In this document: positions 1-64,000 of the stretch, piece after piece
How positions within the stretch are numbered: position 1 is the stretch's first letter
Layout of the letters: every line of letters begins with the position of its first letter
NCBI GenBank assembly: GCA_964016885.1
Contig: OZ024740.1
Coordinates: 365,862,001-365,926,000 of the forward strand
DNA length: 64,000 nucleotides
Source: Eledone cirrhosa
Taxonomy: Eukaryota
Direction of reading: 5' to 3'
The notes under the pieces: model-generated
Databases searched by the model: none
What the model saw: the letters and a program-made list of their open reading frames with translations, nothing else
Told to the model about the DNA's origin: nothing
Position numbers and translations under genes: made by a program

Positions 1-248
1 CCCTTCCTAACACCAACCTCATTTACAGTGGGTGCTGGGTGCTTTTTTGCCGTGGCACCTCCACGACCACTTTGCAGTGGAATGATATGGACCCTAGTCC
101 CTATCATCTCATTTCTACAGCTGAGCAAACTGGAGCAATGTGAAATAAAGTGTCTTGCTCAAGGAAACAACACATCACCTGGTCTGAGAATTGAACTCAC
201 AACCTTTCGATTGCAAGGCCAATGCTCTAACCACTAAGCCATGTGCCC

Positions 249-250
<2 letters not shown>
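1..250 (-). mobile_element. tRNA-derived CORE-type SINE with RTE-like tail (truncated by window edge)
   Basis: Minus strand: A box TGGCTTAGTGG, B box GAGTTCAATTC, CORE-like CCTTGAGCAAGACACTT; highly similar to copy 59835-60181. Confidence 0.8.
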
Positions 251-332
<82 letters not shown>

Positions 333-333
<1 letters not shown>

Positions 334-600
334 ATTGTTTCTACTTTTGGTACAAGGCCAACAATTATCCCAGTGCATTACTAGTACTTTATTTTATCGA
401 CCCCGGCAGTGGCGGTGGGTTGGCAGTATCGGTAGAGGGTCAGACGCCATGCTTTGACGCATAGAGTTACGGCCCTTGCCATTCTGAGTTCAAATCCCGC
501 CGAGGTTAACTTAGCCTTTTATCCTTACGGGGTCGATAAAATAAAGTACCAGTAATGTACCGGGTCATTGCTGGTCTTGTGCCAAAAGTAGAAACAATTA
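333..600. mobile_element. Inverted pair of Nin-type tRNA-derived SINEs (3' fragment on minus strand 333-405; full copy on plus strand 411-600)
   Basis: A box TGGCAGTATCGG, B box GAGTTCAAATCC, Nin-like GCCTTTTATCCTTACGGGGTCGATAAAATAAAGTACC, tail gtgccaaaagtagaaacaatt. Confidence 0.8.
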
Positions 601-617
601 TATATATATATATATAT

Positions 618-1093
618 TTCGTTTCTGAATTTGTTTAGCAAGATTCTTTATCTGAAAACGTGTGTTGAAACCGATATTGTTATACTTTGGGAGGCTCATG
701 TTGCCAATAAGAAACACACGCACCAGTTGCTTTCACTCCAATTTATTATAAATTAAATTTATAATTTTAAGAAATTTGTCAATTTCCGGTTGGTTGGTTC
801 CACAACCGGACGGTTGTTCATATATTGTAAAAGTTCTTTCGTCACACATTCTGGACAGAACAAAGGAGAGGCACAAAACAAATAAAAGAATCCCCAGTCA
901 CTGAAGAGGTCACAGTATGTGTGACGAAAGAACTTTGACAATATATGAACAACCGTCCGGTTGTGGAACCAACCAACCAACCAGAAATTTACAAATTTCT
1001 TAAATTTATAAATTTAATTTATAATAAATTGGAGTGAAAGCATGGTGCGTGTGTTTCTTATCGGCAACATGACCCTCCCAAAGTATAACAATA
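618..1093. mobile_element. Foldback element, probable inverted pseudo-LTR remnant of a Penelope-like element
   Basis: About 180-bp inverted arms (~674-853 / ~913-1093) flanked by (TA)n; hammerhead motif at the centre; related copy at 58607-58966. Confidence 0.65.
896..940 (+). ncRNA. Type I minimal hammerhead ribozyme motif
   Basis: gtca-CTGAAGA-g-gtcaca(gtatg)tgtgac-GAAA-g-aa-c-TT-tgac: catalytic core CUGANGA/GAAA/UH, 6-bp stem II, stem I gtca/tgac, minimal stem III. Confidence 0.6.
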
Positions 1094-1358
1094 TATATAT
1101 ATAGGAAATGGTAATTTAAACATGTGCTTTGATATCTTCTTCACTACCTCTTACGTTATGTTGACAAGATGTGTCCCCAGCTGGTCAGTAGTTTAGCAAC
1201 AACTATCTACCCATATGTCTATCTAGCTTTGGACAATAAAAAAAATCTAACTACATACCTATGTGTCTACCTGTCTCTCTATCTGTCTCTCTGTCAATAT
1301 TTCATTCTCTCTGCCTGTCTCTCACTCTTCCGTTATAACTGTTTGTTTATCTATCTAT

Positions 1359-2025
1359 CATCCTTCCAAGAGGACGTGTCCAAGATGCGCGCAGGACATT
1401 GAAACAGTCCTGCACGCAATTGTACACTGCCCGGGCGTAACCGACCTGTAGAACTACGCAGAACAACTGCTGTCGCGTATGTGACAAATCCACTTGACTG
1501 CCGAGTCCATAGTAAGGATCAAACCGCCAGCCTCTTTCAAAAACGAAAGAGAGCCGGTTTTCCTCTGTACGTGGCTATGGTGAAAGAAGTTATATGGTGG
1601 ACGAGATTGAGACGACTGAGGACAGATGCCTTTCTCTCCGAACAACAATTGATTCCCTTCTTTAAGTATCACTTTAGAAGGAGAATCGGGGTGGAGAGAG
1701 AGGCACTGCACCCCAGTAAATTTACTGAAAGGTGGGTGAATGAAGCGAAAATGTCCCGAGTGATTGGGCTTTCTCTGTTTATAAGCCTGTAGGTTGAGGA
1801 AGAGAGCAAAAGGAAGAAAGGAGCACTTTCACAACACGCTCCTGGAGTTGAGGGTTGTTCTATCGACGGGGTATTAAACAACCCATTTGTGGCGCCTCCC
1901 CCCTATTGGGCATTTCGATTGTTGTAATTGTTTGTTTTTATATTTTTTACACGACTGTATGTAAAATCCCCGGCATGTCTTTGTATTGTCCCCTTTTCTT
2001 GTGCGCCCTTGTGGCTAATAAAGAA
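1359..2025 (+). mobile_element. Tx1/L1-clade LINE 3' fragment (decayed), copy 1
   Basis: Encodes TCPRCAQDIETVLHAIVHCP (zf-RVT-type CCHC) and EVIWWTR; has stops and frameshifts; ends AATAAAGAAA followed by tatctatct. Confidence 0.75.
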
Positions 2026-2038
2026 ATATATCTATCTA

Positions 2039-2935
2039 GAGACTCCACTTCGACATTCTATAGAGGGTTAGTACGTCACAAGAGCGACGACGTGCACAGA
2101 GAGACTCTAGGCGTCGAAGACGACGAACTCACCAGTCTGTTTGGTAGGACTTTCCGCCCGGGACCTATGGACAACTTCCAGAGGTCCCTGGCCTGTCAGT
2201 GTTACCGAGGAGCTCAACTAGTTCGAGACAAGATCTACAGGCACGGATGCCCCGTCAGGGATCCTTCCAAGAGGACGTGTCCAAGATGCGAGCAGGACAT
2301 TGAAACCGTCTTGCACGCAATTGTACACTGCCCGGGCGTAACCGATCTGTGGAACTACGCAGAACAACTGCTGTCGCGTATGGGACAAATTTAGTTGACT
2401 GCCGAGTCCATAGTAAGGATCAAACCGCCAACTTCTTTCAAAAACGAAAGAGAGGCGGTTTTCCTCTGTATAGTGGCTATGGTGAAAGAGGTTATATGGT
2501 GGACGAGATTGAGACGACTGAGGACAGATGCCTTTCTCTCCGGACAACAACTCATTCCCTTCTTTATGTACCACTTTAGAAGGAGAATCAGAGTGGAGAG
2601 AGAGGCACTGCACCCCAGTAAATTTACTGAAAGGTGGGTGAATGTAGCAAAAATGGCCCGAGTGATTGGGCCTTCTCTGTATATAAACCTATAGGTTGAA
2701 GAAGAGAGCAAAAGGAAGAAAGGAGCACTTGCACAACACGCCCCTGAAGTTGAGGGTTGTTCTATTTATTCTATCTATTGTATTAAACAACCCATTTGTG
2801 CCCCCCCTCCCTATTGGGGATTTCGATTTTAAAATTTGTTTGTTTCAATATTTTTACACGATGGTATGTAAAACCCCTGGCATATGTCTCTGTTTTGTCC
2901 CCTTTTCTTGTGCGCCATTGTGGCAAATAAAGAAA
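2039..2935 (+). mobile_element. Tx1/L1-clade LINE 3' fragment, copy 2 (longer)
   Basis: ORFs 1855..2394 and 2395..2694 join across one TAG (CAC in copy 1); CPRCEQDIETVLHAIVHC...IWWTR...FTERW; ends AATAAAGAAA+(TCTA)n. Confidence 0.8.
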
Positions 2936-3287
2936 TCTATCTATCTAGAATAAATAAATAAATAAATAAATAAATAAACAAATAAATAAATAAATAAATA
3001 TATCTATCTAGATGTGTATTTACCAATGTATCGATCTTCGGTCAAGAACAAAATTAACAACAAACCCCACCAGCAGTCTGAAGATAGATAGAACGAAGTC
3101 ATCATAATTTAGTGGATATATGTTTAATAAAGATTATAGAAAATATGGAAGAAAATTATTGTAACTAATTTATCAACGTAAAATGAAATACAACAATGGC
3201 CGGAGTAACAACATGGTTAAGAATAATCGATGATTCAAGGATCTTTACAGACAATGTTTTTACTATAAACCCCTTCGTTTTATATAA

Positions 3288-3370
3288 TCTACAAATATAG
3301 ATTTGTTGCAATTTTCTGAAGAAACAAAATATCATTTATTTCGACCGTAAAACAACGGGTTATATACTAG
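3288..3370 (+). mobile_element. Possible tiny non-autonomous Helitron
   Basis: A|TCTACAAATATA 5' end; subterminal hairpin CCGT-aaaaca-ACGG; 3' CTAG|T. Confidence 0.4.
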
Positions 3371-3377
3371 TAAATAA

Positions 3378-3800
3378 TAACTGTTTCTACTTTAGGCACA
3401 AGGCCAGCAATTATCCAGTGCATTACTGGTACTTTATTTTATCGACCCCGTAAGGATGAAAGGCAAAGTCAACCTCGGCGGGATTTGAACTCAGATCGTA
3501 AAGGGACGTAACTATGCTGCAAAGCATGGCGTCCGACCCTCTACCGATACTGCCAACCCACCGCTAGTAAATAATAACAAATAGTTAAAAGACAAGTCTC
3601 CTCAATCCTCATGATTATGGATTGGCAGTATCAGTAGAGAGTCGGACGCCATGCTTTCCAGCATAGTTACGTTCCTTTACGATCTGAGTTCAAATCCCGC
3701 CGAGGTTAACTTTGCCTTTCATCCTTACGGGGTCGATAAAATAAAGCACCAGTAATGTACTAGGTAATTACTGACCTTGTGCCAAAAGTAGAAACAATAA
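3378..3800. mobile_element. Head-to-head pair of Nin-type SINEs (3378-3565 minus, 3619-3800 plus)
   Basis: Both match the 411-600 family. Confidence 0.8.
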
Positions 3801-3899
3801 TTTTTAATAACAAGAAAGATAACTCTTAGTATGATTTATGTACCTTGCTTTTTTTGTTGATGGCAACATTTATGCAATGTTCCTGTTGATACAATTAAC

Positions 3900-4180
3900 G
3901 AAACGAAACAGCCTGTTCGTGAAATTAACGTGCAAGTGGCTGAGCATTCCACAAACACGCGTACCCTTAACGTAGGTCTCAGGGAGATTCAGCGTAACAC
4001 AGAATATGACAAGTCTGGCTCTTCGAATTACAGGCATTACTCATTTTTGCCAGCTGAGTAGACTTGAGCAACGGGAAATAAAGTGTCTTGCTCAAGGACA
4101 CAACGCACCGCTGGGAATCGAACTCATGACTTTACGATCGGGAGCCGAATACCCTAACCACAAAACTATGCGCCTTCACT
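3900..4180 (-). mobile_element. tRNA-derived CORE-type SINE, second subfamily
   Basis: tRNA-like head (B box GAGTTCGATTCC), GTGTCCTTGAGCAAGACACTT core; body also seen at ~56755-56880. Confidence 0.7.
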
Positions 4181-4194
4181 GGCAACATTTATAT

Positions 4195-4410
4195 AATAAT
4201 GAAAATTATTGTGTACACTGCTCAGGTGCACTACAACTCACCAAACGTGCATGTATAGTACATAAAATAATGTACAAATGTCAGGAAAGTGAACAGTGTA
4301 TGAATTATGATATACACACAGATACATATGTGCATGTGTATGGTATGGAGGAGGAATATCAGGTGTAGTGTTGGCAAATTTCGGGAAACATGGAAGTTTT
4401 GAAGGATGCA
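4195..4410 (-). mobile_element. CR1 LINE 3' end fragment
   Basis: Matches 49516-49725. Confidence 0.75.
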
Positions 4411-5609
4411 TTTCACATATTTTAGGACTTAGCAATCTGTGGATCGATTATAACAGTCCGTATCAATATACAACAATACTTCATGTTTATTTTATGATTT
4501 ATTGAGGCATTTCGATGATTTGAAATTATTATAGAAATGTTGAAATCCAAACGCAAATTTACAACGACAATACTGTTAAAAAACGGGTAAAATATCCCTA
4601 GTGACAGAAAATAAGTGGCCTCATATTTTCAGCCCTGAAGAATATTTTATCTAATTTTCTCAAACCATTATCATTGTAGTAAATCCGTGTTTGGATTTCA
4701 ACCTAATTTCACTTCATGTTGAGTATAAATATATTTTAGTAAAATTATTTTACACACATTTTATTGGTAATTTCAAATATATCCCAATATTTTCCTGACA
4801 AACTATATTGTTTAAAGTCTTTTAGTATATACCAAATATAGCTGTCAAATTCTCATAATGGAGTTTCATCATCGTCTAAAGTCCATCTTCCACACTAGCA
4901 TGTGTAGGACGAGCTGTCACTTTGTGAGAGATCAGATCAGAGGATCATGTTTTACTCACACAGGGCTGATTTTGGCTTGGTTTCCGCAGCTGAATGCCCT
5001 TCCTAACGCCAACCACATTTACAGTGTGTACTGGGTGCTTTTTGTCATGACACTTACACCACTTTACAGCATATAGGTTTATGTATATGAATGTATATAT
5101 GGTCAACTTCCTAAGTAAACATGCTTCACTGAAGAGATCTAATAAGAATAAAACATGTCTGTTGATTCCACCAAGATGGTTTACAGACAAGGTCCACTCC
5201 CACTGCAAGTGTTGACTAAATATTTATGTAATGTGTGTTTAATGTTAGGAAGTGCATCCAGCCAAAGAAAGCTTACCAAACAAAGGGTTTGGAGGTCCCT
5301 TCAGTTTGAGTCAAAAGAAACGATAACTTCTCCGCTGCACTCAATCTGACCACATGTAAGTGAGAGACCCCATCGGCGTGTCTGGGACATCAGTGGCCCC
5401 GCTTCAGTATTGACTTGGTCTATGTAGACCCGCCCAACCCTTGCTAGCAGGTAAAACGGATGTTAAACGATAATAAAATGTACAATTGTTTCTACTTTTG
5501 GCACAAGACCAGCAATTACCCAGTACATTACTGGTACTTTATTTTATCGATCCCGTAAGGATGAAAGGCAAAGTTAACCTCGGCGGGATTTGAACTCAGA
5601 TAATAAAAT

Positions 5610-5870
5610 GTATAATGTAAATATTTATGTAATGTATTGTATAGGTATTTGTGTAATGTACCATGTGAATATCCATGTAATGCATCATGTAAAGTTTATG
5701 TAATATATTATGTAAACACGCAATGCATCACGTAGACATTTATGTAATGCATTATGTAAACATTCATGTAATGTATTATGTAAATATCCATGAAATGTAT
5801 CATGTAAATATCCATGAAAATGTATCATGTAAATATTTATGAAATGTATTATGTAAATATTTATGTAATA
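5610..5870. repeat. Degenerate minisatellite of ~10-12-bp ATGTAAATATT-like units
   Basis: Repeated atgtaa/atgaaa cores visible directly. Confidence 0.7.
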
Positions 5871-6002
5871 TAGTCAAATAAGGTAAGTTTTATTAATTTC
5901 TAATGGAATTATAAACAAATGTCGACTAAATATTTATGCAATAAAATATTAAGGTAAGTTTGATTAATTTCCAGTATTTTTCGCGTTATTAATATTCACC
6001 AG

Positions 6003-6275
6003 TTTTTCACGCTCAGAGTTGCTGAAGCATGGAACAAACTACCTGCATCGGTTGTTAGCTGTCGAGACACTGCATCCTTTAAAGCCGCCATGCTTCCCGA
6101 GATTCGCCAACACTACACCTAATATTCCCCCTCCATACACATACACACATGTATACCATGACTCATACACTATTCACTTCCCTGACATTTGTGTATTATT
6201 CTATGTACTATACATGCACCTTTGACGAGTTGTAGTGCACCTGAGCATTTTACACAATAATTTCATCATTATATT
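6003..6275 (+). mobile_element. CR1 LINE 3' end fragment
   Basis: FTLRVAEAWNKLP C-terminus plus 3' UTR and ATT tail of the 49516-53470 family. Confidence 0.8.
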
Positions 6276-6544
6276 ATAAATGCAGGAGTTAAAGTTTTTA
6301 GATTGAGCAAACAAGGGAGACAACTCAAAATTTGTCATTCTTCCGAACAAGCTTATGATTTTGATTTGAAAAGAAATCAAAATAGAAAAAGAATCGCAGT
6401 ATAAACATTTAAAGACCTCATCCTAAATGCAATCATTTTCATTCCAAATTTGATTAACTACTAAGTTTCATCAATCCCATATTTCTATGCCGTCCAATAT
6501 AGTGAGTGACCAGTTATATGAACTTTTTACCAAAATGTCCCAGC

Positions 6545-7010
6545 TGCAACAAAATGCACCCAGTACACTCTGTAAAGTGGTTGAAATTAGAATAGGCATC
6601 CAGCTATAGAAATCATGCCTATCAATGGATTTTGTGTCAAGGACATGACAAACCTCCTGTATGCTGGTACCACAATAAAATGCACCCAGTACACACTGTA
6701 TAGAGGTTAGCATTAGATTAGGCATCCAGTTATAGAAATCATGCTTAACAAAGGGCTGAGAGGAATTTTTAATTGTGTCAAGGACATGACAACCTCCTCT
6801 GTATTGGTCCCACAATAAAGTATACCCAGTACACTCTGTAAAGAGGTTGGCATTAGATTGGGCATCCAGCTATAGAAATCTTACCTAACAAAGGGTTGAG
6901 AGGACTCTTTAGTTGTGTCAAGACATGATAACCTTTTGTGTGCTGGTGTCACAATAAAATCCACCAAGTACACTCTGTAAAAGTGTTGGCATCCAACTGT
7001 AAAAATTATG
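6545..7010 (+). repeat. Tandem array (~4 units of ~130-140 bp) of the RTE/SINE 3'-tail module
   Basis: Repeated cacccagtacactctgtaaag...ggcatccagctatagaaatc starting at ~6552, 6679, 6820, 6958. Confidence 0.7.
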
Positions 7011-7234
7011 CAAAAGATGAAACGTATGAGTAAGAAGTAGTTTACTGACCCAAGTCTCAGACAGTACTAAGTTGTCCTTACCCTGCCAGCATAGAAAATG
7101 TATGTATGAACCTTGATATTGTCACTGGAACATTTTTATCTTCTAGTAAAGTTTAACCCTTTCATGGCCACATTTCCAATGAAATCATCATCATATATTA
7201 TCACTTATGCATTTATGTATGATGGTAATATATA

Positions 7235-7450
7235 AGGCTTACAGTTGAGGTGGGGTATAGTGAATTTGGGCCAGATTCATCATGTCCTTCTTGGCTGGCA
7301 TTGGACTTGAAAGGAAAGTAGAGCAGTGATTCAAGAACTAGTGAGGGAGGTGGAAAAAGCTTCACTATGGATATGACAAAAGCATTTAAGTGAAAGACCA
7401 GTGCTGAGAGCAGTGAGCAAACCCTGGTGATAGCAGTATGGATAACAAGC
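7235..7450 (+). mobile_element. Decayed HERO/NeSL-like (RLE) retrotransposon 3' fragment
   Basis: Frames give TVEVGYSEF and RAVIQELVREVEKASLWI*QK, resembling the PVEVGCRGF...AExxSxWIWxKR C-terminus of HERO-type elements. Confidence 0.5.
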
Positions 7451-8954
7451 AAAATCATGAAATTCCCTGGTAGCATCAACACTGTTTGGCACTGCTGCAG
7501 GGAGTGCTACTCTCAAGGTGCTGAAATTGTAGAGATCTCCAGTTAACAGCTGAAGAGAATACCCCACAGCATAAGCTGTATATAGAATATTGGGATTAAT
7601 TATGAACTATACAACCACCTTTCATTGTTCAACCCTGATTTATGATCAAAGAATTTCCAGGCACGACTGTCCAGGAATAGAGTATATTGAATGTAATTTT
7701 ACTATTTTTTTAAAGATGGCAGTGTATGATGAGTAAACTTTTAGCCATTTTTTTTCTAACAAGTTGAGCAACTGTATGGAGGCTCCTCATTGACTGGGCT
7801 GTCCTTTGGGAGAAATAGGTATTTAGGATTTTGTGATAGTCATGCCTTTCCAAATAGCAGACATTGTTAGTGAAGTCAACCCAACTTAACTAAGTGGGTG
7901 TCATAGTCTCTGCTCATAGGTTTACTAACACAATCACACAAGTGTACATATATTAAATGTGCTTATTTTGCACATATATCTACCAACTTATAAATTCAAC
8001 AAATATTGACCTTAAGAGGTTTTTTTTATCTTTTGAATTACGAGCGCTCATAAATATGAAAAATTTATAACACCATCTAACTATCCAACCCATACTTTTT
8101 CCCAAATTTGGAGGCTCACCAGGTATGTATCCCAATTTGATTGGTATTAAATAATTAAGAGTATAAAACTTCTTCAGCCAGCCAGCTTCATAACCTTTGT
8201 TGATGTATTTTAGATTGTGTTACATTAAGTACACAATATAAAGTTCCTATATGCCCTTTTCCCTGCATATTGAGCATGAGTACTTCTTAAATAATGGAGT
8301 TATCTATCCTTTTCAGCTAAATAAAAGCTTTGTCATTGCTAGGTTTACTTTTAAGCCTCTTGGCCCTGATGCTATGTTTGCAACTCTTTCTATAATTCAA
8401 CTGATTTAGCTGAGCTCAAGGTTGTCAGTGTGCAGAAAATCTTATGGACAGCTGGATTCAAAGTTCTGTTATGGTCTGAAGAAATATAATAAATAGAGAA
8501 GGGGGACTATGAACTACGCCCTAGTAGATACCTGCTTATATACTCAATCACTTACTGAACTTATTGCATTAATTTTATTGATAGCACCTCCCACAGGACC
8601 TACACCGAGTTTTCAAAGCTGCTAGAGAACACAGCATGGTACAGTTAAAGGACTTCTCCAATACAATGACAAATATATAAAAAGGCTAATTGGAATATAT
8701 TTCTCTTCTTAAGATTAACTCTTAATTCTTTTGTGACCATATTTCTAGAAGTAGACCCTGATTGGGTTTCAATTAATTTTGAAAATAATCAAGAATTTAT
8801 CATTATCAAACTCATTTACTATTCTTCATAAAATAATCATAAGAACATTTTAAAATTAAATGTTTTGTACCTGACAAAGAAATAGTTTTAGGCTTCAAAA
8901 AGGTTAAAGTAGAAAGAAATGGTACAGAACAAAGATTAAAAAAGAGAAAACGGA

Positions 8955-8987
<33 letters not shown>

Positions 8988-8994
8988 TGACAGA

Positions 8995-11900
8995 GGGATA
9001 GAACAGCTTTTATTGTAGTTAATGTTGTAAAAAAAAAAGAAAAAAAAAAAAAAAGTCTAATTTGATTCACTTTCAAATTTGAATTCTTTGTATTGAAAAA
9101 AAAATCATATCTCTGTTTTCTTCTGTGTCTCTTTTTTTATTATTTAAAACAGTTCTTTACAAATATGACAAAAAAAAAAAAAAAATCTGTGGAATATGTG
9201 ATAACATCTGAGGTGTGTAACACACAGGCACTCACTCACTCACTCATACACACGCATAAGCCATTTTTTTTCACAAGCCATTTTGCTGAAGTTGTTTTCA
9301 CAATGAATGACTAATTTTTTTTTTTTAATAAATTTCTGTAATAGATGTCACCTTCAAGAATAACGTTTACCATGTGACCATCAAAGACACTGAAATGATT
9401 TATTTCCTCTCAGCTGTTATAAAATAAAGTATGACAACATCACAACTGTGACCTGACAGACAATGATGAATGATTAATATATCAACATTTTCATCACTAG
9501 TTATCTTTCAATAATAATAATAATTTCTCACATTAGCACAAGGCCACACATTTGTAGGGAAAGGGTATAATAAATTGAATCAACCTCTATTCAATACTTG
9601 ACTGGTTCTTATTTTATCAACCCTGAAAAGATATGAAAGGCAAAGTCCAAGCCAGCAAGATTTGAACTCAAAATGTAGAGGGAAGGAACTTTTGTAAAGT
9701 ATTTAGTTCCACACTCTACTATTTCAGTCAGCTCACTAATTTGATAAAGTTTCTTATTTTGTCTAGGCACAAAGGACCTATATTTTAAAGAGAAGAGAGA
9801 AAGGGGATATTGTGATGCACATCATGCCGTAACTTAATTTGTGTCAACCATGAGGAATCAATTCTGGTTTTCAGACTCAGATCTCTAGGAGGATACACTT
9901 TGCTTTGCAGCACTCCCAATAATATAATCATAATGAGGATTTGTCAAATTAAGGCAAGGCCATGAATTTTACAGGAGAATGTGGTTAATTAAATCATCAG
10001 TATATAACTAGTACTTATTTCATTGACTGCTACCCTCATGCAAAGAGAGATTAAATGCAAAACTGTACCTTGGCAGAATTTGAGCTCAGAATGTGAAAGG
10101 AATGTAGCTGAACATTGCAAAGCATTTAATCTGATACCACTGATTCTGCCACTCACAGCCCATTCATAATAATAATGGTCACCGATTCAGGCACCAGGCC
10201 AACAATTTTGGGGGAGGGGAAAGTCAATTAAATCAACCCAAGTGCATTACTGGTACTTTATTTTATCAACTCCATAAGGATGAAAGGCAAAGCTAACCTT
10301 GGCGGGATTTGAACTCAGAATGTAAACAGCCATAACTATGCTGCAAAGCATGTTGTCCAACGCTCTACTGATAATAATAATAATTTGGCTTGTATTTGGA
10401 GAGAAATTAAAAGTACAAACATTATCAATAAATAAACTAACAAAATTAATATGTATGTATCAAATCACACAAATACTAAAGTGATTGGTTAGCCATATGT
10501 GTTTTCTCTTCTTGCCACAATAATGAAAAAAATCTGTACTGAAGAAAATACAAAAACTTTGACTATCTTCAAGGATCAAGATGTCATTCATGATTTATGA
10601 TTACAAAATTGCATAAATATGCTTATATAATCTTCATGGTTATATATAATTGAATCAAGCTAACTTTATTTGAATTTAGTTCAATTTAAGTATTTATAAA
10701 AAAAAAACCCCAGCACAAATCGACAAATGGGCATCATGTTTGAAATATTAATATACAGAATTCTGAACTCTTCAGCTAACTTCTCGAAAATAGTTTTTGA
10801 AATGGAACTGGGTGATGAGAGACAGTAGACTAGTACAGTTAGAAAAAGTTCTTGTTTAATCCCAGTTCACAAATTCAATGCTTTTACGTTGTTTTCTTGT
10901 TTTTTTAATATACAAAAAAAAAAAAAAAAAAAAAAAAAAATGGATGGATGTGAAAATATATATATAAAAAAAAAATAGTAATACATGTTTTTATATCATT
11001 ACTTAACCTGCCTAATGTGGCAGGTGAGTTTTCCCCAGAACTAAACTTACTATCTATAAAAACGAGAAAACTTTAAATGGGTTAACATTTTATAGTTTGG
11101 ATTACCTTTAACATATGGCAAGTAACCTTAAATGAGAGAACTGCTATTAGCTATAGGTTGAGTTGGCTAATGATCTGGGACCACTAATTTGTGCACTATC
11201 AAGAGTGCAGCATGGTGTCCATTGCTAATATTTAATGTCCAGTCCACAGTTGGAAATAGAGACCATGAGGAAGTATAGTTACCTCGTGTAAGTTGGAAGG
11301 AAAATCTATATATCTGTTTGTTTTGTTAGCTTACAGTCACAGTGATGAAATATTTTTATGGATCTGGAGAAGACATGATGCTTCCCTGGGCATGGATACA
11401 TTGAAGCTCCGACGTCTGGCAACTGACTTGGTAAACACCCACAAAATTATTAACCATCTTGCCAACAACAACCCTGAGTACCTTTTTGATTTCCATGTGT
11501 CTAACACACGTGGGCATGCCCACAAAGTCAGAAAACAGCACAGCTCCCATGACTTTCGGAAACATTTTTTCACGCTCAGAGTTGCTGAAGCATGGAACAA
11601 ATTACCTGCATCAGTTGTTAGCTGTCGAGACACTGCATCCTTTAAAACCACCATGCTTTCTGAGATTCGCCAACACTACACCTAATATTCCCCCTCCATA
11701 CACACGCACACATGTATATCATGACTCACACTATTCACTTCCCTGACATTTGTATATTATCCTATGTACTATACATGCACCTTTGACGAGTTGTAGTGCA
11801 TCTGAGCACTGTACACAATAATTTCATTATTATTATTTATATAGTTTTGAAATTAATCCATAGGATGCATCATCTAAAAGATTCTCATTGAACCAGAACA

Positions 11901-12531
11901 ATTCAATGGTATGTGTTATGTCACACAATGAATAAATTAATCAATACTGTAAGAGTGAAAGTCAGAAGGAAATTGTTCACTCCATCTAGTAAACAGTAAC
12001 AACATAAAAAACACAGATCTATCAATTATATCACTGTTATTTACTGTATAGTATGAGCAGCTAAATAGAGAGAAACATAAACACTATAAATAATGTCTAA
12101 CTGACTTGAAAATTTCTGACCATGTGTGAAAGAGTAATGCATAATGTAGTAATACTTCTTGGTTGATTGACAATGAAATGTTGCAGATTCCTTTGTAGGA
12201 ACTTATATGGCTACAAGAACCATAAGTTTGATAGAAACATGATTTTAAGTAGAGAAATTATTCATTAGGACCAAAGTAAATGCAGCATTGAAGTGTTTAC
12301 TGGTCGTAACTGAAAAGCACTGACAGCAGACTGTTACTGTTTTTCTGTTTAGGATAGGTCAAGCAGCCCAGTCAGGAGCAGTCTTTGAGTTGGCATGGCC
12401 TGAGATCAATCCAGCTGATGTTATCAATTAATATGGTAATAATACATATACACACACACATTATATATATATATAATGTATGTATATATATAACCCTTGC
12501 TAGCAGGGAAAGCAGACGTTAAACCGACAAT

Positions 12532-12565
<34 letters not shown>

Positions 12566-15074
12566 CACACACACACACGCATATATTATACATAAACACA
12601 AGTAAGCTTATCAAAGTTCGTGGAATAATTGGAAGAACATGTTACATATTACAGAAATTAATAAACTTTATTCTTTTTTTTTAATTAACAGTTTCCTGTA
12701 AAATTACAAACAGATCAGCAGGAAGACATCCAAGCTACTAGCAGCTGAGATAAATTCATGACTTTGAATTTTTCTTTTTACTTTGGGAAACTAGTTTTCA
12801 CAAAATTACAAATATTTCTCGATATTCCCAGAAGATTTGAAATATTGTACAGTTCTATACCGATTTGTTCTGGTCACACTGACCATCCCATCCTTGGCTG
12901 AATAGTTCATAACTTAGCTTACTTTGTTATGAGCCTTTCACATGCTTTTAGATCAGGTCATGTACAGTACACAGCTCTTCCACACAGCTTTAAGTACACT
13001 TGCTAGGCTACAGGAGATAGCAAAGCTCAATGTTAGGCATACATATGATAAAACATTTCTGCTCTACAATGAACCATAAATTATTGGGCTATTGTATGCT
13101 TTTTTTTTTTGTTTCAAGAAGCAAATATCTAATGTGGTTATTATTTTATAAAATTAAACTAATTAAAAATTTAGCTTTAACCTATGTTGTACTAGTATGC
13201 ACTACATCCTGGCCCCATAACTAACTTAGGTGTTACCTTTCAAATGATACAAACTACTGATAAGTACAACAATGACGAAGAACAAACATTTCAAGCAACA
13301 ACAAAGTCTGGTGTTCAATGAACACTGAACAACAACGACTACAATAAAAACTAAGCTTCAACAAAAACATGTTGGTGCTAAAGTCAGAAATGAAACTTCC
13401 ACAAATTTGATCTATGTGCTCAATGAAGAGGCCAAATCTGCCATTCCTTAATCTGTATATCATAGGCCAGTAGAACTGACTAGTAACCTATTAACAACAT
13501 ATCTATGTTTTAAAGCAGTTTGATAATGCCCCATACAAAACTTTTGCATAGCTGCAACCAAGCCCAACATTCAGAAGATAACATTTATATTATTGCAGTT
13601 TGCATCTAACTCTTAAATTGTTTTAAGAAATTTAGTTTAACACTTTAAACAAGTCATTGACTTGCTACCTTTTGTAGCAGGGGAATGCCAATAAATTCAC
13701 ATATGAAATCAAGCCTTTTCTGAGTTTCAATTTATTCTGTTACATTAACCTATCTAAAATCATTAGTATTATAACTGCTAAAGAGTTAATTCATTCAAAT
13801 ATTCAAGTATTAGTGGTAAAGGAAAAAATATCAACCTTAAAGCAGTTAGAGTGTAAACTTTATAATCAGCTATAGAATTTAAATGTGTCTAGTGTGTGTT
13901 TGTTAATGGAACCTTAAACAAAAACAAAAAAGAATACATCTAATAAGACATTGTAAAATAAGACAACAAAATGCAAATGTCAACAAGTACGTAGGGACAT
14001 GTAATCACTTTTTTGTAACCTTTTAGAAAAGGGGTCGGGAATATAGAAATATATAAGTTTGTAACCATGGAATTAGTCAATGCTACTAAATCAAAGTTTT
14101 ATTATTAACAAATCAAATAAATCAACAAGACATTAGAAAATTAAACATATACATGTGTATGTGTGTGTATACGTAATATATATTTTATATATCTATAAAT
14201 ATATATATTTTTTATATATATATATATATATACACACACATACAAACATATGTATATAGATACACACACACATTTTATATATACATTTTACCAAAAGAAA
14301 AACATCTTTTCCAGCTTGGAAGATACAAAGAAAAAAACACAATTCTGAAAATAATAATGAAGATGGGTGTGTTGTACAAATATATTTCTAAATAGTGTAC
14401 TGAGTAACAACTGAACTGTACAGTAATATATCAAATCATAATGTATAGAATAAATAATAATTTAATTTTTAAGTGTGTATGTGTCTGTGCATGCATGAGA
14501 GCGTGTGTAGGGTATGTCGTTCGTTCCTACTACTGAGATATGAATCAATCAAAAAATAGATTTGGATGTTAGGTTTATTATTATGGTAGTTTATTAGTAA
14601 ATTATTATTATTTTTAAAATGTTGGTTCTGAAACCAAATTTTGTAAGGAATGAGTTGGCAATTTCATAAGGGGGTGTATATAAAAAGAAAAGGAAAAAAA
14701 AACAGGAGATATATAATTAGAAAGTCTTGTATTTCATGATAAATGATCATCATATCCACCCAGATTTTTCTCTTTTGGAGTATCATAGTTTTTGTCAACA
14801 AAAGACAAGGTTTTGGTTGTGAGGGCGGTGGTATTTTAAAGATTTCAATTACTGGGTGGAAACTGAAGATATATCAACAGTTTATAAGAGTATGAGACAA
14901 AGACAACTCAGAGTATGTGATGCATGATCATTGTTGAGGTCTTTCACAAAGAACATAGAATAATTTACTCAACAAAACATTGAAGAAATGGAATGCTTTT
15001 AGAAAATTGCCAACTTTTTTTATACACACCTGGTCTCTAACCAAGCCATACAAGAGCTGCATGTTTGTGCGTAG

Positions 15075-15117
<43 letters not shown>

Positions 15118-15689
15118 TGTATATAATATATGTCTGTATATATTTAAAAAGTTTACATATTCACACAAAAATCAAAAGAAAAAAATGAAATAAAAACAGA
15201 GCAATAAAAAAAAAAATATTATTAATAATAATTTTTTCTAACATAGGCACAAGGCCAGACATTTTAGTGGAGGGGTTAAATAATTAAATCAATTCCAGTA
15301 CTTGACAGGTACTTTATTTTATCAACCCCAGAAAGATGAAAGGCAAAGTTGACCGTGGCAGGATTTGAACTCAGAATGTAAAAAGTCGAAACAAATTCTG
15401 CAAGGCATTTTGTCCGACACTCTCACAGTTTTGCCAATCTACTACCCTGTACAATAATAATATTAATAATAATGATAATAATAATAATATTAATAATAAT
15501 GATAATAATAATAATACAAGCCCCTTGCACTACTGTTATTAAATCTACTTTCAGCAATGTGGATAAGCAAGGACGACCTTTAAAAAATATTTTACAACCA
15601 TTTCTTTCACTTCTTTTTGTACAACGCAATGGATTGGAGCAGTTTGAAAATCAGTGTAAGCGGCACACACATATATAATGTGTGTGTGT

Positions 15690-15732
<43 letters not shown>

Positions 15733-15921
15733 CACATGCATGTGTGTCTAAGTTTGTGCTATGAACAATAGACTTAGTTAGTAGTGTTGGCATTTTATTT
15801 ATTTAAAGTTTAGCTTTGACCACTTGAATCATAAGCAAAGAAACAACTGGATACAGCTAAACTTTAACATACTGGTCGCAATACCAGTCAACAGCCACTA
15901 CAGCACTAACGTGTGTGTGTG

Positions 15922-15979
<58 letters not shown>

Positions 15980-16720
15980 TTTTTAGTTTCATGGATTTTG
16001 TTCCTCCTCTTTTGGACAGCAGAGAATCTCATATGATGAGAGGTTACAGGGTTATATCAAATTTGATTCCAATGTATAAAAAGAGGCAGGACTGTTGGCA
16101 ACTCTCTCTCAGAGTAAAACCTGCTGATGATACCTAGTAAATTAGCCAAGTACTCAACAGATACCAAGACTAAATAATCATCATCATAATCATCATCATC
16201 ATCATCAGGAATGCTCAGCATTTAAATGAGTGTATTTATTATTCTATTTTTTATTTATTCTAAAAAGCAAATTTGTTAAAGAACAAAATATTTGTGCTTT
16301 CTATTATTTAGGCATCTTTCAGTTTCTTTTCTTTTTGTTATTGATATATTTAATATTTATGTATGTCTATGAAAATGTATGTATGTGTATGTAAAGGACA
16401 GATCTGCAGATGGATTAGATTAAATGTTCTGAATGAAGAGAATAAGAGAAGAGGAAGGCGCGATGAAAAAAAGGAGGATTCATGCAGAGACGATGGAACA
16501 AACACTGTCAATGATGTCAATAATTATAATAATAGTAATAATAATAATGATTAATAATAATAAAATATAGAAATGATGTCTGTGTATTTCAGTGCATCAT
16601 GCACAGTGATTGTTGTTTCGTTAAATTTTCTTCTCTTTTTCTCAGTCAAATTGTTCTGGGTATAGTTATATTCAGTGAACTGTAAGTTGGTGGGAGAGGA
16701 AAGTTGGTAGAGGGGAAGTT
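8995..16720 (-). other. Putative long 3' UTR of the catenin gene
   Basis: No further coding exons seen; U-rich on the minus strand; AATAAA (plus-strand tttatt 9009-9014) followed downstream by a U-tract (plus-strand A-run ~8954-8980). More proximal AATAAA sites exist, so the end is uncertain. Confidence 0.35.
11380..11835 (+). mobile_element. CR1 LINE 3' fragment
   Basis: LGMDTLKLRRLATDL...TRGH...RKHFFTLRVAEAWNKLP, 3' UTR and (ATT)n tail. Confidence 0.85.
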
Positions 16721-16888
16721 TCACACCCAGGAGTCAGCATTTCCAGGATTTTCAAAATGAAAATCTGCATTATTGTGTGTTGGGCCATTGGGATTTTCCT
16801 GGGCATGTCTTGCTGAAGATTTGTTTACTTGTGCATATAGTGGTTCACCATTGGAGTTAACCAGATTCAGTGACACAGGTTGAGATTC
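16721..16888 (-). CDS. CTNND2: p120/delta-catenin family protein, terminal coding exon ending in PDZ ligand DSWV
   Basis: tatttctttttcag|GAATCT...TGGGTG TGA; ESQPVSLNLVNSNGEPLYAQVNK...PGNADSWV*; DSWV is the C-terminus of delta-catenin, p0071/PKP4 and ARVCF. Confidence 0.9.
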   Translation of the reverse strand, partial: ESQPVSLNLVNSNGEPLYAQVNKSSARHAQENPNGPTHNNADFHFENPGNADSWV

Positions 16889-17468
16889 CTGAAAAAGAAA
16901 TAAGGTTGTTTTATTTATAGAGATAGATATGGCAAAATGTGGTAGACAACTCATTCTGTCAGTTTAGCTAATGGGATTGCAAAGGGGAATAAGTCATGTG
17001 GCTTCAAAAATTAAAACAAAGATTTTGGTAGTGGCTCAGCAACTTATGCAGCAAATTAGCAGAGTGATCGTTAGAATGTCGGACAAAATGCTCTGCAGTT
17101 TTTGTTGTGGCTTTCTGCTATGGTCAACTTTGCCTTTTATTCTTTCAATGCCAACATAAAAAAACTACCAGCCCAGTACTGAAGTAGATTCTTCCTCTAT
17201 ATCTCTTTCTCCCTATCACTTTATCTCTCTGAAAGAAATCGGTTGTGTACAGACCTAGAGTTGGACAGGCTCTGCCAGGTTTAAAATGTCCAGGAAATGC
17301 CCATATGTTACTACAGCCTCCCTACTACTCCACCAGGAGTTACAGGTTCATACATACATACTACAGTTTATTAAGTGTTATGAGATATTTTAGACACAGA
17401 CACTAGAAAATACTCTGTAATCCTTAATGTGTCGCAGAATTATCCCCAAAGAACATATTCCTAGATTT

Positions 17469-17540
17469 ATAGGGTAAAAATGAGGTATATGTATAGGGTA
17501 AAAATGAAGTACATGTATAGGGTAAAAATGAAGTACATGT
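17469..17540. repeat. 3 x 24-bp tandem repeat
   Basis: Units ATAGGGTAAAAATGA(G/A)GTA(T/C)ATGT. Confidence 0.8.
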
Positions 17541-17589
17541 AAATATATCAATTCCTGTAAAAATATATGTACAGATATTTAATGTTGAT

Positions 17590-18066
17590 AATAATGGAAA
17601 TTATTGTGTGCAGTGCTTAGGTACACTACAACTCATCAAAGGTGCATGTAAGTATATAGAATAATGTAGAAATGTCAGGAAAGTGAACAGTGTATGAGTC
17701 ATGATATACATACAGACACATACACATGCATGTGAGTGTGTGTATGGAGAGGGAATATCAGGGAATATGGTCATGGAGGTGTCACAACAAAAAGTGCTTA
17801 GCCCACACTGTAAAGTGGTCGTGTTGATGACATGACAAAAAGCACCCAGCCAAACTGTAAAGTGGTCATGTAGGTGTCATGACAAAAATCACCCAGTACA
17901 CACTGTAAATGTGGTTGGTGTTAGGAAGGGCATCCAGCCATAGAAACCAAGCCAGAACCAGTTCTGTATGAACAAGACCCAGTCACCTGATCTGACTTGT
18001 CTCAATGAGATAACTCATGTCAGCCATGCTAGCATGAAAAAATGGACATTAAACAGTGATGATGAT
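17590..18066. mobile_element. CR1 3' fragment (minus, ~17590-17760) next to an RTE/SINE tail fragment (plus, ~17770-18066)
   Basis: Matches the CR1 3' UTR and the RTE 3' UTR at 60900-61178, including the (GAT)n tail. Confidence 0.6.
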
Positions 18067-18628
18067 TAGAAACATTATTACAGTAATATTTTTACCATTA
18101 GAAACAATATTGGAGTTTTCTTACACATTGCCATAAATTACATCAACTACTACTGATATTTAATTTCCAAACTCTAACATCGCCCATCTTGCTAACACTA
18201 CTAAACCATGCTAAACCCCAAAACAACTTATTGGAGACGGTTATTCTATTCTGTTAAATAGACAACCACAGAAATTGAGAAGCAGGAATAATTGTTTCTG
18301 ATTTAGGCACAAGGCCAGCAGTTTGAAGGGAAGGGAAAAGTTGATTAAATTGACCCAGTACATAACTGGTACTTATTTTATCGACCCCGCAAGGATGAAA
18401 GGCAAAGCTAATCATGGCAGGATTTGAACTTAGAATATAAAGGGTCATAACTATGCAGTAAAGCATATTTTCCAAAGCAGGAATAATAATGGCTTGCTCT
18501 TTCTATGGTTGGTTGCTTGGATAATTTTACACACCATTGTGAACACGATACATTGAAAAATGCTTAGTTAGTAAATTAACACAAGTTTTGAAAATGAAAT
18601 ATATGAAAGTTATTTTCTCAATACTTAC

Positions 18629-18730
18629 AAGACCAGATGTTAGCGCAGAAGAATTTGGTAATTTAGAATGACCCCTCTGATCACTCAAGCTTTGATAGCC
18701 AGGTCCCATGTCATTTAAAGGTATTGAATC
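18629..18730 (-). CDS. CTNND2: p120/delta-catenin family protein, penultimate exon
   Basis: tcttctattcccag|GATTCA...GGTCTT|gtaagt; 102 nt, phase 0->0; DSIPLNDMGPGYQSLSDQRGHSKLPNSSALTSGL resembles ARVCF DVIPMDALGPDGYSTVD (recalled). Confidence 0.85.
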
Positions 18731-20056
18731 CTGGGAATAGAAGATAAATTAAATTAGAACAATAGGCAATTAAGGTATAATATAAAAAAAATTGGTGGTT
18801 TTTGCCAGTCAGTCATTTTGAATTAGTAAATAAAATGTAATTTGCTGTAATAATAATAATAATAATATTTAAGTCAAATATTTTATAAAATAAGGGGGAT
18901 TATAATAAATTTTGTAAGAAATTGTTGGAATTATGAAGAATATAAAAAACATGTTCTTTCTGAGTATATATGTTCATAGGCACACACACACATTCACTCA
19001 CACTAAACATATTCCTAGATAATTATTCAGTGACTTAAGTACTTTATTAGCTACAAAACCAACACATGAAACAATTAAACTATAGAGACAAAAATAAATT
19101 ATAAGCTACATAACATACATCACATAGGAACAATATACAACACTATCACCACACAATATATTTAATATTTTGTTACAGCCATTATGTGAATATTAACGAA
19201 AAATAAATAAAATAAAAATAAAAATAACATTAAGTGTAATTTAAACTAAATATTAAAAAAAAAAAAGATTTTACACATTTTAATTGTTCATTTAAATTTA
19301 ATTTAATGAGTTTATAAACATTTATAAAATTCTGATATGATACTAAAATGTGATGCTAAATCAACCAAGATACTGAATATCTTCTAATTTTTACCATTGA
19401 TCAATAAAGGTAAACAAATTAATTTTTTTCCCAAGAAGTCCTTGGAAAAAGGTCAAGGGTGCTGTTCTTTATCTTGCATCCAAGTGATAAGAAAAAATAA
19501 ATTATTTAACCCAACTTTTGTTAAGATGCTATCTACTTACACCAACTTAATTTTTTTTCAAGACTCATAATGATAAAATGACTGAAACCCTTTTAATACC
19601 AAACTCCCAAAGAACCTTTTGATACCAAACTGCCTGAAACCAACCCTGGTTCTATGTTACAATATTTATTTTAAAGTAAACAGCTTCCATCATATATAAT
19701 TAACCTTTAAGATATATTCCAGACACCAGCTTAATAATGAAAAAGTTCTATTACTAAATCCCTCGAAATATGATAACAAAAGGGTTATTTAATAATTGAT
19801 TATCAGACAGGCTACTTTTAAGTGTTTTTTCAATCCTGATAAGTGTTAGGCAGGGCTGAGAAATAACACTTCTATTCATCTAAGTCTTATTGATCTCACT
19901 TCTTTTTAGATTTAGCCCCCTCCACAAATTCATCTTTATTATTTTCTCTGGATCTTTCAATGTAAATTATATTTTTGAAGATATATATATATATTACTGA
20001 AATTGGAATAAGTTACAATGGTTATCTAAAGAGAACTAATTAATACCAATAAAATA

Positions 20057-20119
20057 ATTACAGTTTATCTTCTAATAAAGATACATTACAGTTTATCTTC
20101 TAATAAAGATACATTACAG
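20057..20119. repeat. 28-bp tandem duplication
   Basis: ATTACAGTTTATCTTCTAATAAAGATAC twice, then ATTACAG. Confidence 0.8.
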
Positions 20120-22316
20120 AATACAACAATGATCCACAGTAGTTTTAGAAGTTTCCTAATTAAACATCATGCAATTAGGAAATCAGTAGTAGTAATAAAT
20201 AATAATAATAAAAACAAAAACAATAAAATGAAATGTTATCAGGCATCATTCTTTTTTACTAACTGAAGAATTTAATCATTCCTAGGCCATGCACTTTTTC
20301 TCAAAACTCATTTTCAAACAAGCTAATATCATGTAAAGCACATCCTGATTAGAATTTGTTGTAATTTATAAATTAAGAGATTCAAGGTTTTATTATTGTT
20401 AGTTTTTGTTGTTGTCTTATAACTAATCCTACTTTTGAAGTAACAAGTTTAGTTGAGAATGCACCAGTTTTTCTACCCCTAGAACAAAGCCATTTCACAC
20501 CTAACATACTAAAAATCTCATTGGGTAAAGCATAGTAATCACCATCTCATTTCTAAACTTGAAACTTTGTAGAAGGAAAAGGAAAAAATGAAAAAATATC
20601 ATAGTTCAAATATTGGTTTATAAGGTTTATCCACTAAATTTTCCTTTTTTATTTGGAGTGGGGTACACTGAAAGAAAGTTAGTATTGATGGAGTGCAGTG
20701 AACCAGAACATTTTAAGATAGGATACATGATAGAAATTCAAATAAAATTGATTATGGTAAGACATTCTTACATTTTCTAGCAAGTATACCATTTTCTTTT
20801 ATAAAGGTTCTTACTGCAAAGCATAGGGAACAAGAGCAAATTACACCTTTAATTTTTCCAAAATAATTTAACCTGTATCCACGACATATAAGATATTTGC
20901 TATTTTGACCAGACTTGAGTGATTGGTTTGTCATACCCTATTAAACTAGTGTTGCCCAGCAAACTCAGAATTCTTTAGTCGACGTCTATCACTGCATCAA
21001 AATTTAGATGAGTAGGTATGCATACTAATATGTCTATTTATTTTCATATTATACATTGATAACCTTACAAGAACATATACAGATGACTGGTAGACTCAAG
21101 TCATATTTGTAAGGCAATTTCTTTTTACCCCACCCCAAATTTAATCAGGAAGGACTCCAATGCTTACAAGGGTCAGGTGGTGCATGTTAAATCAGAGAAC
21201 CTGAAACATGTGAATGAAAGTCAAGCTTTGAGATTTCTCTCCCATGAAACAGGTAATCCTAGAGAGATATTCATCTCCAGGTCCTCTCTAAACTCAAGAG
21301 TTTTAGTGATTGATAACTTCAAAGTATTGCTATGAAGTGAGAACACAAAATACTAGAGTATATCTCAACAGCTATGGGTATGTAGTGAAGTAGTTTTCTT
21401 GCATTTCCAAACTGATTTCAGACTGCATATCCATAGCCGTAATTACAGAAGGTGGTGTCTCCAACAATATTATGAAAGCAAAACCAGCATAGTAGTAAAA
21501 GAAAACAAAAATAAAAACTCCAATAAGACCGAATCATAAATTACATAGTCTAAAAAAAACCTCTCATTTGTTTGTGTTAATGTAATTTAGTCCCAAATTA
21601 AAATAACTTATGATGAAATATATGACATTTTAGATGGGACCTATCGGTATCATTTCTAGAATTATTCCTTTTGAAGACTGTAGTGAGAGATGCGGGAGAG
21701 TTGGCTGCTATTTTTAAGTAGTTGCGCAGTAACATAGAAGCACTAAAGTGTGAATATGAGGAAAATTCTATTGAGTTATTTTGAATAGATTTTGTGATAA
21801 ATTTCATTTATAAAAGTAAATATTAAAAATACAACATTAAAAAAATATCGGATAGAGACGTTGTCAAGAGAGATAACTTTAAAATGAAGGCTAGTCAAAC
21901 GGAAGTTATGTCCCTTAAGACGGAAGGTTTACAATTTTCAAAGATTCTTTTGGTTTTTCGATGACATATTACGATTCCTTTGATCCTTTAAAAGCTAGTA
22001 TAGGCAATGAGGCCTAGTAGAGTTCATGCATTTTCCCTAGAACATAATATATAAAAGAAAAATTTAACTTGAAGTTGTAAACTCGATTTGCTGACAACTA
22101 ACTTCCACAGCGAAGCTAGTCTTTAAAATAACTAAAAAAAATAGACACGAAGCAGATGAGTATAATTCACAACATCCATCCAAATCTACTGCAGAATTTA
22201 AGATACATCTGAGATATTACATCACTCATATAGAGCATGTTTTAAATGAGTTCATCAGTCAACTTTATTGTCTACAACATAATAGATTTTATACTTCAGT
22301 GACTTAAGGTTATAAT

Positions 22317-22505
22317 AATTGTTTCTACTTTTGGCACAAGGCCAGCAATGACCCAGTGTATTACTGGTACTTTATTTAATCGACCCCGTAAGGATGAAAG
22401 GCAAAGTTAACCTCGGCGGGATTTGAACTCAGAATGGAAAGGGCCGTAACTCTATGCGTCAAAGCATGGCGTCCGACCCTCTACCGATACTGCCAATCCA
22501 CCGCC
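22317..22505 (-). mobile_element. Full-length Nin-type SINE
   Basis: Near identical to 26724-26897 and to the reverse complement of 411-600. Confidence 0.85.
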
Positions 22506-24896
22506 CTAAGAACAATAATAATAACATCAATTATAATAGATTTTTCTTAATTAATCAGTTTGAACAGCAGTTAATAGCATTAAGTAAGTTCCTGATTAGC
22601 TGCAAGATCTTTAGAGATATATATTAAAAAAAAAGATGAGGGAAGTTCAACATTCTTCCAAAGAGACTAACATAGAAATTGAAAATATTTCAAACTGAAA
22701 TGTCACCAAGTTTTTTTACATACAACACATACATAATGTGATAAACCTAAGCATAAACTATTTTCATCTTGTTTCTGGTCTCTAAAGAAAGAGTAGGAAA
22801 AAACAAATTCGCTGCATGAAAAAACAGTATAGTGAGAGGTAAATGAAAGATAGGAAGAGAAAAATGGATGTGAGATGAAAAGAAATATAGTAGGGTGTTA
22901 AAGAATCAGTGATAGGAAAATGAACAGAATATAATATGAAGAGGACAAAAAGGGAAATAATAGGAAGAAAGAATTAGAAATAGTAGAGGATAAGTATTGA
23001 TACAAGATGAGAATAAAAATGATAAGGAACAAATTGATGGAGTATGGAATAAAGACTGAAGACTGAGTAGACCTATCAGAAGAAAAAAATTGTAACAATA
23101 TGTTGAAAAATCAAATAAATTAAAAAAGAAATATACCAAATGTTTGTGTAAGATAAATACGGCCTATAACTCATTAGAACATTATTTTATAGTAATCTTC
23201 CATACAATACTATGATATTTTTACATTTAAACATCAATATGTTTGAAGAAAATTACAATGAAATAAGATTGTTGTGATTGTTGTAAAGGTGTAAAGATAT
23301 TAGACGAACAGACTTTGAAATAAAATTGTAATCAGCTTTTAGAAACAGACTCAGTGTACCCATTTTTTGCTGTATTTGATGAAATATTGAATTAAGATTA
23401 AGTGACTGTCCCTCAAAATTTACAATATTGATTATTAGTTGACTACAAGCTGTTCTTAAAATAAACTATAGTTTCTCAGACAGAGTAGAACAAGTTTTAA
23501 AGGCCTTTTCTCTGACCCTCTTGTCTTTTAGTTCAAACACCAATTTGGCATTTGTGAAGTAAGGAATTCTTTCTTTTAATTTATTTATTTTGCAAGTGAA
23601 ACATTTCAAAATGAATTTGTAAAAATGTTAGTAGAGTAACAAAAATACAACTATACCATCACATCAAAAGAAAATACACATAAATGGAGATCAAACAGTA
23701 GTTTAAAAATTGTTTTGTGTGATGTATACTAAAGAGATTGGTGATAAGTGTCTGTTGAAATGACTGAGTGTGTTTGGTTATTTATATCATAATAGTGTGT
23801 ATGCTGAAATTATTGTGTAAAAATAGTTAAAGATCATTTTTATAGCAGAGAGAGTATATATATGTAATATATTGTAATATATAAAATGTACTGATTTCTA
23901 TTAATTTTGGAGAAATGAAAATCAAAGACAATCTCAACAGGATCCCAGAAATGGAAGCTCAAACCAAATTCTAAAATACAACCAATCAATCTTTTGTTAA
24001 TTCTACCATACTAGCACTCACATGCACACACTATTGGCTCAATATAGCAGACAAAACATCTGAAAATATTTCCTTTTTTTTAAAATAGAAATTATGTTTT
24101 AAATCCCTAAAATCTAAGGTAACACATCCCACAGGAACGATGGGATTTTTATAGCTGGTACTCAACATGAATAGATAAGCCGACACTAATGAAATTCATC
24201 TTAAAATGTGGCAGTGGGCAAATTCGTCTAACACAATTCATCTAAATTTTATATTAATAAATATTTGTTATTTTTTCATTATAATATAGTTGTTATCTAC
24301 ACTTTATCAAAAAAAAGCTTAATTTATTTTAGAATTAATACATAAATTTATGTATTTAACATTTAAATGAAATTATAAGCAACAGAATTCTGTGTACATA
24401 TCCATAAAAGTCAATTATTAGCTTTAGATGAAAGTTATGGGCAATACACTGAATATAGTCAAGGATGTTGAAGTCTACAAGTTTTTTATGTATTGAGCAG
24501 CATCACAGTATCATTGCTTTATATTTTCTGGTTTGCCTTCCTGACATATATTGCTCAATTTGTGCCTTATTATAATTCTACTCTTTTTTCAAACAATCAA
24601 TGAAACTTGAGTTTGGAAACCTCTGTGCAAACCTTCAAATGAGTTATTTGTTTTTGGAAACATCTGGAGAACTTCAAGAGGAATGATGTCGTTATTGCAT
24701 AATAACTCAAATGTCTCTATCACAGCATTTACTGGTACAAATGCTAATGCTGGTAACATGTAGACTCAAAGCAAAATTCGGATCAGTTTTGTATTGTTTC
24801 AAGACACTGCTTTGAATTTTATGATAAATACATTTTGTAAAAACCATCCCTTCTGTTTTGCCCTGGGAAATTCTTTTTCATACATGCTTTGAATAT

Positions 24897-26108
24897 CTAG
24901 GGCAGGTAAAATTCCCGAGATCCATGGATGAGTTCTCTCCAGCGGTCTCTGTCCCTCATTATCGCTGCCATGTCATGCGTCTCCAACAGACCAGTGTCTG
25001 TCCTTAGGGCATCAACATACGTTAACCTTGGTCTTCCGCTTCCAGTGTGTCCATGCAGGGGCTCCCACAGGAGCACTGAGTGCAGTGTCAACTCTGGATG
25101 TCGGTGAGCATGTCCAGCTAACCTCAGTCTACTCTGTGTCACTTTTGAGCTGACTTTTGGGAGGCTCCCATACAGCTCTGAGTTTTTCATCCTCAGTGTA
25201 TACTGATTAATGTTCAGAGCCATCCTCAGCATTCTCGTGTAGCACCCATCCACCATCTGAGTGAGTTTCTTGGTCAGTGTCCAAGTCTCAGACCCGTACA
25301 GCAGCACAGACTCCACTACAGCAATGAAGAGGCGGATCTTCACAAAGGTCCGACTTCCACACCGATCTCAAACTGTGGCACGCTGACCAGGCTTTGCTCT
25401 TCCTCTCAACCACATCATCTTCCGTATTCTCAATCTTTGCTCCCAAATACAGGAAGCGTCAACTAATTCCAGTGGCTTCTCACCTACATTAGTAATCCCC
25501 TCTGGCTTCTCAACATTCTCTACCAGACATTTTGTCTTAGTCTCATTCATTCTCAGCCCCACACTCATCGACACAGTCTCAACTTCCTGCATCAAATCCT
25601 CTGCCTCCTTCACTGTATTTGTCACCAAACCTATGTCGTCGGCAAATTCAGCATCCAATATCTTTTTCACCTTAGCTCTCCTGCTCTGAGCCGGTGTTAC
25701 AGTAAAGCCAGAGTCCTGGTGTTTCTCCAGTGCAAGGCGCATACCATAGTCCACTACGATGATAAAAAGGTAGGGAGCCAATGTATCTCCCTGGAGCACT
25801 CCAGCCAGTATCTCAAAGAACTCTGTCATCCCATCAGGTGTAATGACTTGGGCTTTGGTGTTGGTGTAGAGCAGTGATATCAGGTCCACTATCTTCTTGG
25901 GGATTCCATAAGCCTGTAAGATCTTCATCAGGCAGTGACGGTCCACAGAATTAAAGGCCTTCCTAAAGTCAATGAAAACCATGACCGCAGGAAGGCACTT
26001 TGCTCTAGCTCCCTCTAATATCCTCCTCAGCATTAGGATGTAACTGGTGGTTGATCTTCCCTCTCTGAAGCCGTTCTGGTTGTCCCTGAGCTTCTCCATC
26101 TCGGGCTG
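24897..26108 (-). mobile_element. RTE/RTE-X-type LINE reverse transcriptase 3' fragment nested in the MULE
   Basis: NQNGFREGRSTT, FIDFRKAFNSV, GVLQGDTLAPYLF, FADD, LLYGSETW, RLRLAGH, GRPRLTY; frameshifted near 25430; flanked by GAATAT direct repeat (24891-24896 / 26109-26114). Confidence 0.9.
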
Positions 26109-26723
26109 GAATATGGCATTCTTTAAATCAATTGATATTGATAATGGCACACATGTTGGCTCTAACTTTTCTCTTGTAAAAGTGTTATATACGTTTCTTC
26201 AGATTTGTTGGGTAATAAAGCAAAGACAAGCAGTAGTGAAGATTTGTCTTTTAATCCATGCAGGATATACAGCTGAACAGCTTTAAACATTGTCACCATA
26301 TCAATGTTCATGTTATGGTGAACATTGCATATTGCATCATGTTGCAAACATTACTAAACACTTTTCAACTGATCCACAATTTATCACCTTTAAATGTTGT
26401 GGTAAATTCATGGGGAAAATTAGGTCACTACAATTTGAAAGTAATGGCTGGTCCAGCACTACTTTGTTCTTGGATAGATGACATTCTTTTAATGCTTTGC
26501 ATCCTTGGAAGTTTTGGAGCAACAGCTTAGCTGTAATTTTCCATTGCACTAGATGTTATTGAATAAGGTGCAGCTTTTGAAGATTTTGCAAGGTGCCGGA
26601 TTTGTGCCAATGTCTTTGTAGCTACAACTTCTGCGACATCTAAAATGCCATTGTATTCAATCACAAATTTCACAATTGGATTGTTAACAGTAGTTATGTT
26701 ATTATAGCACTTCGTTTTATAAT

Positions 26724-26897
26724 TGTTTCTACAAGGCCAGCAATTACCCAGTGTATTACTGGTACTTTATTTTATCGACCCCGTAAGGATGAAAGGCAAA
26801 GTTAACCTCAGCGGGATTTGAACTCGGAATGGAAAGGGCCGTAACTCTTTGCGTCAAAGCATGGCGTCCGACCCTCTACCGATACTGCCAATCCACC
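26724..26897 (-). mobile_element. Nin-type SINE with perfect 17-bp target-site duplication, nested in the MULE
   Basis: TSD GCACTTCGTTTTATAAT at 26707-26723 and 26898-26914. Confidence 0.9.
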
Positions 26898-28850
26898 GCA
26901 CTTCGTTTTATAATATTTATCACACTTCCAACAGATACTATCACCATTTTGACCGTTCTTATAAAATATATAACCATTCAAAATATTGTGACCTTTCTCT
27001 GAATCAATAATTTGGGATTACGTCATGGGCTGCTGAATTTTCAACATAGAACAAAACAAACAACTGCATAGACCCGACAACTTACCAAAACAAACGTTCA
27101 ATACTAACTGATATAGAAGGGCTGCTGAAAGAATTCCAATTAACCCTAGATGTAGTTTAACTGATTGTTACTTGTGTACCTTTGTTACTTTAATTTTTTG
27201 TTAGGTTTAGAGAACAGCAATAATAATATCTTTGTTACTTTAGGGGGGCTCAATAATAATACCTTTGTTGCTTTAGAGAACAATATTAGGTTGTAGTGAA
27301 AATATTAAAAAAAAATGAATGAATTTAGATATATTCTGTTAGATGAATTGTGTTTTAGATGAATTCACTTAGAATCTTAAAACTTCTTGTGAAATATGCC
27401 AGGCATCCAAGTTACAGGAAATAAACCAAGAACCTCTTTAGGCCAAAACAAGCAGACTAATATTAATCAACAGCCCAGAACGAATGAAAATAACAAACCA
27501 TATAGCATCTAGGCAAACATTTTTATCAAGACACAGCCATATTTTGTAGGGAAGAGGTATATATTATAGAATGTACTTCAGCATTATTACTGGTACTTTA
27601 ATCATTGAATTAATTGATTAAAGATGGAAGGTAAAGATGCCTGTAGTAGGATTATGATTTGAAATGGGGATATATACTGTAACTAAATTGATGGTAAGTA
27701 TTGTGCTGTTTCTGCTAACTCTCTGTTCTAATTATTTATTACATTGGAACAAGTCCATCCATTGTTGTTACTGTTTAGTCTCAGGCCTACCTTGGTTGAC
27801 ATTATTCTGTCATTTCATTTTCTCAGACATAGTGAATCCAGAAATATATCATCCAATGTATTCTTTTTAAAGATGGTAGTGTGTGATTTGAGGGAGATTT
27901 GGTTGCTGATTGAGTAACCACAAAGATACCTCCTTTAGCCTGTGGGTATCCATTTGAAGGGATGTCCACACATTGAATTAAAGCAAGTGCATGTATGTCA
28001 CTTATTTTAAACTGCTCCCAGAGTATATTGAAAGGTTAAGTCAACAGTGAACTCAGAACAGATTCTAAGGCATTTAGCTTAGTTTATAGTAACTACTATA
28101 GTGTTACTGCCACTCCAGTGATAATGTTCCAATTGTTTTACTGAGTACAAAAGGATAATTCTTGTAGATGAGAGGCAATTATATTGTCAGCCTTATATTA
28201 CTACTACTTATGTTATTGTTCATCATCTATGAAGGTAGGTACAAAAGGAAAAGCCACCCTTGCCACTTCAATAGAAAGGGACAAACTGAGCCTGAATCTT
28301 GATCTTTAGTTAAAGTACTTAGACCGGCACTACAATTTCTACCAACCTCATAATAATAATCAAAACTTTTTTTCACATGACACCACTAATTTTCCACACA
28401 AAGGTAATTTCATTGTGTAATAATTAACCTGGGTTTTAATTTCTAATTTATGCTAGCTCTCTTATAATGCTAATGTCCTTGGAGAAAGGATGAATATGGC
28501 AGGGTCTCATTACTATTTTTCCACACATTTGGAACCTTGTGCCTAAAAAATAAAACAAAGCAAAACCAAAACAAAATCTGCTACAATCATTATAACTTCT
28601 ATAACTACAGATGTTTATTATTGTTGTTCAGAAAAGTAATATTTGGGAAGTGAGGGAGAATTGATTTGTTTCTTTAGATAGGTAGTTAACTAATTAAATC
28701 ACAGAGCATTGGATATAAAGAAGAAAAGAATAGATGGAGATATGATAGAGGGGGAAGATTAAAAAAAATATACTAAAAGAACAGAAAATACATTTTTCTG
28801 AAGGTTCTTTCAGCAGGTACATCTCAAATTCTTCTAACATTACCAAAAGG

Positions 28851-28891
<41 letters not shown>

Positions 28892-30183
28892 CCACGTGGA
28901 AAATGTCTAAACAGAAAATTATTTGCTGAATTTGTGCCAGAAAATATATTTGTAATAAAGTGAGAAAAACTGAAAAACACTCACAAAAACAAATAAATTC
29001 TGACTTCAGAGTATTTCCTAACTGTAAAACTTTGAATAGTTCAATTAATTATTGTAACATCCATGTAGCTCTATGAATCTACTCTTTCTATAATAAAGTG
29101 ATCTTGTGTGAAAAGAAAACTATAATATTGAACCTAAATAAATGGTTTAAGCTAATATATATATATTTTTTCTTATTTTTCAATATAACAGATTTTGCCC
29201 TCAATTTTGATGATATACATTTTATTTTTTTTAATTTGTATTTTTATTGGTGCTGCAACATAACATTATACACATAAATGTATGTATTGTATATTGAATA
29301 ATATATGGGATGTTTATGAAAAACATGAGGGTCTTTCACCATGAATTTGTAAGGTTGCAACCAACGTCACACATCTAACCTCAGCAAAAACAAAGGGAAA
29401 TAATCAACAAAGCATAGTTTCTCACTCTAGCATTTATCATGATTACATGTCTCCCCACTTCTGCTGAGGTTAAAATAAGCAAGAATCTTAAAGATTTTTG
29501 CTATGTTTATCAGCAGATGAAACTCATTTGTATATGGAGCAGTAGCTGGCCAGGCTTAAAGAATTTGTATTGGTGCTCCACATTCTATTTTAAATTTGCC
29601 ACATTTGAGGTAAAAATGGAGAAAATAAAAATAAATAAAATTATTACAGATAAAAACAGTTAAGTGACAAATAATAAAAATTTAAAAAATAAATTTAAAA
29701 AACAGAAAAATTTCTTCTATAGGATTTTAAAAAATGTTCTATTAAAAATGTAACTACTTTTATTGCTACCTGTCTGTTCAGTAGACACACAAACACACAT
29801 CTTTCTCAGTCTTATTAAATTCACATTAGTTTATTTATATGAGTAGCTAGATATAAGTTGTAAATATGAGTTTTTTCTTGAGAATTACACAAAAGTGGTT
29901 GAGTCCTAATAGTTAGTATCCATGTTTTTTTAGTTCAATACTGAATTGGCGCATTTGTTTTTAAATTTTAACACATTATATTTACATCACACACACACAC
30001 ACACACTAGTCAAGTGAATATGTAATTGGCACAAAAGGTTATGAATTAGCATTCCAATGCTGAATATGCTGGATAAGGCATTCCTGATTAAACTGAGAGT
30101 GAATTACAGCATTACACTAATACAACAAAACTGTGATGAGGATCCTAGTGATTTAAGCAATACAGACATATCACACACATGGA

Positions 30184-30264
<81 letters not shown>

Positions 30265-31911
30265 AAGAAAGAGGGAATTGACCCCATGGTTGACATGGTA
30301 CTTTATCAACATCAAAAGCATGATAGACAAAGTCAACCTCAAAGGCATTTGAACTATTAAAAAGTAAAAAGTAAAATTATTTTTTTTTGGTTTCTTTTTG
30401 TGAATACAAAATAAAAGGCTGCACCCAGCCACCCAGTGAGCTGGCTTTTGGTGAATGGAAAGTTATCAAATAGGGAAATATTCTACTAAATGTAGGGTAG
30501 CAGGCACCTATATACAAATATGGAAGTAATGTTTTGGACCCTGCTATGTTGTTGCAGCACAATTTAAAACCCCATCTTCAGAGAGGAGCTCAGTCAGATA
30601 CACAGATAATTTTCCACTCCTTTCTATAAGCTAATTCATGGATTTAAATTTAGCACTGCAATCTGCAAGCTAACGAAAAGCTTATGTCAAATAATAGTGC
30701 CTCGATATTAACATTTGTAAGCCTTCTAGGTGACTAAAACCACTAAGGGTCAAATATTTTTGTCAGGCATATTTCAGTGATGGTGATAAAACATAAGCTA
30801 TTGTTTGTAACCAGTAAGTCAGCACCTTACTGATTCCTTCATTTTGACATTCAATATGCATGCATGAATGTATGTATGTATGAACCCATCTCCTCCCAGG
30901 TCTGAGAGAAAAGTGAAGAAGAGGAAGAAGCGACCCCAGTATTGAAATAGTAATTTTTTTAATCTCAGTGGGATTTGAACTCAGAATGCAGAGACCTGGA
31001 ACGAATACCACAAAGCATTCTACCTGACATTCTAACGACTCAGCCAATTTGTCGTCATGACATTTAATATAAAAACATGTAAATATGTTCAAGTATGTAT
31101 ATGTTTGCAAGTAGATACAATATAGGCCTTAAACAAATGTTCCTCACAGAAAAACGTCAGGAATATTGAGAAAGATAAAGGTAATTATAGATTATAGATA
31201 TAATTTCTTATTAAAGATATTTTCAATATTGGAACCGGCAGTATAAATTGGGTGTTAATGTTTATTTCACAGCAAAAGACTAGTTATCCCAAACAATAGT
31301 AAGGAGCTGAGCATGCAAATATTTGACTATTTCATGGCAATTATATTACTAAATGGCCTCAGTCAACACAGACGAAGCTAACATATATCATGGAATTAAC
31401 TGACCTGGCAATAAAGCCTTGGTCATCATGTCTTTAAGGTGAGATGTGCTGTCTTAAGATAAAGAACTTCAAATATACGTGCTCTTAATTTTAAAGACAG
31501 CACAGAGTTTTTTTTCTTTTTTTCTTTATTTTTTTTGAGTGAGAGAAAGAGAGAAAAAGATTTGGCTGCTACATTGAGCAGATTGCATCTCTACATAGAA
31601 GTCTGCCTTGATGACATGTGACAAACCTGTTTTCTAATGTGCAGAACTTAAATGTTCTTATAGTGGGACAGACAAACAGACAAGGAAATATAACTCTTCG
31701 CTACTTTGATATACTGTGTTGATTACAGTATTTTTAAGTTAAGAGGAAGGAACACAGCAGTGATAAAAAAAACACAACACAACCTATTAATAACATCATT
31801 GCTTAATGCAACTACAACAATGTCCACCTCACCTCTTCAATCTATGGCTAGGTCAAGATTTACCACTAACATTAAAAAAATTAAAATGAAATAAAAAATT
31901 TAAGAACAAAC

Positions 31912-31943
<32 letters not shown>

Positions 31944-32487
31944 CTTTTTTTTAAACAGCTGGAAGGGAGCAGGAAACAGGCTTGACATGCAAAATAAGGC
32001 AGTCAAATAGCAAAAAAATCCAGGTTTGCATTGAGAACAAACACATGACATGATGCAGTGTGTATATGGATATATACGTACACTAGAGAGCAACATATCG
32101 TTGCCAAGATGTGTTGTAGAGTAATGGAAGTAGTTACAGTGGTTGTTGTAGTAGTAGTAGGAGTAAATAAATAGTAGTAGTGGGAGGAGGAGATTCAGAG
32201 GAGTGGCCACTAGAACAGAATGGCCACTCTCATACAATTTTCCTACGAGAGAGAAAGAGAGAGAGAACAAAAAATAATCATTCTTAATATTCTAAATAGC
32301 GCATAAATATTGAAATTAATTATGAAAAATGAAAACGAAATAAATAAATGAATAAATAAAAAGCATCTAGAAAATATATACACATGTTAGGTACTAGAAA
32401 CTAGGTTTAAGAATTAAACTTGGTAAATAATTTATAAAAAGTGTGAATATTTTCAATAGTTATATATATTTTAGTGAAAATTAGTAA

Positions 32488-32537
<50 letters not shown>

Positions 32538-32774
32538 ATTTGTATTTAATGTTTTAAAATTATTTTTTTGAGGAAGATTAACTGTGAAGTGTGCGGACCA
32601 TCAGACAGGTAGACTTAAGAAATAAAAATAAAATGTGAAAGTTTTTTTTTTTATATCATTGATGTACCGAACTCAGTAAATACATGAATATAATTGTGAA
32701 AAAAATCTAATCAGATTTTTTTTTTGTGGCTCTGAATTTTAAGAAGAAAATAAAAATAATATGAAGACAAAATA

Positions 32775-32970
32775 ATGGTTTCTAATTTTGGCACAAAGCC
32801 AGCAATTTTAGAGGTAGAAAAAGTCAATTACATCGACTCCAGTACTTGACTGGAAGGATGAAAAGCAAAGTTGATCTTGGCGCGGGATTTGAACTCAGAG
32901 ACGTAAAGAACCAGAGGAAATACTGCTAAGCATTTGTCCAACTCTCTAACAACTCTGCCAATTCACCGCC
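32775..32970 (-). mobile_element. Diverged Nin-type SINE; further minus-strand copies at ~9520, 10190, 15240, 18290, 34288, 37959, 39585, 40332, 40530, 41750, 49361, 59351
   Basis: Shared ggatgaaaggcaaagt...ggatttgaactcaga and gtttctactt...cacaaggccagcaatt blocks on the plus strand. Confidence 0.75.
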
Positions 32971-33180
32971 CTGTATGAAGACAAAATTATTCCTTTATTG
33001 GCCACACGGAGGACAAAATAATAAAACATATTTTGCTGATTTCCACAAGCATTTTGAAAGGGAGATAAATCTTTAAATTTTTGTCAATTCTACATTAATT
33101 TCTAGATGTGTTTTAACTTCATTAAACATATTTAGTTTCTCAGTATGAAAGGATGAAATATTTCTTTTTAATGACAAGGG

Positions 33181-33211
<31 letters not shown>

Positions 33212-33755
33212 AAAAATTAATAACTCACAATTAAATAAGGATAAATGATTCTTTTTTTTAAACATTAAAAAAATATATATATATCCAGGGAAGATGTTTA
33301 AATAAATTGACATGCGATATAGGAGACAGTTGTAGAGGAAGAAGAGGAAACTAACAGGGTGGTCTTTAGTTTAGACTGAGAAAAAACATTGGAACTCAAC
33401 CTATTAACCCTTTAAGTAGTTACTAATATATTTTAGATTTCATTGAAACATTGTTTTGGTAGGAACATGTTGATATACATCCAATTTATCCCTTAAACAA
33501 ATTGCATCATTTCATATACCTCATGCATATGAGAGAAACAGCAGTCTATATTTTTTTCCTCATAAAAAAAAAAGAGAAAGAAATGTCCGTTTTCAATGTA
33601 CACTTCTTTTGCTGGAAATTGAAATGTATGGCTAACCAACTCATGACAGCTGGTGCATTTAAAGGGTTAATAAGCAAGACGGGCAGTATGGTTCTACATA
33701 TAAAGATAACGAAGAACGCAACAAGATTAAAGACCATGCAAGTCTGGGAGTAATG

Positions 33756-33810
<55 letters not shown>

Positions 33811-33960
33811 AAGAAAGAGCGAGAAAGATAGAAAAGCTAAGAGAAACATAGCAACAGTATGATTTGTTAATAAGAGGCAATAGATCAATGAAAGTTTTAA
33901 TAATTCAACAATCTAATGCTCTTCAGAGAACTGATCAGATTCTTCAAGCCTTTTCCTTAC

Positions 33961-33977
33961 CGACTTTTCTTTCTGAT
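33961..33977 (-). CDS. CTNND2: Predicted 17-nt microexon of the catenin gene (DQKEKS)
   Basis: ttgattttcttctag|ATCAGAAAGAAAAGTCG|gtaagg; strong sites at both ends; phase 1->0, exactly what is needed to join exon 59507-59748 to exon 18629-18730. Confidence 0.6.
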
Positions 33978-35249
33978 CTAGAAGAAAATCAACAGAGAAT
34001 GACAGCAATACTGTTAAATCTGGCAACAATGGAAAGTGAATGAGGTGAGAAGTATTCACACACACACATACGCAATTTACAGTCAACTAAGGGCCACTGG
34101 AAAAACTATCCATGCCAAAGTTTGTGGAAAAGGATGGGAGAAGCAGAAGAAATAATTAAAATTAAGCTGAACTATAACATTGAAATAACATCTTTAAGTA
34201 AGAAAATCCAGTTTCAAAGTTTTTAAAGGTAGTTAATAGTTTTTAAACTGAACAGTGGTGATGAAGATGAGGGTGAATATATAATAATAATTGTTTCTAC
34301 TTTTGGCACAAGGCCAGCAATTATCCCAGTGCATTACTGGTACTTTATTTTATCGACCCCGTAAGGACGAAAGGCAAAGTTAACCTCGGCGGGATTTGAA
34401 TGACTAATAATAATAATAGTGACAATGAAACAGCAATAGGGCAATTTTGTAAAGGAAAGGGTTAATTCAAAATGGTGCTGACACTTTTTTTTTAAATCTC
34501 AGGGAAGGGAGGAGGGAGTGAAACTGATCCTCTCCAAATTCAAACTCACAAATGTAAGAAAAGATAATGACAAATACTATAAAAATGAAAGATATAATAA
34601 TGTGGGTACAACAAAACATGGTTCATCACCTAACCATTTGTGTCAACATTATCATCACTGGAAGAAGATAATTGCAACAACAACAAACAACAATAATAAT
34701 AATAAAAATAATAATAATGATAATAATGTTACTTTTATTAATGGTTAATAAAGTATCATGAGTAAAGAATGATTGGTGATATTAAACTTATGCTCAATGT
34801 TTCAACTGGTATATTCTTCAATGATCTTCAGGTGCCGTATTTTGATAGCTGGTTTGCATTGCAGCTCAAAGGCTTTCAACATATTTATCCAATAGGTTGA
34901 GAGATGCAGTCGTCAGTATTTATAAAGTATTGGACTACTTTTAGAAGTTTTCATGTTTCAAATCACAACATTGCTACAGTAGTGTATCCATACTCAAAGA
35001 CACTCAACTATCACTGACTGAGCCTAGCTTGCTATAAATAGAATCAGTAGAGGACTAGAGCTTATAGATGTAAGTGATGGTAGCACTTTATAGCTGATCT
35101 CTTGTATTAGCATAAGATCATATACTTTTAGAAATGAGTAGCACCAACTAAATGAAAGACAATGTATAACGGGTATTTATTTCTGGCACAGACAGAATTT
35201 AAAATCAGAATGTCAGGAGATGTATTTAATCTAGCGCTTTACTAATAGT

Positions 35250-35395
35250 GTCACTCCTGTGGGTAGCCAATTCCGTGTCGATGGTGGTGAGTAGGGAGGT
35301 GGTCCTAGGGCCAAAACACCAGAAGTCTCCAATGCTACGGGCTCGACCGCAAACCTATCGGAGATCGACTGATATTTGGAGTTTTTAAGTAATGA
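35250..35395 (-). mobile_element. CRE-clade retrotransposon RLE C-terminal fragment
   Basis: GC-rich island translating, with one frameshift, LKNSKYQSISDRFAVEPVALETSGV/GPRTTSLLTTIDTELATHRSD, matching the KxxKY...PxAxETxGxxGP pattern of CRE elements. Confidence 0.55.
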
Positions 35396-35457
35396 GCATT
35401 TCATTAGTAATTAGTAGATTATCTTCACCAGAATGACTTTGAGGAAATACCCTACAT

Positions 35458-35867
35458 TAGTGGTTCCCAAACTGTGTACCTTGACACACTAGTGCATCAT
35501 GAGATGCAATTATTTGTGCTGCGAAAGAGCAACATTATATTTCAAAATGTGAAAAATACAAATTGAAATTTGTAATAAAGTTCATATATAATTGTCCAAG
35601 TGGGAAATAACTAAACTGAGAAATAAAAACATTGTCAAAAAATACCAGGTACATGTTTCTCATTGATAACTTTGCTCCATTGACTGAAGAAGGAAGTAAG
35701 AATAATTTTTATGTATATTTAACTACCTATATTTTTACTTTATGCTCTGCGAATATGTATAAATACCTCTTTTGAATAAATGTTCAAATTTAAATACAAA
35801 ATATACCAAAATATTTTTACCTGTTTGAAGGTGTGTCAAGAGTAAAAATAAAGTTTGGGAATGACTA
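35458..35867. mobile_element. hAT (Charlie/MER5-like) MITE
   Basis: TIRs TAGTGGTTCCCAAACT / AGTTTGGGAATGACTA; imperfect 8-bp TSD ccctacat / ttctacat. Confidence 0.7.
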
Positions 35868-37779
35868 TTCTACATCAAAACTAAGATTTTAGTGGTGTCC
35901 TTATGACGCAATGGGGCATGGGCCTACAATTTTGATGTGGCCTACTCTAAGTTGTAGTCTTTTAAATTCATTCTATTACTTTTAAGTATATCATATACAC
36001 TACATATACATGTATATAGCCATAACCCATACATATATTGGAGGCCTACATGTGACATCAAGGTTGGCCTAGGGGCTAAACAACAACCATTTCTCAATAA
36101 ATGGTTCTTCATTTGATTTGAATAATTGTCGTGTTTGCCATGCTGGAGCAGTATCACAAATGGTGGAAATGGCAAAATGTAAAGAATGATTGGCAAGAAA
36201 TCAAAATCTGTGCCATCCAAAGCTGACTCCGTCCGAGATAAATAGTAAAAACTCTCTGATTATGTAAGTGTGTGCATGTTTCCATTTGTTTATTTTTGTG
36301 TGTATCTATTTATAACTTATGTATGTGTGTGTGCGCACTTGTAGAGGTGCATGGCCATATAGGTCCTTATTCTGTTTATGTGTTTGTGGGCATAGGAGTG
36401 TATATGCTTGCATGTGTGTGTACTGGTGCCACAAAAAATGCTCCCAGTACATGCCAAAATGTGGTTGGCATTAGGAAGGACATCCAGCTATAGAGAAAAA
36501 AAACAAAACAAAAAAAAACAGACTATATGAGCAAAATGTGGTAACCTGACCTGTCTAGCCACATAATGTGAGAACCCATGTAACCCATGCAAACATGGAA
36601 AATAGATGTTAAATGGTGGTGATAAGGGAGTCACTATGTGAAAGAAGTTTGACAGAATTGTAAAGATAAATGTAAAAAAGAATGTAGAAAAGTAAGAGTT
36701 GGAGAATATTTAAAATAAGATGCTTCCCCCAGTCCCTCTACATCGTTATTTTAGGTCTACTTTCCATAATGGTATGTGTTGGACAGGCCACCATGGTTCT
36801 AGTAACTATTAAGGCAGTTCAAAGGATTATATCTAATTTTTACACTCCAGTTTTGGCATTGTATCTATGACGAGATATCCCTTATATCACCAATCACTTA
36901 ACTGACGAGTACTGGATACATTTTATCATGGTACCAGCACTAAATGTGTTGTCACAGAGGTAGCAAAATTAAGCAGATCAAACTGAAAGAAGTTAAAACA
37001 AAACTACCTATTAACATCATAATATATAAAGCCATTCAAATATATTTGCCCCAGTTTGTGAAAATATTTTAATTTTTTATTAACCACTTAACTAATTTAC
37101 AACCACTTCTTTTAATGCCACTATGAATGGAATGGGTGTTCATAATTTTGGGCATTAACAGACTGTAGGAGTCCCTTTATTTGCTTACTGGACCTTGAAA
37201 TATAAGTAAGGCAGTTTCCAACCCACTTGAATAAACTATAGTAAACAAATAATAATACACACTACCTGAGGTCACAACACAATGGCAGTACCTAATGATC
37301 ATATTGTAATACAACCTAAAACTCATTTGCTCCAGTAGTTCATGCTAAACATCAAGAAATGACAAACCTAGCATGAAGAAAAATATAGATATTATTATAA
37401 AAAACAGGAAAGAATTTGAATTCTGCCCTTACACATTGAGACTTTTGTATTTTATTCACATTCTATCTGTATGCTGTGATGGTGTTCCATCATGTCCAGA
37501 ACAGAAATCTGTTAATCACCTAAAACATCTAAAAGAATTACATAACATTGGATATATCTGATATATTATAGCCTCCAAGTGACACTGACAGACATACATA
37601 CACACAAAGTTGATGTAAGAGCTGAGTGTATAAATTAGAATACCTTTCTGTTTGTAGATATTTCACACAACTCAAATTGTAAACATCAATGAAGCACTGA
37701 AGCTAGATGGAAATTGATATTTCTATGTAGGTATATATATCTTCAGTTTAAATTTGTGGATTTAATATCAATCCAAGAA

Positions 37780-37841
<62 letters not shown>

Positions 37842-40800
37842 CATATATACATATACACACACACACATTCATATATACAAATATATTCATCATCATTAAA
37901 CATTTAGTAGGGAGAATGGATGTTTAAATGATGAGAATTATATATATATATATTTGATAATTGTTTCTACTTTTGGCACAAGCCCAGCAATTACCCAGTG
38001 CATTACTGCTACTTTATTTTATCGACCCCGTAAGGATGAAAGGCAAAGTTAACCTCGGCGGGATTTGAACTCAGATCATAAAGGGACGTAACCCTATGCT
38101 TCAAAGCATGGCGTCCGACTCTCTACAGATATATAATAATAATAAATACAACACCAATATACCTATGGAAACTATGCATCGAGTGCTCCCTTTGGTGAAC
38201 CTACAGTAACTGGCCATTACAATCCCTAAAAAATATATATATATAGTTGTGAAGATAAAGGACTAGACTACTGATCACAGAGTCAAGAGTTCTAAATATG
38301 CAAGAGCCATTGGATTGTTCTCTATGGTAATGTACATAACTGTCTATTTTAAACTGTAAAGCAATAAAGAAAAGTGAGTAAATTAAAAAAAAAATTAAAG
38401 AGTAGAGGTGAGAGAAAAATAGAAAATGACATGAACGATTAGTTGATTGGCAGCAGTAATGAGTAGAGGGGAGAGAAAAGGGAGTTTAAAAAGAGAAGAG
38501 GCTGGACATAAATTGTTGGGACATTCCAACAATATAAACTGAGAAAGTTGGATGTGTAGTAAGAAAACATGGAATGAGGTTAAGTGTCCTATTTATGTAT
38601 GAATTATATGGTATATTGCTCTCATTCATCAACTACAGTTGTGAGAAATTATGGTAATCTGGGTATGTTATATGTTAATGGGATATATTAGTTACTTCTT
38701 CATTAATTAAAAAACAATATATACATTTAGTTGTGCTGTAAAATGATATGGTATTTCTAAACCCCTAAAAGTAGTTGCTGATATGAAACGGTCAACACTT
38801 GAATAGTGTAAAAGTCAAAATATGTTAAGTGAAATGGATGTATAAGATAACATATGAAATGTTAATTATATGTAGAGCTGTGTAGTTAATAAGTTCACTT
38901 TGCATTGATGTGGTTCTTTCTTTTTTTTTCATCAAACTACACACGAAGTGTATTCTACTGTAGCTTTGGGCTGAGCAATGGCTTGTGAGTGAAATTTGGT
39001 AGATGAAAACTATGAAGAAGCCCATCATGTGTGGTGGTGGTGATGGTGTATGTGTGTATATGTATACACACACTTGCGTAGGAATTTCATTGCCTACATC
39101 AATAACTGGCTTCAGGTAGCTCCAGTGACACAATGAAAGGAACTGAAACATTTAAAGAGTTACTTCTGATCCCTAGTCAGATATGGAGTACAGCAGCAAC
39201 CTCACTACCTAAGTGTTTATCCTAAATATCATACACACACACACACACACATGCATGCATGTCCATCTTTGTGTTAATGTTTATCAGTGTATCAAAAACA
39301 GAACTTTCTGATTTGATAAATGGACATTGAAATGATTACTAATCAAACTGAAATAAATACTGGGATCAATCAATATGATCAACCTAAACTCTTCAGTAGG
39401 CCACAGAAGATTTGAACTTGGAATACAAAGAGCTGCAATAAATATTGCAAGGCAGCTCTGCTGATGCTCCCATAATTCTGTCAATCTATTGCACTACTAC
39501 TCTATCGATTCAAAAGGATGAAAGGCAAAATTGATCTCAGTGGGATTCAAACTCAGAGTGCTATGATCTAGAACAAATATTGATTTCTAATTTAAGTCCC
39601 AAGGCCAACATCATGAGAAGAGAGGGAAAGGTGATTAAATTAATCCCAGTACATGACTGGTACTTTATTTTATTAACCTTGGCAGGATGAAAAGAAATGT
39701 TGACCACAGTGGGATTTGAACTCAGAACATAAAGGGTTCCGAAACATTTTGTCCAATACTTAATGAATCTGCCAATTCACCCTTTATCTCATGTTCTAAT
39801 AATTGTAACATGTGTATTATTAGATTTAATACATGCTCTCTAATGTTCTAACACACACACAAAACACAATCATTTTACAGCAAGACACCACATACATGTG
39901 TGGGATTTTTTTCACAGATTCAAATCAACTACTCCAGGGTATATTATTACATTATTAAACAAGTTAAAGTTGTTAAACAAACATCACAATTATCTAGAAT
40001 TCAAACAGAATGGTGATAATTTTCATAAAATATTAATTTTTAATAGGGATCAAAACCAATGCATTCTCTTTTTTTAAATATTTCATTATCTCTTATACAA
40101 TGATTCAACACAAGAAAGATCCATGCCCATAGCCAGCAATTGCTTCTGAAGAATTAAAAGGTAATAGTCGCAAAGGTAGAAAAGTTTAGTGGGGTGAGGG
40201 AAGGCTTTAGTACTATTAACAGAAAATGTAGTGGGTTTAATCTTAGTGATTTACAATAAAAATACAACAACAATAATAATAATGATGATGATAATACCAA
40301 TGATGATAATGGTGATAATGATAATAATAATAATTGTTACTACTTTTGGCGCAAGGCCAGCAATTTGAAGGGAAGAGGAAAGTCGATTAAATCACAGTGC
40401 GATATTAATACTTTATTTAGTTGATCCTGTAAGGAAAAGGAATGTAACTATATGCTGCAAAGCATGTTTGACACTATACCAATACTGCTAATCCACTGTC
40501 CTTTCAACCAACATTAAGTATGGCAATAATAATTGTTTCTACTTTAGGCACAAGGCTAGCAATTTGAAGGGGAGAGGAAAGTCGATTAAATTGACCCCAG
40601 TGCACTACTTTATTTTATCGACCCCATAAGGATGAAAGGCAAAGTTAATCTCAGTGGGATTTGAACTCAGAACGTAAAGGGACATAACTATGCAGTAAAA
40701 ATACAAATTTCTTGGGTTTCAATGAATTGCTGATTTTACATTGACAGGTACTTATTTTGGATCCCCACTCTCAGCACTCAAAGTAAGAGTGGTAAAGCAA

Positions 40801-42302
40801 ATCTAAGCAAAATTCGAAGTTAGATTGTAAAGAGATGTAATTCAATAATTTAAGGTATTTTGTTTAACAGTCTACTGATTCTACAAGATTTCTTAGATAA
40901 GCACAAGGTGAGACATTTGAAGGGGACACCTATAGCTAGTTGAAAATACTCCTAATATATTTTAATGAACTCTAGAGAGATGTATGGTGAAGCTAAGCTG
41001 ATGCTAAAAGAATTTAAGATTAATGTAAAAAACTGATTCTGGCAGTTTGACATTAGTACACAGACACAATCTCAATATATTACTGGTAATTGTTTTATTT
41101 TATGTTATGGTGTGTTAGAATTTTGACTCTTTGGCTTCTATTTCATTTCAGTTTGTCCTTAAAGCATCTGTCCCAATAAATTACCGAAGGTGACACCAGA
41201 ATCGGCAATTGCCAGTGGAAGGGATATCACCATCATTGGGAAAAGCAGGATATAGACTGGTGTCATGAGCTACCACCACCACCATTTAACATCTATTTTC
41301 CATGATTGCATAGGTTAGACGGGTTGTAGCATGATGCTAAGGCTGAACTGGTCAGGTGATTACATTGTATTTGTACACTCCATTTTGGCAGGTTTCTATG
41401 GTTGGATGCTCTTCCTAACAACAACTGCTTTACACCATTCTTTGGAGTGGAGTGAGTGCTTTTCATTGTGGTACCATTGACTCACAGTTTAAAAAAGGCA
41501 AATTGATTTGCAGAGGAATAACTTAATTAAATGGACAAAGCTGTTCCTGAATCACCAGATTGACCTGTACTTTGTATGTATGGACCAGTAACTCTAGATG
41601 GAGTTATAGGGGCAAAGTCATGATATACGATGTACCTAGGGGCACTCTAAACCTGGTGGAGCCCATCCCCACTCCAGGTCTGAATACAGCAGATTTCTTC
41701 CAGAAAAGGAAAGAGAGAGAGCGGAGGAAGAATCAACCACCAGTCCTAGACTGGTATTTATTTTATTAACCTTGAAAAGATGAAAGGCAAATTTGACCTC
41801 AGTGGGATTTGAACTCAGAGAGCAAGAACGAATACTGCGAAGCAGTCTATCCAACATTCTAACAACTCTGCTAATTCACTGCCTTACCTGATACTATAGA
41901 TTCCTCAAATTCCATATGCTATACTAATTTTCTAATACAGAGTAGGGATCTAATTTTTTAACATCGTAGGATATCCTAGTTAACAATAATAAAATTCTAA
42001 CATATGAGATGGAACAATATAAAAACTGAAAGAAAATATGAAAAAGAAAAAGAAATCAACTCAAATACTTAATCTCATCATTATGAGCTTAAAATGTAGA
42101 CAAATTTTATAATGTGATGAATATCAGGCTAGTTGAGCCAGAAGGGTATTATATTGATAGATTATGGGAAAAGGGAAGACATTTCTTAACTTAATACTGT
42201 TGTAAGTTTAAAGAGCTGGACTACCAGCCACATGGCTAACAGTTTAAACGTCATCAATGTGGACATTGTGTTGTATTCCTGTACAAAACACATAACTCTA
42301 CT

Positions 42303-42769
42303 TACCATACATACTTGTATATAAGCCAATCCAAATATAAGTCAATCTCTTATTTTGTGTGTGAGAAAATGTCCATGCATGAAGAATATTTTTAATGAAA
42401 TTTTAATATTTTGATATCTAAAATGTTTTAAAGTATCATTTTGAATATTACCATTTCATCTGTTTTATAATATTTCAACAAGTTTTTCAATTTTTTGTTT
42501 ACTTTCTTTCCCTCTCTCTCTCCCCTTCTCTCTGTACTACTGTGTGTGTGTCTATGTGTGTATATGTATTTGTGTCTGTAAACATGTTTCTAACATGTAG
42601 TAAAACTTTATTTGTAAAGCAATCACTTCAGATATTTTGGCATCTTTTTTTATGTAGACGAAGTTGGTGAAAATCAGCAAAATATTGACCGCAAATATAA
42701 GTCTACTCTAATTTTTTTAATTGATATTTTGTAATATATTTCTTGGCTTATACATGAGTATATATGGTA
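42303..42769. mobile_element. Tc1/mariner-superfamily MITE
   Basis: TIRs CCATACATACTTGTATATAAGCC / GGCTTATACATGAGTATATATGG with TA at each end; internal caaatataagtc subterminal repeat. Confidence 0.7.
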
Positions 42770-43546
42770 AATCTTGTGTTATATTGTTTTGGGTGAAAAC
42801 TTAAGTTAATCAAGTTTTCCATAGTACACTTTGCTGACACAAGTTCCATTCCTATTTCACACAAAAGATGTAAAAAGACAAAAATTAAAATTGTAGCATT
42901 AAGTTGTGAAACCAATTCAACCAACATTATGTAAATGTCTTTATGATTTGATGATCGAATGAGAAATCGGATGTAAAAACTGAAAACAAAATGGTTATTT
43001 ATGGAAAATAAAGAAGTGTGTAAAATAGTACAAATTAACATTAAATCTGGTGTATAAACATTATGTATCAATATTAGCTTTATGGCTTTGTGTATGTCTG
43101 CAAGTATAGGTGTGGAAATATATCTATGTATATTTGTTGGAGCAATTAATTTACAGTTGAACATCTTTGCCACTGACTTAACTCTGTTGTTGGAGGGGAA
43201 CAAGTTTTTATCAGTCAGACAGATTGGAAGAATAATAATTAATATATAATAAAGTATAATCTGAGAATAAGAAAACCTTAAGTTGTCTGTCAGCATGGAG
43301 ATGGAGAAAAATCCAAGTTAGTGTCTCAAGAACAAAACAAATAAATAATGTAAATAGAAATTCATATTTGTTTAATGCTGGAAGAAGAAAAAAAGGAATG
43401 TTGTACGTTTTGGATTGCTGTCCTTCAAAGCAGAGAAGAAAAGAGGAAAGGGAAAAGAATAATAGAACAGAAAGAATAGAGAGGACAAAACGTTTTACAG
43501 CTAAGGGGAAGTAATGAGTAAGTGATGAAGTAATGAGTATGTGATG

Positions 43547-43585
<39 letters not shown>

Positions 43586-43861
43586 CAGTGAAATGTGGTG
43601 GTGTGATGTGTGTTTAGCAGTTATAACTAAAACATAGGAGTATGTGTATTTATGTGAAAATGTGTAGTTAAAGGTAGGAAAGCTTGCAATTTAATCCTTG
43701 GAGTTGAGTCGTTCTGAAGTGTTATTCACATTGAAACTGAGATATAGTAGAACCATGGTTTAAAGTGATACAACAAACAGAAAGGTATCAAGATGTACAG
43801 TGTGTGGGTGGAAATAGTGGGCAAAAGAATCCCTTCATTAAAAGAAGCATTACAGAAATTA

Positions 43862-44379
<518 letters not shown>

Positions 44380-44530
44380 ATATTTAAAAGATGATAATTG
44401 ATTACAGCTGAAATATTTTTTCTTGTTATACTCCCTTAAAATTTAATTTAGATCAACTCACCCTTTCATTACTGCAATGGATCTCTGAAAGACAAAAATT
44501 GAAAAAGCTAGAATTAGTAATACAAATAAT

Positions 44531-44569
<39 letters not shown>

Positions 44570-44668
44570 TATTGAAATTTCAGTTAGAAACAGAAAAGGT
44601 CATAGAAATGAAGAGTGCTCTATGTCAGTATCAGAGCAAAATTTAATGTATAAAATCAATACAATATT

Positions 44669-44740
<72 letters not shown>

Positions 44741-45217
44741 GTGTGTATATATATTTAAAACTGATGATTCACTCTGTTGTTACTGGGAGTTCTCACTATG
44801 TGCAATCCTTCAGGTGACAAAAGATGATATGTATGCAACTGTGTGTGTATATATATATAGTCAGAAGGCCTACCATCTCAGTGTACTATAGCTAGTTCAA
44901 CATACAAAGGCATTTACATTTATGCCAATTGTGACTTGCATTACATCTAACCACCAACTCCACTTAAAAATCTTTGAAACTACAAGAAGCAAGTGATAAT
45001 GGATCTGATAACATTCTTAACTGAAATACATAGAACTAAACAAGCCTCATATTAAAAGGGACCAAAAACAAACCCTAAGGTAAATTACCATGAAATTTAA
45101 CATTAAATGGTTCAAAGTCACAAGGAAATTACCCAAACTCTATAATCTTCAAAATAAAAGGTCTATTTTTGGAGAAGCTGCTCACCATATATACAATTCA
45201 TTAAAATTTATAGTACA

Positions 45218-45558
45218 CTAGCAAAAGAGCCTTGTCATTGCCAGGCACACCTTAATAAGATAAAGTGAATAACCAAATTAAGGTAATATGGCTGTAGTTA
45301 CTACTCCCACTGATACCCTTTTTGTCACATTCTCTCTCGTCCTCCACCTTCGCCATTGTCAATAAAAACCTGCCTCACCCTGTCTGTATTTTTCTACTAA
45401 CACTGCTACCATTTAGGGGAAAGCAAGATTTAAACTATTTGTTGACATGCTCCAAGAGCTAAATAACCTATGTATCAAATTTGAACAAAATTGGATGGAA
45501 ACTGTGGAAATGCATTGCCTGCATACAGACAGACATTTTTGTTTTTATATATATAGAT
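45218..45558 (+). mobile_element. DINE-1/HINE (Helentron-associated)-like element
   Basis: Starts ACTAGC, contains aacctatgtatcaaatttgaacaaaattggatg and acagacagaca, ends tttatatatatagat. Confidence 0.5.
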
Positions 45559-45669
45559 TACTATTGTGTAAGGGCTTGCTGCTCACCATAGATACAATTC
45601 ATTTGAATTTATAGTACATTACTATATGTGTAAGGGCTTGAAGGCCAACACTATAAATATCCATAACAG

Positions 45670-46340
45670 GACAGATCCTGAACACTATAGATCTTGCCTG
45701 CAATCTGACCTGGACACAATGCAACACAGACTGGCAACTCAAGCTAGCTGTGGACAAGTGTACCACTATGCATTTTGAGAGTAAAAACCCAGCGTCCACA
45801 TACTCCCTCCACAACACTAATATCAAGAAGTCTTCTTGTGAACATGACCTGTGCATCACAGTCAGCAGCGATTTGCATTGGATGAAGCACGTCTCTAAAA
45901 TTGTCAAGAAGGCCGAGGATGTCTTAGAATCACTCAGCAAGACCTTTGTCAGCCGCTCTCCAGCTATCTATTTAAAGCTGTATATAACTATAACTTAGAA
46001 TTTGCATCACCAGTCTGGAACCCCTACCTTGTTCAGAACATTGACCGCCTGGAAACTGTTCAGAGACGTGCAACCAAGCAAATACCCTCCATCAGGCATC
46101 TACCATACTCTAACGCCTTGCTTCCCTGGGCATGGATACATTGAAGCTCCGACGTCTGGCAACTGACTTGGTAAACACCCACAAAATTATTAACCATCTT
46201 GCCAACAACAACCCTGTATATCATGACTCATACACTATTCACTTCCCTGACATTTGTATATTATTCTATGTACTATACATGCACCTTTGATGAGTTGTAG
46301 TGCACCTGAGCACTGTACATAATAATTTCATTATTATTAT
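45670..46340 (+). mobile_element. CR1 LINE 3' fragment with internal deletion
   Basis: Reverse-complement match to ~49516-50455; deletion near 46215. Confidence 0.85.
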
Positions 46341-48775
46341 TATATTGTCCATTCAGCTGTTCACAGTTTCGACTAAAGTTACACAACAATTAATACAGCT
46401 AACTTTGACAACAGCTCTATATAGCTGCAACATCAGTGTATCTGGTAAACCTAGTAATAACAATAAGCCACATCAGTGAGCCAAGGAGGAAGTCTCTATA
46501 AGATTACTTGACCTGTTAGAAATAGTAGCCAAATCTCCTTTGTGCAACACCTTACCAACTTAAAAAAGATATATCTCTAAATAAGAACAACACACACCAG
46601 CCAAACAGGAAAAAAATATCTACAAGATATATCTAGCCTACAAATTTTTTCAAGTGTCCTATTTCATTGTCTTAAAAGCAAAAAGGACACACTGGATCAT
46701 GTAGTCCTGGATATACACCGATTGAAATAAAAATAAAAAATAAATACAGGCTTTGCATAGTTTAAAGTCCTTTGATCATAGGTCTATTTAATCAGGACGA
46801 ATTTACATACTAATAAGAATAACGGCCAATAGCATCAATTCTCCCATGTCTATATGTAGTTCATTGCTGTAAGTAGCCTGATTGGTTTTTAGGTTTGCAG
46901 TGCTGAGTATAAATCTTTCCATGGAAGAGAAAGATTTATAATCAGAGCAGGCCTAGGGCTAAAGAACAACAAAAGCAAAAGTAATAGAAAGACCATTTCA
47001 CCTATAAAGTCTACAATCATTACAAGATAAATCTTTTTTATAGAATAGATAACCAAACATTGAAGTAAAATGCAATAACCTTAAAATATTATTCTCAATA
47101 ATTATACTAAAAAACAACATAGAAGAGGCTTCTATGCTCAAGTTCAGATAATAATCAACTCAACCATGCAATTGAAAGATGATATTCGCACATGTCAGCA
47201 TAACATTCAGAAACTTCAAAAACACACACAAAAAGAACATTCAAATAACATTAAAAATAAACATTACATATTACACAATTTCCACATGCTGAGTGTATCC
47301 TGGTTTTTAGAATAGGTACATCGCATCTTTGAGTACTGTAAGAGGCGACTAAAAGGGTTGGCATCAGAAAGGGTGTCCAGCTGTAAAACGCTGCCTCAAA
47401 ACATTCCATCCAACCCATGCCAGCATGGAAATATGGACGTAAAAACGAGGATGATAATGTACACACTGCATACTCCTATTTAAAAACAACACAACTTATA
47501 AGTGCCTATTAGATACAGCTTTCTTCTTAATCGATCATTAACAACCTACTTTTGATGATCACTTTAAGTCTAATCAATTTCTAGTTGTTTACAAATCTCA
47601 ACATTTTTTGGCTAGGTTTATTAGCATGGTATGTTTCATATCGATATATATCAATGCAATACTGTTTTTAAACCTTGCCGAAGATAAGCCATTGTTATAA
47701 TAGCGATGAAAAATTGAGTAAAAAAATAATCAAAATATGGTTAATAACCACACAAATATTAAGAAAGGTGTGTTTCTGCAAAACTATTGAGGTTAAAAGT
47801 TACCTTATGTTGTATATACTTATATACACACATGGATCTCCCCTCACATGATAGCATGTCACTTTTTTTTTCATATTTTATAAGCACAAAAGCAATGTAT
47901 ATATATATATACAAAAGCAATGGATTGAATTGACTACACATATACCCACAGTACACACATTTACACACTGTATATACTTAAATGCCCAAACTTTGTCAAG
48001 AAAGAAAAATTCTTTATTACAGAAACTTTTGTTTGCTTTGTCTCAATGAAACCCCAGCAAATGAAGCTATGTGGTGAGGGTAAACATGTGATTAGGAAAG
48101 ACAAGTGATCAGGGAAGGTACAGGAAATGAGGTAGAAAACTGGTAGCAAAATGTGCAGCAAAACCTTGACAGTAGATTAAAGTAGTTAGAAGCAGGAAAA
48201 GAGTCATGCAAAAAAAATCTTAAGACTTAATGATAATAATGATAATAATAAAAGAAAAGTATAAAACAGAGCAAGTTTAAATCAATAGCAATGTGTATAT
48301 ATGTTTTAAGCTTGCATAATAAGCTAAAGGATCTGAGGGAAGCTAAGCTAATTGAATGACAGAAAACTAACACAATCTTCACTTCACAACGCTATTTTGT
48401 AACACACACACACAAAGGAGAGACAGGGAAAGGATTTCAGGAAGTCTGTTCAAGAAAAACTAAGGCAAATAAAATCAATTCTAAAGAGAAATGTTTTCTT
48501 TGTATCATGGTTTCTTTTTTAAAAAAAAGATAGATTGAGGGGAGAAAAAATAAATAAAAAAGGATAATTCCCTTGACCAATTCCACTTTCAGATGAAAGA
48601 CAATAGCTAAATATTCTGCTAGCAATGACAAAAAATATATATTCAAATAAATCCTGATACTTAATAAAAATCTTTTTGCTGAAGCTGAAGATTTGCATTT
48701 AGAGAAATAAACAATTGGGATGGAAAAATACACCATTAACAGGGAAGAGAATGTACCAAGAAGTAAGTGTGCATG

Positions 48776-48946
<171 letters not shown>

Positions 48947-49034
48947 ATACTATTACAGCAGCTATGAAAGGTGGGCCAATATAAGACGTGTTCAGTTGTT
49001 AGATGGTATGATACTGCATCATAATCGAGAATAT

Positions 49035-49171
49035 AGCAAGAAGAGAAAGGCTAGCAAGAAGAGAAAGGCTAGCAAGAAGAGAAAGGCTAGCAAGAAGAGA
49101 AAGGCTAGCAAGAAGAGAAAGGCCAACAAGAAGAGAAAGGCCAACAAGAAGAGAAAGGCCAACAAGAAGAG
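49035..49171. repeat. 18-bp tandem repeat, about 7.5 units in two variants
   Basis: AGCAAGAAGAGAAAGGCT units followed by AACAAGAAGAGAAAGGCC units. Confidence 0.9.
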
Positions 49172-49515
49172 TTAGGGTAAAGTAAAAAGTTTATATATGT
49201 AACAGGGTATTGATGGAAAGTCAGAACAAAACTATTTTCAATACTGAAATTTTGGTAAAAACATTGACAACAAAAATTACATAATTCTAGAAACAAGAAA
49301 AATACTTAGTGTAAAAAATAAAAATAAAGACCCACTAAAATTACAACAGAGCCATTCTGCTAATTGTTTCTACTTTTGGCACAAGGCCAGCAATTACCCC
49401 AGTGCATTACTGGTACTTTATTTTATCGACCCTGTAAGGATGAAAGGCATAGTTAATGTCAGCGGGATTTGCACTTGGCTAATTAATATAACAAAATGAT
49501 GTGTTATATAATTAG

Positions 49516-52500
49516 TAATAATAATAATAATGAAATTATTGTGTACAGTGCTCAGGTGCACTACAAATCGTCAAAGGTGCATGTATAGTACATAGAATAA
49601 TATACAAATGTCAGGGAAGTGAATAGTGTACGAGTCATGATATACATGTGTGCGTGTGTATGGAGGGGGAATATTAGGTGTAGTGTTGGCGAATCTCGGG
49701 AAGCATGGAGGTTTTAAAGGATGCAGTGTCTCGATAGCTAATAACTGATGAAGGTAATTTGTTCCATGCTTCAGCAACTCTGAGCGTGAAAAAATGTTTC
49801 CGAAAGTTATGGGAGCTGTGCTGTTTTCTGACTTTGTGGGCATGCCCACGTGTGTTAGACACATGGAAATCAAAAAGGTACTCAGGGTTGTTGTTGGCAA
49901 GATGGTTAATAATATTTTGTGGGTGTTTACCAAGTCAGTTGCCAGACGTCGGAGCTTCAATGTATCCATGCTCAGGGAAGCAAGGCGTTCAGAGTATGGT
50001 AGATGCCTGATGGAGGGTAATTGCTTGGTTACACGTCTCTGAACAGTTTCCAGGTGGTCAATGTTCTGAACAAGGTAGGGGTTCCAGACTGGTGATGTAA
50101 ATTCTAACTAAGTGTGGCCGCACCATAGCTATATACAGCTTTAGATAGATAGCTGGAGAGCGGCTGACAAAGGTCTGGCTGAGTGATGCTAAGACACCCT
50201 CGGCCTTCTTGACAATTTTAGAGATCTGCTTCGTCCAACGCAAATCGCTGCTGACCGTAATGCCCAGGTCACGTTCACAAGAAGACTTCTTGATATTAGT
50301 GTTGTGGAGGGAGTATGTAGATGCTGGGTTTTTACTTCCAAAATGCATAGTGGTACACTTGTCCACAGCTAGCTTGAGTTGCCAGTCTGTGATCCATTGT
50401 TGCATTGTGTCCAGGTCAGATTGCAGGCAAGATCTATTGTGTTCAGGATCTATCCTTTTTATCTCAAGGTACAGCTTGATGTCATCTGCATATTTCAGTG
50501 CTGTGGCATTCTTTAAGTTAGCATCTATGTCATTAATATATGCCACAGACAAAAGGGGGCCAAGAACAGATCCCTGTGGTACACCATATGACATCTCATA
50601 TGGTGAGAAATGCTGTCCTAGAACCGTGACTACCTCTCTTCAACTGAAGGACTTCAACCAGTTAAAAAGATCATCCTTCACACCCATTGCAGAGAGTTTT
50701 GCCATAAGTTTTTTGTGAGGCACAGAATTGAAAGCTTTAGCAAAGTCAAGGTAAACAACATCCACCCATGAGCCACCATCAGTGATCCGGGTAATGCCTT
50801 CAAGAAACTCGATAAGTTGATCACAGCAGCTGGAGTCAGGGATAAATCCAAATTGCAAGAGCCGGATAAGACAGAGTTCCAGAAGTTCCAAAGCGTTTCT
50901 CTGACATAGGATTCCATCAGTTTGGCAATGCAGCTAGTAAGACTGAATGGATGATAGTTCACAGGTGATGTGCAGTCACCCTTTTTGAACAGAGGAATGA
51001 CACTGGCAGTTTTCCACTGTTCTGGAGTAGCACCGTTGTTCAGACAGAATTGAAAGAAACGTGATAGCTGGTGCAGAAGGAAGTACCCACCATGTTTAAG
51101 ACGCAGGTACGTAACACCATCAAGACCAGGAGAGGCATGGTTGTGTTTAATTTTAAGGTGATGTTGCAGCATTGCAGGTGTAAATTCCATAGTTGTAATA
51201 GAATCCGATGTCAGAGGTGGTGGAGACGGTACACTCTGGTCTTCAATAGTGAAAATGCCTGCATAGTATTCAGCAATGAGCTCTATGCATTCCTTGGGGT
51301 CATCAGTAACCTGGCTTGTGTGGGGATTGTGAAGAGGACCAACTGGAGAGTGAAGCCTCTGCTTTGAGTGAACATATTTCCAGAACACCTTACTGTTAGG
51401 GCTGGTTGCTATGCATTGCTCAAATTGAAGCACTGCCTTTTTTGTCACCTGTTTGAGATGGTTGGATGATTTATTTCGCCTCTTCCTATTGATGTCTGAT
51501 TTATGCAGTTTGTACTCATGTTCAGCATTACAATGTTCTTTTCTGGCAAGATGGACTGCTGCAGTCTCCCAAATTGCACTTTTGGGATGTTTTTTCTGCT
51601 TACGTGGCACCGATGCTGCACATGCTGTCCATATTGAGCTCAGGATGTTCTGGAGTAGTGTTGACATCTCCAAAGTCGTAGAACTCAAGCCAGTTTGGAC
51701 GTTGCAACTCAGTGCAGTAACAATTCCAGTCTGCTTTATTCCAGTCAAAGTGAGCAGTTTGGAGATGGTTGTGGTTTTTGTTACTGCCCATGAGGGATAG
51801 ATTGGCAATGATCATAGCATGATCAGAGTCACCTAAAGGTTCCTCAGCAGTAACACTAATGACCGTTTCAGGAGTACTGGTGAAGAGTAGGTTCAAAGTG
51901 TTGTCACTTCTTGTTGGGGAGGTGACTACTTGGGACCAGTTCGATTCCAGCACTAGCTCAAGGAAATCATTTGCACTTGGCTGCCAATGAAAGCTTTCCC
52001 AGTCAATCTCAGAGTGATTGAAGTCCCCTGCAATAAAAACATAAGTGGCTGTTTTCCTGGCAGCAACTCTGAGGATATCACAAAGTTGAGTGTCCTGATG
52101 GTAATTTGGGGGACGGTAAACGACTCCAAGTAGCAGTGTTGACATGGTCATATGTATATCGCAGAAAAATACTTCCTGCTGTGATTGGTTCAAATCAACA
52201 CAAGAAATTGCTGAAAAATTTGACCGAACATAGACCATTAGACCACCACCACCACCACAACGATTAATGCGATCTTTACAAAACAAGTTGTAGCCAGTTA
52301 TGCTGAAAACCCCATCACAGAATAAGGAATGTGCCCATGTTTCCGTGACTGTAATGAAGTCAGGGTTGATACTTTTGACGTAGGAGTCAAAAAGATGAAT
52401 CTTATTGCATAGACTACGTGCATTCAAGGACAACAATTTGTACCTTGATTCCAGTCTATGATTATGTGCAGGGGATGGCAGGTTGTTCTGATTTAGTTTC

Positions 52501-53470
52501 CCAGAGATTTTTCAGTTTTTTTATTGTCAGTTGTTGTGAGTACAGTGTTTTCAGACCAACTGGTATTTCTTTTCCATGTTTCACTATCCTTAATAAACTT
52601 CCATATCTGTCCATCATCATGTAGGCTGAAGCTTTCATGTTCTGCCGAGCTGCGGTTTAAGGAAGCTGCAGCACGCAGCTTTGGGCAGACATCAGGTGGA
52701 AGACCAAGGCGTGTTCGGAAGGCAATCCGACTTTCACGCCTAGCTTTATCAGAGGCCAAAAGATATGAATGTGCCTCAGTTGAGTTCAAAAAAGTCTAAT
52801 TCGCCTCGATTTCGGACCTGGTCGACCAAGGCGTAGAGCACCCTTCGGCACATTGAAGGCAAACAGAAACACGACATTTGCCACATTCAACCCATCGATT
52901 TCGGAAGGAGTTCTCTGGTACATAGATGACAGACGTGATTTTCTGGGTAATATTCTATTTTGGAAGATCGCCCAGTTTTGTTGCACACTTCATCCATGGA
53001 TGTCACAATAGCTATTTTATCCTGTCTGTCCATCCGTACAGTAGAACAAGATGTAAATGTAAACAAATAAATATGCTGCATAAGTTTAGCACATTTGTTA
53101 ATGAGATAAATGTTTGTTTATGTTTTGTTTTTGTATTTCTGTTTTCCTATGTGTTGTGTGTGTGTGTATGCAAAAAGATCTGCACACGAATATATAATTA
53201 TATATATATAATTAAAAGGTGTATATGGGTTAGAAGCGAAGTCAGTGTTCAGAAAGATTTTACAAATGTATGTAAGATTGGCTGGTATAGTGTCTCACAC
53301 GAAACAGTGTGGTTTCTTTTCACTTGTGTGTATATGTGTGCGCGGTATGTATCTATATATAAATCTGTGTGTATATTGTTGTTTATAGATTTTGTGAAGT
53401 ACTTACTGCGATCCCTAAGGGATGTAGTGAAGTACTTACTGCGTTCCCTAAGGGATGTAGTGATTTACTC
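49516..53470 (-). mobile_element. Near full-length decayed CR1-clade LINE (ORF1 remnant, APE endonuclease, reverse transcriptase)
   Basis: Endonuclease motifs SLNARSL, TETW, GVVYRPP, GDFN, SDH (51600-52436); RT motifs PGLDG, VIPLFKKG, QFGF, YLDFAKAF, GVPQGSVLGPLL, YADD; several frameshifts; (ATT)n tail at ~49516. 5' limit approximate. Confidence 0.92.
53394..53463. repeat. 33-bp tandem duplication at the CR1 5' end, with internal palindrome
   Basis: GTGAAGTACTTACTGCG(A/T)TCCCTAAGGGATGTA twice; ATCCCT-A-AGGGAT palindrome. Confidence 0.8.
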
Positions 53471-55603
53471 CCCCCTCCCTCTGTTCATGTCCACACGTGG
53501 TTTTTTGGCAAACATCAAATATACTTTGTTAAAATAATTTTATGTTGAAGCTGGTACTCGTAGTCAGGGAACAGTCAAAGTATTTGTAATAATGAATATT
53601 GTATCCATCTGACGTGTTAAAAGGGCAGTTTTGGGTGAAAATATATTTTGTTTGGGAAGACGTGGACAAATGTCCTTCCTTGTCGCCATTTTGTTTATTA
53701 TTATTATCATCATCATTATCAGGAATGCTCAGCATTTAAATGAGTGTGTATGTGTGTGTAAAAGTAAATATGTGAACCAAAACAAATGTATATCCCATGC
53801 ATGTATACATAGCTGCAAATGTGTATGTGTGTGTGTGTACATATAAACAAGGAATGTGTATGCGAGATATATTAAGAATATGTAAGTGATATAGAACGTG
53901 TGCTTATCTGTTTGCTGATGTGAGAATTTCAACAGACATTATTATCGTAATTTTTTTGTTTTGTTTTCATGTGTGGAGATGCATGGCCTAGTGGTAAGGG
54001 TGTTGGACTTACAATCATAATGTCGTGGGTTTGATTCCTGTGCTGGCTTGTGTTTTGTGTTCTTGAGCCAAACACTTCATTTTGCTCCAGTATACTCAGC
54101 TGAAAATGAGTACTAGCAATAGCTGGGGATTTAACCCTGCGATGGACTGGTGCATGTAAAATATTTCTGGTCAACTGAAATTATTAAAATTGTGTGTGTG
54201 TGAGAATGTATGAATTTTTATTACTGTTCACTCATGTATAGATTTAGCTGGCTTCTTTCAGTTGTTTTACTGATAGAAGCTCTAGTCTTATCAGGAAAAG
54301 ACTGTCTACTGAACTGGTACTAATTTTTTGCCTGTTGTGTGGATTAGAGAAACATGAAATAAGGTGTCTTGCTGAAGGACACAATGTATTGCATAGTCCT
54401 GGGATTGAGTCCGACACCTTAACCACTAGGCATGTCTGCATCAATCTCTGAATCCAATTTTCTTGATAGAAATGTGTGGAACACCCAAGAACAAGTAGAA
54501 AAAAAAAGCCTGATTATATTATTGAATAAGTATGAATGATCAATTTTGAAAAAAAAGTGACTATATTTTGGTATCTGATTTAACACTATATACTTAAACA
54601 TAAGAGCAATGGTGTCAGTTGTAGTAGTAGCAATAATGATCTTCACTTGGCACAATAGATATTTTTATATAAGGGAAAGTTTATAACTGTTTGAACTGAC
54701 TATGAAGAATTTTATATATATCAGGAAGGTAAAAAGCAAAAGCCATCCTTGACAGAATTTAAATTCAGTGTAAAAGAATGTAATACAATACTGTAAAGCA
54801 TTTCAGTCGAGTACTGTTTTATTATAATAATGATGATAGTACCTACTTCTTTTTATTGGTTACAAGGACCAAAGACAAAATAAAAAAAAAAAGTGTGGGC
54901 AGCAAATTGAAATTGAGAAGTAAGGCAAGAAGAAAAATAATAAAGCCACAAATATCAATCAACAAAAGGATCCTCAAAGTGGAGACAACCACAAATGGAA
55001 ATTTGGAGACACTTCACAGACAAAAAGCAAAAGCCTTCTCCCAGCACCAACTGCTCTACTGATAACTTTTTCTAAAGTGTAATGAAGTTGATGAAGGTTT
55101 AACCTACAAGGAAAAACTTTTTCCTTAAGAACCTTTCAACTGCACCCAGAATAATTATAATAACATTGTATTTCAAGTCCCAAACAAACTTCACTAAACT
55201 ACCACTTGGTAGGAATATTGGCAGGATTTTAGCAAATGAATTTGCTTCAAAGCAAATGTTGAATGAGACAACCATGGGCTTTATTTTAAATGTTTTTTTT
55301 TTTTTTTTTTTATATTATTGATGTCACACAGTAAGCAAACATTCTTTTGGCAAAAAACTCACCGTTGAAATATCTATGAGAAATGCTTCCCCTTGTCACT
55401 AGAATACAAAAGATAAAATGCAAAGGAAAAATAGATCTATACTGTAGCTAAAGAAAGCTCACAAGTTCTTTACACCTTAACAAATATCCACTGAAGATAG
55501 TTTAGAAATAAAAAAAATATATATATGTAACTGAAAAAATTATTCATTAACAATGACATATCCATAAATATCTATCCATCCATATGTGTATGTATGTATG
55601 ATG

Positions 55604-55657
<54 letters not shown>

Positions 55658-57024
55658 AAGAGAGAGATGTAAAATCCTGACCAGGCTTGCTATGATGTGT
55701 ACACAGTTTCCTGTTTAGAAGCACATCTTCAGAGGCCAAAACTGACCTCTGAAAAAGTGTTTGCAAACATGAAACAGAGTGCCCAATGTGAGGTCTACAT
55801 TAAAATGTATACTCTACTATTGAGTACCTTAATTGCATAGTGATCTTCTCAATCATTCAATTAAATTACCATGTGTGTATGTACACATACATGCATGTGG
55901 TGGGTGTAGTATGTGGTGTGTTTAGTATGTGGTGTGTGTAATATGTGGTGTGCAGTATTTTGTGTGTAGTATGTGGTGTGATGACTATAATGATAGTTAA
56001 TAACTATATATAATAGTTGAGTAAATCAAGTGAAGAACCTCTGGAGATCAAAAAAGTGTTTACATATATGTGTGTGTGTGTGTGTATATATATATATAGC
56101 AGAACAAAACAGAAACTGACAAATACAATGTGTGTTTGTGCAATGTCACAATATTTTGAATTTCCTTCCTGTTTACCTGTAGTACAAGACTCAATAAGTT
56201 AAAGTTCATTCAGAGACACTGGTCATGCAACTTCTTTATTCTATAACTCCAATAACTCAATAGTTTATCAGACATACCACTAAAAAAATATATACAATGC
56301 TGCACTGATACAGTTGTTCGACTTGCTAGGTATAAAAGCTAAATTCCCCTCAATTTACACCTTACATTCTTAATAAAGAAGGATATAATGAAAACAAAAT
56401 GTAAAGAAGCATTTTGTAGTTCTACATTTGATAGTAAATGGAGCTTGCATGACATAATTGAGATATGGATTCAAATATTTTCAGCAGAGTAATTTTCTGA
56501 GAAAATAAATAGAAAGAATCTGATCTAAATTATTAAATTTGTGATTCTTATTTTCTCTTAACTTAAGCATCTGAAATGGAATTAGACAAAATAAAAAAAT
56601 AAAAAAAAAAATTAAGATATTTAGATAAATCTGAGCATATACACATATATATATCATGGAATGGTTATGTCAGCCATTAAAAAACACTTTTATTTCTTAA
56701 TGATATTGCTCGACCTCTTTTGTTTTCAAAGAGTGCTCCAGTTGATTCAATCAGTGGAACTGCCAACTCGTGAAATTAATGTGTAAGTAGTTGAGCATTT
56801 TACAGACACATACACCCTTAATGTAATTCTCAGGGAGATTCAGCATGACACCATATGTGACAAGGCTGGCCCCTTAAATTAATAGTACAGTATAACTGTC
56901 AAAATATTTCATTGTACAGATGTGAGCTGATCACACACACTATTCAACTGAACGTGAGCATGTCATAGATGTACAGGAAAATATTTGGTGAATAAAATGT
57001 AGTTTGCTTGAAGCATTGTATATG

Positions 57025-57235
57025 ATATATAATATGGAAAGAGATAGAAGGTTAAACAATGCAAAATGGACTGTAAGATGAAGGTAATGAAAAAGTCAGT
57101 TACCTGGTAATCTTTTTTTTTTTGTTGTTCTTTCTTTCAAGAGAAAAAACAAAAAGATTACCAGGTAACTTACTTTTTCGTTACCTTCATCTTACAGTTC
57201 ATTTTGCATTGTTTATCTCTTTCCACATTATATAT
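57025..57235. repeat. Long inverted repeat (foldback), ~85-bp arms
   Basis: Left arm ...aaacaatgcaaaatggactgtaagatgaaggtaatgaaaaagtcagttacctggtaatcttttt matches the reverse complement of the right arm with few mismatches and one short indel. Confidence 0.9.
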
Positions 57236-58162
57236 TTTGTGAATGTTATGTTATGTGTGTTTTTAAATGATTAATGACTCTACCACGACCATGCTGTAAC
57301 TGTTTTTGTTATACCACATATCAAGCTCTTGCCAAGTAACTACAGATCCAAAATATATCATCATTTTCCTTTTCCATTTTTTGATAAGTTAGATGGATTT
57401 TCTCCAGCAGGGTCTCACCACTTGTTACAGTCCACAATCACCTCTTTCATAAGTTCCAAAATCCTAAAATCAGACTTAATGACATTTTCTTGTGTTTTTC
57501 TCTTCCATAGACTCCTACTTGGATTGCTTCACAGGTCTTCACCCAACAGTCATCCTTCACAAGACACCACATATGTACCTGTGCAGGCTTCTCTCCTGTA
57601 AAATACTGCTGATTCCTCTAGTGTCCATTTTCTCCAGCAGCCTATGTATATTTTGTCAGGCATACACACGAACATGTCTAATAGAGGACGCTTATTTTGT
57701 TTCTTTCTAGCCTTCCCATTTCCATCACATTCAATACTTATGTTTCACTACTGTGCAATATTGCCTTTTATGTACAAGCATCATACAATCAGAGAGAGAG
57801 GAGGCATTTGTTGCAAAGGTAAAAGTTTACTGAAGTTTTTCTACTCAGTCCTTACTCTGGCTACTATGTTTCTGCAACACTCACTTTTACAGTTGATAAA
57901 GTCACTTAGGCAACACATTAACTACTTCTAGCAAGACCTCTGGGCAGATAAAATCTCACCAAGTGTTTTTACTGCTAATTATTCCTGCGTGTGCATCTGT
58001 TACAATATGAAGTCCTTCAGACAGCATGTTTATAATTGCACTGCGTGTTTTGTGCACCCATAATTTATATGGAGGGACACAGAATGGAATTCTTACCTAC
58101 TTTGCTGCATATGAAACATGGCCACTTTCCAGGAGGCAACAGAAATCTGTAATATTTCTTGC

Positions 58163-59260
58163 TATATATATATATATATATATATATACAAATATACAAA
58201 TATATATATACAAATATACAAATATATATATATATATATACAAATATACAAATATATACATATATATACATACAAATATATACATATATATATACATACA
58301 AATATATACATATATATACATACAAATATATACATATACACAAATATATATATACATATACACAAATATATATATATATATACAAATATATATACACAAA
58401 TAAATATATATATACACAAATATATATATATACAAATATATATACACAAATAAATATATATATACACAAATAAATATATATATACAAATATATATACACA
58501 AATAAATATATATATACACAAATAAATATATATATACAAATATATATACACAAATAAATATATATATATATATATACACATATATATACAAATATATATA
58601 TATATATTTCGTTTCTGAATTTGTTTAGCAAGATTCTTTATCTGAAATCGTGTGTTGAAACCGATATTGTTATACTTTGGGAGGGTCATGTTGCCAATAA
58701 GAAACACACGCACCAGTTGCTTTCACTTCAATTTATTATATATTTATAAATTTACAAATCTACAAACTTATAAATTTCTGGTTGGTTTGTGACGAAAGGA
58801 CTATGACTCTATATATAAACAACTATCTGGTTGTGGAACCAACCAACCAACCAGAAATTTATAAGTTTGTAGATTTGTAAATTTATAAATATATAATAAA
58901 TTGAAGTGAAAGCAACTGGTGCGTGTGTTTCTTATTGGCAACATGACCCTCCCAAAGTATAACAATATATATATATATATATACACATATATATACAAAT
59001 AAATATATATATATATACAAATAAATATATATATAAATATATACAAATAAATATATATATATATATATATACAAATAAATATATATATATATATATATAT
59101 ACAAATAAATATATATATATATATATATATACAAATAAATATATATATATATATATACAAATAAATATATATATATATATATACACACACACAAATAAAT
59201 ATATATATATATATATATATATTTGTATATATATATATATGTACACACATATACACACAC
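58163..59260. repeat. Complex (TA)n/ACAAAT low-complexity arrays flanking the second foldback element
   Basis: Seen directly. Confidence 0.9.
58607..58966. mobile_element. Second copy of the Penelope-like foldback element (centre truncated)
   Basis: Same left end tttcgtttctgaatttg and right end ccaaagtataacaat as 618-1093; keeps only the hammerhead 3' half tgtgac-GAAA-ggac-TA-tgact (58788-58808). Confidence 0.7.
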
Positions 59261-59506
59261 ACATACTTATATAGACAGAAACAGCATTAAGATAGTGCAT
59301 AAAGATGGATAGAATAAGAAGGTATAAAAAAAAAACCCCAAAAGAAAGATAATTGTTTCTACTTTTGGCACAAGGCCAGCAATTACCCAGTACATTACTG
59401 GTACTTTATTTTATCGACCCCATAAGAAAGATAATAAAGATCAACTGATAACTAAACAACAAAACACTACAACAAAAAGGATGAATTCAGAGATGTCATG
59501 CATTAC

Positions 59507-59748
59507 CTGATCCAGCACTGCCACCACCACCACTGCCATTTTCACAGATACTGCCTTTTGGCAGCCAACCCATACTGGTATCTTCTCGTGGAGGATAAGT
59601 GCCAGGAACATTGTTCTTTGTTAATGGCCGAGTTGGTGACAATGTACTATCATCATAACCTTGACCAGAAACTGGACGATTCAGCGTGCTTGTTGGCGTG
59701 TTGTTGCCAATTTTATTATTCGAATTTGTTTTCTCCATTTTTCTGGTC
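59507..59748 (-). CDS. CTNND2: p120/delta-catenin family protein, C-terminal tail exon
   Basis: attcatttttcag|GACCAG...GGATCAG|gtaatg; 242 nt, phase 2->1; contains STLNRPVSGQGYDDSTL (YDDSTL in p120, FDDSTL in ARVCF). Overlaps ORF 59496..59738. Internal phase-1 donors (e.g. ACCA|gtatgg) are possible. Confidence 0.85.
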
Positions 59749-59834
59749 CTGAAAAATGAATAAATATTTTTGGATAAAATCTGATATACACATTAGTTAG
59801 TCATACAGTACAGAAACCTGATTCAGTAGTTTCT

Positions 59835-60179
59835 AATCATCATCATCATCATTTTACGTCCACTTTTCCCTGCTTGCAAGGGTGGGACGGGAACTGATTC
59901 TGGCTTGATTTCTACAGCTGGATGCCCTTCCTAACACCAACCTCATTTACAGTGAGTGGTGGGTGCTTTTTTGCCGTGGCACCTCCACGACCACCTTGCA
60001 GTGGAATGATAGGGACTGGGACCCCAGTCCTATCATCTCATTTCTACAGCTGAGTAAACTGGATCAATGTGAAATAAAGTGTCTTGCACAAGGAAACAAC
60101 ACATTACCCGGTCTGAGAATTGAACTCACAACCTTTCGATTGCAAGGCCAATGCTCTAACCACTAAGCCATGTGCCTCC

Positions 60180-60181
<2 letters not shown>
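59835..60181 (-). mobile_element. Full-length CORE-type SINE with RTE-derived 3' tail
   Basis: tRNA head, CORE-like block, tail shared with the RTE 3' UTR (60900-61178) and ending in (GAT)n. Confidence 0.85.
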
Positions 60182-60272
<91 letters not shown>

Positions 60273-60276
<4 letters not shown>

Positions 60277-61178
60277 ACAGTAGACAGCTTCTGCTACCTA
60301 GGTGACCGAATTAGCAACGGAGGTGGGTGCTCTGAAAGTACAATAACTAGGGTAAGAACGGGATGGAAGAAGTTTAGGGAACTACTACCACTGCTAGCTG
60401 CAAAAGGCTTCTCCCTCAGAATGAAAGGCAGACTGTATGATGCGTGTATCCGAACAGCGATGTTGCATGGTAGTGAGACCTGGGCGCTGAAGGTGGAAGA
60501 CTTACGTAGATTAGAGAGAAACGAAGCCTGCATGCTCCGATGGATGTGTAACAGTAATATACGTGAACGACAAAGCATAAATGAATTGAGAGAGAGACTG
60601 AGCATAAGAGGAATCAAATGCTGCGTGCAGGAGAGGCGGTTACGCTGGTATGGACATGTGATGCGTATGAAGGATGACAGCTGCATAAAAAGGTGCAGAG
60701 CACTAGAAGTTGATGGAAACCGCGGAGTGGGGAGACCCAAGATGACTTGGGATGAGGTGATAAAAGCCGACCTTACCCAACTACACCTCTCAAAGTCAAT
60801 GACACACGACCGTGACTTCTGGCGTCACGCAGTAATACAGGGTACCCGACCTCCCATGGGTACATGCTGAAGCATATAAACAATATGCCCCCCCCCCCCC
60901 CCACCGCAAGGTGGTCGTGGAGGTGCCACGGCAAAAAAGCACCCAGCCCACACTGTAAAGTGGACGTGTAGGCGCCACGAAAAAGCACCCAGCACTCACT
61001 GTAAATGAGGTTGGTGTTAGGAAGGGCATCCAGCTGTAGAAATCAAGCCAGATCAGTTCCTGTATGAGCAAGGCATGGTCAGCCGACCAGACACTGCCCA
61101 CAACAGGACAACCCGTCTAACCCATGCTAGCGTGGAAGAACGGACGTAAAACGGTGATGATGATGATGATGATGATGA
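60273..61178 (+). mobile_element. 5'-truncated RTE (BovB-like) LINE, open ORF2 C-terminus plus 3' UTR
   Basis: FCYLG, RVRTGWKKF, AMLHGSETW, RRLRWYGHVMR, GRPKMTW; stop at 60870; (GAT)n tail; begins at a (TA)n tract. Confidence 0.9.
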
Positions 61179-61775
61179 TATATATATACACACACACACA
61201 CATAATCATATAAATACGAAATAATGAACCAACTTGAAACAAGAAATTAGTGATTAAATAATGTATAATCCTTAATTAGTTTATGCATCATTAACCCTGC
61301 AATGGACTGGTATCCTGTCCAGGAAAAAGTCTTGGACTCCTGGTTGCTTCATGCCACGGAAACTGGGATAAATACTGGCCTAATGAGCCTCCAGGCTTGA
61401 GACAGACTTTAACTTAAATCATTAGAGGATGTTAAGAGTTAAGTTACATTTTTCAATATTGGTTGATTTTGAAGGTGGACCAACACATTCTAATTTATGT
61501 GGTCATGTCTACCACTTTCTAATTGATAAACTTATGTTTTCTATTTGAATTTTCTAAGTTTTTTTTCCCTTGAATTTTTGATATTGGCTCTAGGAGAAAA
61601 AATGAGAGTGTGATGTGATATTTATGCCTTCGTGAATGGCACTAATAGCATAAATGATATGAATTAGTTTTATGTGGGACTTTATACCAATTTGCAATAA
61701 CTATATGTTGGAATTTAATCTGTTCAAGTTAAATTAAATGACACATACAAAAATAATGAAAATCAAATTGGAGAC

Positions 61776-61873
61776 CTGAAGGTTGAAGTTTTTGTAACAA
61801 AATCAGTTTCTGTATATCCCTGTTTTCTATATTCTCCACTAAGCTCTTTAAACTGCCACATAGTGTGAAGCGC
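61776..61873 (-). CDS. CTNND2: p120/delta-catenin family protein, exon at end of ARM domain
   Basis: ttttctttttcaag|GCGCTT...TTCAG|gtctcc; 98 nt, phase 0->2; ALHTMWQFKELSGEYRKQGYTETDFVTKTSTF(R) matches the conserved LxxxWxxKELxxxxxKxGWxxxDF helix after the ARM repeats; phases fit both neighbours. Donor is weak. Confidence 0.9.
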
Positions 61874-62894
61874 CTTGAAAAAGAAAAAAAAAACAATGAA
61901 GAGAAACAAGTAAGAAAAAACTGAAATAAAATGCTTACTCTGAATTACTCTGACCCATTTATTTTCAGCTCTTTAGCATTCAAAATGGTAAACATCTGAT
62001 CACTACACACAATGTTATTTGTTCAAACTGATTTATGCTTGGCTTTTTAGTAGAAGGAAAACTGCTAAGTCAACACATTAGATCAGTAACAATCAAATAT
62101 AACATATTTTGACTTTGAATCATTTATATTGTAAGAAAACTGGTATACATAACATTCTATCAACCATTTAGATGACAAAAAGAAATTACTAACAATTTGA
62201 TTACAGAAGATTTTATATATTGACAGATATAGTTTTAAATTAGAGGGTTTCTTAAAAAAACACACAAATCATTGAACTTTTTTTTGCCTTACATTTTTTT
62301 ATCCCTCTTTTTTTTTCTGTAGTAACACAAGTGTAATAAGATACATTTAAAAAAAATTTTGACCACTAAAGTAAGAGTATTTCGTATAGAATGAGTATTT
62401 ATGGGATTAATTTAAAAAAAATTTTTTTTTACAAAATTCTTTGTGGAAAAATGAACGTTAAACGATGACATAATTATCTCTTCCTTTATTATCTTAAAAG
62501 TTATAGTGAAAAGGTAATGAGAAATTCTCATGTTTGTCTTTTAAAGATTACACACAAGTGAGAATGAAAACTAGATTGAAATGATTCTTTAAGAGCTTAC
62601 TGATACATGGTGCCAACCAATATGAAACTATAAGTAATAGTAAAAAGTAAAATGTAAGTCATGTTAAAATGCTGAGATTAAAATATTTGTCTAATGTTCT
62701 TGACAGAATCATTCATCAATAGTAAATGAAGGGAATAAAAGGAACAGTTCTGCCCCAAATATTAGCTATTTCTTTATAATTACACACCAACACATTTCAC
62801 TGAACTTTTACTGCATTAGTACTTGCTGAATCAGATTGTCAAAGTCTTCTCATAATCTAGTGATTATATTTGAAGAATAAAGAAACAAGCTTAC

Positions 62895-62988
62895 CATGGC
62901 TGAATATCTGACTGTTTTTTCTAGAAAAGCACCCTCGGATTGGGTTATCGATACTAAACGGCTGACACCACCTTCTGATAATAGCGAG
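62895..62988 (-). CDS. CTNND2: p120/delta-catenin family armadillo protein, internal exon (last ARM repeat); gene continues upstream beyond the window
   Basis: Minus strand tctactttcag|CTCGCTA...GCCATG|gtaagc; 94 nt, phase 2->0; translates SLLSEGGVSRLVSITQSEGAFLEKTVRYSAM, resembling the last ARM repeat of p120-catenins (human p120 LRETQGIEKLVLINKSGNRSEKEVRAAAL, recalled). Symbol is family-level, not a proven one-to-one orthologue. Confidence 0.9.
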
Positions 62989-64000
62989 CTGAAAGTAGAT
63001 TAATATATATATATACATATATACATATTTCAAGGACACCAAGTTAAATTATAATATATATATATATTCACCGCACAATGCAACCAACATAAAGAGTTGT
63101 ACCTTACCCTTAGTCTGTATATAAAAGAGACCCCAATCTTATGAATCTACTTATCACACAGCAATCACTCCCTCTCCACACTTCTAGTGACATCTACCGT
63201 TCAACACTTGTTCTCTTTCCTCTGCCTCTCCTTCTCTCAGCAACAAACATCTAACTACCACTGCCCCTTCAACACTGCCTATTTCGTCACACTCTCTCTC
63301 ACTCCCTTCCATTACTGCTTCTCTTTTACAATTCCAGTCTTCTCATTTGACACCTCCACACTGGTTCAGTCTGCTCTCTTATCGCATTTTTGTACCCCAC
63401 ATCCACTCAGTATAGTTCTTCTTTATCATCTATCTCTTGATGTACTTATCCACCTCCTGGTCAAGCTTCATTAAAGGTATGGGGACAACATTAAGTAGTG
63501 AGTACCCCCTTAGTCTTAAAAGATTCAAAACAAACCCACTTGTGTTTATACAACAATAAGATGTATCCAGTACAGCTTGGAAATTCGTGGTGCCAGTGCC
63601 ATGATAAAATACATCCAGTACAATCTGGAAAGTGACTATATCCAATACACTCTGGAAAAGAGTGGTGTTGCTGGCATCATAAAATACATCCAGTATACTC
63701 TAGTTACACAAGGGAAATAACTCTTTCCATTACTGCTTAAATTAACGTCATTGAAAAACATTTTTGCTTTATTGAATTTTCAAAACACTTGCTAGTAAGG
63801 AAAATGGACATTAAATGATGATGCTGATGACAAGTCTTCCTTACCACATCTTTTCGATGAAAAGATACATTACTCCTGGCTAACTGCATTAAGTAAGTTT
63901 AAGTTTTCTTTAAGCGAAACGTGCTCACTTTGAAATCGTCATTCACATTTTCAAGTGATATGTGTTACAAATACTGTAGTTTGTCCTAGAAGCATGAATG

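What the first reader, a model, noticed from the sequence alone, without database searches (positions are those of the whole stretch)
618..1093. Foldback element family carrying a hammerhead ribozyme (Penelope-like inverted pLTR or retrozyme-like), inserted in (TA)n
Seen: ~180-bp inverted arms; at the centre a complete type I hammerhead core (stem I gtca/tgac, CUGAAGA, one extra G, 6-bp stem II, GAAA, minimal stem III, CUU triplet). The left arm carries only the 3' half of the ribozyme, so the inversion point lies inside stem II. Downstream of the ribozyme come an AATAAA and an ATG that opens [28 protein letters not shown], cut off by (TA)n. Known: Penelope-like pLTRs carry minimal hammerheads and often form inverted ends. 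Inference: this may be an undescribed octopus PLE-derived, self-cleaving, (TA)n-targeting family rather than a DNA MITE.
Basis: partly seen in the sequence, partly recalled or inferred. Interest (0 to 1): 0.75.

Follow-up and report, generated by a model that had tools for sequence, protein, structure and literature searches.

The report
Mirror-image stump of octopus Neptune retrotransposon
This fold-back with a hammerhead-shaped RNA motif is a short, mirror-image copy of the end of a very abundant Penelope-type jumping gene whose intact parent is in the same genome; the layout is a known one, and its fixed one-long-one-short ends suggest the enzyme likely copies one RNA twice, once from each cut strand of a TA repeat.

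Summary
618-1093 is two 5'-truncated ends of a Penelope-like retrotransposon joined back to back in (TA)n, with a minimal type I hammerhead at 897-939. The parent exists: intact copies have pLTR - 1228-aa ORF starting [11 protein letters not shown] (RT, CX4CxxC linker, GIY-YIG with CCHH; Neptune type by motif) - pLTR. The genome holds 16,573 exact matches to the ribozyme's 3' half. It is not a MITE, retrozyme or self-copying fold-back: the inner junction differs between insertions. Inverted pLTR, one-sided tail, hammerhead and TA targeting are published PLE traits. Extras seen here: 64 of 64 inverted insertions have one tailed and one untailed end; both ends fall on the element's only two AATATCG motifs, 60 nt apart, overlapping (TA)n by ATAT; arms share rare variants (16 of 55 pairs versus 2.6% between insertions). 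This favours twin priming on one RNA. 5' ends pile up before a YY1-like motif, not at the ribozyme cut. Stem III is non-palindromic, unlike 8 of 8 relatives; cleavage is untested. This scan reported the same design in other octopus PLE families before. New family of a known kind.

The parts
599..617 (.). Left (TA)n target; its last ATAT (614-617) also matches the element's long end
   Evidence: 95 of 106 long ends are followed by a (TA)n-like 12-mer
614..673 (-). PLE 'tail': 60 nt of ORF start between the two AATATCG motifs (ORF nt 22 and 82), present on this arm only
   Evidence: runs on into the ORF in intact copies
674..853 (-). Left arm: inverted 5'-truncated pLTR starting inside hammerhead stem II
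616..699 (-). First 28 codons of the parent ORF ([11 protein letters not shown]...KRN; Thr at position 2 in the parent)
853..1094 (+). Right arm: sense pLTR, 5'-truncated just after the YY1-like motif, ending at the short (untailed) end; G853 is shared by both arms
   Evidence: 92-94% identical to pLTRs of ORF-bearing copies L061 and L064, 97.5-98.3% to L013 and L008
897..939 (+). Minimal type I hammerhead motif; predicted cut after 935; non-palindromic stem III (AGAACU); private A-to-T change in loop II at 916
1023..1028 (+). AATAAA in an AT-rich stretch; role untested
1069..1094 (+). ORF start codon and first codons (MTLPKYNNI) up to the short end
1091..1103 (.). Right (TA)n target; ATAT 1091-1094 also matches the element's short end
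   Evidence: 93 of 96 short ends are followed by a (TA)n-like 12-mer
58608..58967 (.). Second, independent fold-back insertion of the same family with the same outer ends and a different inner junction

Best explanation
618-1093 is a non-coding insertion made of two 5'-truncated 3' ends of an autonomous Penelope-like retrotransposon, joined back to back in a (TA)n repeat, and it was likely built by twin priming on one RNA. Shown: the parent (pLTR - RT + GIY-YIG ORF - pLTR), the hammerhead motif in the pLTR, two fixed outer ends 60 nt apart, variable inner junctions. Inferred steps: (1) the pLTR promoter likely starts RNA about 340 nt before the long end, just ahead of a YY1-like motif; (2) the endonuclease would nick both strands of (TA)n; (3) each 3' end would pair by about 4 nt (ATAT) with one of the two AAUAUCG sites in the start of the ORF and prime cDNA, one site each; (4) the two cDNAs stop independently and are joined end to end, giving an inverted repeat with a tail on one side. 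Because copying starts near the 5' end of a monomeric transcript, most products are stumps like this; only read-through of tandem copies would give full elements. The hammerhead is likely a weak, dimer- or protein-dependent ribozyme that does not set the ends of insertions. My odds: identity as PLE stump 0.97, Neptune type 0.85, twin priming on one template 0.7, ribozyme cleaves under some condition 0.5.
For: 6 of 14 fetched candidates (L062-L067) have an uninterrupted ORF from MTL(P/S)KY to ...NITTYN, and 8 of 14 show the hammerhead in both flanking pLTRs. P0001 has SMDVVSLYP, EGAAIG, YVDD, CIDKKCITC, VYSIRC-x4-C-x6-YVGET, EHW, HAKIEH; Pfam RVT_1 in 18 and GIY-YIG in 10 of 53 aligned relatives at E<=0.1; the model (pLDDT 87.5) matches group II intron RT and telomerase RT. 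64 of 64 tail-to-tail pairs in 140 loci have one long and one short end, 50 of them from loci not chosen for the tail, where ends overall are 87 long to 84 short. In 45 simple pairs the short arm reaches further 5' in 22, the long in 13, equal in 10, so neither arm is a copy of the other. Four apparently solo short-ended copies carry a 10-25-nt inverted tail fragment at the 5' side (L187, L189, L220, L227). Arms share rare variants in 16 of 55 pairs against 2.6% of 6,825 between-insertion comparisons; arm-arm divergence 3.0% against 7.3%. AATATCG occurs twice in 4,100 nt (0.4 expected), at both ends. 5' ends: 15 of 61 and 10 of 42 fall in one 30-nt bin, against 0/0 and 4/3 in the bins either side. 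Two internal RT start sites defining the tail, extension of both strands and a predicted dimer are reported for the anole element PAc (PMC11167929, parts 1-2 read).
Against: No biochemistry and no RNA data here. Variant sharing between arms could come from gene conversion in palindromes, and 39 of 55 pairs share no rare variant. PAc starts RT at a site not homologous to the cut DNA and shows no start-site difference between strands (PMC11167929), so primer pairing and one-site-per-strand are not shown in vitro. The 5' pile-up lies next to a CA-rich stretch and could be an RT pause or an alignment edge rather than a start site. TSDs cannot be read inside (TA)n. Neptune type rests on motifs, not on a tree. 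Pfam found nothing on the full-length protein and RVT_1 is below its curated cut-off on the RT part.
Confidence: 0.85

Rival explanations
1. Same parent, but the mirror forms by fold-back self-priming: one cDNA (or antisense RNA) snaps back and copies itself, and later central deletions make the arms unequal.
For: Arms share rare variants; 10 of 45 simple pairs start within 20 nt of each other; short palindromes sit at some 5' ends; self-priming was proposed in PMC3846280 (passages read).
Against: A snap-back from the tailed cDNA cannot give an untailed arm that reaches further 5', seen in 22 of 45 pairs, by kilobases in L061 and L063-L065; a snap-back from the untailed cDNA cannot make the tail. 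Tiny tail-only arms fit an aborted second priming.
Confidence: 0.1
2. A non-autonomous fold-back or retrozyme family that is transcribed as a hairpin or circle and copied as a unit.
For: Very high copy number of short pieces; retrozymes derive from PLE pLTRs (10.64898/2026.07.22.740005, part 1 of 5 read).
Against: Inner junctions vary from tens of bases to full length; no head-to-tail array of short hammerhead units here; 1 of 42 5' ends in the tail-selected set lies within 5 nt of the cut; all sequence is colinear with the parent's 3' end.
Confidence: 0.03
3. A DNA MITE with long terminal inverted repeats.
For: Inverted arms and TA flanks.
Against: Ends are asymmetric (tail on one side), arms are the 3' end of an RT-endonuclease ORF, many copies have no second arm, no transposase parent.
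Confidence: 0.01

Closest known systems
Insertion units of endonuclease-positive Penelope-like elements, Neptune/Nematis type (PMC8557442: introduction, passages, supplement searches; PMC3846280: passages)
   Same: Single RT + C-terminal GIY-YIG ORF with CCHH and CX2-5CxxC linker; pLTRs containing the ORF start; adjacent inverted 5'-truncated copy; tail often on one end only; microsatellite targets; Asn-rich low-complexity insert in the ORF.
   Different: Tail is 60 nt rather than 30-40; one-tail rule is strict here (64 of 64); both ends sit on the same 7-nt motif. Marker peptides of this protein were not found in the PMC8557442 supplement.
Minimal type I hammerheads of metazoan PLE pLTRs (PMC4209133, parts 1-2 of 4 read)
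   Same: [quoted passage not shown]
   Different: Loop III is not palindromic in the three main subfamilies (AA or GA); the palindromic form makes 34 of 16,573 matches. Low sequence variability within the family.
PAc, Poseidon element of Anolis carolinensis (PMC11167929, parts 1-2 of 4 read)
   Same: Two fixed ends inside the start of the ORF delimiting a tail; AT-rich target; hammerhead not marking ends.
   Different: Different clade; PAc start sites are not homologous to the cut DNA, whereas here both overlap (TA)n by ATAT; start sites at ORF nt about 22-26 and 82-86 rather than 111-118.
Hydra-1_Obim and Naiad_Obim of Octopus bimaculoides (PMC8557442 supplement rows)
   Same: Octopus PLEs with (TA)n preference; Hydra-1_Obim has a listed hammerhead.
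   Different: Other clades: Hydra lacks CCHH, Naiad has an N-terminal endonuclease; sequences shown differ from P0001.
L1 twin priming and YY1-set transcription start (PMC2912911, passages)
   Same: Both target ends prime on one RNA; YY1-type motif just inside the 5' end.
   Different: In L1 the second site is variable and the arms do not overlap; here both sites are fixed and the arms copy the same stretch.

Membership tests
EN+ Penelope-like elements | Single ORF with RT and GIY-YIG endonuclease | tested here: met
   weak I-TevI match E=0.21
EN+ Penelope-like elements | CCHH motif with two Cys between GIY and YIG | tested here: met
   VYSIRC-x4-C-x6-YVGET at 1124, EHW 1155, HAKIEH 1172; C581, Y588, C592, Y604, G606 invariant in 53 sequences
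EN+ Penelope-like elements | Direct pLTRs flanking the ORF, inverted 5'-truncated copy, optional tail | tested here: met
EN+ Penelope-like elements | RT groups with PLE/telomerase RTs in a tree | not tested
   No named reference PLE proteins among tool-supplied sequences; fold search lists telomerase RTs at ranks 2-4
Neptune/Nematis clades | C-terminal EN with CX2-5CxxC linker | tested here: met
   CIDKKCITC at 1102; definition from PMC8557442
Neptune clade | Placement in RT phylogeny (Neptune versus Nematis) | not tested
   Motif does not separate the two; Neptune is itself paraphyletic in PMC8557442
Hydra clade | No CCHH; CxCX5C linker | tested here: not met
   CCHH present, linker is CX4CxxC
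Naiad clade | N-terminal endonuclease | tested here: not met
   Endonuclease is C-terminal
Metazoan PLE minimal hammerhead | Intact core, extra nt 9/10.1, G10.1-C11.1, 4-5-bp stem I | tested here: met
   same design in 8 of 30 scorable relatives, 0 antisense, 0.0 expected
Metazoan PLE minimal hammerhead | Palindromic stem/loop III for dimer folding | tested here: not met
   AGAACU here; palindromic in 34 of 16,573; isolated dimer duplex +2.4 (AGAACU), -1.7 (AGGACU), -4.8 (AGUACU) kcal/mol
Hammerhead ribozymes | Site-specific self-cleavage | not testable with these tools
   Needs an assay
Non-LTR retrozymes | Head-to-tail tandem short units, each with a hammerhead | tested here: not met
   No such array at this locus nor in the sampled copies
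MITEs | Fixed length, symmetric TIR ends, transposase parent | tested here: not met

The most novel reading that the evidence does not exclude
Penelope-like elements make their mirror-image insertions by obligatory two-site twin priming: both strands of a cut (TA)n each pair with one of two built-in AAUAU docking sites 60 nt apart on a single RNA, so every inverted insertion has exactly one tail; and in this family the hammerhead has lost its dimer palindrome and works, if at all, only with the element's protein.
Probability: 0.55. Interest if true: 0.55.

Novelty: new member of a known kind. Interest (0 to 1): 0.3.

Why it matters
As an object the locus is ordinary: one of many thousand dead stumps. 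Its value is mechanistic. How PLEs form inverted pLTRs with a one-sided tail is stated as open in PMC8557442 and only partly answered in vitro (PMC11167929). This family offers intact ORFs, a simple (TA)n target, two defined start sites and a strict one-tail rule, which makes a twin-priming model directly testable. It also shows a minimal hammerhead kept on a successful lineage without the palindromic stem III, a natural test of protein-assisted cleavage. For annotation: such fold-backs should be filed as PLE ends, not MITEs or microRNA-like hairpins.

Tried and rejected
Rfam scan of 1-5000 at E<=10: no hammerhead model matched. Pfam on ORF pieces and on the full protein: nothing. Idea that the neighbouring fold-back 324-608 is a SINE mobilised by this PLE (its end resembles the short end): rejected, most copies are single-orientation and several show ordinary target-site duplications. 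Hammerhead cut as the 5' boundary: 1 of 42 in the tail-selected set; the hammerhead-selected set cannot test it. The 5'-end cluster at -473 to -471 (6 cases) is an artefact of a short internal duplication and was not counted as ends. A-to-G excess in the window's arms: none against L008 and L013. RNA: no RNA holder listed. A source locus for two arms 39 kb apart was not found among 40 scored hits. Folding of the RNA around the two start sites failed (slice out of range) and was not repeated. Counts dropped: 13 duplicate loci; pairs with an arm lacking a scorable end (L014, L028, L060, L191, L200); L205, which is 3'-to-3'. Seven literature searches showed no description of this family or of twin priming for PLEs; subscription papers and Repbase/Dfam are not covered, and the family may be there. 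The supplement of PMC13282606 was listed but not read; bioRxiv supplements are closed.

Full report
Observation. The arms are real: 674-853 pairs with 913-1094, with 8 differences in 177 aligned positions. The hammerhead motif is at 897-939 as described, with the cut predicted after 935. A descriptor finds it once in the window and never in 50 shuffles; Rfam misses it. In isolation it folds with stems I and II; in a 345-nt pLTR context of a sister copy stem II has probability 0.96 or more, stem I about 0.25, stem III about 0.01. The quoted peptide joins two readings: MTLPKYNNI on the right arm and MSLPKY...KRN on the minus strand of the left arm.

Family and parent. A search of the own genome with 854-1000 gave 686 candidates and copies 95-98% identical; a 31-nt pattern for the 3' half of the ribozyme has 16,573 exact matches and 0 control matches, a lower bound since the window copy itself has a loop change and does not match. 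Longer copies run upstream into a GIY-YIG ORF end, and one runs from the tail into an ORF start. Protein searches with both ends pointed to long open frames. Of 14 fetched, 6 have an uninterrupted ORF from the start peptide to the stop and 8 have the hammerhead in both pLTRs. P0001 (1228 aa) carries RT motifs, a CX4CxxC linker and a GIY-YIG domain with CCHH. Its closest named relative is an Octopus vulgaris hypothetical protein at 69%, which with the 3.0-Gb genome points to an octopus host (inference). The RT-EN model (pLDDT 87.5) matches group II intron and telomerase RTs; RVT_1 and GIY-YIG appear weakly across the alignment. By the definitions in PMC8557442 this is Neptune or Nematis type; no tree was made. 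It is not Hydra-1_Obim or Naiad_Obim.

Anatomy of insertions. Mapped on single natural copies, outer ends are fixed at two places and inner junctions vary from tens of bases to full length. In 140 loci, 64 of 64 back-to-back pairs with two scorable ends have one tailed and one untailed end; 50 come from loci not chosen for the tail, where ends are 87 long and 84 short, so independent choice would give about half same-type pairs. 95 of 106 long and 93 of 96 short ends are followed by (TA)n-like DNA. Both ends lie on AATATCG, which occurs only twice in 4,100 nt of the sense strand, at ORF nt 22 and 82 (0.4 expected), so each end overlaps the target by ATAT. Either arm can be the longer (short 22, long 13, equal 10 of 45), junctions show 1-11-nt overlaps (21), flush joins (10) or inserts (14), and four seemingly solo copies have a tiny inverted tail piece. 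Arms of one insertion share rare variants in 16 of 55 pairs, against 2.6% between insertions; gene conversion is not excluded.

5' ends. They cluster in one 30-nt bin about 316-345 nt before the long end (15 of 61 and 10 of 42), just before CAAGATGGCG, which resembles the YY1 site that sets L1 transcription starts (PMC2912911 passages). I read this as the pLTR start site (inferred; a pause at the adjoining CA-rich stretch is possible). Only 1 of 42 ends in the fair set lies within 5 nt of the ribozyme cut. The window's right arm begins just after this motif; the left arm stopped inside stem II.

The ribozyme. Among about 190 aligned copies, subfamily-level variation touches 0 of 34 constrained and 3 of 9 free positions (loop II, loop III, cleavage nucleotide; Fisher p=0.007; background 27 of 231). 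The classes were set after seeing the table and many loci were picked by this motif, so this is modest evidence. Independent support: of 80 metagenome loci with relatives, 30 had enough DNA past the endonuclease; 8 have a sense hammerhead of the same design with different stems, 0 antisense, 0.0 expected. All 8 have a palindromic stem III insert, as PMC4209133 describes; this family does not (34 of 16,573 palindromic), and its dimer helix is predicted weak. Published minimal PLE hammerheads cleave poorly or need the protein, and cleavage was not needed for insertion in vitro (PMC4209133, PMC11167929). Activity here is untested.

Mechanism. Shown: parent, fixed ends, one-tail rule, variable junction, TA flanks. 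Inferred: nicking of both strands of (TA)n, priming at two AAUAU sites of one RNA, independent stops, end-to-end joining. Fold-back self-priming fails on arm lengths and the tail; retrozyme and MITE readings fail on structure.

Novelty. Inverted pLTR, one-sided tail, hammerhead and microsatellite targeting are published (PMC8557442, PMC3846280, PMC4209133); PLEs are a known part of octopus genomes (PMC13282606 and PMC8967140, passages; neither mentions ribozymes). Seven paper searches found no account of this family or of PLE twin priming, within an open-access library. A sequence look-up in this scan's notes found nothing, but word and place look-ups show the same design and the two-site, one-RNA idea noted before for other octopus families; my reading was written down earlier (notes), and those notes are not counted as support. 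Verdict: new member of a known kind, interest 0.3.

Noticed in passing
window 324-608: A tRNA-SINE-like repeat with an inverted copy of its 3' end, between TA repeats, directly left of the finding. Other copies are mostly single with target-site duplications; likely a 5' inversion of an ordinary SINE. Its end resembles the PLE short end over about 17 nt.
   Followed up: partly
window 1360-2040 and 2261-2950: Tandem copies about 900 nt apart (94% identical) of what looks like the 3' end of a non-LTR retrotransposon ORF.
   Followed up: no
L233:617-1810 and L234:8444-9581 (G000:C1, 39 kb apart): One tailed and one untailed arm, both with the rare palindromic stem III, share 1,138 nt at 99.65% in inverted orientation, including about 720 nt of other repeats upstream of the element: possible 5' transduction, PLE-linked inversion or assembly artefact; no source found.
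   Followed up: partly
L074:1805-1865 (minus strand), absent from the window copy: Upstream of the 5'-end pile-up lie CCGGATGT and GCGCATGCGC, downstream CAAGATGGCG: ETS-, NRF1- and YY1-like motifs (ETS and NRF1 names recalled; YY1 from PMC2912911), the layout of a TATA-less promoter. Copies starting at the pile-up would lack the upstream motifs.
   Followed up: partly
protein P0069: An Octopus vulgaris 'dynein regulatory complex subunit 6-like' isoform matches 20% of the RT-EN query at 80% identity: exonised element or gene-model error.
   Followed up: no
P0001 residues about 245-440: Long Asn/Thr/His-rich in-frame insert before the RT, like the Asn-rich inserts of rotifer Penelopes (PMC3846280).
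   Followed up: no
L201, L209, L218: Insertions with nested small inversions and duplications at the 3' UTR start, suggesting repeated template switching.
   Followed up: no

What the first reader, a model, noticed from the sequence alone, without database searches (positions are those of the whole stretch)
33961..33977. 17-nt frame-restoring microexon controls the catenin EPLYA/PDZ tail
Seen: flanking exons end in phase 1 (59507) and start in phase 0 (18730), 40.8 kb apart, so something must bridge them. This 17-mer has strong splice sites and gives ...GSDQKEKSDSIPLNDMGPGY. A UGC lies upstream of the pyrimidine tract (gtattgctgtc) and TGCATG motifs lie downstream (33735-33740, 33522-33527); another TGCATG sits directly in the upstream donor (59497-59502). 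Skipping gives GFNTFK* with the stop 82 nt before the last junction. Known: UGC is bound by SRRM3/4-type eMIC factors and UGCAUG by RBFOX. Inference: a possibly neural splicing switch that decides between a DSWV-bearing protein and a truncated or NMD-targeted one.
Basis: partly seen in the sequence, partly recalled or inferred. Interest (0 to 1): 0.75.

Follow-up and report, generated by a model that had tools for sequence, protein, structure and literature searches.

The report
Frame-breaking microexon clips octopus delta-catenin tail
A 17-base optional exon in an octopus delta-catenin gene does not restore the reading frame (an overlooked 23-base exon does that); when included it shifts the frame and is predicted to cut off the protein's conserved PDZ-binding tail or send the mRNA to decay.

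Summary
The 40.8-kb gap holds two missed microexons: A (55363-55398, 36 nt) and B (44462-44484, 23 nt). B is the frame bridge. The organism's own spliced RNA contig joins upstream exon, B and the downstream exon, skipping the 17-mer. All 22 of 22 full-length cephalopod homologues carry B or its 23-nt homologue; 0 of 22 carry the proposed DQKEKS form. B plus the 17-mer gives ...IRKKSRIQYL*, letter for letter the end of two Octopus bimaculoides RefSeq predicted isoforms. Only one site in the window can encode that peptide (chance about 5e-6). Inclusion therefore swaps the last 89 residues (IPLNDMGPGY, EPLYA, DSWV) for 10, with the stop 86 nt before the last junction. Whether this ends in decay or a tail-less catenin is open. 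Neural (eMIC/RBFOX) control is untested and the motif support is weak. No own-species read including the 17-mer was seen. New member of a known kind (non-triplet cassette microexon).

The parts
62895..62988 (-). Coding exon, end of armadillo domain (94 nt)
   Evidence: tblastn to O. bimaculoides protein; boundaries
61776..61873 (-). Coding exon, end of armadillo domain (98 nt; AAG acceptor)
59507..59748 (-). Exon U (242 nt; ...GYDDSTL...GSAGS), ends in phase 1
   Evidence: its last 8 nt are in the RNA contig's loose end
59497..59502 (-). TGCATG at +5..+10 of the U donor (RBFOX-type motif, recalled; function untested)
55363..55398 (-).
   Evidence: homologous peptide in 4 of 22 cephalopod proteins, all O. 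bimaculoides; skipped in own RNA contig
44462..44484 (-).
   Evidence: in own spliced RNA contig; B or its 23-nt homologue in 22 of 22 cephalopod proteins
34013..34017 (-). Branch-point-like TTAAC, 40 nt upstream of the 17-mer (predicted)
34005..34007 (-). UGC between the branch-point-like site and the AG (eMIC-type position; function untested)
   Evidence: 54 of 181 decoy acceptors have one too
33961..33977 (-). Microexon C, the 17-nt exon: frame-breaking when spliced after B (IRKKSR...)
   Evidence: B+C+D translation equals the C-terminus of P0015/P0016 (XP_014787128.1, XP_014787129.1); only site in the window able to encode it; one DNA match in own genome; skipped in own RNA contig
33735..33740 (-). 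TGCATG 221 nt downstream of C (function untested)
33522..33527 (-). TGCATG 434 nt downstream of C (function untested)
18629..18730 (-). Exon D, penultimate, 102 nt (DSIPLNDMGPGY...)
18715..18717 (-). TAA reached in the shifted frame when B and C are both included; 86 nt before the last junction
16200..16888 (-). Last exon E: EPLYA (16846-16832), DSWV (16735-16724), stop 16723-16721, 3' UTR to at least 16200 (AATAAA at 16259 and 16240)

Best explanation
The 17-nt exon is a conserved optional microexon that, spliced in after the 23-nt bridging exon B, shifts the frame and is predicted to remove the last 89 residues of the octopod delta-catenin (IPLNDMGPGY, EPLYA and the PDZ ligand DSWV), most likely silencing the tailed protein through nonsense-mediated decay. 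Shown: the default mRNA is U-B-D-E (own RNA contig); U-B-C-D translates to ...EIHCSNER-IRKKSRIQYL*; the identical ending is annotated in O. bimaculoides. Inferred: that C is included in this species too; that the weak acceptor keeps it off by default and a regulator switches it on; that the stop 86 nt before the last junction triggers decay (about 55:45 against a stable tail-less catenin with an intact armadillo domain). Untested: tissue specificity and eMIC/RBFOX control.
For: Own spliced contig (run X4, 4030 nt, depth 29.8) joins U, B, D and D, E (equality checked). B or its homologue is in 22 of 22 full-length cephalopod proteins, C alone in 0 of 22, B+C in 2 of 22. In-silico U-B-C-D and U-A-B-C-D reproduce the tails of P0016 and P0015 (one I/M difference inside A). 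One site on both strands of 64 kb can encode IRKKS-R, exactly 33977; expected 1.7e-3 in the 25.7-kb B-D intron, 4.6e-6 with AG..GT; distance 0, rank 1 of 1263 AG sites. The match is 10 of 10 residues, while exon D is 24 of 34 identical between the two species (read off), which suggests constraint (inference). B has constitutive-grade sites (11.3/8.3 bits); C and A have weak acceptors (4.4, 6.8) and a UGC, against 1 of 20 for the other exons including B (hand arithmetic 3/231, about 0.013, post hoc). The lost tail is old: 43 of 150 family representatives end in DSWV and 14 of 150 have EP[LIV]Y[AS]. In C. elegans, 436 NMD-sensitive against 136 alternative-C-terminus and 54 dual-coding non-triplet events (PMC13247117, section 7).
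Against: No read or contig of this species includes C: one contig of one run, tissue unknown, covered exon D at 95% likeness; contigs drop rare variants. Support for inclusion is two predicted isoforms from one annotation of one species, and they are not independent. The newer O. bimaculoides isoforms X1-X3, the O. sinensis isoforms X1-X4 and the Argonauta and Logan proteins do not show it. That RefSeq X isoforms rest on RNA-seq junctions is recalled, not checked here. The 50-55-nt junction rule is recalled from mammals; I found no test of it in molluscs. No DNA of another cephalopod could be aligned, so splice-site and motif conservation is untested.
Confidence: 0.74

Rival explanations
1. 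B and C are a mutually exclusive pair. Both are phase 1-0, so exactly one gives the full tail; some tissue swaps EIHCSNER for DQKEKS and decay removes the double-inclusion and double-skip products. This keeps the first reader's in-frame product as a minor isoform.
For: U-C-D and U-A-C-D are open to DSWV. The lengths 23 and 17 are both 2 mod 3. The B+C models could be leak-through products.
Against: 0 of 22 cephalopod proteins and 0 of 236 fetched proteins contain QKEKS. The only annotated use of C is together with B. B and C are 10.5 kb apart, so no steric exclusion; B has strong sites, no UGC, and is kept in the more distant homologues.
Confidence: 0.14
2. C is a cryptic, low-level exon (splicing noise) that an annotation pipeline picked up once; it is retained passively and has no regulatory role.
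For: Weak acceptor, rank 39 of 310 candidates; absent from own contig and from later annotations in the cluster list; motif evidence near background.
Against: Same peptide, same order of exons and intact AG/GT in two octopods whose neighbouring tail exons differ by about 30% of residues and by indels. No multi-copy DNA match for the 251 nt around it (this search skips very common words).
Confidence: 0.1
3. One reading: C is the only frame bridge and skipping it truncates the protein.
For: U-C-D is in frame.
Against: Own RNA contig reaches exon D through B without C and is full length; 22 of 22 homologues use B.
Confidence: 0.01

Closest known systems
Non-triplet cassette exons: poison exons and alternative-C-terminal-length isoforms (Athavudeen, Issac, Norris 2026, PMC13247117; e.g. 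dhhc-4, tnt-3 microexon)
   Same: Inclusion of a short non-3n exon near the 3' end moves the stop; dhhc-4 loses its last 52 residues and varies across neuron types (passages).
   Different: Those cases have measured inclusion and NMD status in C. elegans and human. Here neither is measured, and the exon follows a second, apparently constitutive non-3n microexon that could in principle be swapped for it.
eMIC (SRRM3/4, Srrm234)-dependent neural microexons (10.1101/2021.02.24.432780; 10.1101/2024.09.17.613571)
   Same: Very short exon, weak 3' splice region, UGC between branch point and AG, 31-nt AG-free zone.
   Different: Typical targets preserve the frame (recalled); this one breaks it. No expression or perturbation data; UGC is neither necessary nor rare here (30% of decoys).
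p120-catenin subfamily (delta-catenin/CTNND2, ARVCF, p0071; p120/CTNND1)
   Same: Armadillo core (PF00514; best PDB hit p120 3L6X, E 3e-121) and C-terminal PDZ ligand; one locus in this genome (a floor), as for other invertebrates (PMC3013132 passages).
   Different: Vertebrates obtained a PDZ-less member (p120) after duplication (PMC3013132). Here a PDZ-less form would come from the single gene by splicing. The delta-catenin splice variant described in PMC9289679 is a 25-residue armadillo insert, not a tail switch.

Membership tests
p120/delta-catenin subfamily (host gene) | Central armadillo repeat domain closest to p120-family proteins | tested here: met
   Orthologue P0006: PF00514 E 2.5e-34, p120 structure best hit; 19 exon matches at one locus, 69-98% identity
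p120/delta-catenin subfamily (host gene) | C-terminal PDZ ligand (DSWV) | tested here: met
   16735-16724 followed by stop; 43 of 150 representatives end in DSWV. Binding itself not tested.
Frame-restoring (essential) microexon | Full-length mRNA needs this exon to keep the frame | tested here: not met
   Own RNA contig is in frame through B without C
Non-triplet alternative cassette microexon | Length under about 30 nt, not a multiple of 3, canonical AG/GT | tested here: met
   17 nt
Non-triplet alternative cassette microexon | Both skipped and included forms exist | tested here: inconclusive
   Skipped form shown in own RNA contig; included form only as two predicted O. bimaculoides isoforms
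Poison exon (AS-NMD) | Inclusion creates a stop more than 50-55 nt before the last junction (rule recalled) | tested here: met
   86 nt
Poison exon (AS-NMD) | Included form is stabilised when NMD is blocked | not testable with these tools
   Needs UPF1/SMG1 knockdown or cycloheximide RNA-seq
eMIC-dependent neural microexon | UGC between branch point and AG, weak 3' splice region | tested here: inconclusive
   Present, but 54 of 181 decoy acceptors also have TGC; branch point only predicted
eMIC-dependent neural microexon | Neural-specific inclusion that depends on the eMIC domain | not testable with these tools
   No tissue-labelled or raw-read RNA run was listed; PF15230 search of own genome rang nowhere, controls included, so it is uninformative
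Mutually exclusive exon pair (B/C) | Each exon occurs without the other and never together | tested here: not met
   C appears only together with B (2 of 22), never alone (0 of 22); small, annotation-based sample

The most novel reading that the evidence does not exclude
Octopods make a p120-like, PDZ-less catenin from their single delta-catenin gene by regulated (possibly neural, eMIC-driven) inclusion of one 17-nt microexon: the mRNA escapes decay and the protein keeps its armadillo domain but trades the EPLYA/DSWV tail for a short basic end (RKKSR, resembling a recalled nuclear-localisation consensus). That would reach by splicing what vertebrates reached by gene duplication, inside a three-microexon cluster in which B and C act as a frame either/or gate.
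Probability: 0.2. Interest if true: 0.68.

Novelty: new member of a known kind. Interest (0 to 1): 0.42.

Why it matters
In vertebrate neurons the delta-catenin PDZ ligand chooses partners (Erbin, Magi1, Pdlim5) that set dendrite length and branching (PMC9289679 passages), and loss of that ligand is proposed as a key step in p120 evolution (PMC3013132 passages). A conserved 17-nt exon that removes the ligand from the single cephalopod gene gives a one-RT-PCR handle on how a large invertebrate nervous system might tune this catenin, and a test case for frame-breaking microexons and junction-dependent decay in molluscs. If it only feeds decay it is an ordinary poison exon. The practical correction matters either way: the gene model needs the 23-nt and 36-nt exons, and the 17-mer is not part of the full-length coding sequence.

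Tried and rejected
The look-up of sequencing runs listed no holder on record as RNA; run X4 turned out to be spliced when laid. Absence of a C-containing contig in X4 is not taken as absence of the isoform (contigs drop rare variants). One search (90% likeness) showed depth 54.9 on exon D against 29.8 at 95%; the extra record was not listed, is probably a short imperfect match, and was not used. A metagenome scan for the 21-nt AG-exon-GT word gave 3 loci whose flanks match at chance level (12-22 of 60 nt): unrelated, dropped. The O. sinensis X3 tail (P0005) and the P0014 insert have no convincing match in the window; an acceptor at 34019 ranked 1 of 1263 for the first 11 residues (distance 11 against 12 for the next) but 7 of 1263 for all 16, so it was rejected. 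The PF15230 search was uninformative. Conservation of the shifted-frame IQYL* needs only five wobble bases in an AT-rich gene, so it was not counted as evidence for a selected protein. Three look-ups of earlier findings returned nothing. No structure or complex was predicted: the affected region is a low-complexity tail and no partner sequence was at hand.

Full report
Host gene. The window holds the 3' end of a minus-strand gene of the p120/delta-catenin family. The upstream exon hits Octopus and Argonauta ARVCF/delta-2-like proteins at 89-92% identity. The O. bimaculoides protein P0006 matches 19 stretches at one locus spanning at least 213 kb of the own genome (a stricter first look was used, so this is a floor), has Pfam Arm repeats and p120 catenin as best solved relative. 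The organism is an octopod by inference from these identities; it differs from the named species in the tail.

Observation. The splice sites are not both strong. With a matrix from this gene's own 19 acceptors and 18 donors, the donor is average (8.4 bits) and the acceptor (4.4) is below every training site. The 17-mer ranks 39 of 310 candidate microexons in the interval.

What was missed. Homologous proteins read GSAGS-(VTRGSMSHRYFN)-EIHCSNER-DSIPLNDMG. Both inserts are in the window as AG/GT-bounded exons: A, 36 nt at 55398-55363, and B, 23 nt at 44484-44462. B converts phase 1 to phase 0. Of 22 full-length cephalopod proteins that span the junction (15 Octopus, 1 Argonauta, 6 unnamed Logan proteins about 75% identical, probably squid or cuttlefish by inference), 22 carry B or its homologue, 4 carry A, and none carries DQKEKS (four read-through fragments left out). 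Those fragments show that the distant homologue of B is also 23 nt. None of the 236 proteins fetched contains QKEKS.

Own RNA. None of four listed runs was on record as RNA, but X4 holds a 4030-nt record that joins 16888 to 18629. Its loose end beyond 18731 equals the last 8 nt of U plus B. The assembled mRNA of this species is therefore U-B-D-E, full length, without A and without the 17-mer. This is one contig from one run of unknown tissue; it shows presence of that form, not absence of others.

Is the 17-mer real? Two O. bimaculoides predicted isoforms (XP_014787128.1 and XP_014787129.1; P0015, P0016) end in EIHCSNER-IRKKSRIQYL. Translating U-B-C-D and U-A-B-C-D from the window gives that same end and stop. 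On both strands of the 64 kb only position 33977 can encode IRKKS-R; the expectation in the B-D intron is 1.7e-3, or 4.6e-6 with flanking AG and GT, and it is the only zero-distance site among 1263 AG positions. Limits: both models come from one annotation; newer isoform sets in the same cluster lack it; that such models rest on RNA-seq junctions is recalled.

How it most likely works. Of eight combinations of A, B and C, the four with exactly one of B or C reach DSWV; neither gives GFNTFK* (stop 82 nt before the last junction) and both give IRKKSRIQYL* (86 nt). With B as the default, C is an off-switch for the tail: 89 residues are replaced by 10. The lost part holds three conserved motifs. 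Gastropod, bivalve and nemertean homologues keep IP(L/M)xD-like, EPLYA-like and DSWV motifs, and 43 of 150 family representatives end in DSWV. EPLYA is an Abl substrate and Csk-binding motif in p140Cap (PMC3561454, search listing only); its role here is untested. The armadillo domain is untouched. The stop meets the recalled 50-55-nt rule, and NMD-sensitive events outnumber alternative-C-terminus events 436 to 136 in C. elegans (PMC13247117, abstract, passages and section 7), so I lean to decay (about 55:45). Tail-less predicted isoforms recur by other routes in O. sinensis (P0005) and Biomphalaria (P0063), which keeps the stable-protein reading open.

Regulation. C has a branch-point-like site at -40, UGC at -30 and a weak acceptor; A has UGC at -24; B has none, and 1 of 19 training acceptors has one in that range. 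This resembles eMIC targets (passages of 10.1101/2021.02.24.432780, its journal version PMC8797185, and 10.1101/2024.09.17.613571), but 54 of 181 decoys also have TGC, and two TGCATG within 450 nt occur in 2.8% of intron windows, chosen after the fact. Neural control is a lead, not a result. If true, neurons would be removing the PDZ ligand that vertebrate neurons need for dendrite shaping (PMC9289679, passages), which would be surprising.

Literature. Searches for microexon+octopus(+eMIC), ARVCF or delta-catenin with PDZ and splicing, cephalopod with NMD or poison exon, and octopus with delta-catenin listed no paper on this exon; the library lacks most subscription papers. 10.64898/2026.09.05.749416 (passages) covers O. 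bimaculoides tissue splicing; its supplements were not seen and may list the exon. PMC3013132 (passages) gives the frame for the novel case: one delta-like gene with a PDZ ligand in invertebrates, PDZ loss in vertebrate p120.

Verdict. Observation partly confirmed; interpretation partly supported with inverted sign. A conserved frame-breaking microexon in a three-microexon cluster; new member of a known kind; interest 0.42.

Noticed in passing
window 55363-55398 (-): Microexon A: 36-nt frame-preserving cassette with UGC at -24 and a weak acceptor, conserved with O. bimaculoides (11 of 12 residues); a better candidate for a classical neural microexon than the 17-mer.
   Followed up: partly
window 43863-44378: (CGTG)x129 microsatellite of 516 bp beginning 84 nt downstream of the exon B donor.
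   Followed up: no
L012 (G000:C1:366020050-366020800): Exon with a weak donor whose read-through (RSNIYH...) matches the start of an insert in Argonauta P0002 of about 60 residues; O. sinensis and O. bimaculoides isoforms also differ by 60 residues in length. Likely an alternative 5' splice site extension in the N-terminal region.
   Followed up: no
window 24900-26200 and 49570-52510 (-): Broken reverse-transcriptase/endonuclease reading frames (LINE-like remnants, class recalled from motifs) inside the U-D introns.
   Followed up: no
window 33961-34019 (-): A second AG at 34020-34021 shares C's donor (59-nt form, score 13.6); after B it would stop at once, and in phase 1 it is stop-free. Weak, non-significant likeness to the O. 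sinensis X3 tail.
   Followed up: partly
window 61873 (-): Acceptor is AAG, the only non-CAG site among 19 training acceptors.
   Followed up: no
P0005, P0063: Other predicted mollusc isoforms also lose EPLYA and DSWV by different 3' splicing (O. sinensis X3 right after B; Biomphalaria X5 after the PGY motif).
   Followed up: no
window 1350-2950: Two similar copies of an unidentified element with matching reading frames (around 1350-2000 and 2220-2950), downstream of the gene.
   Followed up: no
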